57,021 bases of DNA from Candidatus Saccharimonadota bacterium (GTDB taxonomy: Bacteria; Patescibacteriota; Saccharimonadia; Saccharimonadales; JACDBH01): contig JACDBH010000007.1 in NCBI GenBank assembly GCA_013694995.1, positions 1 to 57,021 of the forward strand, given 5' to 3'. Below are positions 1-57,021 of this stretch, one piece after another; position 1 is the stretch's first letter; each line of letters opens with the position of its first letter. A model generated the notes under the pieces. It ran no database searches. It was not told the origin of the DNA and saw only the letters and a list, made by a program, of their open reading frames with translations. Made by a program: the position numbers and the translations under genes.

Positions 1-1690
1 TAGTACCGTCTACAACACCTGAGTTAAAGCTAAGATTAGTGGTGTTATTCTCAATATCAAAGTCAGACACGACTGCAGTGCCGCCATTGTCATTAATGAC
101 TTCTTTAACTACGGTGAGGGTAGGGGCAACAGCTGTATTGGTTATTTCACAAGTAATATCTTCATCAAGCTCGAGAGTTACTACACTGCCGCTCAGTTCA
201 TCGCCATCACCCCCGGTGCATGACCAGCTTCCGGCAGAATAACCAGAAGGACCGGTTTCACTCAAAGTGTAGCCCGTACCGGCTGCGGCCGCATAAGTTT
301 GGGTTGTTGCGACTAATGTATCCGCAGGAGTTCCGGCTTCATTAATAAGTGGAGTCGCGGTTCCTTGCTGGGCTTTGAGAATCCAGTCATCGGCAAAATT
401 ATTACCGCCACTATTATTTACCACTGTTTTCTTTAGGGTTAGTGTCGGAGCGATATCGTTGTTGGTAATAGTACAAGTGATATTCTGGTTACTCGCAAGA
501 ACTACATTTCCACCCAATACCGTAGGACAGCCCGTGCCAGTAATCGATACGAACTGGTAGCCTATAAGTCCTGTTTCATTAATAGCGTAAGAACCAGGGC
601 TTAAACTAAGCGTCTGGCCTGAAGTAACTGCAGTGCCACCGATGCTCAAACCGAATGCATTAACACCTGCCGAACCTCCATTGTCATTTGTAACGCTCTT
701 GATAAGTGTGATCGAACCCTGCTGGCGGGTATTGGTAATGATACAAACCACATCAGAATTGTTTGGCGGTGTAACAGAGAACTGCCCAGTGCTAATAGTT
801 GTTACGGTAAGGATAGAACCCGCACCATTATTGTCTCTGCAAATTACGCTAATGGCATAGTTAGTGAGTGAGGAACCAGTTGCCGCTGTCTCGCGGAATG
901 TATGCGAAGCGTTTGTAACCGCCCTCTCACCAGTTGTGCCCGAGTCTCCAACAGCTGAAGCATAGACTACACCATCTATACTCAAATTAAATTGCCCGCT
1001 ATCAGTTGTGGGAGTGAGGGATTTACGTATTTCGAGTTTACTTGCACCAGTAGAGATAATACAGTCGGCTGGATCGGAATTTACTATTTGAGAAGGCAGT
1101 GAACAGACATCAATAAGCTCGCTTGTACTACCGCCAACTTCACTAATATCGATAATACAAGTAGCAACTGTGTCTTGTGGTGCGGCCTCACCAGTACCAA
1201 ACGGGTCAGTACTAGTAGTCGCTACAGAACACGATGTGGCATAAGGTCCGCCACTGTTAAGTAAGACCGAACTTGTACATCTATCAAACCTGGTATCGCC
1301 ACAGCTGTAAATATCGGGACTCGTAGCAGTCTGAGTAGCCGGGTTACCTGATATATTCACACAAACGGCATAATTAGCAAAGCCGTCATTATCAGTATCA
1401 AACAAGGCGCAAGCATCGCCCGTATTCGCGCCCGTAAAGTTTATTTTATCCCAGCTCCAGGAAACAGTAAGGGTGGAGGGCAGTCCAGATTCGTCTACGC
1501 ATAACATGGTCAAATCACGCTGCTGGGATCCAACATCGTTGGCTCCTTGCTGGTCATTTGTGCAGACAGGTGCAGCTTCGGCAGTATTATTCCAAAAAGC
1601 CGAGAACGGCACAATTTGGGCTGATAGTAATAAAATAACCGCTGAAGAATAGAGCACTGAATTTTTAAGTTTAGTAATAAATGTGTGCAT
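1..1690 (-). CDS. Large secreted surface protein with tandem Ig-like/prealbumin-like (SpaA-type) repeats; runs off the left edge (partial)
   Basis: Missing from the ORF track and translated by hand. ATG at 1690 follows GGGAGG. Signal-peptide-like N-terminus MHTFITKLKNSVLYSSAVILLLSAQIVPFSAFWNNTAEA, then a Cys-rich domain, then repeats of the form TLTLxKxVxNDNGG...Y.L.ETG..GY....C...TCxITN. No stop before position 1. Confidence 0.85.
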   Translation of the reverse strand, partial: MHTFITKLKNSVLYSSAVILLLSAQIVPFSAFWNNTAEAAPVCTNDQQGANDVGSQQRDLTMLCVDESGLPSTLTVSWSWDKINFTGANTGDACALFDTDNDGFANYAVCVNISGNPATQTATSPDIYSCGDTRFDRCTSSVLLNSGGPYATSCSVATTSTDPFGTGEAAPQDTVATCIIDISEVGGSTSELIDVCSLPSQIVNSDPADCIISTGASKLEIRKSLTPTTDSGQFNLSIDGVVYASAVGDSGTTGERAVTNASHTFRETAATGSSLTNYAISVICRDNNGAGSILTVTTISTGQFSVTPPNNSDVVCIITNTRQQGSITLIKSVTNDNGGSAGVNAFGLSIGGTAVTSGQTLSLSPGSYAINETGLIGYQFVSITGTGCPTVLGGNVVLASNQNITCTITNNDIAPTLTLKKTVVNNSGGNNFADDWILKAQQGTATPLINEAGTPADTLVATTQTYAAAAGTGYTLSETGPSGYSAGSWSCTGGDGDELSGSVVTLELDEDITCEITNTAVAPTLTVVKEVINDNGGTAVVSDFDIENNTTNLSFNSGVVDGT

Positions 1691-1908
1691 ATGGCCTCCC
1701 TGCCTTTGTTGTCGCTCCCACCAAATAACACCGATACTATATAAAGCGGATTATGTACTCGTAATATTATAAAAGCAAGTATTTTTACAATAATTACAAC
1801 TTAAAGTGTTTTAATGATATAAATAGCTCTATATATTTTTTTAAAAGCCCTTTAATAATTTACTTTATAGCGACAGTAGATTTCACATTTTAAATTTAAA
1901 AAAAATTG

Positions 1909-2841
1909 TCAAAAGTGATTGATGAAACCTTCTAGAGATTTGGCAAGTTCAGCATTATTAAGATTTCGAAGTTCAAGCAGTGCTTTTTGCTTATAGTTTT
2001 CTGCCTCACTTATAGCACGATTTATAGAGTCATCCTTTTTCAGTATTTCTAAGACTTGTGGGGCTGAAACGTCATCGCTTTCCAAAAGTTTTTTTAGCGT
2101 AACCTTATTTGGTCCATGAAGAGATAGTATAACTGGCAGGGTATAATTACCTTCGCGCACGTCGTTACCTACGGACTTACCGGTTGTTTCGGGCGATTCA
2201 ACGAAATCCCTAACATCATCCATATACTGGTAATAGAAACCAAAATTTTCAGCAACATCAGACAGCACTTTGAGCTCATTTGAGTCTAACCCGGAAACAA
2301 GCCCACCTAAATTTACCGAGGCAATAAACATAGAAGAGGTCTTGCCCCTGACCGCCGACAGGAGTGATTTTGTGGTACGCCTAGTATTAAAATTATCTCT
2401 AAGCTCAATTGCTTGGCCTTCGCATAAACGCATAATTGTTTCAGCCAAAATTACGCCAGCCTCAGCACTCACGTTTGCCGCCAATGCGCATCCTTTGGCG
2501 AACAAATAATCACCCGCAAGGATCGCCGAATTTGTACCTTCTTTTGAATTTATTGTTGGTACGCCCCAGCGCAATGCTCCGATGTCAATTATGTCATCGT
2601 GAACCAGGCTGGCCAAATGCACAAGCTCTACCGCAGTTGCTGCGTTAATGACTTTATCGTCAATTTTTTTCCCATTATAAAAAGCGATAGCGATGACCAG
2701 GCTTGGCCTTAGCCTCTTCCCGTGTGCGTGTAGCAGACGCCCAGCACCACTGATGTTTTTTGGTGCTAAGCCTTTTAGTTTTTTATCTACAAGATTAAGA
2801 AAACGGGGCAGGTTTTTTATTCCAAAATCTAGTGAATTCAC
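1909..2841 (-). CDS. Trans-isoprenyl (polyprenyl) diphosphate synthase, probably medium/long-chain (IspB/HepT-like)
   Basis: GKRLRP, first Asp-rich motif HLASLVHDDIID, AILAGD, GQ, KT, second motif YQYMDD, GKSVGNDVREG. Confidence 0.93.
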   Translation of the reverse strand: MNSLDFGIKNLPRFLNLVDKKLKGLAPKNISGAGRLLHAHGKRLRPSLVIAIAFYNGKKIDDKVINAATAVELVHLASLVHDDIIDIGALRWGVPTINSKEGTNSAILAGDYLFAKGCALAANVSAEAGVILAETIMRLCEGQAIELRDNFNTRRTTKSLLSAVRGKTSSMFIASVNLGGLVSGLDSNELKVLSDVAENFGFYYQYMDDVRDFVESPETTGKSVGNDVREGNYTLPVILSLHGPNKVTLKKLLESDDVSAPQVLEILKKDDSINRAISEAENYKQKALLELRNLNNAELAKSLEGFINHF

Positions 2842-2884
2842 TTGATCTAATATAGCATTAATATATAAGTGGCCGCGCCGCTAC

Positions 2885-3012
2885 CTGACCCACACTCACT
2901 TTTTTGAAGCAAGAGGGTCAGGCGAAGTGCAACCGGATAACTTCCTGGCTTTAAACCAAGAAGTTACCCGCGTGTAACGCACTCTTGAAGCGAAAAAGTG
3001 AGTGTGGGTCAG
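2885..3012. mobile_element. MITE-like non-autonomous element (128 bp) with 20-bp terminal inverted repeats and 9-bp target-site duplication
   Basis: CTGACCCACACTCACTTTTT (2885-2904) and AAAAAGTGAGTGTGGGTCAG (2993-3012) are perfect inverted repeats, flanked directly by CGCCGCTAC at 2876-2884 and 3013-3021. The interior forms a further hairpin. Confidence 0.75.
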
Positions 3013-3050
3013 CGCCGCTACAACAAAAGCCAGCCAAATTAAACTGCCAC

Positions 3051-3743
3051 TTAAGGCGCCACAGAGAAGTGGCCGTCTGTATTGATATCTTGATCGTCGT
3101 GAAATGCAAAATCACCCGACTGATTAAGGGTAATAGTCTCAGGACGTCCGTCGTCAAGCACGACTTCGTACTCCCCACCATAACTAACTTGCGCGGTATG
3201 CGAGCCAAACTTCATAACCCGCTTTTTATTATCTTCATTGATAAATGTCAACGTATCACACAAGCTTGCTTCAAGGTGTATAGGGCTGACTTGGCCGTCC
3301 TTTATAGTAATAATGTGGTTATCACCAAGCTCTTTACAAGCACCGGTTTTTTCGCCGCCTAACTGAGATATGCCTTCTTTTTGAGCAAGCCTAGTGGTTA
3401 TTTCTTCCGGTGACATGTTTTGATACAAGTGGCTCATAATAAACAGAGAAGCGCTTATGGTGAGCACAATGACTCCGGCCGTAGCAAAAAAGAAAACAAC
3501 GTTATATAGCGGCTTTGGCCCTCGCCCTAAGTGTAGGAAAAACAGTAACTGGATTGCCATCTGCAGTATCGCGATACTAAGTATTACTGCCAGCAACGCA
3601 TTGCCTGCAATGACTTTGTTGACCACCAAATAGTAGGGAATAATCGTGAATACCAGGGACAAAATAAATCCTATGACATACGAACCAGTTGTTCCATGCT
3701 CGCTCTTTGTGTTCGACTTGGTTACATGTGATTCTGTGCTCAT
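3051..3743 (-). CDS. cyoD: Cytochrome bo3-type quinol oxidase subunit IV fused to a C-terminal cupredoxin-like domain
   Basis: N-terminal 3-TM region SYVIGFILSL...QLLFFLHL...IMSHL typical of CyoD. About 120 extra aa with a beta-sandwich pattern (ITIKDGQVSP..L....DTLTFIN...G.F.FHD). Confidence 0.88.
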   Translation of the reverse strand: MSTESHVTKSNTKSEHGTTGSYVIGFILSLVFTIIPYYLVVNKVIAGNALLAVILSIAILQMAIQLLFFLHLGRGPKPLYNVVFFFATAGVIVLTISASLFIMSHLYQNMSPEEITTRLAQKEGISQLGGEKTGACKELGDNHIITIKDGQVSPIHLEASLCDTLTFINEDNKKRVMKFGSHTAQVSYGGEYEVVLDDGRPETITLNQSGDFAFHDDQDINTDGHFSVAP

Positions 3744-4339
3744 ACGAATGCCATTAAATAAACTACAGTGAAGATAAATATCCAGACGATATCAAGGAAG
3801 TGCCAGAACAAACTGAGCATAGACAGTTTACGCACCATACTCTTGGTAAGACCGCGTTTTGCCACAAAGAACAGCGTTATTGCAGCCCATATCAAGGCAG
3901 ATGTAATATGCACGCCGTGTGTTCCAACCAGCAAAAAGAATGAAGACATGAACGCGTTACTACGCATCGTGTGTCCTTCATGAATAAATTCAACAAATTC
4001 GTATAATTCGATGCTCAAGAAGGCTAAACCTAGGAGAAACGTGATACCGAACCAAAAAAGTGTCTGTTTTTTTATACCCTTGCGGGCGGCGATCATCCCT
4101 AGCCCACAGGTAAAACTGCTAGTGAGAAGTATTAATGTCTCTGTTAGAGCCAGGGGAGGGCTAAATAGATCACGACCCGTTGGTCCACCTAAACTATTGC
4201 CATGCAATACGGCATATACTGCAAAGAGCACTGAGAACATCAAGAGATCGGTCATCAGATAGACCCAAAAACCAAACATTACGCGGTCATTGGCCGCCTC
4301 TTCGTGACTCATCTCTTCAGATGTTTCGGCGTGCGTCAT
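3740..4339 (-). CDS. cyoC: Quinol oxidase subunit III
   Basis: FGFWVYLMTD, ILLTSSFTCG, GTHGVH, FWHFLDIVWIFIFTVVY. Start moved to ATG 4339, which forms an ATGA overlap with the cyoB stop. Confidence 0.95.
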   Translation of the reverse strand: MTHAETSEEMSHEEAANDRVMFGFWVYLMTDLLMFSVLFAVYAVLHGNSLGGPTGRDLFSPPLALTETLILLTSSFTCGLGMIAARKGIKKQTLFWFGITFLLGLAFLSIELYEFVEFIHEGHTMRSNAFMSSFFLLVGTHGVHITSALIWAAITLFFVAKRGLTKSMVRKLSMLSLFWHFLDIVWIFIFTVVYLMAFV

Positions 4340-6405
4340 CGTTTGCCCCTCACCAGTCGCCACGCCCAGGATAGTGCTATCTTTATAAATTCTAGGAGGC
4401 CCATGTCTACTTCATCATCATCCTTATGAAAGGCACGAACTTTATCGGCTTGGTGTTCTTCCATTTTTTCTACTACCTCAGCAGGGATTGTATACTCGGA
4501 ATCTTCATTAAATGTCTTGGCAATCAAACAAATAATGATGCCAAGGATCGACACAACTACCAACCAGACAATCTCCCAGACAAAGCCAAATCCGACTAGA
4601 AATGCGAAGATTGAAATGTATATACCAGAGGCTGTGTTCTTAGGCATGTGAATGTCTTTGTATGTAGGTTTTGAGATTCCGAGCTTTTTCATTTCGAAAT
4701 ATGCGTCGCGGGACGAAACTTCGGGAATAACGGCAAAGTTGTACGCAGGAGCTGGTGAGGCAACCGACCACTCTAATGTACGCCCATCCCAGGGGTCGCC
4801 TGTAGTATCGGCCAAACGCCTTTTTTGGATAAAACTGGCAATAATTTGCACAATTTGCAGTGCAGCACCAATCGCGATGATAATGCCTCCGATGAGAGAC
4901 ATTATGAAGAACGGCTGCCAACCAGTAGAAGCATCGTAGTGATCAAGCCGCCTGGTAGCCCCCATGAGTCCAAGTACATAAAGCGGGATAAAGGCTACAA
5001 AGAATCCAATTATCCAACTCCAGACAGCGTAGCGGCCGATACGCTCATTTAACCGGAAACCAGCTATCTTAGGGAACCAGTAAGCTAGACCGGCAAAGAT
5101 ACCGAATAGCACTCCCCCAACAACTGTAGAGTGGAAGTGTGCCACCAAGAACAGACTGTTGTGAAGTTGGAAGTCAACTGGGGGTATAGCCAGCAGTACG
5201 CCAGAAATTCCGCCCAATGCGAATACGGCAATAAACCCAAGGAACCAAAGCATCGGCACAGTAAGTCGTATTTTGCCCTTGTACATCGTGACAATCCAGC
5301 TGAACACTAACACAGTCGTCGGTATCGCGATTATCATCGTGGCTACCCCGAAGGCTGAGTTTACGTCAGCTCCGGCGCCCATAGTGAAGAAGTGGTGTAA
5401 CCACACCATCAGAGCAAGAGTCGAAATACCTATCATGCCAAACACATTGGATTTATAGAAAGCTATGGGTTTGCGACTGAAGGTGGAAACAACCTCTGAA
5501 AACACGCCCAATGAGGGCAACATCAAAATATATACTTCCGGGTGTCCCCACATCCATATAAGATTGGTATACATCATGGCGTTACCACCACCGGTGGTTG
5601 TGAAAAAGTGCGTGCCAAAATACCGGTCAAAAAACATCAAAAAGATAGTCATGGTAAGTAATGGGAAGACGGTAACTGCCATGGCCATACTGCACAGTGA
5701 GCCCCAGGTAAAGAGAGGCATCTTAAATAAGGTCATTCCTTTTGCGCGCATCTTGAGCATTGTCATAATAAAGTTTATCGCGGCTAAGGTCGTACCGATA
5801 CCGGAAATCTGCAGACTCCAAATCCAATAATCCATCCCGACGCCAGGGCTGAATTCCTTACCCGATAATGGAGCGACAGCCAGCCAGCCGGCTGCGCCGT
5901 ATTCATTGCCAAGAAAGAAAAACATATTTACCATAATGACCCCAGCAACATACAGCCAAAAGCCTAAGGTATTCATAAAAGGTGAGGCTAAATCGCGCGC
6001 GCCTATCTGTAGAGGCACAATATAGTTAATAAGCCCAAAAATCAGAGCCATAGCCACAAAGAACACCATAATATTTCCGTGAGCAGTAAAGATTTGCTGG
6101 AAGTGATCTGCAGATAAATAACCGTGTGAAGACCCGGATGACAAGGACTGCTGAAGCCAGAGCATGATTGCGTCCAGTCCCCCACGTACCAGCATGAAGC
6201 CACCGGCGATGAAGTACATTATGCCGATCTTTTTAGGGTCAACCGATGTAAACCATTCGTTCCACAACCACTTCCAACGCTTTTTGTAGGTTATAAGCCC
6301 GACCGCAAACAGTAGCATTAGCGTAAAGCCTACTGAACCGGCTATGGTAAACCACTCATGAGGTAGTGCGTCTGCGTTTAATTTTCCTATTAAGAATTCT
6401 CTCAT
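4336..6405 (-). CDS. cyoB: Heme-copper quinol oxidase subunit I (bo3 type)
   Basis: WGHPEVY, WLHH and AHFH metal ligands. Quinol-site residues matching E. coli R71/D75/H98/Q101 (VRGGLD...DHFQQ). Confidence 0.97.
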   Translation of the reverse strand: MREFLIGKLNADALPHEWFTIAGSVGFTLMLLFAVGLITYKKRWKWLWNEWFTSVDPKKIGIMYFIAGGFMLVRGGLDAIMLWLQQSLSSGSSHGYLSADHFQQIFTAHGNIMVFFVAMALIFGLINYIVPLQIGARDLASPFMNTLGFWLYVAGVIMVNMFFFLGNEYGAAGWLAVAPLSGKEFSPGVGMDYWIWSLQISGIGTTLAAINFIMTMLKMRAKGMTLFKMPLFTWGSLCSMAMAVTVFPLLTMTIFLMFFDRYFGTHFFTTTGGGNAMMYTNLIWMWGHPEVYILMLPSLGVFSEVVSTFSRKPIAFYKSNVFGMIGISTLALMVWLHHFFTMGAGADVNSAFGVATMIIAIPTTVLVFSWIVTMYKGKIRLTVPMLWFLGFIAVFALGGISGVLLAIPPVDFQLHNSLFLVAHFHSTVVGGVLFGIFAGLAYWFPKIAGFRLNERIGRYAVWSWIIGFFVAFIPLYVLGLMGATRRLDHYDASTGWQPFFIMSLIGGIIIAIGAALQIVQIIASFIQKRRLADTTGDPWDGRTLEWSVASPAPAYNFAVIPEVSSRDAYFEMKKLGISKPTYKDIHMPKNTASGIYISIFAFLVGFGFVWEIVWLVVVSILGIIICLIAKTFNEDSEYTIPAEVVEKMEEHQADKVRAFHKDDDEVDMGLLEFIKIALSWAWRLVRGKR

Positions 6406-7328
6406 TAGTGCGTTACCTTGTGTTCCGTGGATCCTGCGTATTGTTGATGACCCCCAGCGTACTTACTTAGTATATTACTATATATTTCAGGTTCCGGATT
6501 GGAGTAAAAAGCGGCCTGATTATTCTCGCTGGGCATAAGCAGACTAGCGTATTCGGAGGTGCCAAGCTCGTTAGTTGAAAGCGTTGTATCGTTCACCCAC
6601 TTCTTAAAATCTTCTTCTGAACTGACGCGGGTAATAAACCTCATGCCGGCAAAACCGGCACCATTAATTTCGGCAGCACTGCCCTGATAATCCCCTGGGG
6701 TATTAGCAATTAAATTCAGCCAGTTTACGTGCTGGGTCATTGCATATAACATACCGCCTAAATGTGGAATCCAGAACGAACTCATGGGCGTCTCATCAGC
6801 CGTTAACTCAAATTGCACAGGGGTGTCTACGGGAATTTGGACATAGTTGACAGTCGCAATGTTCTGGTCTGGATATATAAATAACCATTTCCAACGCAAA
6901 GCAACTACTTGGATAGTGAGGCGCTCATTCTCGGATTCAATCAGTCTCTTTGGATCAAGTTTCTGAGTGGCCGGCAACATGAGGGATGCTAAAATTAGCA
7001 TAATTATAGTAGGCAAGGCCCATAGCGTAAATGTAAAAAACTTGCCATGATCGGAGTGGGGACTATAAGCGGCCTTCTCGTTGTCCTCTCTGTACTTCCA
7101 GGCGAAAAAGTAGAGGAAGAATAGAATCGGGACGCCAAACCCCAGCATTATTAATGTCGAGATTACCATCAGCCGATGCTGCTGGTCTGCCACCAAGCCT
7201 TTGGGGCTAAACAATATGACATCATTACCTCTTAGTAGTGCGGCAACAAGCAAACTGAGGCCAATAAACCCCAATAAAACTAGCCATATAGTTCTAACTC
7301 GACTAAACTTTTTCCCAGGTTTTGTCAT
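6405..7328 (-). CDS. cyoA: Quinol oxidase subunit II
   Basis: PKG, WKWLFIYP, SFWIPHLGG. The CuA ligands are replaced (SAAEINGAGFAGM), as in quinol oxidases. Confidence 0.95.
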   Translation of the reverse strand: MTKPGKKFSRVRTIWLVLLGFIGLSLLVAALLRGNDVILFSPKGLVADQQHRLMVISTLIMLGFGVPILFFLYFFAWKYREDNEKAAYSPHSDHGKFFTFTLWALPTIIMLILASLMLPATQKLDPKRLIESENERLTIQVVALRWKWLFIYPDQNIATVNYVQIPVDTPVQFELTADETPMSSFWIPHLGGMLYAMTQHVNWLNLIANTPGDYQGSAAEINGAGFAGMRFITRVSSEEDFKKWVNDTTLSTNELGTSEYASLLMPSENNQAAFYSNPEPEIYSNILSKYAGGHQQYAGSTEHKVTH

Positions 7329-7470
7329 TAATACGCTATCATTATTTTATATATTTAAGCATTATCGCTATAACTTTACTATGCTGATCTTTGACTTTCA
7401 CTGTCTGTCACTAAATTATAAAGCTCACTGATTGCCTAGCACCACTGGTCGGTCTGTTACACTGAAGTGA

Positions 7471-8328
7471 ATGTTTAGTGGTTATTATAAGTTAATCAAG
7501 CCGCGGGTGATGTATGGCAATCTTATTACGACTATTGCTGGGTTCTTATTTGCCGCTGATGGACACATAGATTTAGGCTTGTTCTTGGCAACCGCTATCG
7601 GCACAGGGCTGGTTATTTCAAGTGCCTGTGTGATAAATAACTACCTCGATCAAGATATTGATGCCAAAATGGAGCGTACCAAATCCCGGCCGCTCATAAC
7701 GGGAGAGGTGAGTCAAACAGGTGCTGTTGTTTACGGCGCAACACTTGGGATCTTGGGTTTAGCGATGCTTATCGCCTGGACTAACAGGTGGGTAGTAGGC
7801 GTCGGCATTTTTGGCTTCGTGACATATGTCTGGTTATATGGAGCTCTAGGGAAGCGAAAAAGTGTACATGGCACACTAGTAGGTAGCCTCAGCGGTGCTG
7901 CGCCCATCTTGGCTGGTTACGTGGCCGTGCAGCCTGGGCTGGACGCTGCAGCCGTTATACTTTTTCTGATTATTTTCTTCTGGCAGATGCCAGAGTTTTA
8001 TTCGATATCAATTTACCGTAAGGTTGAGTACGCCAAGGCCGGCATACCAGTCAGCTCTGTGGTCCGCGGCGTCGATGCCACTAAACGGCAGATATTTGTT
8101 TACACGGTTCTAACTGTCGCCAGCATGATGGGCCTGGCCGCTACACCACTGGCCTCGCTGTCGTACCTGGTGGTGGTTTTGGTGTTTGGCGCCTACTGGC
8201 TGCAGCTGACCGCCGAAGGTCTGGTTACAGAAAATAATGATGTATGGGCTCACCGCAATTTTCATTTTGCACTTTGGGTACTGGTGATTTTTTGCCTAAT
8301 TATTTCATTAAACCCATTTGTGCCGTAA
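7471..8328 (+). CDS. cyoE: Protoheme IX farnesyltransferase (heme O synthase)
   Basis: LIKPR, NNYLDQDIDAKMERTKSRP, GAAPILAG, WQMPEF; divergent from cyoA. Confidence 0.95.
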   Translation: MFSGYYKLIKPRVMYGNLITTIAGFLFAADGHIDLGLFLATAIGTGLVISSACVINNYLDQDIDAKMERTKSRPLITGEVSQTGAVVYGATLGILGLAMLIAWTNRWVVGVGIFGFVTYVWLYGALGKRKSVHGTLVGSLSGAAPILAGYVAVQPGLDAAAVILFLIIFFWQMPEFYSISIYRKVEYAKAGIPVSSVVRGVDATKRQIFVYTVLTVASMMGLAATPLASLSYLVVVLVFGAYWLQLTAEGLVTENNDVWAHRNFHFALWVLVIFCLIISLNPFVP

Positions 8329-8338
8329 ACTATTTTAT

Positions 8339-8593
8339 ATGCTTATACTTACACATATTATTTTAGCCCTCAGTGCATTAGCACTATCAGTTGCATCCAA
8401 CTTCAGGCCTGACACCAGCAAACTTAAGACAAGTTACTCGTTAGCTATCGGCACACTCGCATCTGGTTTCCTACTGATTATCGTTAACAATGCGAGTGTC
8501 CTGCGAACGTGCCTTAGTGGCATTTTGTTCTTTGGAGTTGTAAGCCTCCTCAACGAAACTGCCCGCCGCAAACTCGTTACCCAAAACACCTAG
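8339..8593 (+). CDS. Small 3-TM membrane protein downstream of cyoE
   Basis: Hydrophobic ORF starting at ATG 8339, 10 bp after the cyoE stop. Confidence 0.7.
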   Translation: MLILTHIILALSALALSVASNFRPDTSKLKTSYSLAIGTLASGFLLIIVNNASVLRTCLSGILFFGVVSLLNETARRKLVTQNT

Positions 8594-8613
8594 TCAAAAA
8601 CAGTAAAGAAGTT

Positions 8614-8649
8614 ACAAATGAAATCTGAATTTACTTCAGTTTCATTTGT
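8614..8649. terminator. AT-rich hairpin between convergent genes, probable terminator
   Basis: ACAAATGAAA-CTGAA pairs with TTCAG-TTTCATTTGT. Confidence 0.45.
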
Positions 8650-8739
8650 TCTATGTTTTTTGAAAGAGAAGAAAAGAGATAAGAAAACCTATCCGGAGGC
8701 CCCACTTAGGCGGGGCCGCGAATGGTTGTCTCGTTTCAG

Positions 8740-10395
8740 CTAAAAGTGATCGCGGACGTGAGAGAACGAATAGTCCCAGGTAGCAGTAACTTTTTTGTGC
8801 GGATTAAAGATATTTTCCGGATCAAAGATATGTTTAAAATCCCGCAATATCTCTAGCATTTCTTTACCGTACATTTCTTCCAGCCATGGTCCACGGACCA
8901 TACCGTCATTGTGCTCGCCGCTTAGACTGCCGCCGTATTTGAGTACCAGTTTGTTGACCTCTTTCATACTAGGCTCTAGCTTGGCACGCTCTTTTTTTTC
9001 CTCGAGTTTCATAAGAGGGATTATATGAAAATTTCCATCACCCATATGTCCGGCAATAGTCGCTAAAAGCTTGTATTTATTAATGATTTTACGCAGTTCT
9101 GGTAAAAATTTAGGCAAGTGCTCAGGGTTAACGACTAAATCATCAATATAGGGTGCGGTGTGCTTGTCTTTGACTTTTTGACGCAACAGCTGGAAACTCT
9201 GCCGCCTCATAATCCAGAATTTACGTGACTTAAGTTCCGTCTCGTCCTCTTCAAATAAAGCCTGCTGATTATAAGGATTAAGGTCAATGCGCATGTCATG
9301 GACTTTTTTAGCGACTTCTTCAGGCGTCGCACCATTAAACTCAACCAACAGCACCATCTTGGGGATGCCGCGAAAAAGCATCAGTGCATTTGGCAGTAGT
9401 TGTAAGCCAAGCTTGATTGTATTCCACCAGCCTAATGTCTTATGAAAATAAAAGAATAACTTGAAGCTAAGCATTAGAGTGTAGTTGTCAAAACCCTCGA
9501 ATGTCGCCGGGTTGTGCTTCATAACCTGGTTTATGATTTTACCTAGATCATTAATTTTACGTAAAAATATAACCAGGGTACCAGAATGCTTAGACGCCGG
9601 TACTAGTCGAAATTTAGCTTCGGTAGTAAGGCCCAGGGTGCCTTGGGCACCGACAATGCCTTGGGTAAGGTCAAATATGCCGGTTTCACGGTCCCAGACA
9701 TTCCATAAGTGATAACCGGTGGAATCCTTGCTGACTTTCGGTTTTGCAGCCTTGATTCGCTCGTAATTTTTCTCAATCAACTGATAGCTACGGCGATATA
9801 TGTCGCCCTCGAAATTACGAAGTTTTATCTTAGCATCCAATTCTTTTTTACTTAAGGGCTTAACTGTATACTCGTTGCCGTCGGCAAAAACTACTTTCAA
9901 CTCGGTAACAAATTTCTCAGTCTTGCCATATTGCAAAGATTTTTCGCCACCCGAGTTGTTGTTGACCATACCGCCAATAGTACACAAATCACGACTGGCA
10001 GGGTAAGGCGGGAGCAAGGCTCCGTGTTTAAGGGTTTGTACCTCAAAGTCCCGATAATAAACGCCTGGCTGTACACGGGCGGTTGAAAAGTTAACTGAAT
10101 GGATTTTATTAAAATATCTTGTAAAGTCGGCAATTACAGAATCATTTATCGCCCCGCCAGACATATCTGTACCACCACTGCGGGCAGTTACACTCAAGTC
10201 TGGGTTATTAGCTTTTTCCTTGCTGACAGTTCGTATTAGGGCTTGTACGTCAGCGCTGGATTTAGGATAAACAATAATTTCCGGTCTAACTTCAAATAAT
10301 GAAGCGTCGTGGCTATACAGATCACGAGCTTTCGCTGAATCGTCAGTTTCGCCACTAAAGCCTGCAGCCCGCAGTTTCTCTATGAATTTTTCCAT
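8740..10395 (-). CDS. FAD-linked oxidoreductase of the GlcD/D-lactate dehydrogenase (VAO/PCMH) family
   Basis: RSGGTDMSG, PAS..CTIGGMVNNNSGG, GAQGTLG, GHMGDGNFH, SGEHNDG, FDPENIFNP; no Fe-S domain seen. Confidence 0.9.
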   Translation of the reverse strand: MEKFIEKLRAAGFSGETDDSAKARDLYSHDASLFEVRPEIIVYPKSSADVQALIRTVSKEKANNPDLSVTARSGGTDMSGGAINDSVIADFTRYFNKIHSVNFSTARVQPGVYYRDFEVQTLKHGALLPPYPASRDLCTIGGMVNNNSGGEKSLQYGKTEKFVTELKVVFADGNEYTVKPLSKKELDAKIKLRNFEGDIYRRSYQLIEKNYERIKAAKPKVSKDSTGYHLWNVWDRETGIFDLTQGIVGAQGTLGLTTEAKFRLVPASKHSGTLVIFLRKINDLGKIINQVMKHNPATFEGFDNYTLMLSFKLFFYFHKTLGWWNTIKLGLQLLPNALMLFRGIPKMVLLVEFNGATPEEVAKKVHDMRIDLNPYNQQALFEEDETELKSRKFWIMRRQSFQLLRQKVKDKHTAPYIDDLVVNPEHLPKFLPELRKIINKYKLLATIAGHMGDGNFHIIPLMKLEEKKERAKLEPSMKEVNKLVLKYGGSLSGEHNDGMVRGPWLEEMYGKEMLEILRDFKHIFDPENIFNPHKKVTATWDYSFSHVRDHF

Positions 10396-10510
10396 ATTGT
10401 GTTATCTAAAGCTTACCGATAAACCCGAACCCGCGCAAGACACTTATGTTTTTTAAGTCTTTATCTGTATAATATGTCATAAAGAAATAAACGTAACCAT
10501 AAAGAAATAC

Positions 10511-11707
10511 ATGCGAAAACAAGAAGTAGTAATCGTAGGCGGTGGTTTTGGCGGCGTCAAATCCGCGCTCGAGCTGGCAGGCCATTCCTCATTCCAAGTC
10601 ACCCTTATATCCGACAAACCTTTTTTCGAATACCACCCACTTCTTTACCATACAGCTACTGGCGGCAGCAAAGTAGTGTCTAGTATACCTTTAGGTGAAA
10701 TATTTTCAGAAAAACGTATTCAGATTCTTATTGATACGGCAACAAAATTAGACAGAACTAAGAAGTCTTTAACCCTAAAATCAGGCAAGAAATTAGATTA
10801 CGATATTCTAATATTAGGTCTCGGAAATATTACCAATTATTTTAATATCCCAGGTATGAGCGAATACTCGTACGGTATCAAATCGCTAAAAGATGCCGAG
10901 AAGTTAAAAGCCCATTTACACCAGCAACTAACCGATACCCTGAAACTGGACACCGACTATGTCATCGTTGGCGGCGGGCCTACAGGCGTGGAGTTAGCCG
11001 GTGCCTTACCGGATTACCTCAAATACCTTATGAAACAGCATGGAGTAAAGTCCCGCAAAATCCATATTGACTTAATTGAAGCCGCACCCAGACTTATGCC
11101 GCGCATGCCAGAGAGTGTTTCCCGTGTAATCTACAGACGTTTAATTAAACTGGGCATCAAGATATATCTGAATGAACCCGTACAAGCAGAGACAGCCAAT
11201 ACCCTAATGCTCGACGGCAAGCCAATCCGCACCCATACCGTTATTTGGACCGCTGGCATTGCTAATAACCCGTTTTTTGCTGAAAACCATTTCCAACTGT
11301 CACCAAATGGCAAAGTGCTAGTTGACAGACTGATGCAGGCTTGGCCAGGGATTTTTGTACTCGGTGATAATGCCGATACACCCTATACCGGCATGGCCCA
11401 GACCGCTTTATACGACGCATTATTTGTAACCGAAAATCTAAAACGACATGCTGATGGCAAACGCCCATATGCTTACAAACCCCGTAAACCAATATATATT
11501 ACTCCGGCAGGTAAACACTGGGCAGTGGTAGTTTGGGGCAAACTACATATCTATGGCTGGCTAGGATGGGCTCTACGCAAGGTTGCCGATTGGATAGGTT
11601 ATAAGGACTTAGAGCCTTGGTGGAAGGCTACCGACCGGCTATTTGCAGACAACCGGCGCGAGGATAATTGCCTCATCTGTGCCACTAATGTCGTTGCAAT
11701 AGACTAA
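10511..11707 (+). CDS. ndh: Type II NADH:quinone oxidoreductase (NDH-2)
   Basis: Two Rossmann motifs (VIVGGGFGG, IVGGGPTGVELAG), WTAG, GD, AQTA quinone-site motif, C-terminal amphipathic helix. Confidence 0.85.
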   Translation: MRKQEVVIVGGGFGGVKSALELAGHSSFQVTLISDKPFFEYHPLLYHTATGGSKVVSSIPLGEIFSEKRIQILIDTATKLDRTKKSLTLKSGKKLDYDILILGLGNITNYFNIPGMSEYSYGIKSLKDAEKLKAHLHQQLTDTLKLDTDYVIVGGGPTGVELAGALPDYLKYLMKQHGVKSRKIHIDLIEAAPRLMPRMPESVSRVIYRRLIKLGIKIYLNEPVQAETANTLMLDGKPIRTHTVIWTAGIANNPFFAENHFQLSPNGKVLVDRLMQAWPGIFVLGDNADTPYTGMAQTALYDALFVTENLKRHADGKRPYAYKPRKPIYITPAGKHWAVVVWGKLHIYGWLGWALRKVADWIGYKDLEPWWKATDRLFADNRREDNCLICATNVVAID

Positions 11708-11715
11708 TCATCTTC

Positions 11716-11751
11716 AATCTAAAAAGCCCTCACAATAGGGCTTTTTAGATT
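11716..11751. terminator. Bidirectional intrinsic terminator
   Basis: Perfect inverted repeat AATCTAAAAAGCCCT / AGGGCTTTTTAGATT between convergent genes. Confidence 0.85.
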
Positions 11752-11764
11752 TAGCTTTTTTATT

Positions 11765-12325
11765 TTAAGCTTCAATGTCTGTTTTCTTATCAATATCTGT
11801 GTGAACAGCTACTTTTTCGCCAGCACCAGTATACTTGCTTCGGGTTTCAAATAAGAGCCATAAGCCTACTGCGCTTCCTAAGAGACTAAAGAACAGGCTT
11901 CCAATACCGCCACGACCATCTATGAAGAGGCTTGCAACACCATAAACTACATTAATTAATGATGCTAAGAAAAGAAGATCCCAGCCGCTCTTTTCGCGTC
12001 GCTTGAGTTTAGGATAGGCAATTAATAGGATTACAGCGTCAAGAACAAGCATTGCCAGTGCTATCCATACCCAGAGATCCCACCTAGTAGAAACAACTTC
12101 TTCACCACCGAAGGTTCGCGATAAGCTATTTGCATAGTCTACGAAATCATTGGCTGTCTTAGCCCAGGAATATAGAGCCCAGGCAGCTAGCAGCTGCAAC
12201 AAGCCACCAATTAGAGCCAACCAAGGCCATACCTTAACTAATGTTTCCCGCGTACTATCAGATAACTTTGGCGCACCCTTAAACACATCGGCCAAGCCAT
12301 CCTCGGCCTGTTTTAATAATGCCAT
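11765..12325 (-). CDS. Hypothetical membrane protein (about 4 TM)
   Basis: Hydrophobic segments; AGGAGG RBS upstream. Confidence 0.8.
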   Translation of the reverse strand: MALLKQAEDGLADVFKGAPKLSDSTRETLVKVWPWLALIGGLLQLLAAWALYSWAKTANDFVDYANSLSRTFGGEEVVSTRWDLWVWIALAMLVLDAVILLIAYPKLKRREKSGWDLLFLASLINVVYGVASLFIDGRGGIGSLFFSLLGSAVGLWLLFETRSKYTGAGEKVAVHTDIDKKTDIEA

Positions 12326-12402
12326 ATGTACTTCCTCCTTTAATGATTACTCAAATCATAGCGCCAAAGCTTAGCAATTAGCAAGAGGTTATGCACAACA
12401 TA

Positions 12403-13428
12403 TTAAACAATAATCATTGCATCACCAAAGGAATAGAACCTGTATTTATTTGCTATCGCATGTGCGTAAATACTTTGTAGCTCAGTCACGGCCTGATTTT
12501 CTGTCATTTCTAGTTTGTCCGCAATAAATGACGCCGTCAGCATAAGCAGACTAGTGCTGGGAAGATGAAAGTTAGTAATAAGGCTGTTAATAACTTTAAA
12601 GCGATACCCCGGTTGTATAAAGATGTCAGTGTAGCTAGTCATGGGATTAAAGATGCCTTTGCTATCGGCAGCTGACTCCAATGTCCGTACCGTCGTAGTC
12701 CCGACAGCCGTTAAATGCCGAGCCTTGTTCAAAACTGCAGCTGTTTGTTCACTGATGCTGTAATACTCTTCATGCAACTTACCAATTTTAAACTGCTCTT
12801 TGGTTAGCTTGGCAAAGGTCCCAAGTCCTACATGCAAAGTTATCTCAGTAACATTATGGTTGGTGCTTATTCTGCTTAGTAATTTATTAGTAAAATGTAA
12901 GCCAGCCGTCGGCGCTGCCAGGCTTCCAACTGGTTTGGCATAAACAGTTTGGTAATCATTAGCTAAGCTTTTGTCCTGTTTAATGTAAGGAGGCAGTGGT
13001 ACGTGCTCGTAAATTTTTAACCTTGGGTCGTCATGGCCTACATTCATCCTTAAAGTCCTAACGCCGCCTTCATCAATGGCCAGCACGGAAGCTTGAAGCC
13101 ATGCCGTAAGTTTAACCCTACTATCGATACTAAACTTACGACCCGGCCGTACCATAGCCCGCACTGTATGGCTATCTGTTTTTTCTAATACGAAAATTTC
13201 TGTTTTCCCATCATCAAACAACCATCTGCAGTGCTCTACCTTGCTGTTATTGAGCACAAGGGTTGATTCTAATGGCAAGTACTTAGGTAACTCATGAAAA
13301 TATGTATCGGTTATAGAACAATCATTAAGACTGTAAACTAGCAACCTTGCATGGTCGCGCGGATGAGCAGGTTTTTGAGCGATCAGCGAATCAGGCAAAT
13401 CAAAATAATACTTTTTTAACTCTTCCAT
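12403..13428 (-). CDS. queA: S-adenosylmethionine:tRNA ribosyltransferase-isomerase
   Basis: LIAQKP, PLPPYI, YQTVYA, AAPTAGLHF, TLHVGLGTF, AVGTT, TNFHLPST, YRFYSFGDAM. Confidence 0.97.
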   Translation of the reverse strand: MEELKKYYFDLPDSLIAQKPAHPRDHARLLVYSLNDCSITDTYFHELPKYLPLESTLVLNNSKVEHCRWLFDDGKTEIFVLEKTDSHTVRAMVRPGRKFSIDSRVKLTAWLQASVLAIDEGGVRTLRMNVGHDDPRLKIYEHVPLPPYIKQDKSLANDYQTVYAKPVGSLAAPTAGLHFTNKLLSRISTNHNVTEITLHVGLGTFAKLTKEQFKIGKLHEEYYSISEQTAAVLNKARHLTAVGTTTVRTLESAADSKGIFNPMTSYTDIFIQPGYRFKVINSLITNFHLPSTSLLMLTASFIADKLEMTENQAVTELQSIYAHAIANKYRFYSFGDAMIIV

Positions 13429-13446
13429 TAAACAATGTTAGCAATA

Positions 13447-14199
13447 TTATTTCAGATAGTAACTAACTGTAACGCTGTAACTTATTTCATTCTCGCCAGG
13501 CTGGACACTCAGGCTTGATTCTGTCTTACTTCTTTCATCTGATAACGTAACAGAGTCATATGGCGTAATGCCCCCGAATCCAGCGCCATCTTCAACTGAT
13601 TGAACTTTGCCTAAATTTGCGCCCAGATTACGAGCCGACTGTTCTGCCTTTGCCCGGGCGTCTTTAGTAGCCTCGTCACGGGCTTGGGATTCTAATTCTT
13701 TACGCTTTTCGGTACTGAAGGAAGGCTGAGGTGAAATCGTACCACTTGGGTCAGTTGTAATAAGATAATTCTGAATTTTCTGAGCCATTTCTTGGTCGCT
13801 AACAGTTACTGTCAGTTGTAAAGTGAACGTTGTGGTTCCATCGTCGGATTTTTCAGGGTAATAATACTTATTATCGTAATTACTGGAGTTGGTCTTTATA
13901 TCTTTATCTTCAACCCCTAATTCTTTAAGTTTTGCTACTAGTTCATCGCTCTTTTTACTCAAAGCAGCGATTCCAGCTTGGCTGTCAGTGTTTTTTAGCT
14001 CATACATTGGGTAAAATACAAATTCGTCAGGGGTGGTTTTGACGACAGCCTCACCGGTGACTTTTACTGTTCGGTCATTACTTGTAGCACCTGCCCACGG
14101 CCGCCATACGGCCAGCATGCCAATTACTACGGCTGCCAGGATCAAACTAATAATACGAAAATCCAGGTTGAGCGTTAATTTGCTATTGTTTTCTGCCAT
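13447..14199 (-). CDS. SIMPL (DUF541) domain protein with N-terminal TM anchor
   Basis: VTGEA..PD, A.DARAKAE.A..LG..LG, PGE..I..SV.V.Y pattern. Confidence 0.85.
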   Translation of the reverse strand: MAENNSKLTLNLDFRIISLILAAVVIGMLAVWRPWAGATSNDRTVKVTGEAVVKTTPDEFVFYPMYELKNTDSQAGIAALSKKSDELVAKLKELGVEDKDIKTNSSNYDNKYYYPEKSDDGTTTFTLQLTVTVSDQEMAQKIQNYLITTDPSGTISPQPSFSTEKRKELESQARDEATKDARAKAEQSARNLGANLGKVQSVEDGAGFGGITPYDSVTLSDERSKTESSLSVQPGENEISYSVTVSYYLK

Positions 14200-14291
14200 T
14201 TATTTAAGCTCCGTTTATGCTTTTTAGTGTGCTCCAGCTATTAAAAAATGTCAAAATATGTAGTTTTATAAGCTAGTAAATATAAAACTAC

Positions 14292-14320
14292 TTGACAAAT
14301 TCATAAAAGCGTGCTACAAT
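14292..14320 (+). promoter_or_regulatory. Near-consensus sigma70 promoter with extended -10
   Basis: TTGACA (14292-14297), 17-bp spacer, TG-C-TACAAT (14312-14320). Confidence 0.8.
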
Positions 14321-14326
14321 GTAATT

Positions 14327-14606
14327 ACAAACGTATTCTCTTAAATAAAAGTGAAAACTAAACAGTTTAATAACTTATTATCCCTTGCTTAACGCAAGCG
14401 TTCGAATGCTTATTATAGTGACACAGTTTAGTCCGAGTAACGAAACGTAAACCGATATTATTAAGAAAGTAATGTTTGCAACAACATACTAAAGTGCGCG
14501 GGTATGACCGACTCAATTAGTTTGGTCCTAATCAAACTTAGTTCTTTACGCGCACTACAATGATTAGCAATGGGAAAACTTCCGTGCTAATTGAATTTAT
14601 GCACTT
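14327..14606 (+). ncRNA. Candidate structured non-coding RNA of unknown family; contains a 13-aa sORF at 14351-14392
   Basis: Lies downstream of the consensus promoter with no plus-strand gene after it. Several stems, with G-U pairs favouring the plus strand: AGTGCGCG/CGCGCACT (14493-14500/14549-14556), ATTAGCA/TGCTAAT (14563-14569/14585-14591), CTTGC/GCAAG. Ends are approximate. Confidence 0.5.
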
Positions 14607-14615
14607 ATAAGATTA

Positions 14616-15221
14616 TTATGCCTGCTCCAAAGGAAAATGGTGTATTAAAGTTTCTGTTGATATAGTACTGAGCACGGTTTTTCCAAAATCCAAGGCATAA
14701 AGCATATCATTGACGTCTACATTTAATATTACGTCGTCACGCCGGCGCCTATATATATCCGCCATTGCCGGGGCGAAATACCTAAAGTCCGTATCATTTA
14801 CTACGAAAAACATTAAGGGCTTAGCAATTTTGTTATTTTGTATGCCCTCACGGTCCCTGAGTTCGGCATTGACGCGAAGTTTTGCTTCATCGGTATACGG
14901 CAGACAAAAATGCTTCACCAGTGTGCTCGATGTCCCGTTCTCACTGTCTGGCAATACTTCGTTAGTGACTATATGGATGTCGGGCCGATCATAATTATTT
15001 TTCACTGTTCTTTTAAAGAAATTAATCATCAAAACGTCGGTCCTAGACCCTTCGGGTTTAATAGACGAGGCAGGAAGGTAGTTTCGTAGACGATGCACGC
15101 ACACACCTGAACCATTTTTCGATAGTCCCAGCGATCCCATCACATATACGACATCCTGCCTGAAACGGGTGGCCTCTTCAAAATAATTAGCTGTGGAATT
15201 ATTTTTATCTGCGAGTGACAT
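14616..15221 (-). CDS. Hypothetical protein
   Basis: 201-aa ORF with ATG start; no recognisable motif. Confidence 0.7.
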   Translation of the reverse strand: MSLADKNNSTANYFEEATRFRQDVVYVMGSLGLSKNGSGVCVHRLRNYLPASSIKPEGSRTDVLMINFFKRTVKNNYDRPDIHIVTNEVLPDSENGTSSTLVKHFCLPYTDEAKLRVNAELRDREGIQNNKIAKPLMFFVVNDTDFRYFAPAMADIYRRRRDDVILNVDVNDMLYALDFGKTVLSTISTETLIHHFPLEQA

Positions 15222-15319
15222 AGTAATTACTTTTATTATGCTTTGGTTATATTTATACCCTTTGTTGTCAATAATGCAAAACTTTTGTTCATATACTACT
15301 CAAGGTTATAGTTAGTTGA

Positions 15320-15817
15320 ATGGCAAATTACAAAGGGCATGTGGTTGGCGGGGCAGCAGCAGGGGCAATTTATGCTCTAGCCTTGGCTTATGTTCCGGTG
15401 GAGCGCTTTGCAGAAGCCGCAGGAGTTTTGTATGACGCCCAGGCTCTAGCGGCAATTATCATCATTGCGATTTTATTCGGGCTATTCCCGGATGTAGACA
15501 CCAACAGCAAGGCCCAGGATTTATTTTTTGGTATTATTTTCCCACTCGATATATTACTTCTCTGGAACGGGCAAATTGAGGCCGCAGCATACTTAGGGCT
15601 TATTGCGATGCTGCCGATTATAGGCCACCACCGCGGCTGGACGCATAAAAAGTGGGCTATGCTAATAATTCCTTTGCCGATACTACTTATCCCGTATCTT
15701 TATAACGATAAAATACTTCCAATCTCTACAGTTTATTATGGTGCCGCGGTTGCCGGCTATTTCAGCCATTTACTGTTTGATGGGTTAGTCTGGCGCAAAT
15801 TTCGGATTAAGAATTAG
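15320..15817 (+). CDS. Membrane metal-dependent hydrolase (YdjM-like)
   Basis: N-terminal GH, PDVD, HRGWTH, SHLLFD motifs. Confidence 0.85.
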   Translation: MANYKGHVVGGAAAGAIYALALAYVPVERFAEAAGVLYDAQALAAIIIIAILFGLFPDVDTNSKAQDLFFGIIFPLDILLLWNGQIEAAAYLGLIAMLPIIGHHRGWTHKKWAMLIIPLPILLIPYLYNDKILPISTVYYGAAVAGYFSHLLFDGLVWRKFRIKN

Positions 15818-15891
15818 CTTGCATACTTAAATGTTCTGACGTATTATTGCGTGTTCGCAATAGGACGGACAGACAGGTAAGATATTAGGTA

Positions 15892-18732
15892 GTGATAGAG
15901 TCTAAGGCAAGTACTGGTACGCTGAATCCTAATCAGCTTAAAGCCGTTGAGCATTCGGCTGGGCCGCTTTTGGTTGTGGCCGGTGCCGGAACAGGCAAAA
16001 CCCGGGTTATTGTTGAACGTATCTTACATTTGATAAGCCTTGGTGTTGATCCGCGTTCTATTTTGGCACTGACTTTTACCGAAAAAGCTGCCGGCGAGAT
16101 GATGGATAGGGTAAATGCCGTGCGCGGCGGATTCACACTCGATACTACAATAGCTACTTACAACCGCTTCGGCGATGAACTTTTAAGAACCTACTCCGCC
16201 GAGATTGGCTTTGGTAGCACTGTCTTACTTGGAGAAACAGGGCAGCTGGTTTTTATGCGCGAACACCTCGATGAATTGGGCTTAGATTATTTTGCCCCAA
16301 TCTCAAGTCCAGATAGCCAACTTACATTGCTAGCCGGATATATTTCACTTTTAAAACAGCAACTAGTACGTGCAACTGATTATATAAATTATGCCAAAGC
16401 AATACCAAACGGGAGTGAAGAAGATAAGCTCGACAAACAAAAGCATCTGGAACTTGCCAGTATATATAGCAAATATATTGAGTTATGCCGCAAAAATAAC
16501 GTTATTGATTATGATGACCAATTATATTTGACAATAGAATTGCTGCAAAAAAGACCGAACATAAAAAATATTCTACAGCAGCGCTACCAGTTTATTCTGG
16601 TAGACGAATTCCAGGACACTAATCCGATGCAATCAGCCCTTTTGCACTTACTGGCCGGTAAAAGCCAAAATATAATGGTTGTCGGTGATGACGACCAAAG
16701 CATATATGGCTGGCGGGGGGCTACGCTTGCTAATATACTCGGTTTTAAAAAGCATTATCCTAAAACCACAGAAATTACCCTTATAGAAAATTACCGCTCG
16801 AGCCAAGCTATCCTGGATAGTGCCTACAGGCTAATTCAAAATAATAATCCTGACCGCCTGGAAGTTATAAATAAACTTAATAAACGTTTAGTTGCTCAAG
16901 CCGAGGATGGCAAACAGCCACAAACACTGCATTTTTCCAGTTTAGACGCAGAAATGACTTGGATCGCTGAAGATATTGCCTTAAGGCTTAAGACCGGTCA
17001 GGATCCAAGCACTATTTCCGTACTAGCACGACGTAATCATATAGTTAAGAAAATGCACGAAACTATGGAGCTTCATGCAATTCCACACTCCGTTGCCGGG
17101 CTAAGTAACGACCTATACCAACAGGTAGTAGTCAACCAACTTATAGAAACTTTAAAAGCTATTAATGATCCGCTTGATAATATGGCGCTGTTTCATGTTC
17201 TTGGTGGTCCTATGTTTAATATTAGCCCTACTGACCTGGCTTCTCTATCAGTTGTTAGCAAGAAAGAACACATTCCTTTATCAGAAGTTGTAGATAGTTC
17301 GCAGCACAAGAATGCTGTTTCAGCACTTAAGCAAATAGGTTCATGGCGTGAACGCACTCAAAACTTGAGTGTCGGGAGCTTAGCTTATGCAGTTATGACC
17401 GACAGTGGCTGGAAACACTCTCTTTATCAGCGCGCCGAAACTGACGCAGTGACCGCTTTACAAGTTCAAGCGTTAGGCCAATTCTTTAAAACTCTCAAAG
17501 AATTTGAGCGTATATCCGACATCGGAAGTCTGCAAAACTACTTGCAAAATTTACCAGCTCTGCGGGCAGCTGGCAGCGAGTTACAGGATGCCTCCCTAGA
17601 TATATCCGACTCGCTCATCAATATTTTGAGTGTCCACCGCTCAAAGGGACTAGAATGGGATACGGTTTATATTATTGACTGCACTGAAGGGTCATTCCCG
17701 ATGCGTAACTTTGGCAGTTCGTTAACCGTACCGGACGAACTAAAAACCCAGAGTGAAGCCGATGATCATATGGCAGAAGAAAGACGTCTTATGTATGTAG
17801 CTTTAACTAGAGCTAAAAGAGAATTAGTGTTAACATATTCCGATATACATAACGGGGGGGCAAAGCGTAAACCATCCCGCTTTATTTCGGAGTTATTTGG
17901 CAAAGATCCTGAGGTTGCCATACACGAGGAACAAGCGCAGCAAACCGTTATGGAACTATTTGCCCCAGCCCAAGAACATGTAGCTTATGTAACTTTGCCA
18001 GCGCATATGACTGCTAATAATAAATTGGTGTTAACCGTCAGTCAAATCGATAGTTGGCTGCGCTGCCCACTTAACTTTTACTTTATCTACGTACTACAAA
18101 TACCACTTCCTCGGGATCCAATCCAGCAATACGGTACAATCGTCCATTCATGCATCCAAACCATTCATGAAGCTTTAAGTGCAGGCACACAGCTAAGCCT
18201 TGAGACGTTACTTCAGAACGCAAAAAGACAGTTACCCCGTGAGGGTTATTTAACGGCCCGGTCGCGAGAAAGAGCACACACTCAAGCACTCAAAACTATA
18301 AAGCTATTGTACGATCGTTTTTCTAAAGAACCGCTACCCGATGAGATAGAAAAACCATTCCGGGCTGAAGTGCCGGATACAAAGTTAATAATGACTGGGC
18401 GGATTGATGCTGTTTACCAGACAGGAGATGGAGGTATTGAAATCCGTGATTATAAAACCGGAACTTCAGTGACTTCGGCCGATAAGGCCAAAAAGCGGGC
18501 CCAAGCCAGCAATCAGCTTACTCTTTATGCCTTAGCATGGAAGATAATTCATGACAAAATACCGTCACTATTAACCCTTGATTTTGTAGAGACAAACCAG
18601 CAGGGATCTGTCAGAAAGCAACAAAAATCGCTGGACACATTAATAAAAAAACTTCGTGATATGGAACAAAAACTTTTAGATGGCGTTTACCCGGAAGGCA
18701 AAGACCATACTTACTGTCGCCATCCCCTGTAA
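15892..18732 (+). CDS. UvrD/PcrA-family SF1 helicase fused to a C-terminal PD-(D/E)XK (RecB-like) nuclease
   Basis: AGAGTGKT, LTFTEKAA, DEFQD, VGDDDQSIY, NYRS, SVHRSKGLEW, EERRLMYVALTRAK; C-terminal GRIDAV...DYKTG...QL.LY. Confidence 0.92.
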   Translation: MIESKASTGTLNPNQLKAVEHSAGPLLVVAGAGTGKTRVIVERILHLISLGVDPRSILALTFTEKAAGEMMDRVNAVRGGFTLDTTIATYNRFGDELLRTYSAEIGFGSTVLLGETGQLVFMREHLDELGLDYFAPISSPDSQLTLLAGYISLLKQQLVRATDYINYAKAIPNGSEEDKLDKQKHLELASIYSKYIELCRKNNVIDYDDQLYLTIELLQKRPNIKNILQQRYQFILVDEFQDTNPMQSALLHLLAGKSQNIMVVGDDDQSIYGWRGATLANILGFKKHYPKTTEITLIENYRSSQAILDSAYRLIQNNNPDRLEVINKLNKRLVAQAEDGKQPQTLHFSSLDAEMTWIAEDIALRLKTGQDPSTISVLARRNHIVKKMHETMELHAIPHSVAGLSNDLYQQVVVNQLIETLKAINDPLDNMALFHVLGGPMFNISPTDLASLSVVSKKEHIPLSEVVDSSQHKNAVSALKQIGSWRERTQNLSVGSLAYAVMTDSGWKHSLYQRAETDAVTALQVQALGQFFKTLKEFERISDIGSLQNYLQNLPALRAAGSELQDASLDISDSLINILSVHRSKGLEWDTVYIIDCTEGSFPMRNFGSSLTVPDELKTQSEADDHMAEERRLMYVALTRAKRELVLTYSDIHNGGAKRKPSRFISELFGKDPEVAIHEEQAQQTVMELFAPAQEHVAYVTLPAHMTANNKLVLTVSQIDSWLRCPLNFYFIYVLQIPLPRDPIQQYGTIVHSCIQTIHEALSAGTQLSLETLLQNAKRQLPREGYLTARSRERAHTQALKTIKLLYDRFSKEPLPDEIEKPFRAEVPDTKLIMTGRIDAVYQTGDGGIEIRDYKTGTSVTSADKAKKRAQASNQLTLYALAWKIIHDKIPSLLTLDFVETNQQGSVRKQQKSLDTLIKKLRDMEQKLLDGVYPEGKDHTYCRHPL

Positions 18733-18764
18733 TTAGAAAGTTACTGATTCGAGGTTTATTTATC

Positions 18765-18806
18765 TTAATAAAAAACTCCCTTAATTCAGAGGGAGTTTTT
18801 TATTAA
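18765..18806. terminator. Bidirectional intrinsic terminator
   Basis: Perfect 17-bp inverted repeat TTAATAAAAAACTCCCT / AGGGAGTTTTTTATTAA. Confidence 0.9.
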
Positions 18807-18826
18807 AAAACTTTAAAGTTACTTAA

Positions 18827-19564
18827 CTAGCGCTTTTTGCGTGCAGCGGGCTTCTTTTTAGTCGTACGCGTAGTACGCGTCGCAGCTGCTTTTGTCTTAA
18901 CCACTTTAGCATCTTCAGTCTTAGTAGAACGGACCAATAACGCGTTAGCGGGCGCGAACAGAAGAACATACAAGTTCATTCCGATTACAGAACCTATAAT
19001 CGGGCCAAATATATAGGCTCGTGACCAGCTTTGGTTAGCCAGTGCTACTGCTGGATTCAATATTGCATTTGACGCCAGTGACGCAACAATTATACCAACG
19101 ACCAAACCTCCGCCCATCAGTGCAGCGGCTTTGCCGCCTTCGTATCGCTGGTACACAGCTGCCGCTACCATAAAGGCGAAGACAGCCATACCCACGGCTT
19201 CAGCAACAAGTATTTTCCAGTCAAATGTATTTCCTGCAATACTTCTAAGGTCATCACCTAAGAAATAATTGGCCAGCTGCCACGCAGCTAGACCACCGAG
19301 CATCTGGACTGCTAAATAGGCAATTGCCTGGATTGTTTGTATTTTGCGCAGTGTCCAGAGGCCAATAGTCACTGCAGGATTGAAATGCCCACCTGAAGTA
19401 GAACCGAGCGCTATAACCAGTAGACCGTAGGTCAGACCTACGCCAATGGCCACAAAATAGCCGATTCCGATTTGTGATCGCGAAATGTTAATTGCAACGG
19501 TTGCGAGTATTGCCGAACCCAAAAACTCTGCCGCCAACATCGCGATCTTTGATCGCACTGTCAT
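18827..19564 (-). CDS. Aquaporin (MIP family) with a basic C-terminal tail
   Basis: AEFLG, SGGHFNPAVT, second NPA (ILNPAVA); GGAGG RBS. Confidence 0.92.
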   Translation of the reverse strand: MTVRSKIAMLAAEFLGSAILATVAINISRSQIGIGYFVAIGVGLTYGLLVIALGSTSGGHFNPAVTIGLWTLRKIQTIQAIAYLAVQMLGGLAAWQLANYFLGDDLRSIAGNTFDWKILVAEAVGMAVFAFMVAAAVYQRYEGGKAAALMGGGLVVGIIVASLASNAILNPAVALANQSWSRAYIFGPIIGSVIGMNLYVLLFAPANALLVRSTKTEDAKVVKTKAAATRTTRTTKKKPAARKKR

Positions 19565-19631
19565 ATGGGAAAACCCTCCATTTATTTATAATTCTACAAT
19601 ACCCGCTATTGCTGAAATTTGCAATTATTAA

Positions 19632-19919
19632 TTAGGATAGGACAGCTGCGCGGTGCGACCCGTCACATAATGTAATATATGTAGCTACTTGATAGGTCAC
19701 CATTGCGTGATGAAGTTGCTTAGCTTGCTGTACTGCATTAGGTCCTGTTGCAAGTCGATTTGCGAGTTCTTTTATGTACCAAAGATCTACTATAAAAACT
19801 TGTTTATTAGTGTCCTTAACAAGCGCATCGCGGTCGATTGTTGAATTTGGTATATTATTAAATATAACCATTTGTTCTTTATGCCTGAGCTGCATGCCCA
19901 AGTATTTATGGCAGGACAA
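19632..19919 (-). CDS. Possible small hypothetical protein or frameshifted remnant after atpC
   Basis: 95-codon ORF with a TTG start. An RBS-preceded 22-aa ORF (19906-19974) overlaps it in another frame. Confidence 0.3.
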   Translation of the reverse strand: MSCHKYLGMQLRHKEQMVIFNNIPNSTIDRDALVKDTNKQVFIVDLWYIKELANRLATGPNAVQQAKQLHHAMVTYQVATYITLCDGSHRAAVLS

Positions 19920-20002
19920 TATGTTGTGGAGTTAGTTGAACGTCAAATGCAGACAAATTATTTTGAAGAGTCATTTAGTTCTGATCCTCCTGTAGAGGCA
20001 GC

Positions 20003-20434
20003 TTAACCCCGACGGCGGCTTGAACGTTTGATGCCAGCTACTTGCAATCTTACTGAAGTGCGATCTATAAGGCTTTGGGCTTGGTCTAAGGACACTTGGT
20101 CTTTGGCTTCACTCTTAAGCTTCTTCGCACGCACGTACGCTGCTTTGGCTTCTTCTTCCGAGATTTCATCGGAATTATCTGCTTCATCAACGAGTACGCG
20201 CAAAGTATCGCCTGATACTTCAATCGCACCGCCCGATATAGCAAAAAGCTCCATCGAATCATCGCGGTCGTTAGCGTTACGGCGGACTGAAATAACACCG
20301 GCTTTTGCAACACTAATCAATGGCATATGTTTGGGCATTACTCCAATTTCACCATCCATTGTCGGTAAAATAACTTCATAGACATCTTCTGAAAACTTGA
20401 TGCCATCTAAACTTACCAATTCAAAATGAATCAT
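20003..20434 (-). CDS. atpC: ATP synthase F1 epsilon subunit
   Basis: FELVS.DG, LPT.DGEIGVMPKHMP, ISGG.IEV. Confidence 0.95.
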   Translation of the reverse strand: MIHFELVSLDGIKFSEDVYEVILPTMDGEIGVMPKHMPLISVAKAGVISVRRNANDRDDSMELFAISGGAIEVSGDTLRVLVDEADNSDEISEEEAKAAYVRAKKLKSEAKDQVSLDQAQSLIDRTSVRLQVAGIKRSSRRRG

Positions 20435-20696
20435 TATTCCTGAACACTATTAAAATTTAATTCTGGCTGCGGCTCCTCAAACAAGCTTAACTGCACCCCT
20501 GCAGGTACAACACTACTTTTACCCAGTGCTTCAGCTAATTTGAACTGCACATAAGGCTGTAATTCTTCTGCGGTAATAGCTATTTCAACAATATTACGAA
20601 GTGTGTCGTTAGATATTTCACGTTTAACTTCGTAAATAACCATATGACTTCCATCAGGTGTCGTCTTAATAATATCTACTGTCTCTGGCCAGGCCA

Positions 20697-20697
<1 letters not shown>
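20434..20697 (-). CDS. Orphan protein between atpD and atpC
   Basis: 87 aa; TAATG stop/start overlaps at both ends. Confidence 0.8.
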
Positions 20698-22362
<1,665 letters not shown>

Positions 22363-22363
<1 letters not shown>

Positions 22364-22761
22364 TATATGTCTATCTCCATTGGCAAGCTTAAAATTCCAA
22401 AATCTTGCTCCATTTTTTGCATTAAATAGCCTAGAGCTACCGCCCTATGGTGTCTATTTATCTCCGGATCGACAAAAGCTATAAGCGGGTCGATACCTTC
22501 TGCCTGGCATTTTATATCGGCAAATCTTAATGCGTCGCTGGGTATTATTTCACGATTATTTATACTTGACATGGCAGGAGTCGCGATTCCTAAAGTATTT
22601 TGAATTAAGGCATGCCCAAGTCTTATTTTTTTTACTTCTTCAAAAAATTGAGCATCCTCATGAAAGGCTGAAAAATCGCTTTTTTCCTCGTCATGTTCGT
22701 CAACTGGAGCAAAACCCTCGTCGATGTTAGTTGCAAATATGCCGTCCAGACTATGTATCAT
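22363..22761 (-). CDS. Orphan acidic protein between atpG and atpD
   Basis: 132 aa; ATGA overlap with atpG and TAATG overlap with the next ORF. Confidence 0.8.
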
Positions 22762-23627
22762 TTCATAGCCTCCGCGCCGCCGGTTATTTCTGCTAGTTCC
22801 TGCGTGATTTTGGCCTGGCGCGCGGTATTAAACTCGAGCGTCAAGTCATTAATGATATCTATCGCGTTGTCAGTGGCGTTTTTCATGCTCAGCATGCGCA
22901 TTGAATGCTCTGAAGCAATGCTCTCAAGCAGCGCTTGCCATAACTGGACCTCCAGTAAGCGTTCGGTAACATTTTCAAGTACTTCTTCTACTGACGGCTC
23001 GAATGTTACTTCATTTAGTGAAGTTTCTTCACTCGCTTCGCCCTCGAATAAAGCAGGCAATATTGATAAACTAAGTGCTTCTTGCAGAATATTAGATTTG
23101 TGCTCGGTGTAGAATAAACGAACTTCGTCAACTTTTTCTGTCCGGTATAACTCGACTATTGTATCTAGTATTGGGCGAATGTCATTGGCGGTTGGATGGT
23201 CGCCGAAATCAGAATATGCAGCAACTAGTTCAACACTTTCAATCCGGCGCAAGAACTGGGCGCCACGTTTGCCAAGGATTAATATCTGGCTTTTAACACT
23301 AGTCCTTCGGTCCTCTCTAACTGAGGAGGTCAGCATTTTTATAATATTCGCATTATAAGCACCAGCAAGCCCCCGGTCACTCGTAATAACTACGTAAAGC
23401 CGGTGTTTAATCGTGCGCTTACAATACAGTGGATGCTCGTTTATTTCTGTCACAGCTGCAAGACGGGATAGCATAGAATGAGCGGCCTCGCGATAAGCGC
23501 GACCACGTTGGGCGGCTTCAGTGGCCTTGCGCATTTTACTGGCTGCTACAAGCTCCATAGCTTTAGTAATCTGTTTGGTGTTTTTGACGCTGCCGATGCG
23601 GCGCTTAAGCTGCTGGGTACTAGCCAT
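22758..23627 (-). CDS. atpG: ATP synthase F1 gamma subunit
   Basis: ITKAMELVAASK, SDRGLAG, SEH..RM..M..ATDNA, RQAKITQEL.EI.GGA. Confidence 0.98.
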   Translation of the reverse strand: MASTQQLKRRIGSVKNTKQITKAMELVAASKMRKATEAAQRGRAYREAAHSMLSRLAAVTEINEHPLYCKRTIKHRLYVVITSDRGLAGAYNANIIKMLTSSVREDRRTSVKSQILILGKRGAQFLRRIESVELVAAYSDFGDHPTANDIRPILDTIVELYRTEKVDEVRLFYTEHKSNILQEALSLSILPALFEGEASEETSLNEVTFEPSVEEVLENVTERLLEVQLWQALLESIASEHSMRMLSMKNATDNAIDIINDLTLEFNTARQAKITQELAEITGGAEAMK

Positions 23628-23904
23628 TGTCTCGTTCGCTGACTGTGATTAAATGACGGCCCAGGGCGAGACCGATAGTAAGATCCCCTGCAGATGCTCG
23701 TAGTCTGTCGTAACGTCTATCAACCGCAATCGATGAAGCAACTAACGCAGGATATTCTATCCCCATATGATCTAACCCGAACGCTAGCCCTCCAATGCGT
23801 TCCGGTACGCCTCCTAAATCACATAATATTGAGACTGACGTACGGATATCGCTATCATCGATTTCTAATGAATAAGGTAATGCTAACTTCATAGTATCTA
23901 CCAT
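23620..23904 (-). CDS. Orphan protein between atpA and atpG
   Basis: 94 aa; ATG directly after the atpA stop; its stop overlaps the first atpG codons. Confidence 0.75.
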   Translation of the reverse strand: MVDTMKLALPYSLEIDDSDIRTSVSILCDLGGVPERIGGLAFGLDHMGIEYPALVASSIAVDRRYDRLRASAGDLTIGLALGRHLITVSERDNG

Positions 23905-25452
23905 TTATTTGGCTTCTTTCTCGACGGCTTTATAACTTTCGGCTATGTGGTGGGCGAGTCTAAGAATTTCTTGCTTATCTTTTTCTTCCGGTTCTTTGCC
24001 AGAATCAATATGGTTTACAAGCGTAGTGTGCTTGCTCTTGAGTTCTCGGAGCAGGGAACCCTCAGCGTTCTTAATTTTATTCACATCGACTTTATCGAAT
24101 GCTCCCTCTGTTGCCGCAAGTAACATTACATACATTTGCCAAGTGCTGTAGGGGCTGTACTGCGGCTGCTTTAAAAGTTCAGTCAGGCGCTGGCCGCGTT
24201 CAATACGAGCCTTAGTATCAGCATCTAAGTCAGTGGAGAACTGTGAGAAGCTAGCAAGTTCTCTGAATTGCGCCAGGTCAACCCGTAGGGATTTTGCTAC
24301 CGACTTAACGGCTTTGGTCTGCGCAGAACCACCGACACGGGAAACCGACAAACCGACAGATACAGCAGGGCGGATACCCTGGTAAAACAAGTTTGTTTCC
24401 ATAAATATCTGGCCGTCAGTAATGGAAATCACATTTGTTGGAATGTAGGCACTAATATCACCAGCCTGGGTTTCTATAATTGGCAAGGCAGTAAGTGAAC
24501 CAGCTCCAAGATCGTCACTTAATTTAGCGGCTCTTTCAAGTAACCGTGAATGTAGGTAGAAAACATCACCAGGATAAGCTTCACGTCCCGGCGGGCGACG
24601 AAGCAGCAGGGACATTTGGCGGTAGGCGGCGGCGTGCTTAGTTAAATCATCGTAAATGATAAGGGCATGCTGTTTGTTATCTCGGAAATATTCACCCATG
24701 GTTGCGCCAGCATAAGGCGCAAGGTACTGCATACTGGCAGGGTCAGCAGCAGAAGTCGCAATAATAATCGTTTGTTCCATCACGCCTTCGCGCTTTAAGC
24801 GCTCGACCAGACGGGCAATCTTGCTCATTTTCTGACCGATAGCGACATATATATTTATAACGCCAGTATTTTGCTTGTGCTGGTTAATCATTGTATCGAT
24901 GGCAACAGCGGTCTTGCCGGTCTGTCGGTCGCCAATTATAAGCTCACGCTGACCACGGCCAATTGGCACCATGGCATCAATTGCGATAATCCCCGTCATC
25001 AATGGCTCATGTACCGATTTACGTGCCAAAACGCCGGGGGCAATGCGCTCCGCCGGGCTTGTCTGCTTGGCTTTGATGGCGCCTTTGCCGTCCAGAGGAC
25101 GCCCCAGAGGGTCAACGACGCGGCCGACAAGCTCCGGCCCGACCGGGATTTCGACGATTTTACCAGTACGGTGAGCCTTGGTACCGGCCTTAACAAGAAC
25201 GTCTTCACCCAGCAGCACCGCTCCGATTTCTTCAGTACCTAAGTTGAACGCAAAAGCGGTTATTTTTGATCCGTCTTCGGCGTCAAGTTCGATCATTTCA
25301 TTATAACCCGCCGAAGTCAGCCCATAAATCCAGACAATACCGTCACCAACCCGGGTGATAATACCTGTCTCTTCGATTTCCGGGCGTTTCTTTAGCTCAT
25401 TAATAGCCGCCCTAATATCGGCGGAAAGGTCTGCAATAGATATATCTTTCAT
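23905..25452 (-). CDS. atpA: ATP synthase F1 alpha subunit
   Basis: [36 protein letters not shown]. Confidence 0.99.
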
Positions 25453-25457
25453 AATAA

Positions 25458-25865
25458 TTATTTCCTTTCCTCTGCGACCAGCCGCTTAAACAAATTCAGT
25501 TTTGATTTGACGCTTAAATCCAAGTTTTCTTGCGGCAGTTCAATCCTTATACCTCCAATGACTGATGAGTCAAGAAGGCTATCGACAATGATTTTATTAG
25601 CTTGAGGAAAGTGCTCTTTTAATAATACTTCGATGTCTTTCAGCACTTCTGCCGTAAGTTCATGGGCGCTGACCGCAATTGCCTCAACAATACCTCTGGA
25701 TAACCGGTACTGCATAATGTCACGCGTTAAGGATCCTAGGTCAATCTGGTGATGTTCTGTAGTTAAGAATGCAGCGATTTCTTGCACAAGCGCATCTTTG
25801 TCAGTCGTATGGAGCGCGCGCTCGCCAATTACCTTAACTAAATCTTTTCGCGCCAGTGAGTTCAT
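25458..25865 (-). CDS. atpH: ATP synthase delta subunit (short form)
   Basis: SAHEL...D.SVIGGIRI...DLSVKSKL; lies between atpF and atpA. Confidence 0.9.
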
Positions 25866-26407
25866 TATTGTTTGCGGCCTTTCTTGATAGCCCTATCTAT
25901 AAGGGCGGCGTCTTTTTTAGCATCGACTTTTTCTTCGACGACGGCTTCGGTAGCTTCTGATACCAGCCCGACGATTTCACGCTCGAGCTTGCGGCGGGCC
26001 TGCTCGGCCTCTTCATTAATCCGTGCTTCGGCATCAGTCAACATATTCTCTGTTTTTTTGTGGGCTGTTTTTTCAGCTTCACGCACCATTTCGCGGCCCT
26101 CTTTTTGGGCATCAGAAATAATAGCGTCGGCATCATGGCGGGCCTCACGGACGATCTTGGCTGTTTCCTGTTCGAGTTTTTCACGCTCTTTTTCCATCTC
26201 TAAGCCGTGTTTGACGCCAGCTTCTATGACTTTATGGCGCTTATCAAGCATTTTTACTATCGGCTCAAAGGCAAAACGCTTCAACAGAAAGAAAATCAAT
26301 ATGAAGGTTATAAGCTGGATCATGAAAGCCTGGGGCGACAGACCTAGAGGTAAGCCCTCGCTAGCATGCTCAGCAGTTTCCGTAGCTGCAAAATAAACAG
26401 GTAACAT
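25865..26407 (-). CDS. atpF: ATP synthase Fo b subunit
   Basis: Single TM (QLITFILIFFLL..F...PI...LD.R) followed by a charged coiled coil. Confidence 0.95.
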   Translation of the reverse strand: MLPVYFAATETAEHASEGLPLGLSPQAFMIQLITFILIFFLLKRFAFEPIVKMLDKRHKVIEAGVKHGLEMEKEREKLEQETAKIVREARHDADAIISDAQKEGREMVREAEKTAHKKTENMLTDAEARINEEAEQARRKLEREIVGLVSEATEAVVEEKVDAKKDAALIDRAIKKGRKQ

Positions 26408-26478
26408 AAATTAATTTATCTCCAGGTTAGTGGAGGTTTGTAGATATACACCGCTAAAATGTTCCATATACTTACCTC

Positions 26479-26706
26479 CTAGATGATGAATAGTGAAGCG
26501 AAGACTAAAAGTGCTAAAAGTTCAATAATACCAATGATGACCAAAGCTTGGCCCAGGAACTTTGCAGCCTCCGGGTTACGTCCAACTGCGTTAATGAAAG
26601 CGTTTCCTACAAGCCCGATGCCAATAGCCGGGCCGATCATACCCAGGCCCATCATCATGCCTTTTCCTAAAATTTCTACGTCTCCAGTCAGTTCTGCAAA
26701 AAACAT
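26479..26706 (-). CDS. atpE: ATP synthase Fo c subunit (H+-type signature)
   Basis: GxGxG helix, RNPE loop, conserved Glu in IIELL without the Q...ES Na+ motif. Confidence 0.95.
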   Translation of the reverse strand: MFFAELTGDVEILGKGMMMGLGMIGPAIGIGLVGNAFINAVGRNPEAAKFLGQALVIIGIIELLALLVFASLFII

Positions 26707-26724
26707 ATATTATTTCTCCCTTAC

Positions 26725-27585
26725 TTAATTTTCTTTTACCATTTGGCCCTTTCCTGAGGGTACGGATTCTTCAGGAACGGATTCATGATCATTGCTAGCA
26801 TGCTCGTCGGCATGGTCGTGTTTGATAGCTACAGCTAGGTAGGTAACGGACAGCATCACAAAAATATAGGCCTGCAGCATAGCGACCATAAGCTCGAGTG
26901 CGACAAACGGTAGAGAAGTAAGCGGTGCGGCTCCGCTACCCAAATATGCAAAGACAGAAATTATAATCTCGCCGATGACAACGTTCAAGAATAACCGTAG
27001 CGCCAGGCTAATAATGCGGGTAAATTCAGTAAATACTTCAAGTGCCCCGAATAAATACGTCGCAGGATTTTTAAGACTACCTGAGAAATAATGTCGTATA
27101 TGCCTTAATATTCCCGATTCCTTAATCGCAAAGGTTTGCACTAGTACCATAGTTACAATTGCAGCAGCTAAGGTGCCGTTTAAATCTGCAGTAAAGGCCC
27201 TCAGAAGCGGTGTCTCGCCGACCCTTACGGCTTCGCCAACACCTGGCAGCAAGCCGAACCAGTTGTTTAATAGTACATAGAAGAAAATAGCCGCGAAATA
27301 CGGAGCATACTTGATAGCTTTTTCGCGTGAGCCTAAAGAATTCGTTATAAGGCTAATTATAAATTCTACACCTGCCTCCACGAACTGGATAAGGCCCCGT
27401 TTGGGTCTTAAGGTTGCCCCGTGGCGAACAGTAACAAAAAGAACTAGGATAAACAAAGCGCACGCCCACCCGTAAATCATTGAGTTGGTAATGCTTATGT
27501 CGCCTATTTTAAATATTTCACCTGGCGCGATATGTATAGCAGGACCTTTATCTTCGGCCGCAAACAGGCGTAACAGATTAAGCAT
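26725..27585 (-). CDS. atpB: ATP synthase Fo a subunit
   Basis: NWFGLLPG, TADLN, SLALRLFLN, LQAYIFVMLS. Confidence 0.96.
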   Translation of the reverse strand: MLNLLRLFAAEDKGPAIHIAPGEIFKIGDISITNSMIYGWACALFILVLFVTVRHGATLRPKRGLIQFVEAGVEFIISLITNSLGSREKAIKYAPYFAAIFFYVLLNNWFGLLPGVGEAVRVGETPLLRAFTADLNGTLAAAIVTMVLVQTFAIKESGILRHIRHYFSGSLKNPATYLFGALEVFTEFTRIISLALRLFLNVVIGEIIISVFAYLGSGAAPLTSLPFVALELMVAMLQAYIFVMLSVTYLAVAIKHDHADEHASNDHESVPEESVPSGKGQMVKEN

Positions 27586-27925
27586 CGGTGCGAGCCTTTA
27601 CCTTTTTAGTTTTTCGTTTAGTCTTATTTGCTGCATCCACTAAGGCCTGCTGCTGTGACATGTCTTTAAATGTACGGGTAATAAGTACTGCCGAGCCAGC
27701 AATAGCTATAAATAATGCCGTCAGAGTAAGGGAGGGCGAGGTGTCGAATCTCTGATCCAGCTTTACGCCGATAAAGAGGGGGATAAGCACCGTCAATGCC
27801 AGTTGCCAGCCCATATTGAGCGAGGCTGCTACTAGCTGGCTGCGTGCATCAAACATAGTCAAATAATCCTGAGCTGGATCATTAGCGTTAGACGTCATAC
27901 GTTTTCGTGTGGCGGTTTTTCCCAT
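27578..27925 (-). CDS. AtpZ/AtpI-family (ATPase gene 1) membrane protein
   Basis: G.QLA......G..LD..F.T.P two-TM pattern; first gene of the atp operon. Confidence 0.85.
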   Translation of the reverse strand: MGKTATRKRMTSNANDPAQDYLTMFDARSQLVAASLNMGWQLALTVLIPLFIGVKLDQRFDTSPSLTLTALFIAIAGSAVLITRTFKDMSQQQALVDAANKTKRKTKKVKARTDA

Positions 27926-27999
27926 ATGCTTGACTCAGTATAACAGAGAAGTTTGTGGGCATACAAGCAGTAAGGCTGTCCTTGGAATTAAATCAGTAA

Positions 28000-28683
28000 C
28001 TACTCGGCCAAAGCACGTTTAAGACGGGAAAAAAAGCTTTTTTGACTAGGCCCATTGAGGCCGCTACAGGTTGCGGGATCCTGGTGTTTGTTTACTTCGA
28101 CGGCTGAGTCACTAACAGATTTATATTGGCTTGTTAAATCAGTACCGTTATCCCCGTATGAAATAAGTAATTGGTCGGTGTCAGCAATCACCCGCGTATC
28201 AATGCGGTCAACTTCTTGGCCATTAAGCATGAAGATGAGTTTTTTCATGTCGTTACTTTGATAGACACCATTACGGGTTTCAAGTACCTCGTCGCCAACT
28301 GTCCAGAAAACATTATGAAATAAGTCAGCGTATGTGACACGTTTGTCATGCACATGAATAACGTCACTGACTTCATCATGCATATGTACTCGACCTTTGG
28401 GATCGTTGCCGTATTCAGCTGAGCAAGCGGCGACTTCTTCATAATAAGTAACGTCTTTGAATTCTTCTCGTACTCCATCGATATAAACTGCAAAATTGGC
28501 ATGATAATGGGTTTCCTTAGATTGGACCAAGAAAAACCTTAAGCTGACCAGCCAGAGCAGGCCGATTATAAAACCTATGCCGAGTAGTGGAAGGTAGGGA
28601 GAGACACGTTTCCATATTGAACCTGAGTTTTGACGTAGCGGCTGCGTTACGGCACCCGCAGAAGTTCCTGTAGTTTTTTTCAT
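28000..28683 (-). CDS. Membrane-anchored His-rich hypothetical protein, possibly metal-binding
   Basis: N-terminal TM, HYHANF.VY..G, HMHD...IHVH, two Cys. Confidence 0.75.
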   Translation of the reverse strand: MKKTTGTSAGAVTQPLRQNSGSIWKRVSPYLPLLGIGFIIGLLWLVSLRFFLVQSKETHYHANFAVYIDGVREEFKDVTYYEEVAACSAEYGNDPKGRVHMHDEVSDVIHVHDKRVTYADLFHNVFWTVGDEVLETRNGVYQSNDMKKLIFMLNGQEVDRIDTRVIADTDQLLISYGDNGTDLTSQYKSVSDSAVEVNKHQDPATCSGLNGPSQKSFFSRLKRALAE

Positions 28684-28711
28684 ATCTCCTAGTGTAGCAA
28701 ATGCTATACTG

Positions 28712-28912
28712 ATGCTAATGCATTTATTCGCTCATAGTGGAGTTAACCACGCGACCCAAGAACAAGCAGTTCAGCATTCTGCTACTGTAACAATCCTTGT
28801 CGTACTGCTAGTTAGCATGGTGGCCATTACACTTATGGTTTTTGCGATTTACTTATTACAGAAGTTCACATCTTGGCGCTTACCTAGCCGGCACAAAAGG
28901 GTATATAAGTAA
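28712..28912 (+). CDS. Small single-TM protein
   Basis: FAHSGVNH followed by a TM segment; TAATG overlap with the glutaredoxin. Confidence 0.6.
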   Translation: MLMHLFAHSGVNHATQEQAVQHSATVTILVVLLVSMVAITLMVFAIYLLQKFTSWRLPSRHKRVYK

Positions 28913-29160
28913 TGGTTACAGTCTACAGTGCAACCTGGTGTGCGTTCTGTCATGCGGCCAAAGAGTACTTTGATAAACTCAGTGTCAAATATGAAGACCG
29001 GGATATCGAGGATAATCCGGCTTATGCCCATGAAGCGGTTGAAAAATCCGGCCAGATGGGTATTCCTGTGATTGACATTGACGGTACTATCATTATAGGT
29101 TTTGACCGCCCGCGCATCGACCAAGCATTAAAGGAAAAGAATTTAGTTCCTGGCAATTAA
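28912..29160 (+). CDS. NrdH-like glutaredoxin
   Basis: VYS..WCAFC, GQMGIPVI, GFD. Confidence 0.92.
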   Translation: MVTVYSATWCAFCHAAKEYFDKLSVKYEDRDIEDNPAYAHEAVEKSGQMGIPVIDIDGTIIIGFDRPRIDQALKEKNLVPGN

Positions 29161-29208
29161 GTGCTAAATATCACAGACAATTAAACTCCTCTGTTATACG
29201 CTTTAGAT

Positions 29209-29871
29209 ATGACCATAGATATGAGGGAGGAAATGGTGTGTTTTGAGGACGACCATTTGCCAATTGGTGCATATGAAATAAGACGTCCGTCTCGTCATGT
29301 GCCGGTTCCTGGCTTCAGCAATGAAGTTAAGTTTATGCCTGTCAATGGCCGCACTATGCATGTATATGCAGAAACAGATATAATCACAGAAAATACCGAA
29401 ACTGAGGTGGATTACGGATATTATCCTGATATGAATTTTTCCTTTGACGACAAGAAAATTCTTGGAAGCGATATGATACCTGCAACAGAAATTACCCGTC
29501 TCAGAAGCATGTACATAAGCCTGCGCAGCGGATGGGAAGGTTATGGCGGCCTAAATATGGATTCCGCAAAAGCCATACATACTAAGGTCAAAGCCCTTTC
29601 CTCCGGCACGATAAAAATTGGCCATACTAACATAGTTAGAAAAGACTTATTGCCACTAAGTAATGCAGTTGAAATGCTCTATAGCAGTTTTGCTGTAAGC
29701 AATCATCCTACTTGGCAGGCACTCAGGACTTTTGAAAAACAGTTTACGAATATTGGCCCTGGTATACATAGGCGGCTCCGCGAACTTGTTATCACCGGTA
29801 TACATTTCTCTGAAATAAAGTCTATTTATGCAGCATGCTTTGAGCAACTAAAAAAACAATCCACGCCTTAG
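29209..29871 (+). CDS. Hypothetical protein
   Basis: 220-aa ORF; no motif recognised. Confidence 0.7.
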   Translation: MTIDMREEMVCFEDDHLPIGAYEIRRPSRHVPVPGFSNEVKFMPVNGRTMHVYAETDIITENTETEVDYGYYPDMNFSFDDKKILGSDMIPATEITRLRSMYISLRSGWEGYGGLNMDSAKAIHTKVKALSSGTIKIGHTNIVRKDLLPLSNAVEMLYSSFAVSNHPTWQALRTFEKQFTNIGPGIHRRLRELVITGIHFSEIKSIYAACFEQLKKQSTP

Positions 29872-29898
29872 CCGACAGTATCCGCTATACTTCAATTT

Positions 29899-30468
29899 AT
29901 GGCTTTTGAGGATTATAAGATTAAAAAATCTGTTGTAATTGTCTATACCGGTGAAGGGAAGGGAAAGACCTCGGCCGCGGTCGGCTTGATGGTACGCGCA
30001 CTTGGTGCGGACTGGAGGGTGGCATTCTTTCAGTTCATCAAACACTGGCAAGTCAGTGAGCATGATTTTATAGAAAAAATCCAGCCACTGTATGAAGATA
30101 AATTGTTGTTTCATAAAGGCGGCAAAGGTTTTTATAACGCAGGGGAAATCAGCGAAAAAAACGTATCGGAAGCGGAACATAAGCAAGCCGCTAATAACAC
30201 CTACCATGTGGCATTAAACGCGGTGACAAACGGCAAGTACGATCTGGTTATCTGCGATGAAATCAATAATGCTGTACAGGACGGGTTACTCAGCAAAAAA
30301 CAGTTAAAAGATTTAATTGTTTCGCGCACAGCTAATACCAGTTTGTGCCTAACTGGGCGTGATTTTCCTGAAGAATTATTAGATAATGTAGACATCGCAA
30401 CCCACATGAGCAAAATCAAACACCATTTCGACGATAAATTCCTGGCCAATAAGGGTATTGATTTCTAA
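29899..30468 (+). CDS. btuR: Cob(I)alamin adenosyltransferase (CobA/CobO/BtuR type)
   Basis: YTGEGKGKTSAA.G...RA.G, QFIK, DEI, LTGR, KH.F.......GIDF. Confidence 0.93.
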   Translation: MAFEDYKIKKSVVIVYTGEGKGKTSAAVGLMVRALGADWRVAFFQFIKHWQVSEHDFIEKIQPLYEDKLLFHKGGKGFYNAGEISEKNVSEAEHKQAANNTYHVALNAVTNGKYDLVICDEINNAVQDGLLSKKQLKDLIVSRTANTSLCLTGRDFPEELLDNVDIATHMSKIKHHFDDKFLANKGIDF

Positions 30469-31466
30469 TGTTAGCTAGCACAGCAAGCAACGAAATATTG
30501 GAGCTCAGCATCCAGGTATCATGGTGGCACTGGGCACTTCTGGGTGGTTGGTTCTTATTCCTGATCCTTTTTGACATTCTAGTAGTTCACCGCAAAGACC
30601 ACGCACCTTCACTTCGCGGCTCAGCCATACAAAGTTCTATTTGGATAGCGTTAGGAATTGGGTTAGGTGCAGTCGTTTGGGCGGCTTACGGTGCTGAAGC
30701 GGGCGGGCAGTATTTCAATGGTTACTTGATTGAAAAGTCCTTGTCTGTCGATAACGTTTTTGCTTGGTCGGTCATCTTAGGGTATTTTAAAATTCCTAAA
30801 AAGTATCAACACCGGGTACTTTTCTGGGGTATTTTCGGGGCAATCGTTCTGCGTACGATATTTGTTTTCGCAGGTATTGCCATCATAGAGCGTTTTGAGC
30901 CCATTCTTCTTGTGTTTGGATTAATTCTTGTTTATAGCGGTTATAAACTGCTTAAAACCCACAAGGAAGACGAGTTTAATCCGGCAAACAGCAGGCTTTT
31001 TAAAATAGTACGTAAGTTTATACCCGTCAGCCACAATCTAGATGGCCATAAATTATTTACTGTCGAAAACGGCAAGCGCGTGGTAACAGTACTATTTATG
31101 GCTCTACTGGTTATTGAAACTTCTGATGTCGTTTTTGCTGTAGACTCCGTACCCGCTATCTTGGCTGTATCCCGCACACCATTCATTATTATCGCCAGCA
31201 ATGCCGCGGCAATACTCGGTATGCGAGCACTCTATTTTGTATTTGAGTTTATTAAGGATAAATTCTGGCTGCTCAACCATGCACTTGGCGTCCTATTGTT
31301 GTTCGTCGGCGTCAAGATGTTGATTGCACCAGATAAAATACTTGGCTTTAACTGGTTCGGTATCCACCTACCAACTTTGGTTTCGCTTGGAGTTATAACT
31401 ACTCTAATCAGCGGAGCGATCATCGGCTCGCTTGTCCTACCCAGAAAAGTATCTTCGAAGCCTTAG
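30468..31466 (+). CDS. TerC/Alx-family membrane metal homeostasis protein
   Basis: EKSLSVDN, QHRVLFWG, D..FAVDSVPA, SN..AILG.RALYF. Confidence 0.93.
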   Translation: MLASTASNEILELSIQVSWWHWALLGGWFLFLILFDILVVHRKDHAPSLRGSAIQSSIWIALGIGLGAVVWAAYGAEAGGQYFNGYLIEKSLSVDNVFAWSVILGYFKIPKKYQHRVLFWGIFGAIVLRTIFVFAGIAIIERFEPILLVFGLILVYSGYKLLKTHKEDEFNPANSRLFKIVRKFIPVSHNLDGHKLFTVENGKRVVTVLFMALLVIETSDVVFAVDSVPAILAVSRTPFIIIASNAAAILGMRALYFVFEFIKDKFWLLNHALGVLLLFVGVKMLIAPDKILGFNWFGIHLPTLVSLGVITTLISGAIIGSLVLPRKVSSKP

Positions 31467-31492
31467 GCCCCAAATAGTATACTAATCGTATA

Positions 31493-32089
31493 ATGAGAAG
31501 CCTGCTTACTCGACGCCAAAAGCGGAAACTACTAATAACAACTCTTACGCTGTTATTCGCGCTAGTTTTTTATGCCCTTGAAAGAGCGGGCTGGCTGCAA
31601 CCAGCGGCAAGCCCAGTCCAACATCTACAACCAGGCCAGTATGCTGTGGTTAATGTAGCGGACGGAGATACGATTGAAATCGACATGAATGGGGTTAGGG
31701 AAAGAGTGCGCTTTATCGGTGTTGATACTCCAGAAACACAGGATCCGCGAACCAGCGTACAGTGCTTCGGCCAGGCGGCTAGCGCCTATACCAAAGAGCT
31801 ACTAGGCACCAGCCCGGTGAGGCTAGAAGCCGATCCGACCAATACCAACCGCGACCGTTATAACCGGCTACTTCGTTATGTTTATTTGCCAGATGGGAGG
31901 CTTATTAATGCCGAAATAATCAAGGCGGGGTACGGATTTGCTTATGTATTATTCCCATTTGAAAAACTTGAAGAATTCAGGAGTTATGAAGATGCAGCCA
32001 GGGCAGAAAACAAAGGCCTGTGGGGCAGCTGTAGCATCCAAGAAGATAATGATAAAAAGACCACAGATCCTGCTACGCTTACCGATTAG
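31493..32089 (+). CDS. Thermonuclease (SNase family), membrane-anchored
   Basis: DGDT, VR.IGVDTPE, DRY.RLLRY, A....GLW. Confidence 0.93.
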   Translation: MRSLLTRRQKRKLLITTLTLLFALVFYALERAGWLQPAASPVQHLQPGQYAVVNVADGDTIEIDMNGVRERVRFIGVDTPETQDPRTSVQCFGQAASAYTKELLGTSPVRLEADPTNTNRDRYNRLLRYVYLPDGRLINAEIIKAGYGFAYVLFPFEKLEEFRSYEDAARAENKGLWGSCSIQEDNDKKTTDPATLTD

Positions 32090-32870
32090 ATCCTTGAAAC
32101 CAACGTATAGTGCGGTCGAGCATTGCAAACGGAAAAATCAGCACCATGGTAGAACGTACAAGAAAAAATATTATAGTTCGAAGCGGATGGGCGTATAGCC
32201 AAAAGGTCCTGACTGCACGAAAGTGATATTCAATCTGGGCAAGTAAAGACTTGTGTGCCGAACGGAACGAGCAGCTTACTATAAGGCTAGGTAGGAATTT
32301 GATCCTACCTAGAGGTGCCAGCAAGAACGACATCTCATAATCTTCCCAGAAATTGTAACGATATGCCATTAAATTATCGATTTTAAGCCAGGCAGATCTA
32401 CGTATTGCGCAGTTAGCGCCCCATAACATCGGATGGCCTGCAATCCAGCGGCTGCCATAAACATGATAGACACGGAATACTATCTCGGCGATTTCTTTCA
32501 ACGGGATGTCGTAAGGCTCAGCATCCCCCGTTACCGCAACTAAATACGAGTCAGATTCAAATTCTTTAATAACTTTTTCAACCCAGTCCGGAGGTAAAAG
32601 AGTATCAGCGTCAATTCTGCCTAAAATGTCTGATTTTGCCGCGTTGAAACCAATTCTTTGAGCGAATACCTGTCCTTGTTGTTTTTCACGCAATATTTTG
32701 ACAAACGAATATTTTGACGCAATTTTAACGGTTGTATCTGTTGAGTTATTATCAACTACAAAAACTTCCTTAGGTGCTACGGTTTGCAAAGCAATAGCAT
32801 CAAGGCATGCTTTAATATGGAATTCTTCGTTGTAAGCTGGTATAACTATAGATAGCATAAGCGCATTCAT
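32079..32870 (-). CDS. Glycosyltransferase family 2
   Basis: IVIPAYNEE, VVDNNSTD, IDAD, GANCA, ED. Confidence 0.92.
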   Translation of the reverse strand: MNALMLSIVIPAYNEEFHIKACLDAIALQTVAPKEVFVVDNNSTDTTVKIASKYSFVKILREKQQGQVFAQRIGFNAAKSDILGRIDADTLLPPDWVEKVIKEFESDSYLVAVTGDAEPYDIPLKEIAEIVFRVYHVYGSRWIAGHPMLWGANCAIRRSAWLKIDNLMAYRYNFWEDYEMSFLLAPLGRIKFLPSLIVSCSFRSAHKSLLAQIEYHFRAVRTFWLYAHPLRTIIFFLVRSTMVLIFPFAMLDRTIRWFQGSNR

Positions 32871-32891
32871 AAAGCCTGAAAAGATACTATC

Positions 32892-34052
32892 ATGCCATTA
32901 AAGAAAAAACGTTTAAAAAAATCACCCTCGACGCTTAAAAAACCGCTCAAAGGGGCGGGTTTTTGGCAAGTATTCTGGTACAAGTTGACAGCGTGGTCAA
33001 TTAGACACAAATTTTGGCAGCGGCTCGGACTGGGGTTACTAGCTTTTATTATTATCTCAACTGCAAGTATGTACGGTATCGCCCAGTGGTACATCAACAA
33101 GAATAAAAATATACCCCTCATGGTCGGCGCTACATTTATCCCAAACTATGCTAGGTATTTTGATCTCAATGCTCAGGAAACCATGACGGCCATTGTAGAT
33201 GATTTAGGTATTAAACGGTTGCGCCTGGTTAGTTACTGGAGCGATATCGAAAAGGACGAAGGCACGTACAACTTTGACGAATTGGATTGGCAAATGCGCA
33301 TGGCTGAAGAAAAGGGTGTTCAGGTGGCACTTGCTGTTGGTTTGCGACAGCCACGCTGGCCTGAGTGCCATATGCCTTCGTGGGCGCAGCAAAAAATTGG
33401 CAACGACTGGTATAAACCGCTTGAGAATTTTATTGCAGCAACTGTTAACCGTTACAAAGACAGTTCTGCGCTTGAGAGCTATCAGTTAGAAAATGAGTTT
33501 TTTCTAACAGCCTTTGGTATATGCCATGATTTCAATCGTGACCGTTTGGTATCCGAATACAACCTCGTTAAATCTCTGGATACAAATACGCCAGTAGTCG
33601 TAACGATGAGTAATAACGCTATCGGCACACCTATCGGCCAACCAAAACCCGATAAATGGGCAATATCGGTCTATAAACGAGTGTGGGATAAAACTATTTC
33701 TCGCCGTTATTTTGAATATCCAATTCCCGCCTGGTACTACGCTTTCCGCGCCGGCTTTACTGAAGTTACTAGAGGCAGGGAAGTATTTATGCACGAACTT
33801 CAAACCGAAGCCTGGACGCCAGACACATTCGGTGGCACCAAGGAAACCCCATTAGCTGAGCAAAATAAATCACTCGATCCTGGTCGTCTTATTGCCCGGC
33901 TTGAATATGGTCAAGCAACTGGTATGAAAACCATGGATATGTGGGGAGTCGAGTGGTGGTATTGGCGCAAAGTCAAACACAACGACTCAGCCCTATGGGA
34001 TACCGCAAAACAAGAATTACGAAAAATTGAAGAAGAAAACGCTAAGTTGTAA
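32892..34052 (+). CDS. Membrane-anchored clan GH-A glycoside hydrolase (GH42/GH5-like)
   Basis: RL..YW..IE..EG.YNF..LD, G.RQPRWPECH.P.W, acid/base ENE, nucleophile ELQ. Confidence 0.8.
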   Translation: MPLKKKRLKKSPSTLKKPLKGAGFWQVFWYKLTAWSIRHKFWQRLGLGLLAFIIISTASMYGIAQWYINKNKNIPLMVGATFIPNYARYFDLNAQETMTAIVDDLGIKRLRLVSYWSDIEKDEGTYNFDELDWQMRMAEEKGVQVALAVGLRQPRWPECHMPSWAQQKIGNDWYKPLENFIAATVNRYKDSSALESYQLENEFFLTAFGICHDFNRDRLVSEYNLVKSLDTNTPVVVTMSNNAIGTPIGQPKPDKWAISVYKRVWDKTISRRYFEYPIPAWYYAFRAGFTEVTRGREVFMHELQTEAWTPDTFGGTKETPLAEQNKSLDPGRLIARLEYGQATGMKTMDMWGVEWWYWRKVKHNDSALWDTAKQELRKIEEENAKL

Positions 34053-34078
34053 TTGATAGCAAATCAAACAAGAACTAA

Positions 34079-34759
34079 TTACACTATTTCGTCAAGTATT
34101 TCATAAATCTGACGAACAGCTTCTCGAGGGTGTAGCAATGGCTGATTATGGTAACCGGGGAGCATCTTTGCTGAAATGCCATGTGATGTCGCATACGTAA
34201 CTGTCTCGTCGCTTCCAAAACCAAATTCATCCATATCGGTTGGTAAGTATAACCTTCCACCAGGAAAAGCTTCTTTGCCTCCGTCTATAAGCATTTGCGA
34301 AGTAGAAAATTTACGGACCATAAAAGGTACTTTAAGCGTTGAAGGATGACGCATTACTTCTTTAAAACCATTAGTAAGCCCTGTTTTAGGAATATGTTCA
34401 TCCCGGCCGATTTCTGAGTTAGTCCCAACTTTAACTGCGCCGCGTATGGTCTTAAATAGCGGAGTAGGCTCCACGCCGTTTAGAGCAACGATTATGCCGG
34501 CCTTTCTAATTACCATGTTTGCTGCTGAATGCGCAAAGATTATACGGCGCGCTGCTTCTTTGTTCAATTTATCTATATCTTTAAAACCTTCAGCTATAGT
34601 TATAGACTCCGCTTCATCAACTAAGCTATGAGGTCCATCGCAAATTTCGTTCGTAAAGCCTTCTAGGAATGTGTGGTCTTCACTAAATCCACCAATAACA
34701 AATGCTTTTGATACTTCGCTCACGGTAGCTCCTTTATTAAATACATTATAGCATATCAA
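34079..34759 (-). CDS. Hypothetical protein with a possible alpha/beta-hydrolase fold
   Basis: IGGF, AHSAA nucleophile-elbow-like motif, late D and GYH. The true start may be the downstream GTG (VSEV). Confidence 0.6.
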   Translation of the reverse strand: MICYNVFNKGATVSEVSKAFVIGGFSEDHTFLEGFTNEICDGPHSLVDEAESITIAEGFKDIDKLNKEAARRIIFAHSAANMVIRKAGIIVALNGVEPTPLFKTIRGAVKVGTNSEIGRDEHIPKTGLTNGFKEVMRHPSTLKVPFMVRKFSTSQMLIDGGKEAFPGGRLYLPTDMDEFGFGSDETVTYATSHGISAKMLPGYHNQPLLHPREAVRQIYEILDEIV

Positions 34760-34805
34760 TTAATAGTTGTCAATGCTTATGCTGTTGAGTACAATAGGAT
34801 ATGTA

Positions 34806-35270
34806 ATGAATAAGAAAAAACAACCCACCGGTGTTATTTCGAATAAGCGGGCAAGATTTGATTTTGATCTCAAAGAACCGCTGACTGCTGGTATTGTCTT
34901 AAATGGTCCAGAAACACGCAGCCTGCGCTCTTTACACGGCAGCTTGCAAGGTGCCTTTGTTCAGATAATAAGAGGTGAGGCCTGGCTCATGAACTGTCTA
35001 GTTACGCCACTCAAGACCAATGCCGCGCATTTGCCGTCTGAAATGCAGAACCGCAACCGGAAGCTACTGCTTAAACAACGGGAGTTGGATGATCTTATAG
35101 AAGCCAAACAACAGGGCAATACCATCGTACCGCTTAGACTTCTCACCAGGGGCAGGTTTATTAAGGTTGAGATCGCAGTTGGCCGCGGTAAAAAGCAGTA
35201 TGATAAGCGCCAGACAATAAAAAAACGTGACGAGAATCGAAATACTGCCCGAGAGCTTAAGAACCGTTAG
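34806..35270 (+). CDS. smpB: SsrA-binding protein
   Basis: NKRARFD, AGIVL.G.E..SLR, RNRKLLL, GRGKKQYDKR; start moved to ATG 34806. Confidence 0.96.
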   Translation: MNKKKQPTGVISNKRARFDFDLKEPLTAGIVLNGPETRSLRSLHGSLQGAFVQIIRGEAWLMNCLVTPLKTNAAHLPSEMQNRNRKLLLKQRELDDLIEAKQQGNTIVPLRLLTRGRFIKVEIAVGRGKKQYDKRQTIKKRDENRNTARELKNR

Positions 35271-35974
35271 CTAATTTTGGTACCCACGGCTTCGCCGGCT
35301 GCAAGACGCTTTAGATTACCTGGCTCCATGATATCGAATACAATCACCGGCATGCCGTGCTCCATGGCTAGCCCCAATGCCGCTTTATCCATAACTTTGA
35401 TGTGCGGATTTTCTACTGCCGTCTGGTAATCAAGACTATTAAAACGTTTCGCATCCGTATGTTTAATCGGGTCTTTGTCATATACTCCATCGACTTTGGT
35501 CGCCTTAAGTGTTACGTTGCAATCTAGCTCTAATGCCACATTCACAGCAGCGACATCATGCGTAAAATATGGCCGGCCCAAACCTCCAGCTACGATTACA
35601 ACCCGGCTTTGTTCCAGATGCTTATCGGCCCGCCTAAAAGAATATGCTTCGGCAACCTGGTCTGTGAATAAATTGCTGAGACATCGCGTCACAATCCCTC
35701 TAGCTTCAAATATATCAGTTAGAGCTATTGCATTCATTAGCCCCGATAACATCCCCATGTGGTCGGCGGTTACCCGCCGGATACCGTGGCCGGCAACTTC
35801 AGCGCCGCGTACCATATTACCGCCACCCACAACCACTACAAACTCGGTGCCTGCTTGTTTGGCATCGATTATCTCCTGCGCGACATAACTAGCGATTTCA
35901 GGGTCAATCCCTACTTCGAATTTTCCCGATAATTGCTCACCGGAGAGTTTTAAGAGTATCCGCTTATAAGACAT
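35267..35974 (-). CDS. pyrH: UMP kinase
   Basis: RILLKLSGE, GGGN..RG, DHMGM, PYFT.D, VDGVY..DP, VMD; start moved to ATG 35974. Confidence 0.96.
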   Translation of the reverse strand: MSYKRILLKLSGEQLSGKFEVGIDPEIASYVAQEIIDAKQAGTEFVVVVGGGNMVRGAEVAGHGIRRVTADHMGMLSGLMNAIALTDIFEARGIVTRCLSNLFTDQVAEAYSFRRADKHLEQSRVVIVAGGLGRPYFTHDVAAVNVALELDCNVTLKATKVDGVYDKDPIKHTDAKRFNSLDYQTAVENPHIKVMDKAALGLAMEHGMPVIVFDIMEPGNLKRLAAGEAVGTKIS

Positions 35975-36048
35975 TGCAGATAAGTCTAGCATACTGCGAA
36001 TAGCTCGGGCGTTTAGTTTTATAGTAATAATCTTTATACTAAAACCTA

Positions 36049-36846
36049 ATGAAGATATATTCGTGGAATGTTAATGGGATACGAGCTGTCGTTAGTAAGG
36101 GCACCTTTCAGAAATTCATGGCCGAGCATGACCCTGATATTTTGTGTTTGCAGGAGACTAAGGCGATGCAAGGGCAGGCTGTAATTAATCTGCCAAATTA
36201 TAAAGAATATTGGAATTCGGCCGAGAAAAAAGGATACTCCGGTACTGCTATTTTTAGCAAGAACGAACCTTTATCGGTTGATTACGGCTTGCCACTCAAG
36301 ATTGCCAAACAGTTTGGGCTTACGAATGACGATTATGGTGACCCAAACAAGGAAGGTAGGATTATCACTTCGGAGTATGACGAATTTTATTTAGTTACGG
36401 TCTACACCCCAAACTCAAAAGAAGATTTATCACGGCTCAGCCTCAGGCATAAAAACTGGGACCCGGCCTTTCTGACCTACTGCAAGATACTCGAACAGCA
36501 CAAGCCGGTGATTTTTTGTGGAGATTTAAATGTTGCACATTCCGAGGATGACTTAGCTAACCCCAAGCCAAACATCGGCAAACACGGTTTTACGGACGAA
36601 GAGCGAGAAGGTTTTGAAAAGTTTATTGATGCAGGGTTTATTGATACTTTCCGTCTATTTACTCAAGGAAATGGACACTATACTTGGTGGACCCACTGGG
36701 CCAATGCCCGCTCACGTAACGTTGGCTGGCGGATAGATTACTTTCTGGTTTCCGAGGCTTTAAAAGATAGAGTGATGGGTGCTGAAATTCATTCTAAAAT
36801 TATGGGCTCAGACCATTGTCCCGTCAGCATCGAATTAGATGTTTAA
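36049..36846 (+). CDS. xth: Exodeoxyribonuclease III / AP endonuclease
   Basis: SWNVNGIRA, LQETK, GYSG, GDLNVAH, GWRIDY, SDHCP. Confidence 0.96.
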   Translation: MKIYSWNVNGIRAVVSKGTFQKFMAEHDPDILCLQETKAMQGQAVINLPNYKEYWNSAEKKGYSGTAIFSKNEPLSVDYGLPLKIAKQFGLTNDDYGDPNKEGRIITSEYDEFYLVTVYTPNSKEDLSRLSLRHKNWDPAFLTYCKILEQHKPVIFCGDLNVAHSEDDLANPKPNIGKHGFTDEEREGFEKFIDAGFIDTFRLFTQGNGHYTWWTHWANARSRNVGWRIDYFLVSEALKDRVMGAEIHSKIMGSDHCPVSIELDV

Positions 36847-36880
36847 ATAAGTACATCGTCTTCAATGATAAGATGTGGGT

Positions 36881-37681
36881 ATGGTTCCTGAGTATTGGCA
36901 AAAACAAACCAAAGATACACCTTTATTTCCTGATCTGCTGTGGAGCAGGCCCGAAAACCGGGCGGGAGCGGGCAAGCTGCTCATCGCTGGAGGCAATAGC
37001 ATGGGTTTCGCAGCGGTTGGTGAAGCTTATTCGTGCGCGGTAAAAAGTGGAGCAGGGATTATACGCGCCATATTACCAAACTCTATTAGAACACATTTTC
37101 CTCGTTTCCAAGACCAGGTCTTGGAAATAGAGTTTGCTCCAAGCACGCCAAGTGGAAGCTTTGCTAAATCCGCCCAATCCGAGTTGCTTAATCACAGCGC
37201 ATGGGCTGATATGGTGCTACTGGCCGGAGATGTAGGACGTAACAGCGAAACGTCCGTGATGCTAGAGGGATATTTACAGAAATACCTAGGGCCAGTAACG
37301 ATTACGAAAGACGTGGTTGATTATTTTTACAGCTTGCCTGAGTTACTCGCCAACCGACCAAAGACAACGCTTGTACTTAGCATGGCACAGCTACAGAAGC
37401 TCGGTACTGCTCTGAAGTTTGAAACGCCTTTTTTGCTAAGTATGGGTATGCTGATGTTGTCGCAGGCTCTTCACAAATTTACAGAGCGTTACCCGGTAGT
37501 TATTATTACCAAAGAACTGGACAATCTAGTCGTAGCTTACGAAGGCAAGGTAAGCTCAACCAAATTACAAAAAGAAGAAGATATCTGGCGGGTAGGTACG
37601 GCGGCAGCGGCGGCAGTCTTTTGGATGCAGAATCCGCATAAACCTTTTGAAGCCATAACCACGTCCCTAGTGGCAGAATAA
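36881..37681 (+). CDS. YjeF C-terminal / NnrD-like protein (divergent)
   Basis: R.....GKLLI.GG...GFAA...A...A...GAG..R N-terminal pattern; the C-terminal GxGD motif is not recognisable. Confidence 0.7.
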   Translation: MVPEYWQKQTKDTPLFPDLLWSRPENRAGAGKLLIAGGNSMGFAAVGEAYSCAVKSGAGIIRAILPNSIRTHFPRFQDQVLEIEFAPSTPSGSFAKSAQSELLNHSAWADMVLLAGDVGRNSETSVMLEGYLQKYLGPVTITKDVVDYFYSLPELLANRPKTTLVLSMAQLQKLGTALKFETPFLLSMGMLMLSQALHKFTERYPVVIITKELDNLVVAYEGKVSSTKLQKEEDIWRVGTAAAAAVFWMQNPHKPFEAITTSLVAE

Positions 37682-37691
37682 GATATTTAAT

Positions 37692-37777
37692 TGGTGGGCG
37701 AGGTGGGACTTGAACCCACACGAGCTAATGCTCACAAGATTTTGAGTCTAGCGTGTATACCATTTCACCACTCGCCC
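37692..37777 (-). tRNA. tRNA-Leu(CAA)
   Basis: Cloverleaf GGGCGAG...CTCGCCC-ACCA, anticodon loop CT-CAA-AA, long variable arm, GGTTCAAGTCC. Confidence 0.95.
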
Positions 37778-37978
37778 TACGTCGCAACAAGACTGTTTAG
37801 TTCGTTATTGAAATCTATTCCAAAACTTCACTTTTTGGTCGGTTGCTCCTCTCAGTTGCCCAAACATAATAATTCCTTAATTTGGTCAACTGGCAAAACA
37901 ACAGACATTAATATAAACCGCGTATAATAACAGAGTGAATTATACTATAATACTCTAGTAAGCCGCTAGCATAAGCAA

Positions 37979-39196
37979 ATGAAACTAGACCCTATTAACC
38001 ATCCAACCCTGCCGCTACCAGACTCGGACGGCAATAACAACACAGCCGAAACCGCGGCTAATTTGATTCGCCATAAGTTAGACAACCTATATAGCCTTGA
38101 ACCCGATGCAGTTACAGAGACTATTGAGAGCTCCCAGGCTGCAGCTGGTAGTCGAAGTAAGCACCAAAAGTTCATGATAGAGCTGGCGGCTTCTGGAAAG
38201 CCTTTTGCCCAGATCCAAACTGATTGGCACGAATATTACGCTGGCCTAAGCAATTCCGAAAAACACCAAGTCTGGCAAGAATTTTATGATGTTCAGAACC
38301 GCTCGCACGCAGCACCCGCTCCGCAGGTACCCGAGCCACTACTGCCCGGCGAAAATTCCGCTGTAACGGGAAATTTTGAGCAGCATTTTGTTCCTCCACC
38401 TAAGTTAAGAATTAAAAAATCTTCGGTCGCAGACCTAAAGCAACAGATTACCGGCAGGGTGCAAAGCCGCTCCAAGCTCAGCCGCAAGGCTCATGTTCAA
38501 TCGATGTTATTTGGGCTCTCGGCAGGAGCGTTCGTAGTGTTAATGCTTATGTTTAGCTTTTTCAACGAGCGAGTAATAGCCCCTTTTATTACTCCCAGTC
38601 GAAACGTAAGCTCAACACCGCTTATACTAGATCCGTCTTCGGCAGCTGTCGGCAGTGAATCTAAATTAATTATCCCTAAAATTAATGTCGAAGTCCCAGT
38701 AGTATACGACGTCGAAACTATTGAAGAAGCGGCAGTACAGAAAGGCCTGGAAAGCGGCGTTGTCCACTACGCAACAACTTCCAATCCTGGAGAACAGGGT
38801 AATGGGGCAATATTCGGGCATTCCAGTAACAATATTCTTAACCGTGGCAAATATAAGTTCGCATTTGTGCTTTTGAGCCGGCTAGAGTCAGGTGATACCT
38901 TTTACATTGAAAAAGGTGGCGTACGCTACGTCTATAAAATTTTTGAAAAAAAGGTTGTCAGCCCAACTGATGTTTCGGTACTGGGCTCAATAAACGGGAA
39001 ACCTAGCACGCTCAGCTTAATTACATGTGACCCGCCCGGCACGACTATAAATCGCCTAGTAGTTATTGGTGAGCAAATTAGCCCCGATCCAGCGGGCAAT
39101 ATTGCCAGTACCGCTACCCAGACAGATGAGCAAGCTGAAATCCTTGCTGGCAATCCCCAGTCACTATGGAGCCGGATATGGGGCAATATATTTTAG
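37979..39196 (+). CDS. Sortase with a long N-terminal cytoplasmic extension
   Basis: TM at about aa 175-195; GVVHY, FGHS, LITCDPPG, R catalytic set. Confidence 0.9.
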   Translation: MKLDPINHPTLPLPDSDGNNNTAETAANLIRHKLDNLYSLEPDAVTETIESSQAAAGSRSKHQKFMIELAASGKPFAQIQTDWHEYYAGLSNSEKHQVWQEFYDVQNRSHAAPAPQVPEPLLPGENSAVTGNFEQHFVPPPKLRIKKSSVADLKQQITGRVQSRSKLSRKAHVQSMLFGLSAGAFVVLMLMFSFFNERVIAPFITPSRNVSSTPLILDPSSAAVGSESKLIIPKINVEVPVVYDVETIEEAAVQKGLESGVVHYATTSNPGEQGNGAIFGHSSNNILNRGKYKFAFVLLSRLESGDTFYIEKGGVRYVYKIFEKKVVSPTDVSVLGSINGKPSTLSLITCDPPGTTINRLVVIGEQISPDPAGNIASTATQTDEQAEILAGNPQSLWSRIWGNIF

Positions 39197-39201
39197 AACA
39201 G

Positions 39202-40680
39202 CTACTGAGCTAGGTCGATCTTAGTGACCGTAAGTGCTGATTTACTTGCGTCTAATTTGGAAGGTTCCAGAGTGTAGACATTATTGAAATCGCGGTCAAA
39301 GAATGGCTCGACGGACGCCAGCATAGTGACCAGGGTTTCTTCGTTGGAACCGTCGAAATCTACAATAAATGACTGGCCGTCAACTACATATAAGAAACGA
39401 TGCCCGTCCATCCAGTCTATTTTCTGATTTACAGGTATATCGTGCTTTAGCTTCAGGCGGTATTGTCGGTCATCTTCCAGGTTAATGGTAACTATTTCCG
39501 ATCCACTTTGGACGGCAAAATACTGAGTATTATCTGAAAATGAAGCAAAACGGGGATTATCAATCCGTAAAATCCCACTGATAATCAACGGCGTTTTAGC
39601 TCCGGGTTTTAGCGCTGGCAAGGGATTTTCATATACGAAAGCCATGTTGTCGCTGGCACTTCCAACGACATAATACCAGCGCTTTTCGTAGCGTGACACA
39701 TCAAGCACGTAGGCGTCGGACTGGTTGACGACTTTCAGTTTATATATTACGCCAGCTTCCATGATGCGAAATTCGGTTTGGCCGGCTTCGACATCGGTCT
39801 GGGTGGCATAAAGGATTATGTCGTTGCCTGATGTCCGGTAGGTGATAACACCCAATACCAGTGGGGCAGAGATTGTACGGGCGCGCAAGTCGCCACTCCG
39901 CAGTGTGCCGGGTATCGCATCCAGAAAATAAATCTGTTCCCACTGCTTATTGCGCAAACTAAGGCTGATAGGTGCAATACCTAGCGTGGTATTGATATTG
40001 AGGCTCTCGGATGTATTTTCATGATCAAACATTATAAATTCGGTTTTGCCCTCATATTGTCGTTCGATAAGCACATGCCGGTTGTCACCAGACCATTCCA
40101 CAAACTTCAGCGTAGCTTGGGCAGATGGCGAAGTTATAATGCTTACTGGCAATGTTATAACTGCTGGCGGCTTGGCTGGGTCGGCTAGATCAAACAAGTC
40201 GAATTGATATAGTTGACCAGGTTTCTGAATCATTACCCATCTGCGATCCGGGCTCTGAGTGGCCAGACTTGGCAGGGCCTCATAGCGTATAACATCGCTA
40301 ATAATAAGTTCATTCGGTATTAGGTATGGATATACAATGCGTTGGATCTGGCCGCCTTCCAGGCTAAAAGTACGTTCCCAGGTCCTATAGCCATCGGCCT
40401 CTAATCTGAGAGTATATACTCCTGCTGGTAGCACCATGCGGGTGTCTGTACGCCTACCTTGGCGGACATCGTTGACATAAATCGATGCACCGGCAGGGTT
40501 AGAATCCACAAACACGATACCGTTTTGTATCAGTCCGCCACCTTTGCGATCGATATCGTAGCCGTAAGCTTGATAAAGCACAATAAGCGTACCGATGCCA
40601 ACAACAATAGACATCAACACGTAACCTATAAATAGGCGGCGGCGGTGGGCTTTACGATGGCGTGGGTCTAAGAAATCCAT
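39202..40680 (-). CDS. PEGA-domain protein with a C-terminal beta-propeller-like region
   Basis: TM, then G.V.V.S.P.GA.IYVN...L.AG.Y.L...GY..W; SPD/WS.D repeats. Confidence 0.8.
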   Translation of the reverse strand: MDFLDPRHRKAHRRRLFIGYVLMSIVVGIGTLIVLYQAYGYDIDRKGGGLIQNGIVFVDSNPAGASIYVNDVRQGRRTDTRMVLPAGVYTLRLEADGYRTWERTFSLEGGQIQRIVYPYLIPNELIISDVIRYEALPSLATQSPDRRWVMIQKPGQLYQFDLFDLADPAKPPAVITLPVSIITSPSAQATLKFVEWSGDNRHVLIERQYEGKTEFIMFDHENTSESLNINTTLGIAPISLSLRNKQWEQIYFLDAIPGTLRSGDLRARTISAPLVLGVITYRTSGNDIILYATQTDVEAGQTEFRIMEAGVIYKLKVVNQSDAYVLDVSRYEKRWYYVVGSASDNMAFVYENPLPALKPGAKTPLIISGILRIDNPRFASFSDNTQYFAVQSGSEIVTINLEDDRQYRLKLKHDIPVNQKIDWMDGHRFLYVVDGQSFIVDFDGSNEETLVTMLASVEPFFDRDFNNVYTLEPSKLDASKSALTVTKIDLAQ

Positions 40681-40949
40681 TTTGCATTAAGTCGTTTCTG
40701 TCTCTTATTTATACCACATTTATAATGCTAATTACGGTAAAAAAACAATGGTTTTAGCTAAACTCAAACTAGGCCAAAAACACAGGCAGCATTCATACCT
40801 ATATGTTAGGTATTGGCATTAAGGAGCATGAGTTGTACTAAAAACACTTGCACAGGCCAACTGTTACGCAGTAAGATACTACTTAAGCATTAGAACTTCA
40901 ATGCGTATTTATCCAGATGGCAGCAAAAAAGACTTAATGAAAAGATATA

Positions 40950-42023
40950 GTGGTCAGAAACTCGCAAACCAGTATAGAAATAAATGGCAAACGCTATGAT
41001 GCCCGAACAGGGAGGATGCTGACGTCTGATGATATTGGCACACCCTCGCAAACCAGTCCGATTGACAGGCACCGACATCCTGTTAACGATATAAACCCTC
41101 GGCAACCAACCCCTCAAGTCCATAAACCGCTTGAGCGTAGTAAGACTTTGATGCGCCACGCCGTCAAAAAACCTGCAGCGGACAAACCGGTGCACCATTC
41201 AACATCTACAAAAGCCTTGTCTGACGTATCTTTCAGGCCAAACAACAATCTTGCTCCAAGTAGTACGCTACTTCATCAATTTGATAGGGATCGCGAGACG
41301 CGAGCCCACAATATCCAACGCAGCAATCTTGTTAGTAAATTTAGCGATATAAGCAGTAAACCTAGTGGAGCAGTATCGGGTGCACACTCACAACACGAAG
41401 TTCAAAAACGTGTCCAACCCCTGTCAGTCCAGGCAGCACCTGCCCTACAACTACCGGTAAGACTCTTACATTCCAAGACTGAGTTAATGCTCACTAAAGG
41501 CTTACAGACAGCGCAGAGCCATACCGAAACCCAGCCGCACAATGCGCACCGTCGTAAAACAACCAAAGCGGCTCGCTACATGACATTGGCGGCCAGCAGC
41601 TTGTCGGTACTGATGCTTGCTGGATTTATTGCTTATCAGAACCTGCCTAACATGGCAATGCGCTATGCCGCCACCCGCGCAGGAATCAGCGCCCAACTGC
41701 CAGGCTATAAGCCGGCTGGCTTTGCACTCAACAACCGCATTCACTACAACCCTGGGCAGATAACAATTAATTTTGCATCAAACAGTGATGACCGTAACTT
41801 CTCTATCACTCAGCGCTCAACTAGTTGGGATAGTAAAGCACTTCTCAGCAATTATGTTGCTACAGCTAGCGACCAAATACAGACTTATGAAGACAAGGGA
41901 AGGACAATTTATATATACGATGAATCAAACGCAACCTGGGTAAATGGAGGTGTCTGGTATGACATAAACGGCAGCTCTAAACTCAATAGCGACCAGCTGA
42001 TTCGTATTGCTACTTCAATGTAG
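40950..42023 (+). CDS. Membrane protein with a disordered N-terminus and a DUF4367-like C-terminal domain
   Basis: TM, then P.Y.P.GF ... A.W...G.WY.I.G...L..DQL..IA.S. Confidence 0.75.
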   Translation: MVRNSQTSIEINGKRYDARTGRMLTSDDIGTPSQTSPIDRHRHPVNDINPRQPTPQVHKPLERSKTLMRHAVKKPAADKPVHHSTSTKALSDVSFRPNNNLAPSSTLLHQFDRDRETRAHNIQRSNLVSKFSDISSKPSGAVSGAHSQHEVQKRVQPLSVQAAPALQLPVRLLHSKTELMLTKGLQTAQSHTETQPHNAHRRKTTKAARYMTLAASSLSVLMLAGFIAYQNLPNMAMRYAATRAGISAQLPGYKPAGFALNNRIHYNPGQITINFASNSDDRNFSITQRSTSWDSKALLSNYVATASDQIQTYEDKGRTIYIYDESNATWVNGGVWYDINGSSKLNSDQLIRIATSM

Positions 42024-42171
42024 ATCGCAACCATCAAGCTCATGAAAATTGTATGGGCTTAAGATTGCCGGGAGGGTAGAAATTTGTGCTGGTGGCACAA
42101 CTCTTCCTCCAAAATCTTCATTGTAGAATTACCCGCCAGTTAGCTCTGGTTGAAATAGTCTTAAAAAAGTT

Positions 42172-43779
42172 TTAAACGCTCAAACGGGCACGGACCCGCT
42201 CTAGACCCATCACCTGCATAATGGCGTACAAATCGGGTGTTTGGTTTTTACCAGTTAATTTGACTCGGAGGATACGAGCATAATCCTTCAGGCTAAGGCT
42301 TTGGTTATCGGCAGCGGCGCGCATTTTCTCAAGCCACGCCGCCTGGGCATCGTCTGGAACATAAAAAGACAAAAAGGCTTCGCTGGCAGCCCGTTCAACA
42401 TTATTGTCGATGTCACTTAAATGTTCCTGACGACCTTGTTGCTGAAAATCTGTTTCGAACAGTTCATTAAAGAAATACCCATACTGGTCTTTCGCTTGTG
42501 ACCACTGACTCAGATCCTTACGAGGCTTGAGACCTGTTCGCTCAATCGCAAGTACTTGGTGTGTATAGCCTGGGTCAGCTTCAAGCGCAGCTTTAAAAGT
42601 GCCATCGGCGCTTTTTATTATGGCGTTATAAAAATCTTCCTGCGACAAACGAGCGATGTAATCTTTGGCGTAATCTTCAAGTTTACGCATATCGAGTAGT
42701 GGCGCGCGGCTGGCCGCAAGTTTTTCTAAAGAAAGAGAAAATTCTTTCAAGGACTTGTCTGGATTGGCCCGGTACCAGTCTTCAAAATTAGAGTTGGCCA
42801 AACCAAGCAGATAGGCTTTGACGGCTTCGATAGGATAGCCAGCCTGGAGCCAGTATTGCACATCGGCCTCGGGATCTTTTCGCTTGCTAAGTTTTCGTTT
42901 TCCGCCATTATTATCGATGATTGAAATCGGGGCAAAATGACCGTAGTTAAAGGGTTTCAGGCCTAGCGACTGAGACAACTCAATATGTAGCGCTGTACTC
43001 GGCAACCATTCGTCCGAACGAAACACTTTAGTCGTACCCATCAAAAAATCATCAACTACGTGTGCCAAATGGTAGGTAGGCAAATGGAATTCGTCGCTTT
43101 TAATTAACGGTACATCCAGGTCGTTTTCTGGCACTTCCATTTTTCCCTTAAAAATATCAGTGTAATTTATACGTTTGTCATGCGAACCCTCAGAGCGGAA
43201 GCGTAGGACAAACGGTTTATTATCATTCAGTGCAGTAGTGATTTCAGCTGCGGATTTATCGCGCCAAAGGGCCCATTGGCCGTAATAACCAGGCCTTAAC
43301 TTTTTAGCCTGCTGATACTTGACGGCCATTGCAAGATCGTCGGGGCTGGCAAAGCAAGGATAAGCCCGGCCTTTATGCAGCAAGTCGACTGCATAGCCCA
43401 GATACATTCTGGCCCGCTCGCTCTGCAAGTACGGACCATAGCCACCTTCTTTTCCTGGGCCTTCGTCATAATTTAAGTCAAATTTTTGAAATGCGCTTAT
43501 TATCGCTTCGATTGATCCTGTGACTTCACGCTTTTTATCTGTGTCCTCTATCCGCAGAATAAATACTCCGCCACTTTGGTGAGCTATACGTTCGTTGATT
43601 AGCCCCGCATATATCGTACCAATATGAACGAATCCGGTCGGACTGGGAGGTACTCGCATCACTTCTGCTTTATCAGACAACTGACGTAAGGGATAGCGTG
43701 TTTCGCTTTCTTGCCGCAACGTATAACCATTTGGTGCCAGCTTTGCAATTATCCGCTCAGTTAGTTCAGGGCTATACAT
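42172..43779 (-). CDS. gltX: Glutamate--tRNA ligase
   Basis: PSPTGFVHIG (HIGH), LRIEDTD, PY.QSER, PTYHLA.VVDD, KLSKR; start moved to ATG 43779. Confidence 0.93.
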   Translation of the reverse strand: MYSPELTERIIAKLAPNGYTLRQESETRYPLRQLSDKAEVMRVPPSPTGFVHIGTIYAGLINERIAHQSGGVFILRIEDTDKKREVTGSIEAIISAFQKFDLNYDEGPGKEGGYGPYLQSERARMYLGYAVDLLHKGRAYPCFASPDDLAMAVKYQQAKKLRPGYYGQWALWRDKSAAEITTALNDNKPFVLRFRSEGSHDKRINYTDIFKGKMEVPENDLDVPLIKSDEFHLPTYHLAHVVDDFLMGTTKVFRSDEWLPSTALHIELSQSLGLKPFNYGHFAPISIIDNNGGKRKLSKRKDPEADVQYWLQAGYPIEAVKAYLLGLANSNFEDWYRANPDKSLKEFSLSLEKLAASRAPLLDMRKLEDYAKDYIARLSQEDFYNAIIKSADGTFKAALEADPGYTHQVLAIERTGLKPRKDLSQWSQAKDQYGYFFNELFETDFQQQGRQEHLSDIDNNVERAASEAFLSFYVPDDAQAAWLEKMRAAADNQSLSLKDYARILRVKLTGKNQTPDLYAIMQVMGLERVRARLSV

Positions 43780-43930
43780 ATAGCTTAGATTGTAACAGAT
43801 AGGTGTATGGACCGGAGATTGAAAAAGTGTTCTCATGATTTTAATCAATTATTTTTAATTTCCAGTTTTCATTATTCGGTCCTAGTTCTTCTGATATGCG
43901 TAAGCGGTATGTTAAAATCAAACAATAAAT

Positions 43931-45223
43931 ATGGATGATATTATCAGACGGCCAAAAAGGCCGAAAATTGACCTGTCTGAACTCCCGCAATCCCAAACCT
44001 TTTCCATGCACCAGGAACTTTACAGGCCGCCTGTTGCCGCTCGTACCGCCCTCAAACCTTCGGTTGCAAGTCGGGCACCTTTACCGCAGAGTTTTGCTCG
44101 TAAAGCACCCAAGCCGTCGCCTGTTGCCGCACCCGTTCCCATCAAAACCCCTAAATGGAAGATGAAATTTCGGCTTCCGCGTAATAAAAAAGAGTGGATA
44201 ATCGCAGCCGCCACAGCCATACTTTTATGCGTAGGCTGTTTCGCGCTGTATTGGTTCGTTATTCGTGATACCGCGCCAGTCGTTACATACATTGCGCCTG
44301 AGCCCGAACCCGAACCAGAACCGCCGGCACCAACCACTGGACCTTCTAAGCTGAGCGGCCGCGAAGTCGAGCTTGCAGTTAATGACCGACCAGTCTACGC
44401 CGTACAGATAGAAAATAGCCCTGATGCTCGACCACAGTCCGGCCTTAAAGAAGCCGATATTGTATTTGAGGCCGTAGCCGAAGGCGGAATTACTCGATTT
44501 AATGCCTTGTTTCACGACAATCAGCCAGGTAATATTGGGCCAATCCGTTCTTTAAGGCCATACTATATCGACTGGTTCTGGCCGTTCGATGCTGCCATAG
44601 TACATGCCGGCGGCTCACCGGAAGCTCTAAATGACATAAAAGCTTTAGGTCTTAAAGACATAGAACATGGCGTAAACGGCGGGTCTTTCAGACGGGTAAG
44701 CAATCGTTATGCTCCCCATAATCTATACTCTACATCAGCCCAACTTACAGAACTAATGAGTAAAAAGGGCTTTAACAGCTCGACATTTACCAGTTTAAGC
44801 CGGAAAGTCCCGGCCGTCGATGCTGTAGCTACAGCAAGCACCGTTAACCTTAAAATATCCAGCACTCTTTACAATGTCACTTACTCCTATGACAAAGCCA
44901 GTAATAGTTACAAGAGGGCACAAGGCGGTGGCCCACATTTAGATGCCGAAAGTGGCCAGCAGCTGGCTCCTAACGTATTGATAGTTCCGGTTTTGAGCAA
45001 AGGGATCCACCCCGACCGGGTACACACCGCATACGGTACTACTGGTTCAGGAAAAGTGTTTGTTTTCCAGGACGGCATTGTCACTGAAGGAACCTGGACT
45101 AAACCTGACCGTAAATCACAGTGGCAGCTTACTGATAATGCCGGTGCGGCGATAACGTTCAATCCGGGTCAAACTTGGTTTACTATTATCGATGCGGCGG
45201 GCTCCGTGACCTATCAGCCATGA
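43931..45223 (+). CDS. DUF3048 (YerB-like) membrane-anchored protein
   Basis: IEN...ARPQSGL..AD.V.E...EGGITRF, GPIRS.R, APHN.Y, PGQTW. Confidence 0.88.
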   Translation: MDDIIRRPKRPKIDLSELPQSQTFSMHQELYRPPVAARTALKPSVASRAPLPQSFARKAPKPSPVAAPVPIKTPKWKMKFRLPRNKKEWIIAAATAILLCVGCFALYWFVIRDTAPVVTYIAPEPEPEPEPPAPTTGPSKLSGREVELAVNDRPVYAVQIENSPDARPQSGLKEADIVFEAVAEGGITRFNALFHDNQPGNIGPIRSLRPYYIDWFWPFDAAIVHAGGSPEALNDIKALGLKDIEHGVNGGSFRRVSNRYAPHNLYSTSAQLTELMSKKGFNSSTFTSLSRKVPAVDAVATASTVNLKISSTLYNVTYSYDKASNSYKRAQGGGPHLDAESGQQLAPNVLIVPVLSKGIHPDRVHTAYGTTGSGKVFVFQDGIVTEGTWTKPDRKSQWQLTDNAGAAITFNPGQTWFTIIDAAGSVTYQP

Positions 45224-46764
45224 ACCATTTGAAACGATTTAGCCAGCAGCTGACATGGATGCTTTTTTTTAGCATCATTACACCGGGCGTAGTAAGTGTG
45301 GCTGGCTACGTTTTACTACATGACATTATGGATCTTAGCGTAGTCTGGTCGCTTACAGCCATAGCTCCGTTTTTCTTGATAATCTCCTTGTGGTCAAATA
45401 TGTCTGCGGTTAAACACTCCGTAGTGCCAATAGAAAAGATTTGGCAGGCTATTTGGCATATTAGCCCAGAAGCACGCGACGTTCAGTCTCCAACAATGGA
45501 GGATATTAAAGTCGGCCGCGAACTCGTAAGCAGTATGGTCATGCAAATTTATGAGCTTGCCAGCCACGGATCAAATGTCCAAACAGCCACCACTGGCAAA
45601 CCGTTGCCACCGGCAGTTGACATGAGCAGCTTGCTGGAGCACATCCCTCAGCCCGTTTTTGTACTCGACAAAGACCGAGTTATCGGTGGCGTAAACAACG
45701 TAGCCTGCATATTTTTGGGACAGACACGCGATGAGCTTATTGGCAAAAGCACGTATGATGTACTTAGGATGTCGTTCCAAACGGTTGATACGTTAGACCT
45801 GTGGTTAGACGAAGCAAGTAAATCACTAGCCACTGCTACTAAGAGCTGGGAACATGTCCGCACGCCGCTTTCAGATGGAAAAACCTTTAAGCAATTTGAC
45901 TTAGCTGCCTCTTACAGCAAGGAAAATACCGCCGGTTACGAAACCGTTATAACTTTATTTGACCGGACGGCAACTTACGCTCGCCAAGACGAAGCCACCA
46001 GCTACGTGGCACTGGCTGTGCATGAGCTGCGAACGCCGCTTACAATCTTAAGAGGTTATATAGAAGTATTCGATGATGAACTCGGCAGTCAACTTACGCC
46101 AGAGCTAAGAGAATTTATGCGCAAAATGGGTGCCGCCGCCCAAAGCCTGACTGCTTTTGTTAGCAACATACTTAACGTTGCACGGGTAGATGAAAACCAA
46201 CTGGTATTATCGCTGCACGAAGCAGACTGGAATAAAGTATTGCCGGAAATAGCCAAAGATCTAGAGCTCCGAGCCAGCGTACGCGGCAAGACCATAGAAC
46301 TTGATATTGAAGCAGGCCTACCCTCTGTCGCTATTGATAAGATAAGTATGTATGAGGTAGTCAGCAACTTAGTTGATAATGCAATCAAATACGGCGGCTT
46401 GTCACTTAAGGTTATAATCCATGCTAAAAGATCCAAGGATGGTACTATAGAAACAGTAATACAAGACTTCGGGCTGGGGATTCCCGAAAACGCCATGTCG
46501 GATTTATTCACTAAATTTTACCGCTCACACAGCTCAAAAAATGCTGTCAGCGGTAGTGGACTTGGATTGTACCTCGTCAAAGCTATAATTAGCGCTCACG
46601 GCGGCAACGTATGGGTCAATAGTAAGGAAGGCGAGGGCAGTAGTTTCGGTTTTAGCTTGCAAACATATGAGATAGCTTCCTCTCAGGCCGGTGCCAAAGC
46701 CAGCGATGGCATAGAACGCCAAGCAAGCGGCTGGATAAAAAACCATTCATTATATAGAAGATAA
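45220..46764 (+). CDS. PAS-domain sensor histidine kinase
   Basis: Two TM, PAS, H-box HELRTPLT, N-box NLVDNAIKY, D.G.GI, GSGLGL; ATGA overlap with the upstream gene. Confidence 0.93.
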   Translation: MNHLKRFSQQLTWMLFFSIITPGVVSVAGYVLLHDIMDLSVVWSLTAIAPFFLIISLWSNMSAVKHSVVPIEKIWQAIWHISPEARDVQSPTMEDIKVGRELVSSMVMQIYELASHGSNVQTATTGKPLPPAVDMSSLLEHIPQPVFVLDKDRVIGGVNNVACIFLGQTRDELIGKSTYDVLRMSFQTVDTLDLWLDEASKSLATATKSWEHVRTPLSDGKTFKQFDLAASYSKENTAGYETVITLFDRTATYARQDEATSYVALAVHELRTPLTILRGYIEVFDDELGSQLTPELREFMRKMGAAAQSLTAFVSNILNVARVDENQLVLSLHEADWNKVLPEIAKDLELRASVRGKTIELDIEAGLPSVAIDKISMYEVVSNLVDNAIKYGGLSLKVIIHAKRSKDGTIETVIQDFGLGIPENAMSDLFTKFYRSHSSKNAVSGSGLGLYLVKAIISAHGGNVWVNSKEGEGSSFGFSLQTYEIASSQAGAKASDGIERQASGWIKNHSLYRR

Positions 46765-46774
46765 GGGAGTAAAT

Positions 46775-47164
46775 ATGCCTGTTGCCACCAAACCACACCG
46801 CGTACTGTGTATAGAAGATGAATTCTTTATCGGTGAGCTATACGAACGTGCCCTCCGGAAAGCCGGTTATGAGGTGACTACAGTTCTCAATGGCACCGAT
46901 GGTCTGCAAGTCGCCCAGACCAACCGCTACGATATAGTTTTGCTTGATCTAATGGTGCCTGGGCTTACTGGCATAGAAATCCTTCGCTCACTCCGTAACC
47001 CCGATATCAGCCCTGGATTTAAGAGTAAAGTTATTATAACCACCAATCTAGACCAGGATGATGAAACCAAGACCGAGATAGAAGAACAAGCCGACGGCTA
47101 CATCATAAAAGCCAGTATCACTCCTAAAGAGCTTGTGAGTTTTATTGACAAACTTGAGTTATAG
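46775..47164 (+). CDS. Single-domain response regulator
   Basis: IEDE, LLDLMVP, TN, IIK. Confidence 0.93.
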   Translation: MPVATKPHRVLCIEDEFFIGELYERALRKAGYEVTTVLNGTDGLQVAQTNRYDIVLLDLMVPGLTGIEILRSLRNPDISPGFKSKVIITTNLDQDDETKTEIEEQADGYIIKASITPKELVSFIDKLEL

Positions 47165-47216
47165 ACAAACTACCTCTGTTATGCTAGGATGTCTTTGGCC
47201 AAATTTGTGAGAGAAT

Positions 47217-48983
47217 TCACGAATTTGAAAGAAGCAAGCTTGGTGAATTTGTAAGCAGTGCCGGACAAGCCTGTTTTGCCAGCAGTGAGACAAACGCATC
47301 ATCACAATGTGACGTGGTCCCGTCGTCTAGTGGTCCAGGACATCTGGTTCTCATCCAGAAGATCGCGGGTTCGACTCCCGCCGGGATCACCAAAACAGAC
47401 TCAGAGTCATTCTGGGTCTTTTTTGATGCCACAAGTTCTGCCTCTAACACCTTAGCTTGCCTGAAAGGCAGGCCAACTTTTACGGTTCCAAATTTTTGAT
47501 TTGCATTGATGGTCAAACCCTCTGGCAATGCCATATGTTGGAACCGGACTCTGTCATCGTCTTGTGCCACGGACCACATACTAGCAACATTAGCCATAAA
47601 ATTTATAGCTAAGTCTAGGACTCGGTCGGTGCTAACAAATTCTTGCTTAATGTCGGCTAACTCTAACTCAAGACGAGTGCGTTCAATAGCTATCTGGTCA
47701 CGTTCATCTTTGAGTTCGTTGTCAGTAATAGTACCAACTCGGCACATTTCAATATAGTCGTGCTTCTTTTTATCTAATGCAGCTATGTCTGATTCAGCCT
47801 TCTGACGGCGTGCAATCGTTTCTGCATAATCCATATTCCACTTACGTACAACAATCTCCTTGAAAGCACGTAGGGCACCAACGGAGGGCTGGATGCCCTC
47901 CATTAGATTCAAGTAAGCCTTCTGGACCTGTTCACGAGGTAAAGCTAGGTGTTTGTAAGTATCATCACGTACTTTGACACCCTTGCACTTGGTGCAGTGA
48001 TAGTACTCGTAAGTATTGTTTCTGCCACGTGAACGGCTACCAGTTAAGTGACTGCCACAGTACGCACATTTTAGATATCTGCGTAATGGCCAGTGCTCTT
48101 TATTTTTACCGTATGGTCTCAGTACTGGTTTGTCTGAGCCTGTAAGTATTAGCTTGATAGCATCAAACTCCTCGGTAGTTATCAGAGCATTGTGCATATG
48201 TAAGCCGTCTATAGGCTCATCAATGCCTTTACCGGTAATCTTTCCTGCGTACAGGGGATTTCGCAACATTGAATATACCGTACTTTTACCAACCGGCTTA
48301 TCATAGTGCTTACTATATTTTCTTTTACCTTTGACCAACGTGTAGCTACGAGACATTATTTTGTACTTGGTTGTTGCTAGTTCTGCTGCACTATCTTGGT
48401 TGTATAGACCTTTTGCAAAGTCTTTCAGAAACCTTTGTACATTTTTGGCCATTTCATCTGGCTCTACAGTTGGTCGGCCTAAAGTATCTTTAATGTTCCG
48501 ATAGCCTATCGGTGCCAAATGCACCCAGCCACCTTCTTGAAGTCTTGCCATCATTCCTTTAGCAGAGCGTTCTGAACGGAGTGAGTTGTCAAACTCAGCA
48601 AACGATGCCAGTATGTGCTCCATTAACTTCCCAGAAGGCGTATCTTCTAGGACTTCAGTAGCAGAATGTAGCCTAATGCCTAGCTTAATGAATATGTTCG
48701 CTAGGGCAATATGGTCTTCAGTCCGTCTGGCCAATCTATCCAACTTCCAAACGATGACATCGCTAATTTCTTTACGATGTTCGGTGCAATACGCCAACAT
48801 TGCTTTCAACTGCGTCCTATTAGCGGTTTTGGCACTTTCTCCCTCTTCAACATATACTTCTGCAACACTACCCAAATTTGCTTTGGCAGCATAGTCACGG
48901 CAGGCTTTTTCTTGTGTCTCTAGGCTTTTATTCTTCTCAGCCTGCTCAACCGTAGAGACTCTTGTGTAAATTACGACTTTCAT
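47217..48983 (-). CDS. Large serine recombinase (resolvase, recombinase and Zn-ribbon domains); ORF reads through tRNA-Glu on the antisense strand
   Basis: YTRVST catalytic Ser, DRLAR, P.GY, L.NP.Y.G, CAYC...CTKC; C-terminal VIPAGVEP comes from the tRNA. Confidence 0.93.
   Translation of the reverse strand: MKVVIYTRVSTVEQAEKNKSLETQEKACRDYAAKANLGSVAEVYVEEGESAKTANRTQLKAMLAYCTEHRKEISDVIVWKLDRLARRTEDHIALANIFIKLGIRLHSATEVLEDTPSGKLMEHILASFAEFDNSLRSERSAKGMMARLQEGGWVHLAPIGYRNIKDTLGRPTVEPDEMAKNVQRFLKDFAKGLYNQDSAAELATTKYKIMSRSYTLVKGKRKYSKHYDKPVGKSTVYSMLRNPLYAGKITGKGIDEPIDGLHMHNALITTEEFDAIKLILTGSDKPVLRPYGKNKEHWPLRRYLKCAYCGSHLTGSRSRGRNNTYEYYHCTKCKGVKVRDDTYKHLALPREQVQKAYLNLMEGIQPSVGALRAFKEIVVRKWNMDYAETIARRQKAESDIAALDKKKHDYIEMCRVGTITDNELKDERDQIAIERTRLELELADIKQEFVSTDRVLDLAINFMANVASMWSVAQDDDRVRFQHMALPEGLTINANQKFGTVKVGLPFRQAKVLEAELVASKKTQNDSESVLVIPAGVEPAIFWMRTRCPGPLDDGTTSHCDDAFVSLLAKQACPALLTNSPSLLLSNS
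47316..47392 (+). tRNA. tRNA-Glu(CTC); probable integration site
   Basis: GGTCCCG/CGGGATC acceptor stem, TCTGG-TT-CTC-AT-CCAGA, GGTTCGACTCC, 3' ACCA. Confidence 0.96.
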
Positions 48984-49028
48984 TTCTAACTCCTATTATC
49001 TTGCTATTAAAGTTTGCATACAAGTGAC

Positions 49029-49220
49029 CTACGTAGACTTTGGAACCGCTTCCTTGTTGCCTAGCAGCTCTTTCTTGATTTGCTTAATTACTATTTCTGC
49101 CATCAACTCAAGCTGAACAGTGACCGTGCCAACCTCACGGTCCGAATTGCTAGCGTACTCCTTTCCAAGTAGCTTTCGCATTTCATTAGTTGATATGATT
49201 TTGTCCTGCTTATCGTTCAT
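49029..49220 (-). CDS. Small helical protein directly upstream of the serine recombinase (candidate accessory/directionality factor)
   Basis: 63 aa, ATG start, TATAAT 10 nt upstream, same orientation as the recombinase. Confidence 0.65.
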   Translation of the reverse strand: MNDKQDKIISTNEMRKLLGKEYASNSDREVGTVTVQLELMAEIVIKQIKKELLGNKEAVPKST

Positions 49221-49290
49221 AACGCTTGAGATTATAGGCGTTGATAACTATGCTTTCAGGCAACGCCGGAATGATTTTTAGCAGACTAAA

Positions 49291-49341
49291 TTTGATACAG
49301 TTTGATAGAGTTCAAGCTTGCCGGTTTTTTGCCGGTTTTTT
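49291..49341. repeat. Short direct repeats upstream of the recombinase unit
   Basis: TTTGATACAG/TTTGATAGAG (49291-49310) and GCCGGTTTTTT x2 (49320-49341). Confidence 0.55.
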
Positions 49342-50029
49342 ACGTTTTCAATTTTTGCTTAATTTCTTGCCATTCGCTTTGAGTAATTTGAATTGGATTT
49401 GTTAGCTCCAATTCTTTAGTCCCACAACGCTTGAAGAACAGTTTTTTAAGTTGTCTGTCAAAACCAACCTTGCGTACCACTTCGGCTAAGTCCTTAACAT
49501 TTCCTACTGTCTCAAATTCTCGTCTGAGTTCTGTCAACCTAACTAGCGAACCTGGCCTATTATTTATCACATAACCCAATATCAATTCAGGAGGCCTATG
49601 AGAAGTAAATCTATTTAGAAAAACTTTGTCATCGTCAGTAACTAACCACAAGCCTCTACCTTCTTTTGAAAGCCATACAGTTATAAGTTCAGGGGTGTCT
49701 GCGGTCCCTGTGGGTTCGTAGGCCGTTACTACACCATCTACATCACTATAGTTCTTAAACCAAAGGTCCATAGCATTGTAGGCTTTTGTAAATTCGTGAA
49801 GAAATGTAACTTTGTACGAATCGTCATCTAACTTTTCAAGTTCAATATAATTCTGTCCAGCAAACTGTTTTAACAGTCTTGACTGAATCAACTTACTTGG
49901 TGCATTGTTTTCTCGTAAATAAAACACTGTGCTTAGCTCTGATGGGTCAGAGACCAAGAACTCAGCCTTGAGCACTTTCAGTATCCACCACTTATCTAGA
50001 TGATATTGGTCTTCTGGTGTAACTTGCAT
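49340..50029 (-). CDS. Hypothetical protein, possibly with winged-helix domain(s)
   Basis: 229 aa, ATG with TATAAT 6 nt upstream; helix/wing pattern judged by eye only. Confidence 0.7.
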   Translation of the reverse strand: MQVTPEDQYHLDKWWILKVLKAEFLVSDPSELSTVFYLRENNAPSKLIQSRLLKQFAGQNYIELEKLDDDSYKVTFLHEFTKAYNAMDLWFKNYSDVDGVVTAYEPTGTADTPELITVWLSKEGRGLWLVTDDDKVFLNRFTSHRPPELILGYVINNRPGSLVRLTELRREFETVGNVKDLAEVVRKVGFDRQLKKLFFKRCGTKELELTNPIQITQSEWQEIKQKLKT

Positions 50030-50072
50030 ACCTAAATTATAGGCTTAGTCTTGCAAACTATGAAAAACTCTT

Positions 50073-52763
50073 TTACTTTTCTTCAAAAACTCTGATGACT
50101 TCATCAAAGCTCTTTAGTCGGTCCTTATTCCATTCTGTCTGCTTAACGTAGAGTGCCTTGTAGGTCATCTTGCTCTGTCTGCTGTTAACATCTTCGCACC
50201 ATTTTTTAAGACGTTCAAATTTGAGCTTAGCGTCATCATCTTCACGCCCTTTAGTCTCAATAATAAATACAGTCTTCGGGTTAGTTTTTACGAAGAAGTC
50301 TGGATAATAAACTGCTATAAAGCCTTCTGAGTTTTTATATTCAATTCGTAAAGCACTCGCTTCTTTATTCTGGAAGTTTTTAGAGAAAGAAACAACATCA
50401 TCACAGCCCTCAAGAAAATCAGAAAATTCCAATTCAAAATCACTGTCACCAACGATTTTATTGAACACAGACTTTTTGGGTAAAAGGTATGACTTGTCGT
50501 TGACGACAAAAGGACGTGACTCACTTATTTTTATGTAATTCTTTATCTCGGTATCACCACTATCCTGGACTGTAAGTTCGTTTATAGCTTTCTTGAACGA
50601 CTCTTTAATTAGTTTTATATACTCAATTTCAGATAGGTTTCTTAGGGTATTCAAATTAGTTAGCTCAACATCAGTATCAAACATATTGTTTTGTACGAAC
50701 TGCTTAACTTTCCCAAAGAGTATGTCGTAGCAGCCAAAGAGTCTTAGCTCTCGCATTATGGCTTGAGCAAAGAATCCTATAACGCTTTGATAGTCAGGGT
50801 TAAGTTCACCACTAAGAACCGTAGTATGGTGAGTAGTTTCACCAACAACGTCCTTGAAAACTATCTCTCTTTTTTCTTCTTCACTAAAAGTTTTGATGGT
50901 GACTTTTTTATTTCCGAATTTAGCTACATCAAGCTCAGCTAAGTTTTTATACTCACGTTGAATCCTTGGGGTCATCACAGGAATCTCAATATCCAGTTTC
51001 TCTATGTCTTTCTTTGGATTATCCCTATCTACTTCTATGACGGTTGGTGCTATAGGTTTCGCACCTGTACCCATAGCTTTCTTCTCAAGAATCACACCCT
51101 CACCCTTGATTGATTCAACAAATTCCATAAACGCAGGCGTTCCGATAACACTCACATATTCCTCAACGTCATCATTACCAAAGAACATTCTACGAAGTCC
51201 ACGTCCTAGAGTTTGCTCTGGCAATATCTTTGAATCAGCAGCATAAGGCCTTAGGCCAACGATAGTAGTAACATTCTTTACGTCCCAACCTTCTTTTAAC
51301 ATCATAACTGAAACAATAACCTTAAACGGACTTTCCCAGCTATCAATCTCATTTGCTTGTTTTCTAAGTAGTTCTAACTCTTCTTTGTTCCTACCGCTAG
51401 TAGTTTCTGATATGTCACCACTTTTGTTCGTGTGAATAGTTAGAACGGCGTTACTTAGGTCTTTGTAGCTTGTCTTAATGTACTCGGCAACTTCATCACA
51501 GTTTTTAGTATCATCGGTCATTATGAACAGGATTGATTTCTTGCCCATAGGCTCTAAAGCGACATAAGTTTTTCGCCATTCTTCAATGCCCAGATTTATA
51601 AAGTCTCTATATTTTTCACTGAACAAAGCACTTTGATTCTCTCTAAGTTTTCCTCTACTGGCAGCATCTGGTACAACTGGGTTCTTAACAATTCTTTGGT
51701 GGATTGCTTCAACTAAGGGGTAGTCAGAAATTGTTTGTACAAATATAGAACCGTCACGCTTCTTTGGCGTTGCGGTTACGTCAAGCTGCAATGCAAGCCC
51801 AGAACCTTTTTGCTTTAATTGATTGTCAATATCCTGGATTGATTTCGCCCAGGCCAACTTCTCGTCCCATATGTGATGTGCCTCGTCATTTATAACTATG
51901 AGCTCATCAATATCTCTAACAATCATTCCCAAATCAACACTAGAATCACTAGTTTTAGTTACTGGTTTATCGCCCAAGAAGTAAGTTGTTGAATCCTCGT
52001 CATCAGGACTGGGTGTTTTAACGTTTCCCTCAAAGACTCTGTGTATATTCGTTAAGAAAATGTTGCCTGTGTCTGAAACTTTCCGTAGTTCATCTTGCAG
52101 GTGTAGGGTTAACTGAAAGTCATCTTGCCAGTTTTGGCCCATATAACCATTTTCAGGTAATACGGGGTCTTGTGAGAATATCTTGAGTCCCTCAAAGTCA
52201 TTCTTAATTCGCTCAAAAACAATTACATTAGGAGTGATGAGTAAAAAGTTCTTTGCAAGCAAGGAACCATCTTCATACTTTTTATGAAAGTAAGCCCAAG
52301 CTAACACAAGACTCATAACTTTAGTCTTGCCAGCACCTGTCGCCATTTTTATTACAAAACGCAGCCATTCCTCAGGGAACATACCTGCACTCAGGACGCC
52401 TGTAGAGTTATAACGTATCAAATCATACTTATCTTTGACTTGTGCAACCTCATAGAGCCACACAACGGTCTCTAAGGCCTCACGTTGTGCAAAGTAGTAG
52501 CGAAAGTTATAAGAGCTGCCATCTGGATTGTATTGGACGTGTTCTTCCTTGAACCACCATTTCAATAATGCGACAGAAGTTTCTGTTGCACCTTTATAGC
52601 CATCGCTTCGCCAATCCTTAACCTTTTTTCGTAAATCAGCAACCAAAGGAGGCAAGAGCTTTTCGTGGCCTTTGTCTCGCAGGTCCTCATCAGCAGGAAA
52701 CCATCTAATACTGGGGTCTAATATTGCGTAAGGGTCTCTAGGAAAGTCTTTATGCAGGGCCAT
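50073..52763 (-). CDS. res: Type III restriction enzyme Res subunit
   Basis: QREALE, MATGAGKT, DEAHH, TATP, EGWD, Q.LGRGLR, C-terminal YPDF...IETKG; start moved to ATG 52763. Confidence 0.93.
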   Translation of the reverse strand: MALHKDFPRDPYAILDPSIRWFPADEDLRDKGHEKLLPPLVADLRKKVKDWRSDGYKGATETSVALLKWWFKEEHVQYNPDGSSYNFRYYFAQREALETVVWLYEVAQVKDKYDLIRYNSTGVLSAGMFPEEWLRFVIKMATGAGKTKVMSLVLAWAYFHKKYEDGSLLAKNFLLITPNVIVFERIKNDFEGLKIFSQDPVLPENGYMGQNWQDDFQLTLHLQDELRKVSDTGNIFLTNIHRVFEGNVKTPSPDDEDSTTYFLGDKPVTKTSDSSVDLGMIVRDIDELIVINDEAHHIWDEKLAWAKSIQDIDNQLKQKGSGLALQLDVTATPKKRDGSIFVQTISDYPLVEAIHQRIVKNPVVPDAASRGKLRENQSALFSEKYRDFINLGIEEWRKTYVALEPMGKKSILFIMTDDTKNCDEVAEYIKTSYKDLSNAVLTIHTNKSGDISETTSGRNKEELELLRKQANEIDSWESPFKVIVSVMMLKEGWDVKNVTTIVGLRPYAADSKILPEQTLGRGLRRMFFGNDDVEEYVSVIGTPAFMEFVESIKGEGVILEKKAMGTGAKPIAPTVIEVDRDNPKKDIEKLDIEIPVMTPRIQREYKNLAELDVAKFGNKKVTIKTFSEEEKREIVFKDVVGETTHHTTVLSGELNPDYQSVIGFFAQAIMRELRLFGCYDILFGKVKQFVQNNMFDTDVELTNLNTLRNLSEIEYIKLIKESFKKAINELTVQDSGDTEIKNYIKISESRPFVVNDKSYLLPKKSVFNKIVGDSDFELEFSDFLEGCDDVVSFSKNFQNKEASALRIEYKNSEGFIAVYYPDFFVKTNPKTVFIIETKGREDDDAKLKFERLKKWCEDVNSRQSKMTYKALYVKQTEWNKDRLKSFDEVIRVFEEK

Positions 52764-52764
52764 A

Positions 52765-54885
52765 TTAAACTTCCACTTCAATAACTTTTGTCGTGTCGTT
52801 ACCAAAGATATCTACAACCTTAATCGCTACTTTGTGCTTTCCTTTGGATATTTCCCTAGCAGCAGAAGTTAATTCAAGATTGCGATTCTTCTTTGTCCTA
52901 AAGCTCTGCCATTCATTGTCAAAAACGTAGTCGCCAGTCCAAACTTCTTTTTCTTCATCACCGTCAAGAACGGTTATAACTTCTTTTCTGTCAGCAAAAT
53001 CAAAATCAACAGCCCAGTAATCTATCCAGTCACTCCATTTTTTCGTAAGCACATCTTTTGTGACGATATCACTCTCTTTGTCCTTGGACACTTTTATTAC
53101 TTGTCCGTCTTCAACAATGACTTTATTGCCACCTGGTCGGAGTGCTTCTGACACTTCACCTGAGTCATCTTGATTATAGGAAACGGAAAAATCAGTCAAT
53201 TCAATAGTCAGTTCTTTGTTGTTTATAGGACCTTTGACAGACGACTTAGCTTCTATAAATGCAACATCGTAGAACTTAACGTGACCTCTTTCCACGGCTT
53301 TTTTATCAAATACCTCTCTGGGTATTACCTTGAAGGCGATATCAATCCCTTGACTTGTGTACTCTTGAAAGTCCAAGCCCATCTCGTAGTCAAATCCAAG
53401 AATATCAACTTTTGTAATTCCTTTATCCCTACATTCACTTACGATATCGTGTACTTGCTTTGACGATACCGGCGTTGATATAGGACCTACCGCCACAAGC
53501 CTGTCTCGTTTCTTGCCAACAACACTAGCAAATGATTCAACAGGCTCAGCTTTGTATGCCGTCAGTATGAGTTTTACAAACTCATCTTCTTTGCGTTTAG
53601 CTTGTTTGGCTTTTTCTTCTGCCCTAAGGTCATCATTTACCTCAACGTAATTATCACGTTCGTATTTACCTACATTGAGTATTTCAAACGCTCTAAAATC
53701 TTTACCTTCTTTTTTTATTTTTCTCTGGACGTCAATCATTCTTTTGCGAGAAGTGTGAATACTAAACTTACCTAAATCCGAGCCAATCCATTTACGTCCC
53801 AGTTTTTCCGCAACCGCTAGGGTTGACCCCGAACCTACAAAAAAATCTGCAACTAAGTCACCCTCGTTTGAGGACGCCTGTAGTATTCTCTCAATCAGTG
53901 CTTCGGGTTTTTGAGTTGGGTAATCTACTCTTTCTTGAGCAACTGGATTCACTGGCGGTATATCGTCCCAAACAGAATCAACAATGTCTCCCCCTACGTC
54001 ATCTAGGTAGATTATTCTCTTGCCCCCTCTGGTAGGATTCACATCGTCACGATAAAGTCTGCCATTTTCGTCCTTTTTCCAGCGTTTTAGATATTCAGCA
54101 CTGTGGGCTTTATACTGGGTATTCCAAATGTAGTTTGATTTGTTTTTGCAATAAGATAAGATAGTGTCGTGTTTTTGAGGAAACTTTTTTGTTGTTGACC
54201 TCTTAAAGGCAAAATAGCTCCACGATATTTCATTTAAGAAGTTACTTTTACCAAAAACATCGTCCAAGACTAGTCTTAGATAACTATTTACACGCCAGTC
54301 GCAGTGAACGTAGATGCTGCCATCATCTGCAAGTAAATCGTACATAAGTTTTAACCGCTCATAAATCATTGCAATAAAGCTATCTGCACCCTTACCCCAA
54401 GTGTCCCTATATGCAATTTCTTCAATCACTGATGGCTTCTTGGTGAAACTTTCTTCTTCATCTCCTTCACCAATCTTTAACTCCATAGAAAAATCAGCAC
54501 CAACGTCAAAAGGCGGGTCTATATAGATTAGTTTTAAGCCACCTTGAGCTTCAATTTCTTTCCGCATAGGACCATTTTTAAGAGAAGATAAGATTAGCTT
54601 ATTATCTCCCCATATGAGCTTGTTGGTCCAGCCAGTTATCTGTCGGCCTGTATCATCAAAGAGAGTTGACTGTAATCCAATTCTGTCATCACTACGTGGC
54701 TCGTCTATCTGCTCAATTACCTGAAATGGCAACACGGTGTTTGTAACTTCATTTGTTTTGCCATTCCATAAAAGTTCAACTTCACGGTCATCATCAAACA
54801 GCAAGAAACGATATTTCTCCGGTAGAGGTTTTCCAGCCTCAAGGTATTTGATTACGTCTCTTTTTTCGTTATCACTTAAAATCAT
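52765..54885 (-). CDS. mod: Type III R-M Mod subunit (N6-adenine DNA methyltransferase)
   Basis: IYIDPPF, YPTQKPE.L..RI, DFFVGSGST; directly upstream of res; start moved to ATG 54885. Confidence 0.93.
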   Translation of the reverse strand: MILSDNEKRDVIKYLEAGKPLPEKYRFLLFDDDREVELLWNGKTNEVTNTVLPFQVIEQIDEPRSDDRIGLQSTLFDDTGRQITGWTNKLIWGDNKLILSSLKNGPMRKEIEAQGGLKLIYIDPPFDVGADFSMELKIGEGDEEESFTKKPSVIEEIAYRDTWGKGADSFIAMIYERLKLMYDLLADDGSIYVHCDWRVNSYLRLVLDDVFGKSNFLNEISWSYFAFKRSTTKKFPQKHDTILSYCKNKSNYIWNTQYKAHSAEYLKRWKKDENGRLYRDDVNPTRGGKRIIYLDDVGGDIVDSVWDDIPPVNPVAQERVDYPTQKPEALIERILQASSNEGDLVADFFVGSGSTLAVAEKLGRKWIGSDLGKFSIHTSRKRMIDVQRKIKKEGKDFRAFEILNVGKYERDNYVEVNDDLRAEEKAKQAKRKEDEFVKLILTAYKAEPVESFASVVGKKRDRLVAVGPISTPVSSKQVHDIVSECRDKGITKVDILGFDYEMGLDFQEYTSQGIDIAFKVIPREVFDKKAVERGHVKFYDVAFIEAKSSVKGPINNKELTIELTDFSVSYNQDDSGEVSEALRPGGNKVIVEDGQVIKVSKDKESDIVTKDVLTKKWSDWIDYWAVDFDFADRKEVITVLDGDEEKEVWTGDYVFDNEWQSFRTKKNRNLELTSAAREISKGKHKVAIKVVDIFGNDTTKVIEVEV

Positions 54886-55101
54886 ATGTCTATATTCTAA
54901 CCTCTTATACAGGGTAATCCCAACATAATTATTAAACATCGCCTAATTTAAGCAATTCCCTGGGAAATCCCTAGCCTTAATTAAGCAGAGCCTATCATTT
55001 TCCTACAGCATAGAACAAAAAGCGGTACAAATGCTTAATTTTTTAAGGTGTAAAGTTAGTGCTTGTAATTATAGTTATTGGCAGTAAGAGTTAGGGCAAA
55101 C

Positions 55102-55138
55102 CCTACCTTATTCCTACCTTATTCCTACCTTATTCCTA
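55102..55138. repeat. 11-bp tandem repeat, about 3.4 copies
   Basis: CCTACCTTATT at 55102, 55113 and 55124 plus a partial copy; related CCCTACCTTTTCCCTA near 55186. Confidence 0.85.
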
Positions 55139-55215
55139 ACAAAGTTAGCCCAAAACCCCACAGAATACTAAAAACCTGCAACTTTCCCTACCTTTTCCCT
55201 AAATCACCCTAGTGC

Positions 55216-56109
55216 CTAGAAGTTGATACCTGCAAATGCTGCAGCCACTTTATCTAGAGTATAATCCTGCCTGTTGCGATTATCGTACACACGTAACATC
55301 TCTACACTTCGGTGGCGTGTGTAATGTGCTACATCTAATAAGTGCCCAGGCATAATCTTTAGGAGCTGACTGGTGTAATAATGGCGTGTCCCGTGAGCAG
55401 TCTTGTGGATATGCAACTTCTTAAATATGACCATTACAATTTCACGAAGTCCACGAGTAGATAACCTTTGACCCATTCGGCTGTGGCTGTTGCTTCTAAA
55501 TAACGCACCCTCTTTTGTTTCATTGCTCCGTAGATACTGCCGAAGGTATGTAATTGTCTGAGGCATTAGCAGAATTGGTTCTTTATCATCTTGGCCTTTA
55601 CCCAATACGGACAGTATTTCGTTATCAAGGTCTAAATCCTCAACATCTAATCTACACACTTCTACCAGTCGCAGTCCTTGTAGCAGAAGTAGGCTAAAGA
55701 TTGCTTTTAGCCTGTCGTTCTCAGGTGTATCTGGCAGTTCAGACAGCCAAGTGGCAAGCCTTTTGGCCTCGGCATCATTTAAGCCACGTTTCTTGTGCTT
55801 CTTACTTTGCTTGAAAGCCTTAACATTGTGCGTAATGTCTGTTGGTATTAAGCCTTGTCGGTGCAGTTCTTTTAGGAACACTCTAGCCACTATCAGATGC
55901 TTGTTTTTAGTTGAAACAGACCAAGTCATAGCTCGCAGATGCTTTTTGTAATCCAGATAGGTATTTGTAGTGAAACCGTGGAGGTTTACGAAAGACACGA
56001 ATAGAGGCAGACGGTAGCAATAATCTATTCTGGTGCTTTCGGCTACGTCCAAGTTATCAAAGACAGCATTGTAATCTTTGGGGATTATCGGTTGTACTAG
56101 AGTGTTCAT
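55216..56109 (-). CDS. Tyrosine recombinase/integrase
   Basis: GLRLVE (R), GKG (K), HGTRH, RH, RVYD (Y); start moved to ATG 56109, an ATGA overlap with the upstream gene. Confidence 0.92.
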   Translation of the reverse strand: MNTLVQPIIPKDYNAVFDNLDVAESTRIDYCYRLPLFVSFVNLHGFTTNTYLDYKKHLRAMTWSVSTKNKHLIVARVFLKELHRQGLIPTDITHNVKAFKQSKKHKKRGLNDAEAKRLATWLSELPDTPENDRLKAIFSLLLLQGLRLVEVCRLDVEDLDLDNEILSVLGKGQDDKEPILLMPQTITYLRQYLRSNETKEGALFRSNSHSRMGQRLSTRGLREIVMVIFKKLHIHKTAHGTRHYYTSQLLKIMPGHLLDVAHYTRHRSVEMLRVYDNRNRQDYTLDKVAAAFAGINF

Positions 56110-56732
56110 AGATGACCTTCTAATTTCTTCCACTTATCAAGGTATTTGTCGGTTTTCTTTGATGCAGGGGTTACATAAGACCATATCTCATACCATTTCT
56201 TGGCTCGCTCCGCTTTTTCTTCGTCTGTGCCTTGCTCCCAACGACCGTGTATCGTTTTGCCTCTAGCAGTGTGAACGTCTACGGCAACTTCGGGTATTTC
56301 TAGGCGTTTACCCTCCTTAAACTCCTTTATAACTAGGTTGGCGAGGGTATCTACCTCACGTAGCTTTTCAGAGGAGCAAAGGTACATTACAGCTTGAAAG
56401 ATAAACAGTGAACCATTTCCACCCAATCGGGTCTTACTATCTATGGTTGCTTCATAGTTCTGTCTGAGGGCATTAACAATTACGACTGCCATCGGGTTAG
56501 CATTACCGACATCTTCTGAGGCGATTATCATCAATCTACGCCAGACGTATTTGTAATAACCGCTATCGTGTAGCACGTAAGCCCACCAGCAGGCTTCATA
56601 CTCTTTATTTCGGCGTATCATCTTCTGCAATGCAGAGGTTGCCTCGTCAAAGCTATATTCGCCAATCAGCCGAAGCTCGTACCCTCCACGATACGATGAT
56701 TTCGCATTGCCAGATTTTGCATCTTTTGCCAT
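56106..56732 (-). CDS. Stand-alone RarA/MgsA C-terminal-like protein with no AAA+ ATPase domain
   Basis: SALQKMIRR, YVWRRLMIIASEDVGNANP.A, A..YL....K, IPEVAVDVHT; no Walker A/B. Confidence 0.75.
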   Translation of the reverse strand: MAKDAKSGNAKSSYRGGYELRLIGEYSFDEATSALQKMIRRNKEYEACWWAYVLHDSGYYKYVWRRLMIIASEDVGNANPMAVVIVNALRQNYEATIDSKTRLGGNGSLFIFQAVMYLCSSEKLREVDTLANLVIKEFKEGKRLEIPEVAVDVHTARGKTIHGRWEQGTDEEKAERAKKWYEIWSYVTPASKKTDKYLDKWKKLEGHL

Positions 56733-56886
56733 AATTTTTGCCCCCAAATTGTTAAAGTAATGTGTTTATATTATAGCAAATGACCCCTGTTAAATCAATA
56801 TTAATTATATGAATTCTAAAATCTGTCAATAGCTCAAAATTGCTCCACTTATGTGTCTCTGTTTTACCATAAAAGCGGAGGTAAAT

Positions 56887-57021
56887 ATGGAATTAACTAA
56901 GTCAGATGTAGCTAAATTTCAAAAACTATATAAAGAAAAGTTTAATAAGGACCTGGACTACCAAACAGCACACCACAAACTGTCAATGTTGGTGTTGCAG
57001 GTAAAAACCGTCTATCAGCCA
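56887..57021 (+). CDS. Small hypothetical protein (partial, runs off the right edge)
   Basis: GGAGGT RBS, then MELTKSDVAKFQKLYKEKFNKDLDYQTAHHKLSMLVLQVKTVYQP. Confidence 0.7.
   Translation, partial: MELTKSDVAKFQKLYKEKFNKDLDYQTAHHKLSMLVLQVKTVYQP

Follow-up and report, generated by a model that had tools for sequence, protein, structure and literature searches.

Orphan RNAs with complex folds that are restricted to one lineage form a known category of bacterial ncRNAs, and the raiA-motif RNA, OLE and the like were found before any function was known for them. Another type is represented by RsaE/RoxS, sRNAs of monoderm bacteria that have C-rich loops. Saccharibacteria depend on a host, are ultrasmall and have genomes of less than 1 Mb; genetically tractable co-cultures with hosts exist, and a full-text literature search returned no description of small RNAs in this group. 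As comparison system we used the raiA-motif RNA/ModT, a structured bacterial ncRNA (PMC11706538).

Here, we analysed a stretch of 57,021 nt (the window; coordinates are positions within it unless a contig, C4 or C5, or a locus with an L-number is named) from a Saccharibacteria genome of 766 kb, which is assembled in 7 contigs and 98.75% complete. We are confident, short of certainty, that the region 14292-14600 on the plus strand is a stand-alone gene for a structured ncRNA of ~270 nt and that this RNA belongs to an uncatalogued family that is confined, in the genomes sampled, to the class.

The promoter-to-RNA locus occupies a gap of 416 nt (14200-14615), which is flanked by minus-strand genes for a SIMPL/DUF541 protein (13447-14199, assigned by Pfam) and for a 201-aa protein without a Pfam family (14616-15221), the latter gene being convergent to the RNA gene. 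No plus-strand ORF of at least 40 aa lies wholly inside the gap. One ORF on this strand (14033-14227) runs from within the SIMPL gene 28 nt into it, and a minus-strand frame of 49 aa starting with TTG (14367-14516) has no Pfam match. The preliminary description of this DNA had pointed out a near-perfect promoter in front of a region with several hairpins and no protein gene, and these features are present; the gap holds no conserved ORF. The promoter (14292-14320, plus strand) consists of TTGACA (14292-14297), a 17-nt spacer, and TACAAT (14315-14320) preceded by TG (14312-14313). With 11 of 12 consensus positions and an extended -10 element, it was the best of seven promoter-like sites in a scan of 13800-15200, for which shuffled sequence gives 4.2 ± 2.3 sites. 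The layout CTTGACAAA..TGTGCTAnnAT precedes each family member examined; judged by its sequence, the promoter of the RNA gene is a sigma-70-type consensus with extended -10. A 946-aa fusion of a UvrD-type helicase and a PD-(D/E)XK nuclease, AddA/GajB-like according to Pfam and PADLOC, is encoded 1.3 kb away from the RNA gene (15892-18732, plus strand).

The predicted transcript contains a 13-codon frame, VKTKQFNNLLSLA*, which starts with GTG (14351-14392, plus strand) and had been compared to the coding part of a tmRNA. The literal features behind this comparison are all there: UA at positions -5/-4, a frame that begins with G and has a hydrophobic end (...SLA), and a stop codon in the loop of the hairpin CTTGC (14384-14388)/GCAAG (14394-14398). 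Accordingly, the locus was proposed to be the coding piece of a tmRNA, either split off or derived, or else an sRNA encoding a 13-residue peptide, the relevant C-terminus of such a tag being ...KTKQFNNLLSLA. We regard this reading as barely credible. The smpB gene is indeed encoded in the window (34833-35264), but the genome also carries a canonical one-piece tmRNA with a tag of its own on contig C4 (C4:88193-88581, which equals L001 1501-1889), scoring 80.8 bits with the Rfam model RF00023 at a cut-off of 47. This tmRNA has tRNA-like ends, with GGGGCUG as 5' end, CCA as 3' end and a T-arm, and encodes the unusually long tag AKDSLTAMVNRVQNMRFAGALQAA* of 24 residues ending in LQAA. ARAGORN, which had been suggested as the tool for finding a full ssrA, does not call this gene, so the existence of an intact ssrA was confirmed by the Rfam model and by inspection of ends and tag. 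Since the preliminary description itself had named an intact ssrA with a different tag as decisive against a split tmRNA, that reading is out.

The locus itself points in the same direction. In the window, ARAGORN found two tRNAs and no tmRNA, and Rfam at gathering scores returned the same tRNAs only; between 14100 and 14750, neither a match to RF00023 (E up to 10) nor a tRNA-like element (ARAGORN, Rfam) was detected, in agreement with the earlier remark that tRNA-like ends are absent here. Upstream of the GTG at 14351 there is no Shine-Dalgarno sequence, and the codon is located inside a small hairpin, AGU-GAAA-ACU. Among 22 other aligned family members, not one has a peptide like VKTKQFNNLLSLA or a frame at the same place; sense-strand frames of at least 8 codons that start before the conserved hairpin P3 (see below) vary in position, frame and sequence, and three members have none. 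As there is no related frame in these 22 members and no Shine-Dalgarno sequence, we infer that the tag-like frame is a chance frame in an AT-rich RNA and unrelated to tmRNA. This removes a false lead: there is no split or second tmRNA at this locus, and the idea of an sORF-bearing sRNA was likewise abandoned.

A comparison with Rfam (4227 families) gave no match to the RNA at gathering scores and nothing but noise at E values up to 10, so the search that had been proposed against known families, including tmRNA and 6S, came back empty. A full-text search of the literature, in which the 5' sequence itself was also used, returned nothing on this RNA. RNase P RNA and 5S rRNA were rejected as identities, as both genes are located elsewhere in the genome, and the 6S model RF00013 has no match in the genome or in the locus region. 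SRP RNA was also rejected: there is no match to RF00169 or RF01854, and the domains of Ffh were not found in the genome (M domain PF02978: no candidates; SRP54 GTPase domain PF00448: no match). In 40 relatives, PF00448 gave only P-loop-sized matches of ~18-22 bits, one of them borderline at the cut-off, and as a control 14 of 14 control genomes matched. If real, this would mean an order without Ffh and FtsY, on which a full-text search found no literature. In PMC10768705, ftsY and SRP are mentioned with APY09_ locus tags and next to comparisons with XH001n, the host-only control; these genes are therefore taken here as those of the host.

A second orphan RNA unit was observed between dprA and pth on contig C5 (L159 ~2141-2545, plus strand). 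Its promoter is TTGACA-17-TGnTAAAAT (11/12; L159 2141-2169), and stretches rich in C as well as, near 2545, a terminal hairpin of high GC content are also present. A tblastn search with the supposed DprA-like neighbour from locus L043 found nothing in the own genome, and the real dprA was located by Pfam. The covariance model R2, which was built for the window's RNA family, does not match the C5 unit (8.6 bits, E 3.7), indicating that the two RNAs are distinct families. The consensus promoter of the window's RNA family was also seen in front of other short terminated transcripts of ~50-110 nt (predicted) in two further genomes (L011 of G008 and L012 of G017), and L012 contains a SAM riboswitch at 227-426.

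Relatives of the RNA were collected in several ways. BLAST against 60 related genomes gave matches in five, three of which covered the promoter only. One genome, G001, has in common with the window the promoter, the initial 16 bases of the RNA (ACAAACGTATTCTCTT) and, on the 3' side, the hairpin GTGCGCGGG..TTTACGCGCAC. Allowing up to one mismatch, the 16-mer was found in 14 of 301 genomes of the order, with a single occurrence per genome, compared to 2 for the reversed control. Nine of these sites are directly downstream of a promoter and the other five, in coding DNA, are chance occurrences. Five of the nine promoter-bearing sites represent short RNAs of 180-200 nt with clear intrinsic terminators, which align along the whole core of the window's copy; clear intrinsic terminators also end most members of the family as a whole.

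Covariance models extended this collection, with one RNA copy per genome. Model R1 matched in at least 8 of 151 genomes of the order; for R2 the number was at least 7 among 151 genomes sampled from the class, including 5 from other orders. These frequencies are lower bounds, as in searches of more than 40 genomes only ~20 candidates per genome were scored. The five members from other orders keep the promoter, ACAAACG, P3, CGUUUG and the terminator, but not the UAUUCUCUU stretch. R2 found no match among the ~20 candidates scored per genome in 150 other genomes of the phylum. Within the own family, R2 matched 3 of 20 genomes and the P3-only model R3 detected a clear P3 in only 2 of 20. TTGACA followed after 30-50 nt by GNATTCTCTT was found in 5 of these 20 genomes, namely the own one, all three of genus g2 and one doubtful case.

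A scan of genome contigs for the pattern of promoter plus 5' end returned 42 loci, with ~39 expected by chance according to our own arithmetic. Seven of them match R2 at E <0.05, all titled Saccharibacteria or Saccharimonadales, and three more at E 0.57-0.72 (Acutalibacteraceae, Bacteroidales and Sulfurovum titles) were taken as noise. A scan of metagenomes gave 66 loci, 12 with strong model matches. Viral contigs contributed 3 pattern loci, none of which matches the model, and blastn against 50,697 phage records produced only a chance match of 28 nt. As far as sampled, and judged from sequence searches, the family is confined to the Saccharibacteria class of this genome, and even with lower-bound frequencies its distribution is patchy and not universal.

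The fold of the family was derived from comparison. RNAalifold on six sequences yielded a closing helix P1 (ACAAACG/CGUUUGU) together with two hairpins, the small and variable P2 and the long and irregular P3, with the 5' end ACAAACG pairing with a CGUUUG box ~145 nt downstream. In 23 distinct sequences, standard pairs were found in 94.2% of the cells, compared to 29-40% when the partners were slid by 1-3 columns, and 15 of the 23 modelled pairs change on both sides; none of 500 shuffles reached the observed values. The alignment behind these pair counts was fitted to the covariance model and thus favours the structure, but compensated changes are also evident in plain MAFFT alignments. P1 is paired in 93% of the cells (23 sequences) and its pairs covary, of the two modelled pairs of P2, one shows two-sided changes in 6 and the other in 3 of the 23 sequences, and in P3 11 of 15 pairs change on both sides. 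At the base of P3, 17 of 23 sequences have a G:U pair, and a promoter precedes every copy, which together identify the plus strand as the functional one. By this comparative sequence evidence, compensatory changes maintain the predicted helices in different families and orders.

P3, the hallmark of the family, has a GCGU..AC / G..CGUA base, a GGC/GCC top and an 8-nt loop, and the window's copy has this hairpin. Here, UGCUU/GAGUA replaces ACCC/GGGU and GAC/GUC replaces GGC/GCC, so that the helix is compensated. The copy scores 104.2 bits with R2 over 14327-14482 and 43.7 bits with R3 at 14396-14453; as the window's sequence is a seed in R1, R2 and R3, its own scores are partly high by construction. 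Independent support comes from relatives that were found from other seeds and align to the window's copy with compensated changes.

In the consensus core, 23 pairs are modelled over 148 positions. P1, P2 and P3 form a three-way layout, and the stretch between P1 and P3 is much longer on the 5' than on the 3' side. This geometry bears on the idea that the RNA is an abundant RNA polymerase-binding RNA, i.e. a functional analogue of 6S RNA (or Ms1). The lack of an RF00013 match in the genome leaves room for such an analogue, and the strong promoter, the single copy, the ~190 nt of core plus terminator and the pairing of 5' and 3' parts would fit. However, there is no rod with a central bubble; the pairs are too few and the junction is very asymmetric, the RNA is patchy even within its own family, and the second orphan RNA of the genome could equally fill the role. 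We therefore consider a 6S-like function quite unlikely.

In the window's copy, the RNA is predicted to extend from 14327 to 14600 (plus strand; ~270 nt), the start being deduced from promoter spacing and the onset of conservation and the 3' end being uncertain. It opens with the near-invariant 5' end ACAAACGUAUUCUCUU (14327-14342, plus strand), recognized by 16-mer searches and P1 covariation. Positions 14328-14333 form the 5' strand of P1 and 14334-14342 the conserved pyrimidine-rich stretch. The candidate hairpin AGU-GAAA-ACU with a GNRA-type loop follows at 14350-14359 (plus strand); the sequence and the core fold are weak evidence for it, and UGAAA-like motifs were seen by eye at a similar place in several relatives. 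P2 (CUUGC-UUAAC-GCAAG, 14384-14398, plus strand), which is the hairpin that had been likened to H5 of tmRNA, is conserved in position and variable in sequence, according to the alignments. P3 occupies 14398-14448 (plus strand) as an irregular hairpin of three helical segments with an 8-nt loop, as defined by model R3 and covariation. The 3' strand of the closing helix lies at 14461-14478 (plus strand), where P1 covariation and the predicted fold agree: in the latter, the partner of UUAAGA (14461-14466) is UCUUAA in the 5' end, and that of UGUUUG (14473-14478) is CAAACG (14328-14333).

Two elements follow the core. The accessory 3' domain of 62 nt (14494-14555, plus strand) is common to four other members and consists of an outer stem (GUGCGCG/CGCGCAC) and an inner hairpin with the exposed loop GUCCUAAU. 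The transcript is predicted to end in a 12-13-bp hairpin with a short U-rich tail (14562-14600, plus strand), which abuts the stop codon of the convergent gene. In the fold this hairpin is probably a weak terminator; a terminator scan does not call it. The folding energy is ordinary, with z values of -1.77 for 14327-14615 (289 nt) and -1.0 for the 156-nt core (14327-14482), and it is the covariation in relatives, and not the folding energy of a single sequence, on which we base the reality of the structure.

Around this core, the family is highly modular, and its size ranges from ~95 nt to ~770 nt between close relatives. The longest copy (~770 nt) is that of G001, in which Rfam at permissive thresholds found only noise. 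It includes a ~90-nt long-hairpin module (L009/L028, RNA positions ~100-200), which recurs in unrelated places and is also present at L019 (G010), L020 (G058), L021 (G021) and L022 (G040). In G010, this module was observed apparently within a polymerase-like reading frame, with short inverted repeats on either side. A second insert is a GC-rich domain of ~280 nt with GNRA-capped hairpins, located just 3' of the conserved 5' end in three members of different families (RNA positions ~40-330 in L025 of G040 and ~220-500 in L028 of G001; also in L031 of G178). It is 72% identical between families, shows compensated changes and has no Rfam match. In contrast to the large G001 copy, its congeners G014 and G018 have mini versions of ~95 nt without P3, which keep P1 and the UUCUCUU stretch. 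The mini RNA of G018 (L047 ~1465-1561, minus strand) comprises promoter, a CAAGCGG/CCGCUUG stem, UUCUCUUU and terminator, and its gene adjoins a tRNA gene; the one of G014 (L179) has the same features, again without P3.

The window's copy has no insert, but the extra 3' domain described above, which it has in common with G001, G040, G178 and the metagenome locus L158. The outer stem of this domain pairs in 35 of 35 cells, with 5 of 7 pairs changing on both sides. The inner stems differ entirely and the loop is kept in 3 of 5 copies: it reads GUCCUAAU twice, in another member it is CUCCUAAU, located in a CCUCC run, and the remaining copies have a looser variant. The unpublished genome G002 contains only the 3' half of the domain; no other result presented here depends on this genome. 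At L158 (1153-1210), the domain was seen to be followed by CACCUCC and then by AAAGGAGG-ATG of the next gene, and judging from this arrangement the hairpin may possibly mask the Shine-Dalgarno sequence of that gene.

The exchange of peripheral parts is one component of a far-reaching interpretation, according to which the RNA would be a core ribonucleoprotein RNA peculiar to Saccharibacteria, a tertiary-folded scaffold or catalyst with exchangeable peripheral domains that carries out a housekeeping task in cells seemingly without 6S and SRP. Were this true, the patchy detection would reflect extreme divergence and not absence. We consider it unlikely.

The genes around the RNA gave no hint of a fixed partner. 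The 28 proteins encoded next to the RNA at 14 related loci comprise methyltransferases, RadC, sortase, HD, DUF2130, CHAP/LysM, ABC ATPases, a cytosine methylase and others. They have no family in common, nor do the window's own neighbours bring in a shared one. A defence island was considered as well and rejected, as PADLOC had no match for 27 of 33 flanking proteins and only a generic helicase, methylase or ATPase for the rest. The downstream gene is convergent at 7 of 15 loci, including the window, and the downstream genes are unrelated. Since the neighbouring genes are not conserved, the RNA likely acts in trans and is not a cis leader.

A cis element, either a riboswitch-like leader (P1-closed aptamer plus hairpin platform) or an antisense controller of a neighbour, is very improbable on the same grounds: downstream there is a different gene at every locus, and the RNAs end in clear terminators that are followed by separate promoters or gene ends. 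The layout of a P1-closed multi-helix core directly in front of a terminator is indeed that of many riboswitches, and at L158 the CACCUCC could mask the GGAGG of the next gene.

Base-pairing with mRNAs has more in its favour. In such an sRNA, the 5' UAUUCUCUU and/or the UCCU-containing loop of the 3' domain would pair with targets, and P1 and P3 would serve as stabilising or chaperone-binding scaffold. A stand-alone RNA with a terminator and a variable gene context would be in agreement with this, the 5' pyrimidine stretch is the most conserved single-stranded element across the order, the mini RNAs of G014 and G018 keep it and lose P3, and the loop of the 3' domain (GUCCUAAU in two copies, CUCCUAAU in a CCUCC run in another) resembles an anti-Shine-Dalgarno sequence. 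However, the number of genome-wide sites complementary to the 16-mer in the own genome was 4 compared to 7.35 in shuffles, hence without excess, and neither the 5' stretch nor the P3 loop nor the 3'-domain loop showed enriched complementarity near 971 gene starts (-30..+6), a search that used crude gene calls and cannot judge seeds of 6-7 nt. In addition, the members from other orders keep P1 and P3 and not UAUUCUCUU, and in the window's copy the pyrimidine stretch is predicted to be paired. Base-pairing is therefore possible, though doubtful.

With no excess of complementary sites, no fixed neighbours and a consensus that is not 6S-like, we favour protein binding over base-pairing. P1 closes a core that holds the small variable P2 and the conserved irregular P3, and the RNA would act in trans as a protein-binding regulatory or scaffold RNA, whose surfaces would be the invariant 5' single strand, the internal loops of P3 and its apical loop. 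This mode of action is our leading guess from the modelled architecture and a tentative one. Gene, family and fold are results of the comparison itself, and the modes of action are what we infer from them.

Taken together, the analysis adds a new family, that of the window's RNA, to the known group of structured RNAs in bacteria that are restricted to one lineage. Of the readings offered in the preliminary description, the new ncRNA was the right one, now provided with a family supported by covariation and without Rfam match, a fold and a taxonomic range, whereas the tmRNA/sORF interpretation was wrong. An independent, covariation-supported family suggests that the regulatory RNA repertoire of Saccharibacteria exceeds the catalogues. 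It combines a near-invariant 5' end with swaps of whole domains among close relatives, and its core of ~150 nt is a concrete and compact target on which structure can be probed and for which partners can be sought in cultivable strains.

Compared to described systems, the resemblance to tmRNA (RF00023) is only superficial and limited to the surroundings of the short frame: the window's RNA lacks both pseudoknots and a tRNA-like domain, and its frame is not kept in relatives. With 6S RNA (RF00013) the family has in common that it is probably abundant, that its short forms are ~190 nt long and that the ends pair, but it differs by the missing rod with central bubble, the missing model match and the patchy distribution. 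Like sRNAs of the RsaE/RoxS type, the 3' domain exposes an unpaired UCCU/CCUCC motif in a hairpin loop; unlike in these, the loop is present in only 3 of 5 copies of an optional domain and there is no target enrichment. The dprA-pth RNA on C5 occurs in the same organisms and is similar in having a strong extended -10 promoter, a stand-alone gene and pyrimidine-rich exposed loops, yet its gene and sequence differ from those of the window's RNA, which lacks fixed neighbours. The closest counterparts are the raiA-motif RNA/ModT and OLE. There is no similarity in sequence or model (none of the 4227 Rfam families matches), and compared to the raiA-motif RNA and OLE the core is smaller (~150 nt), largely single-stranded, A-rich and unusually modular. 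What unites them is the design: stand-alone genes, complex folds supported by covariation and the restriction to one lineage.
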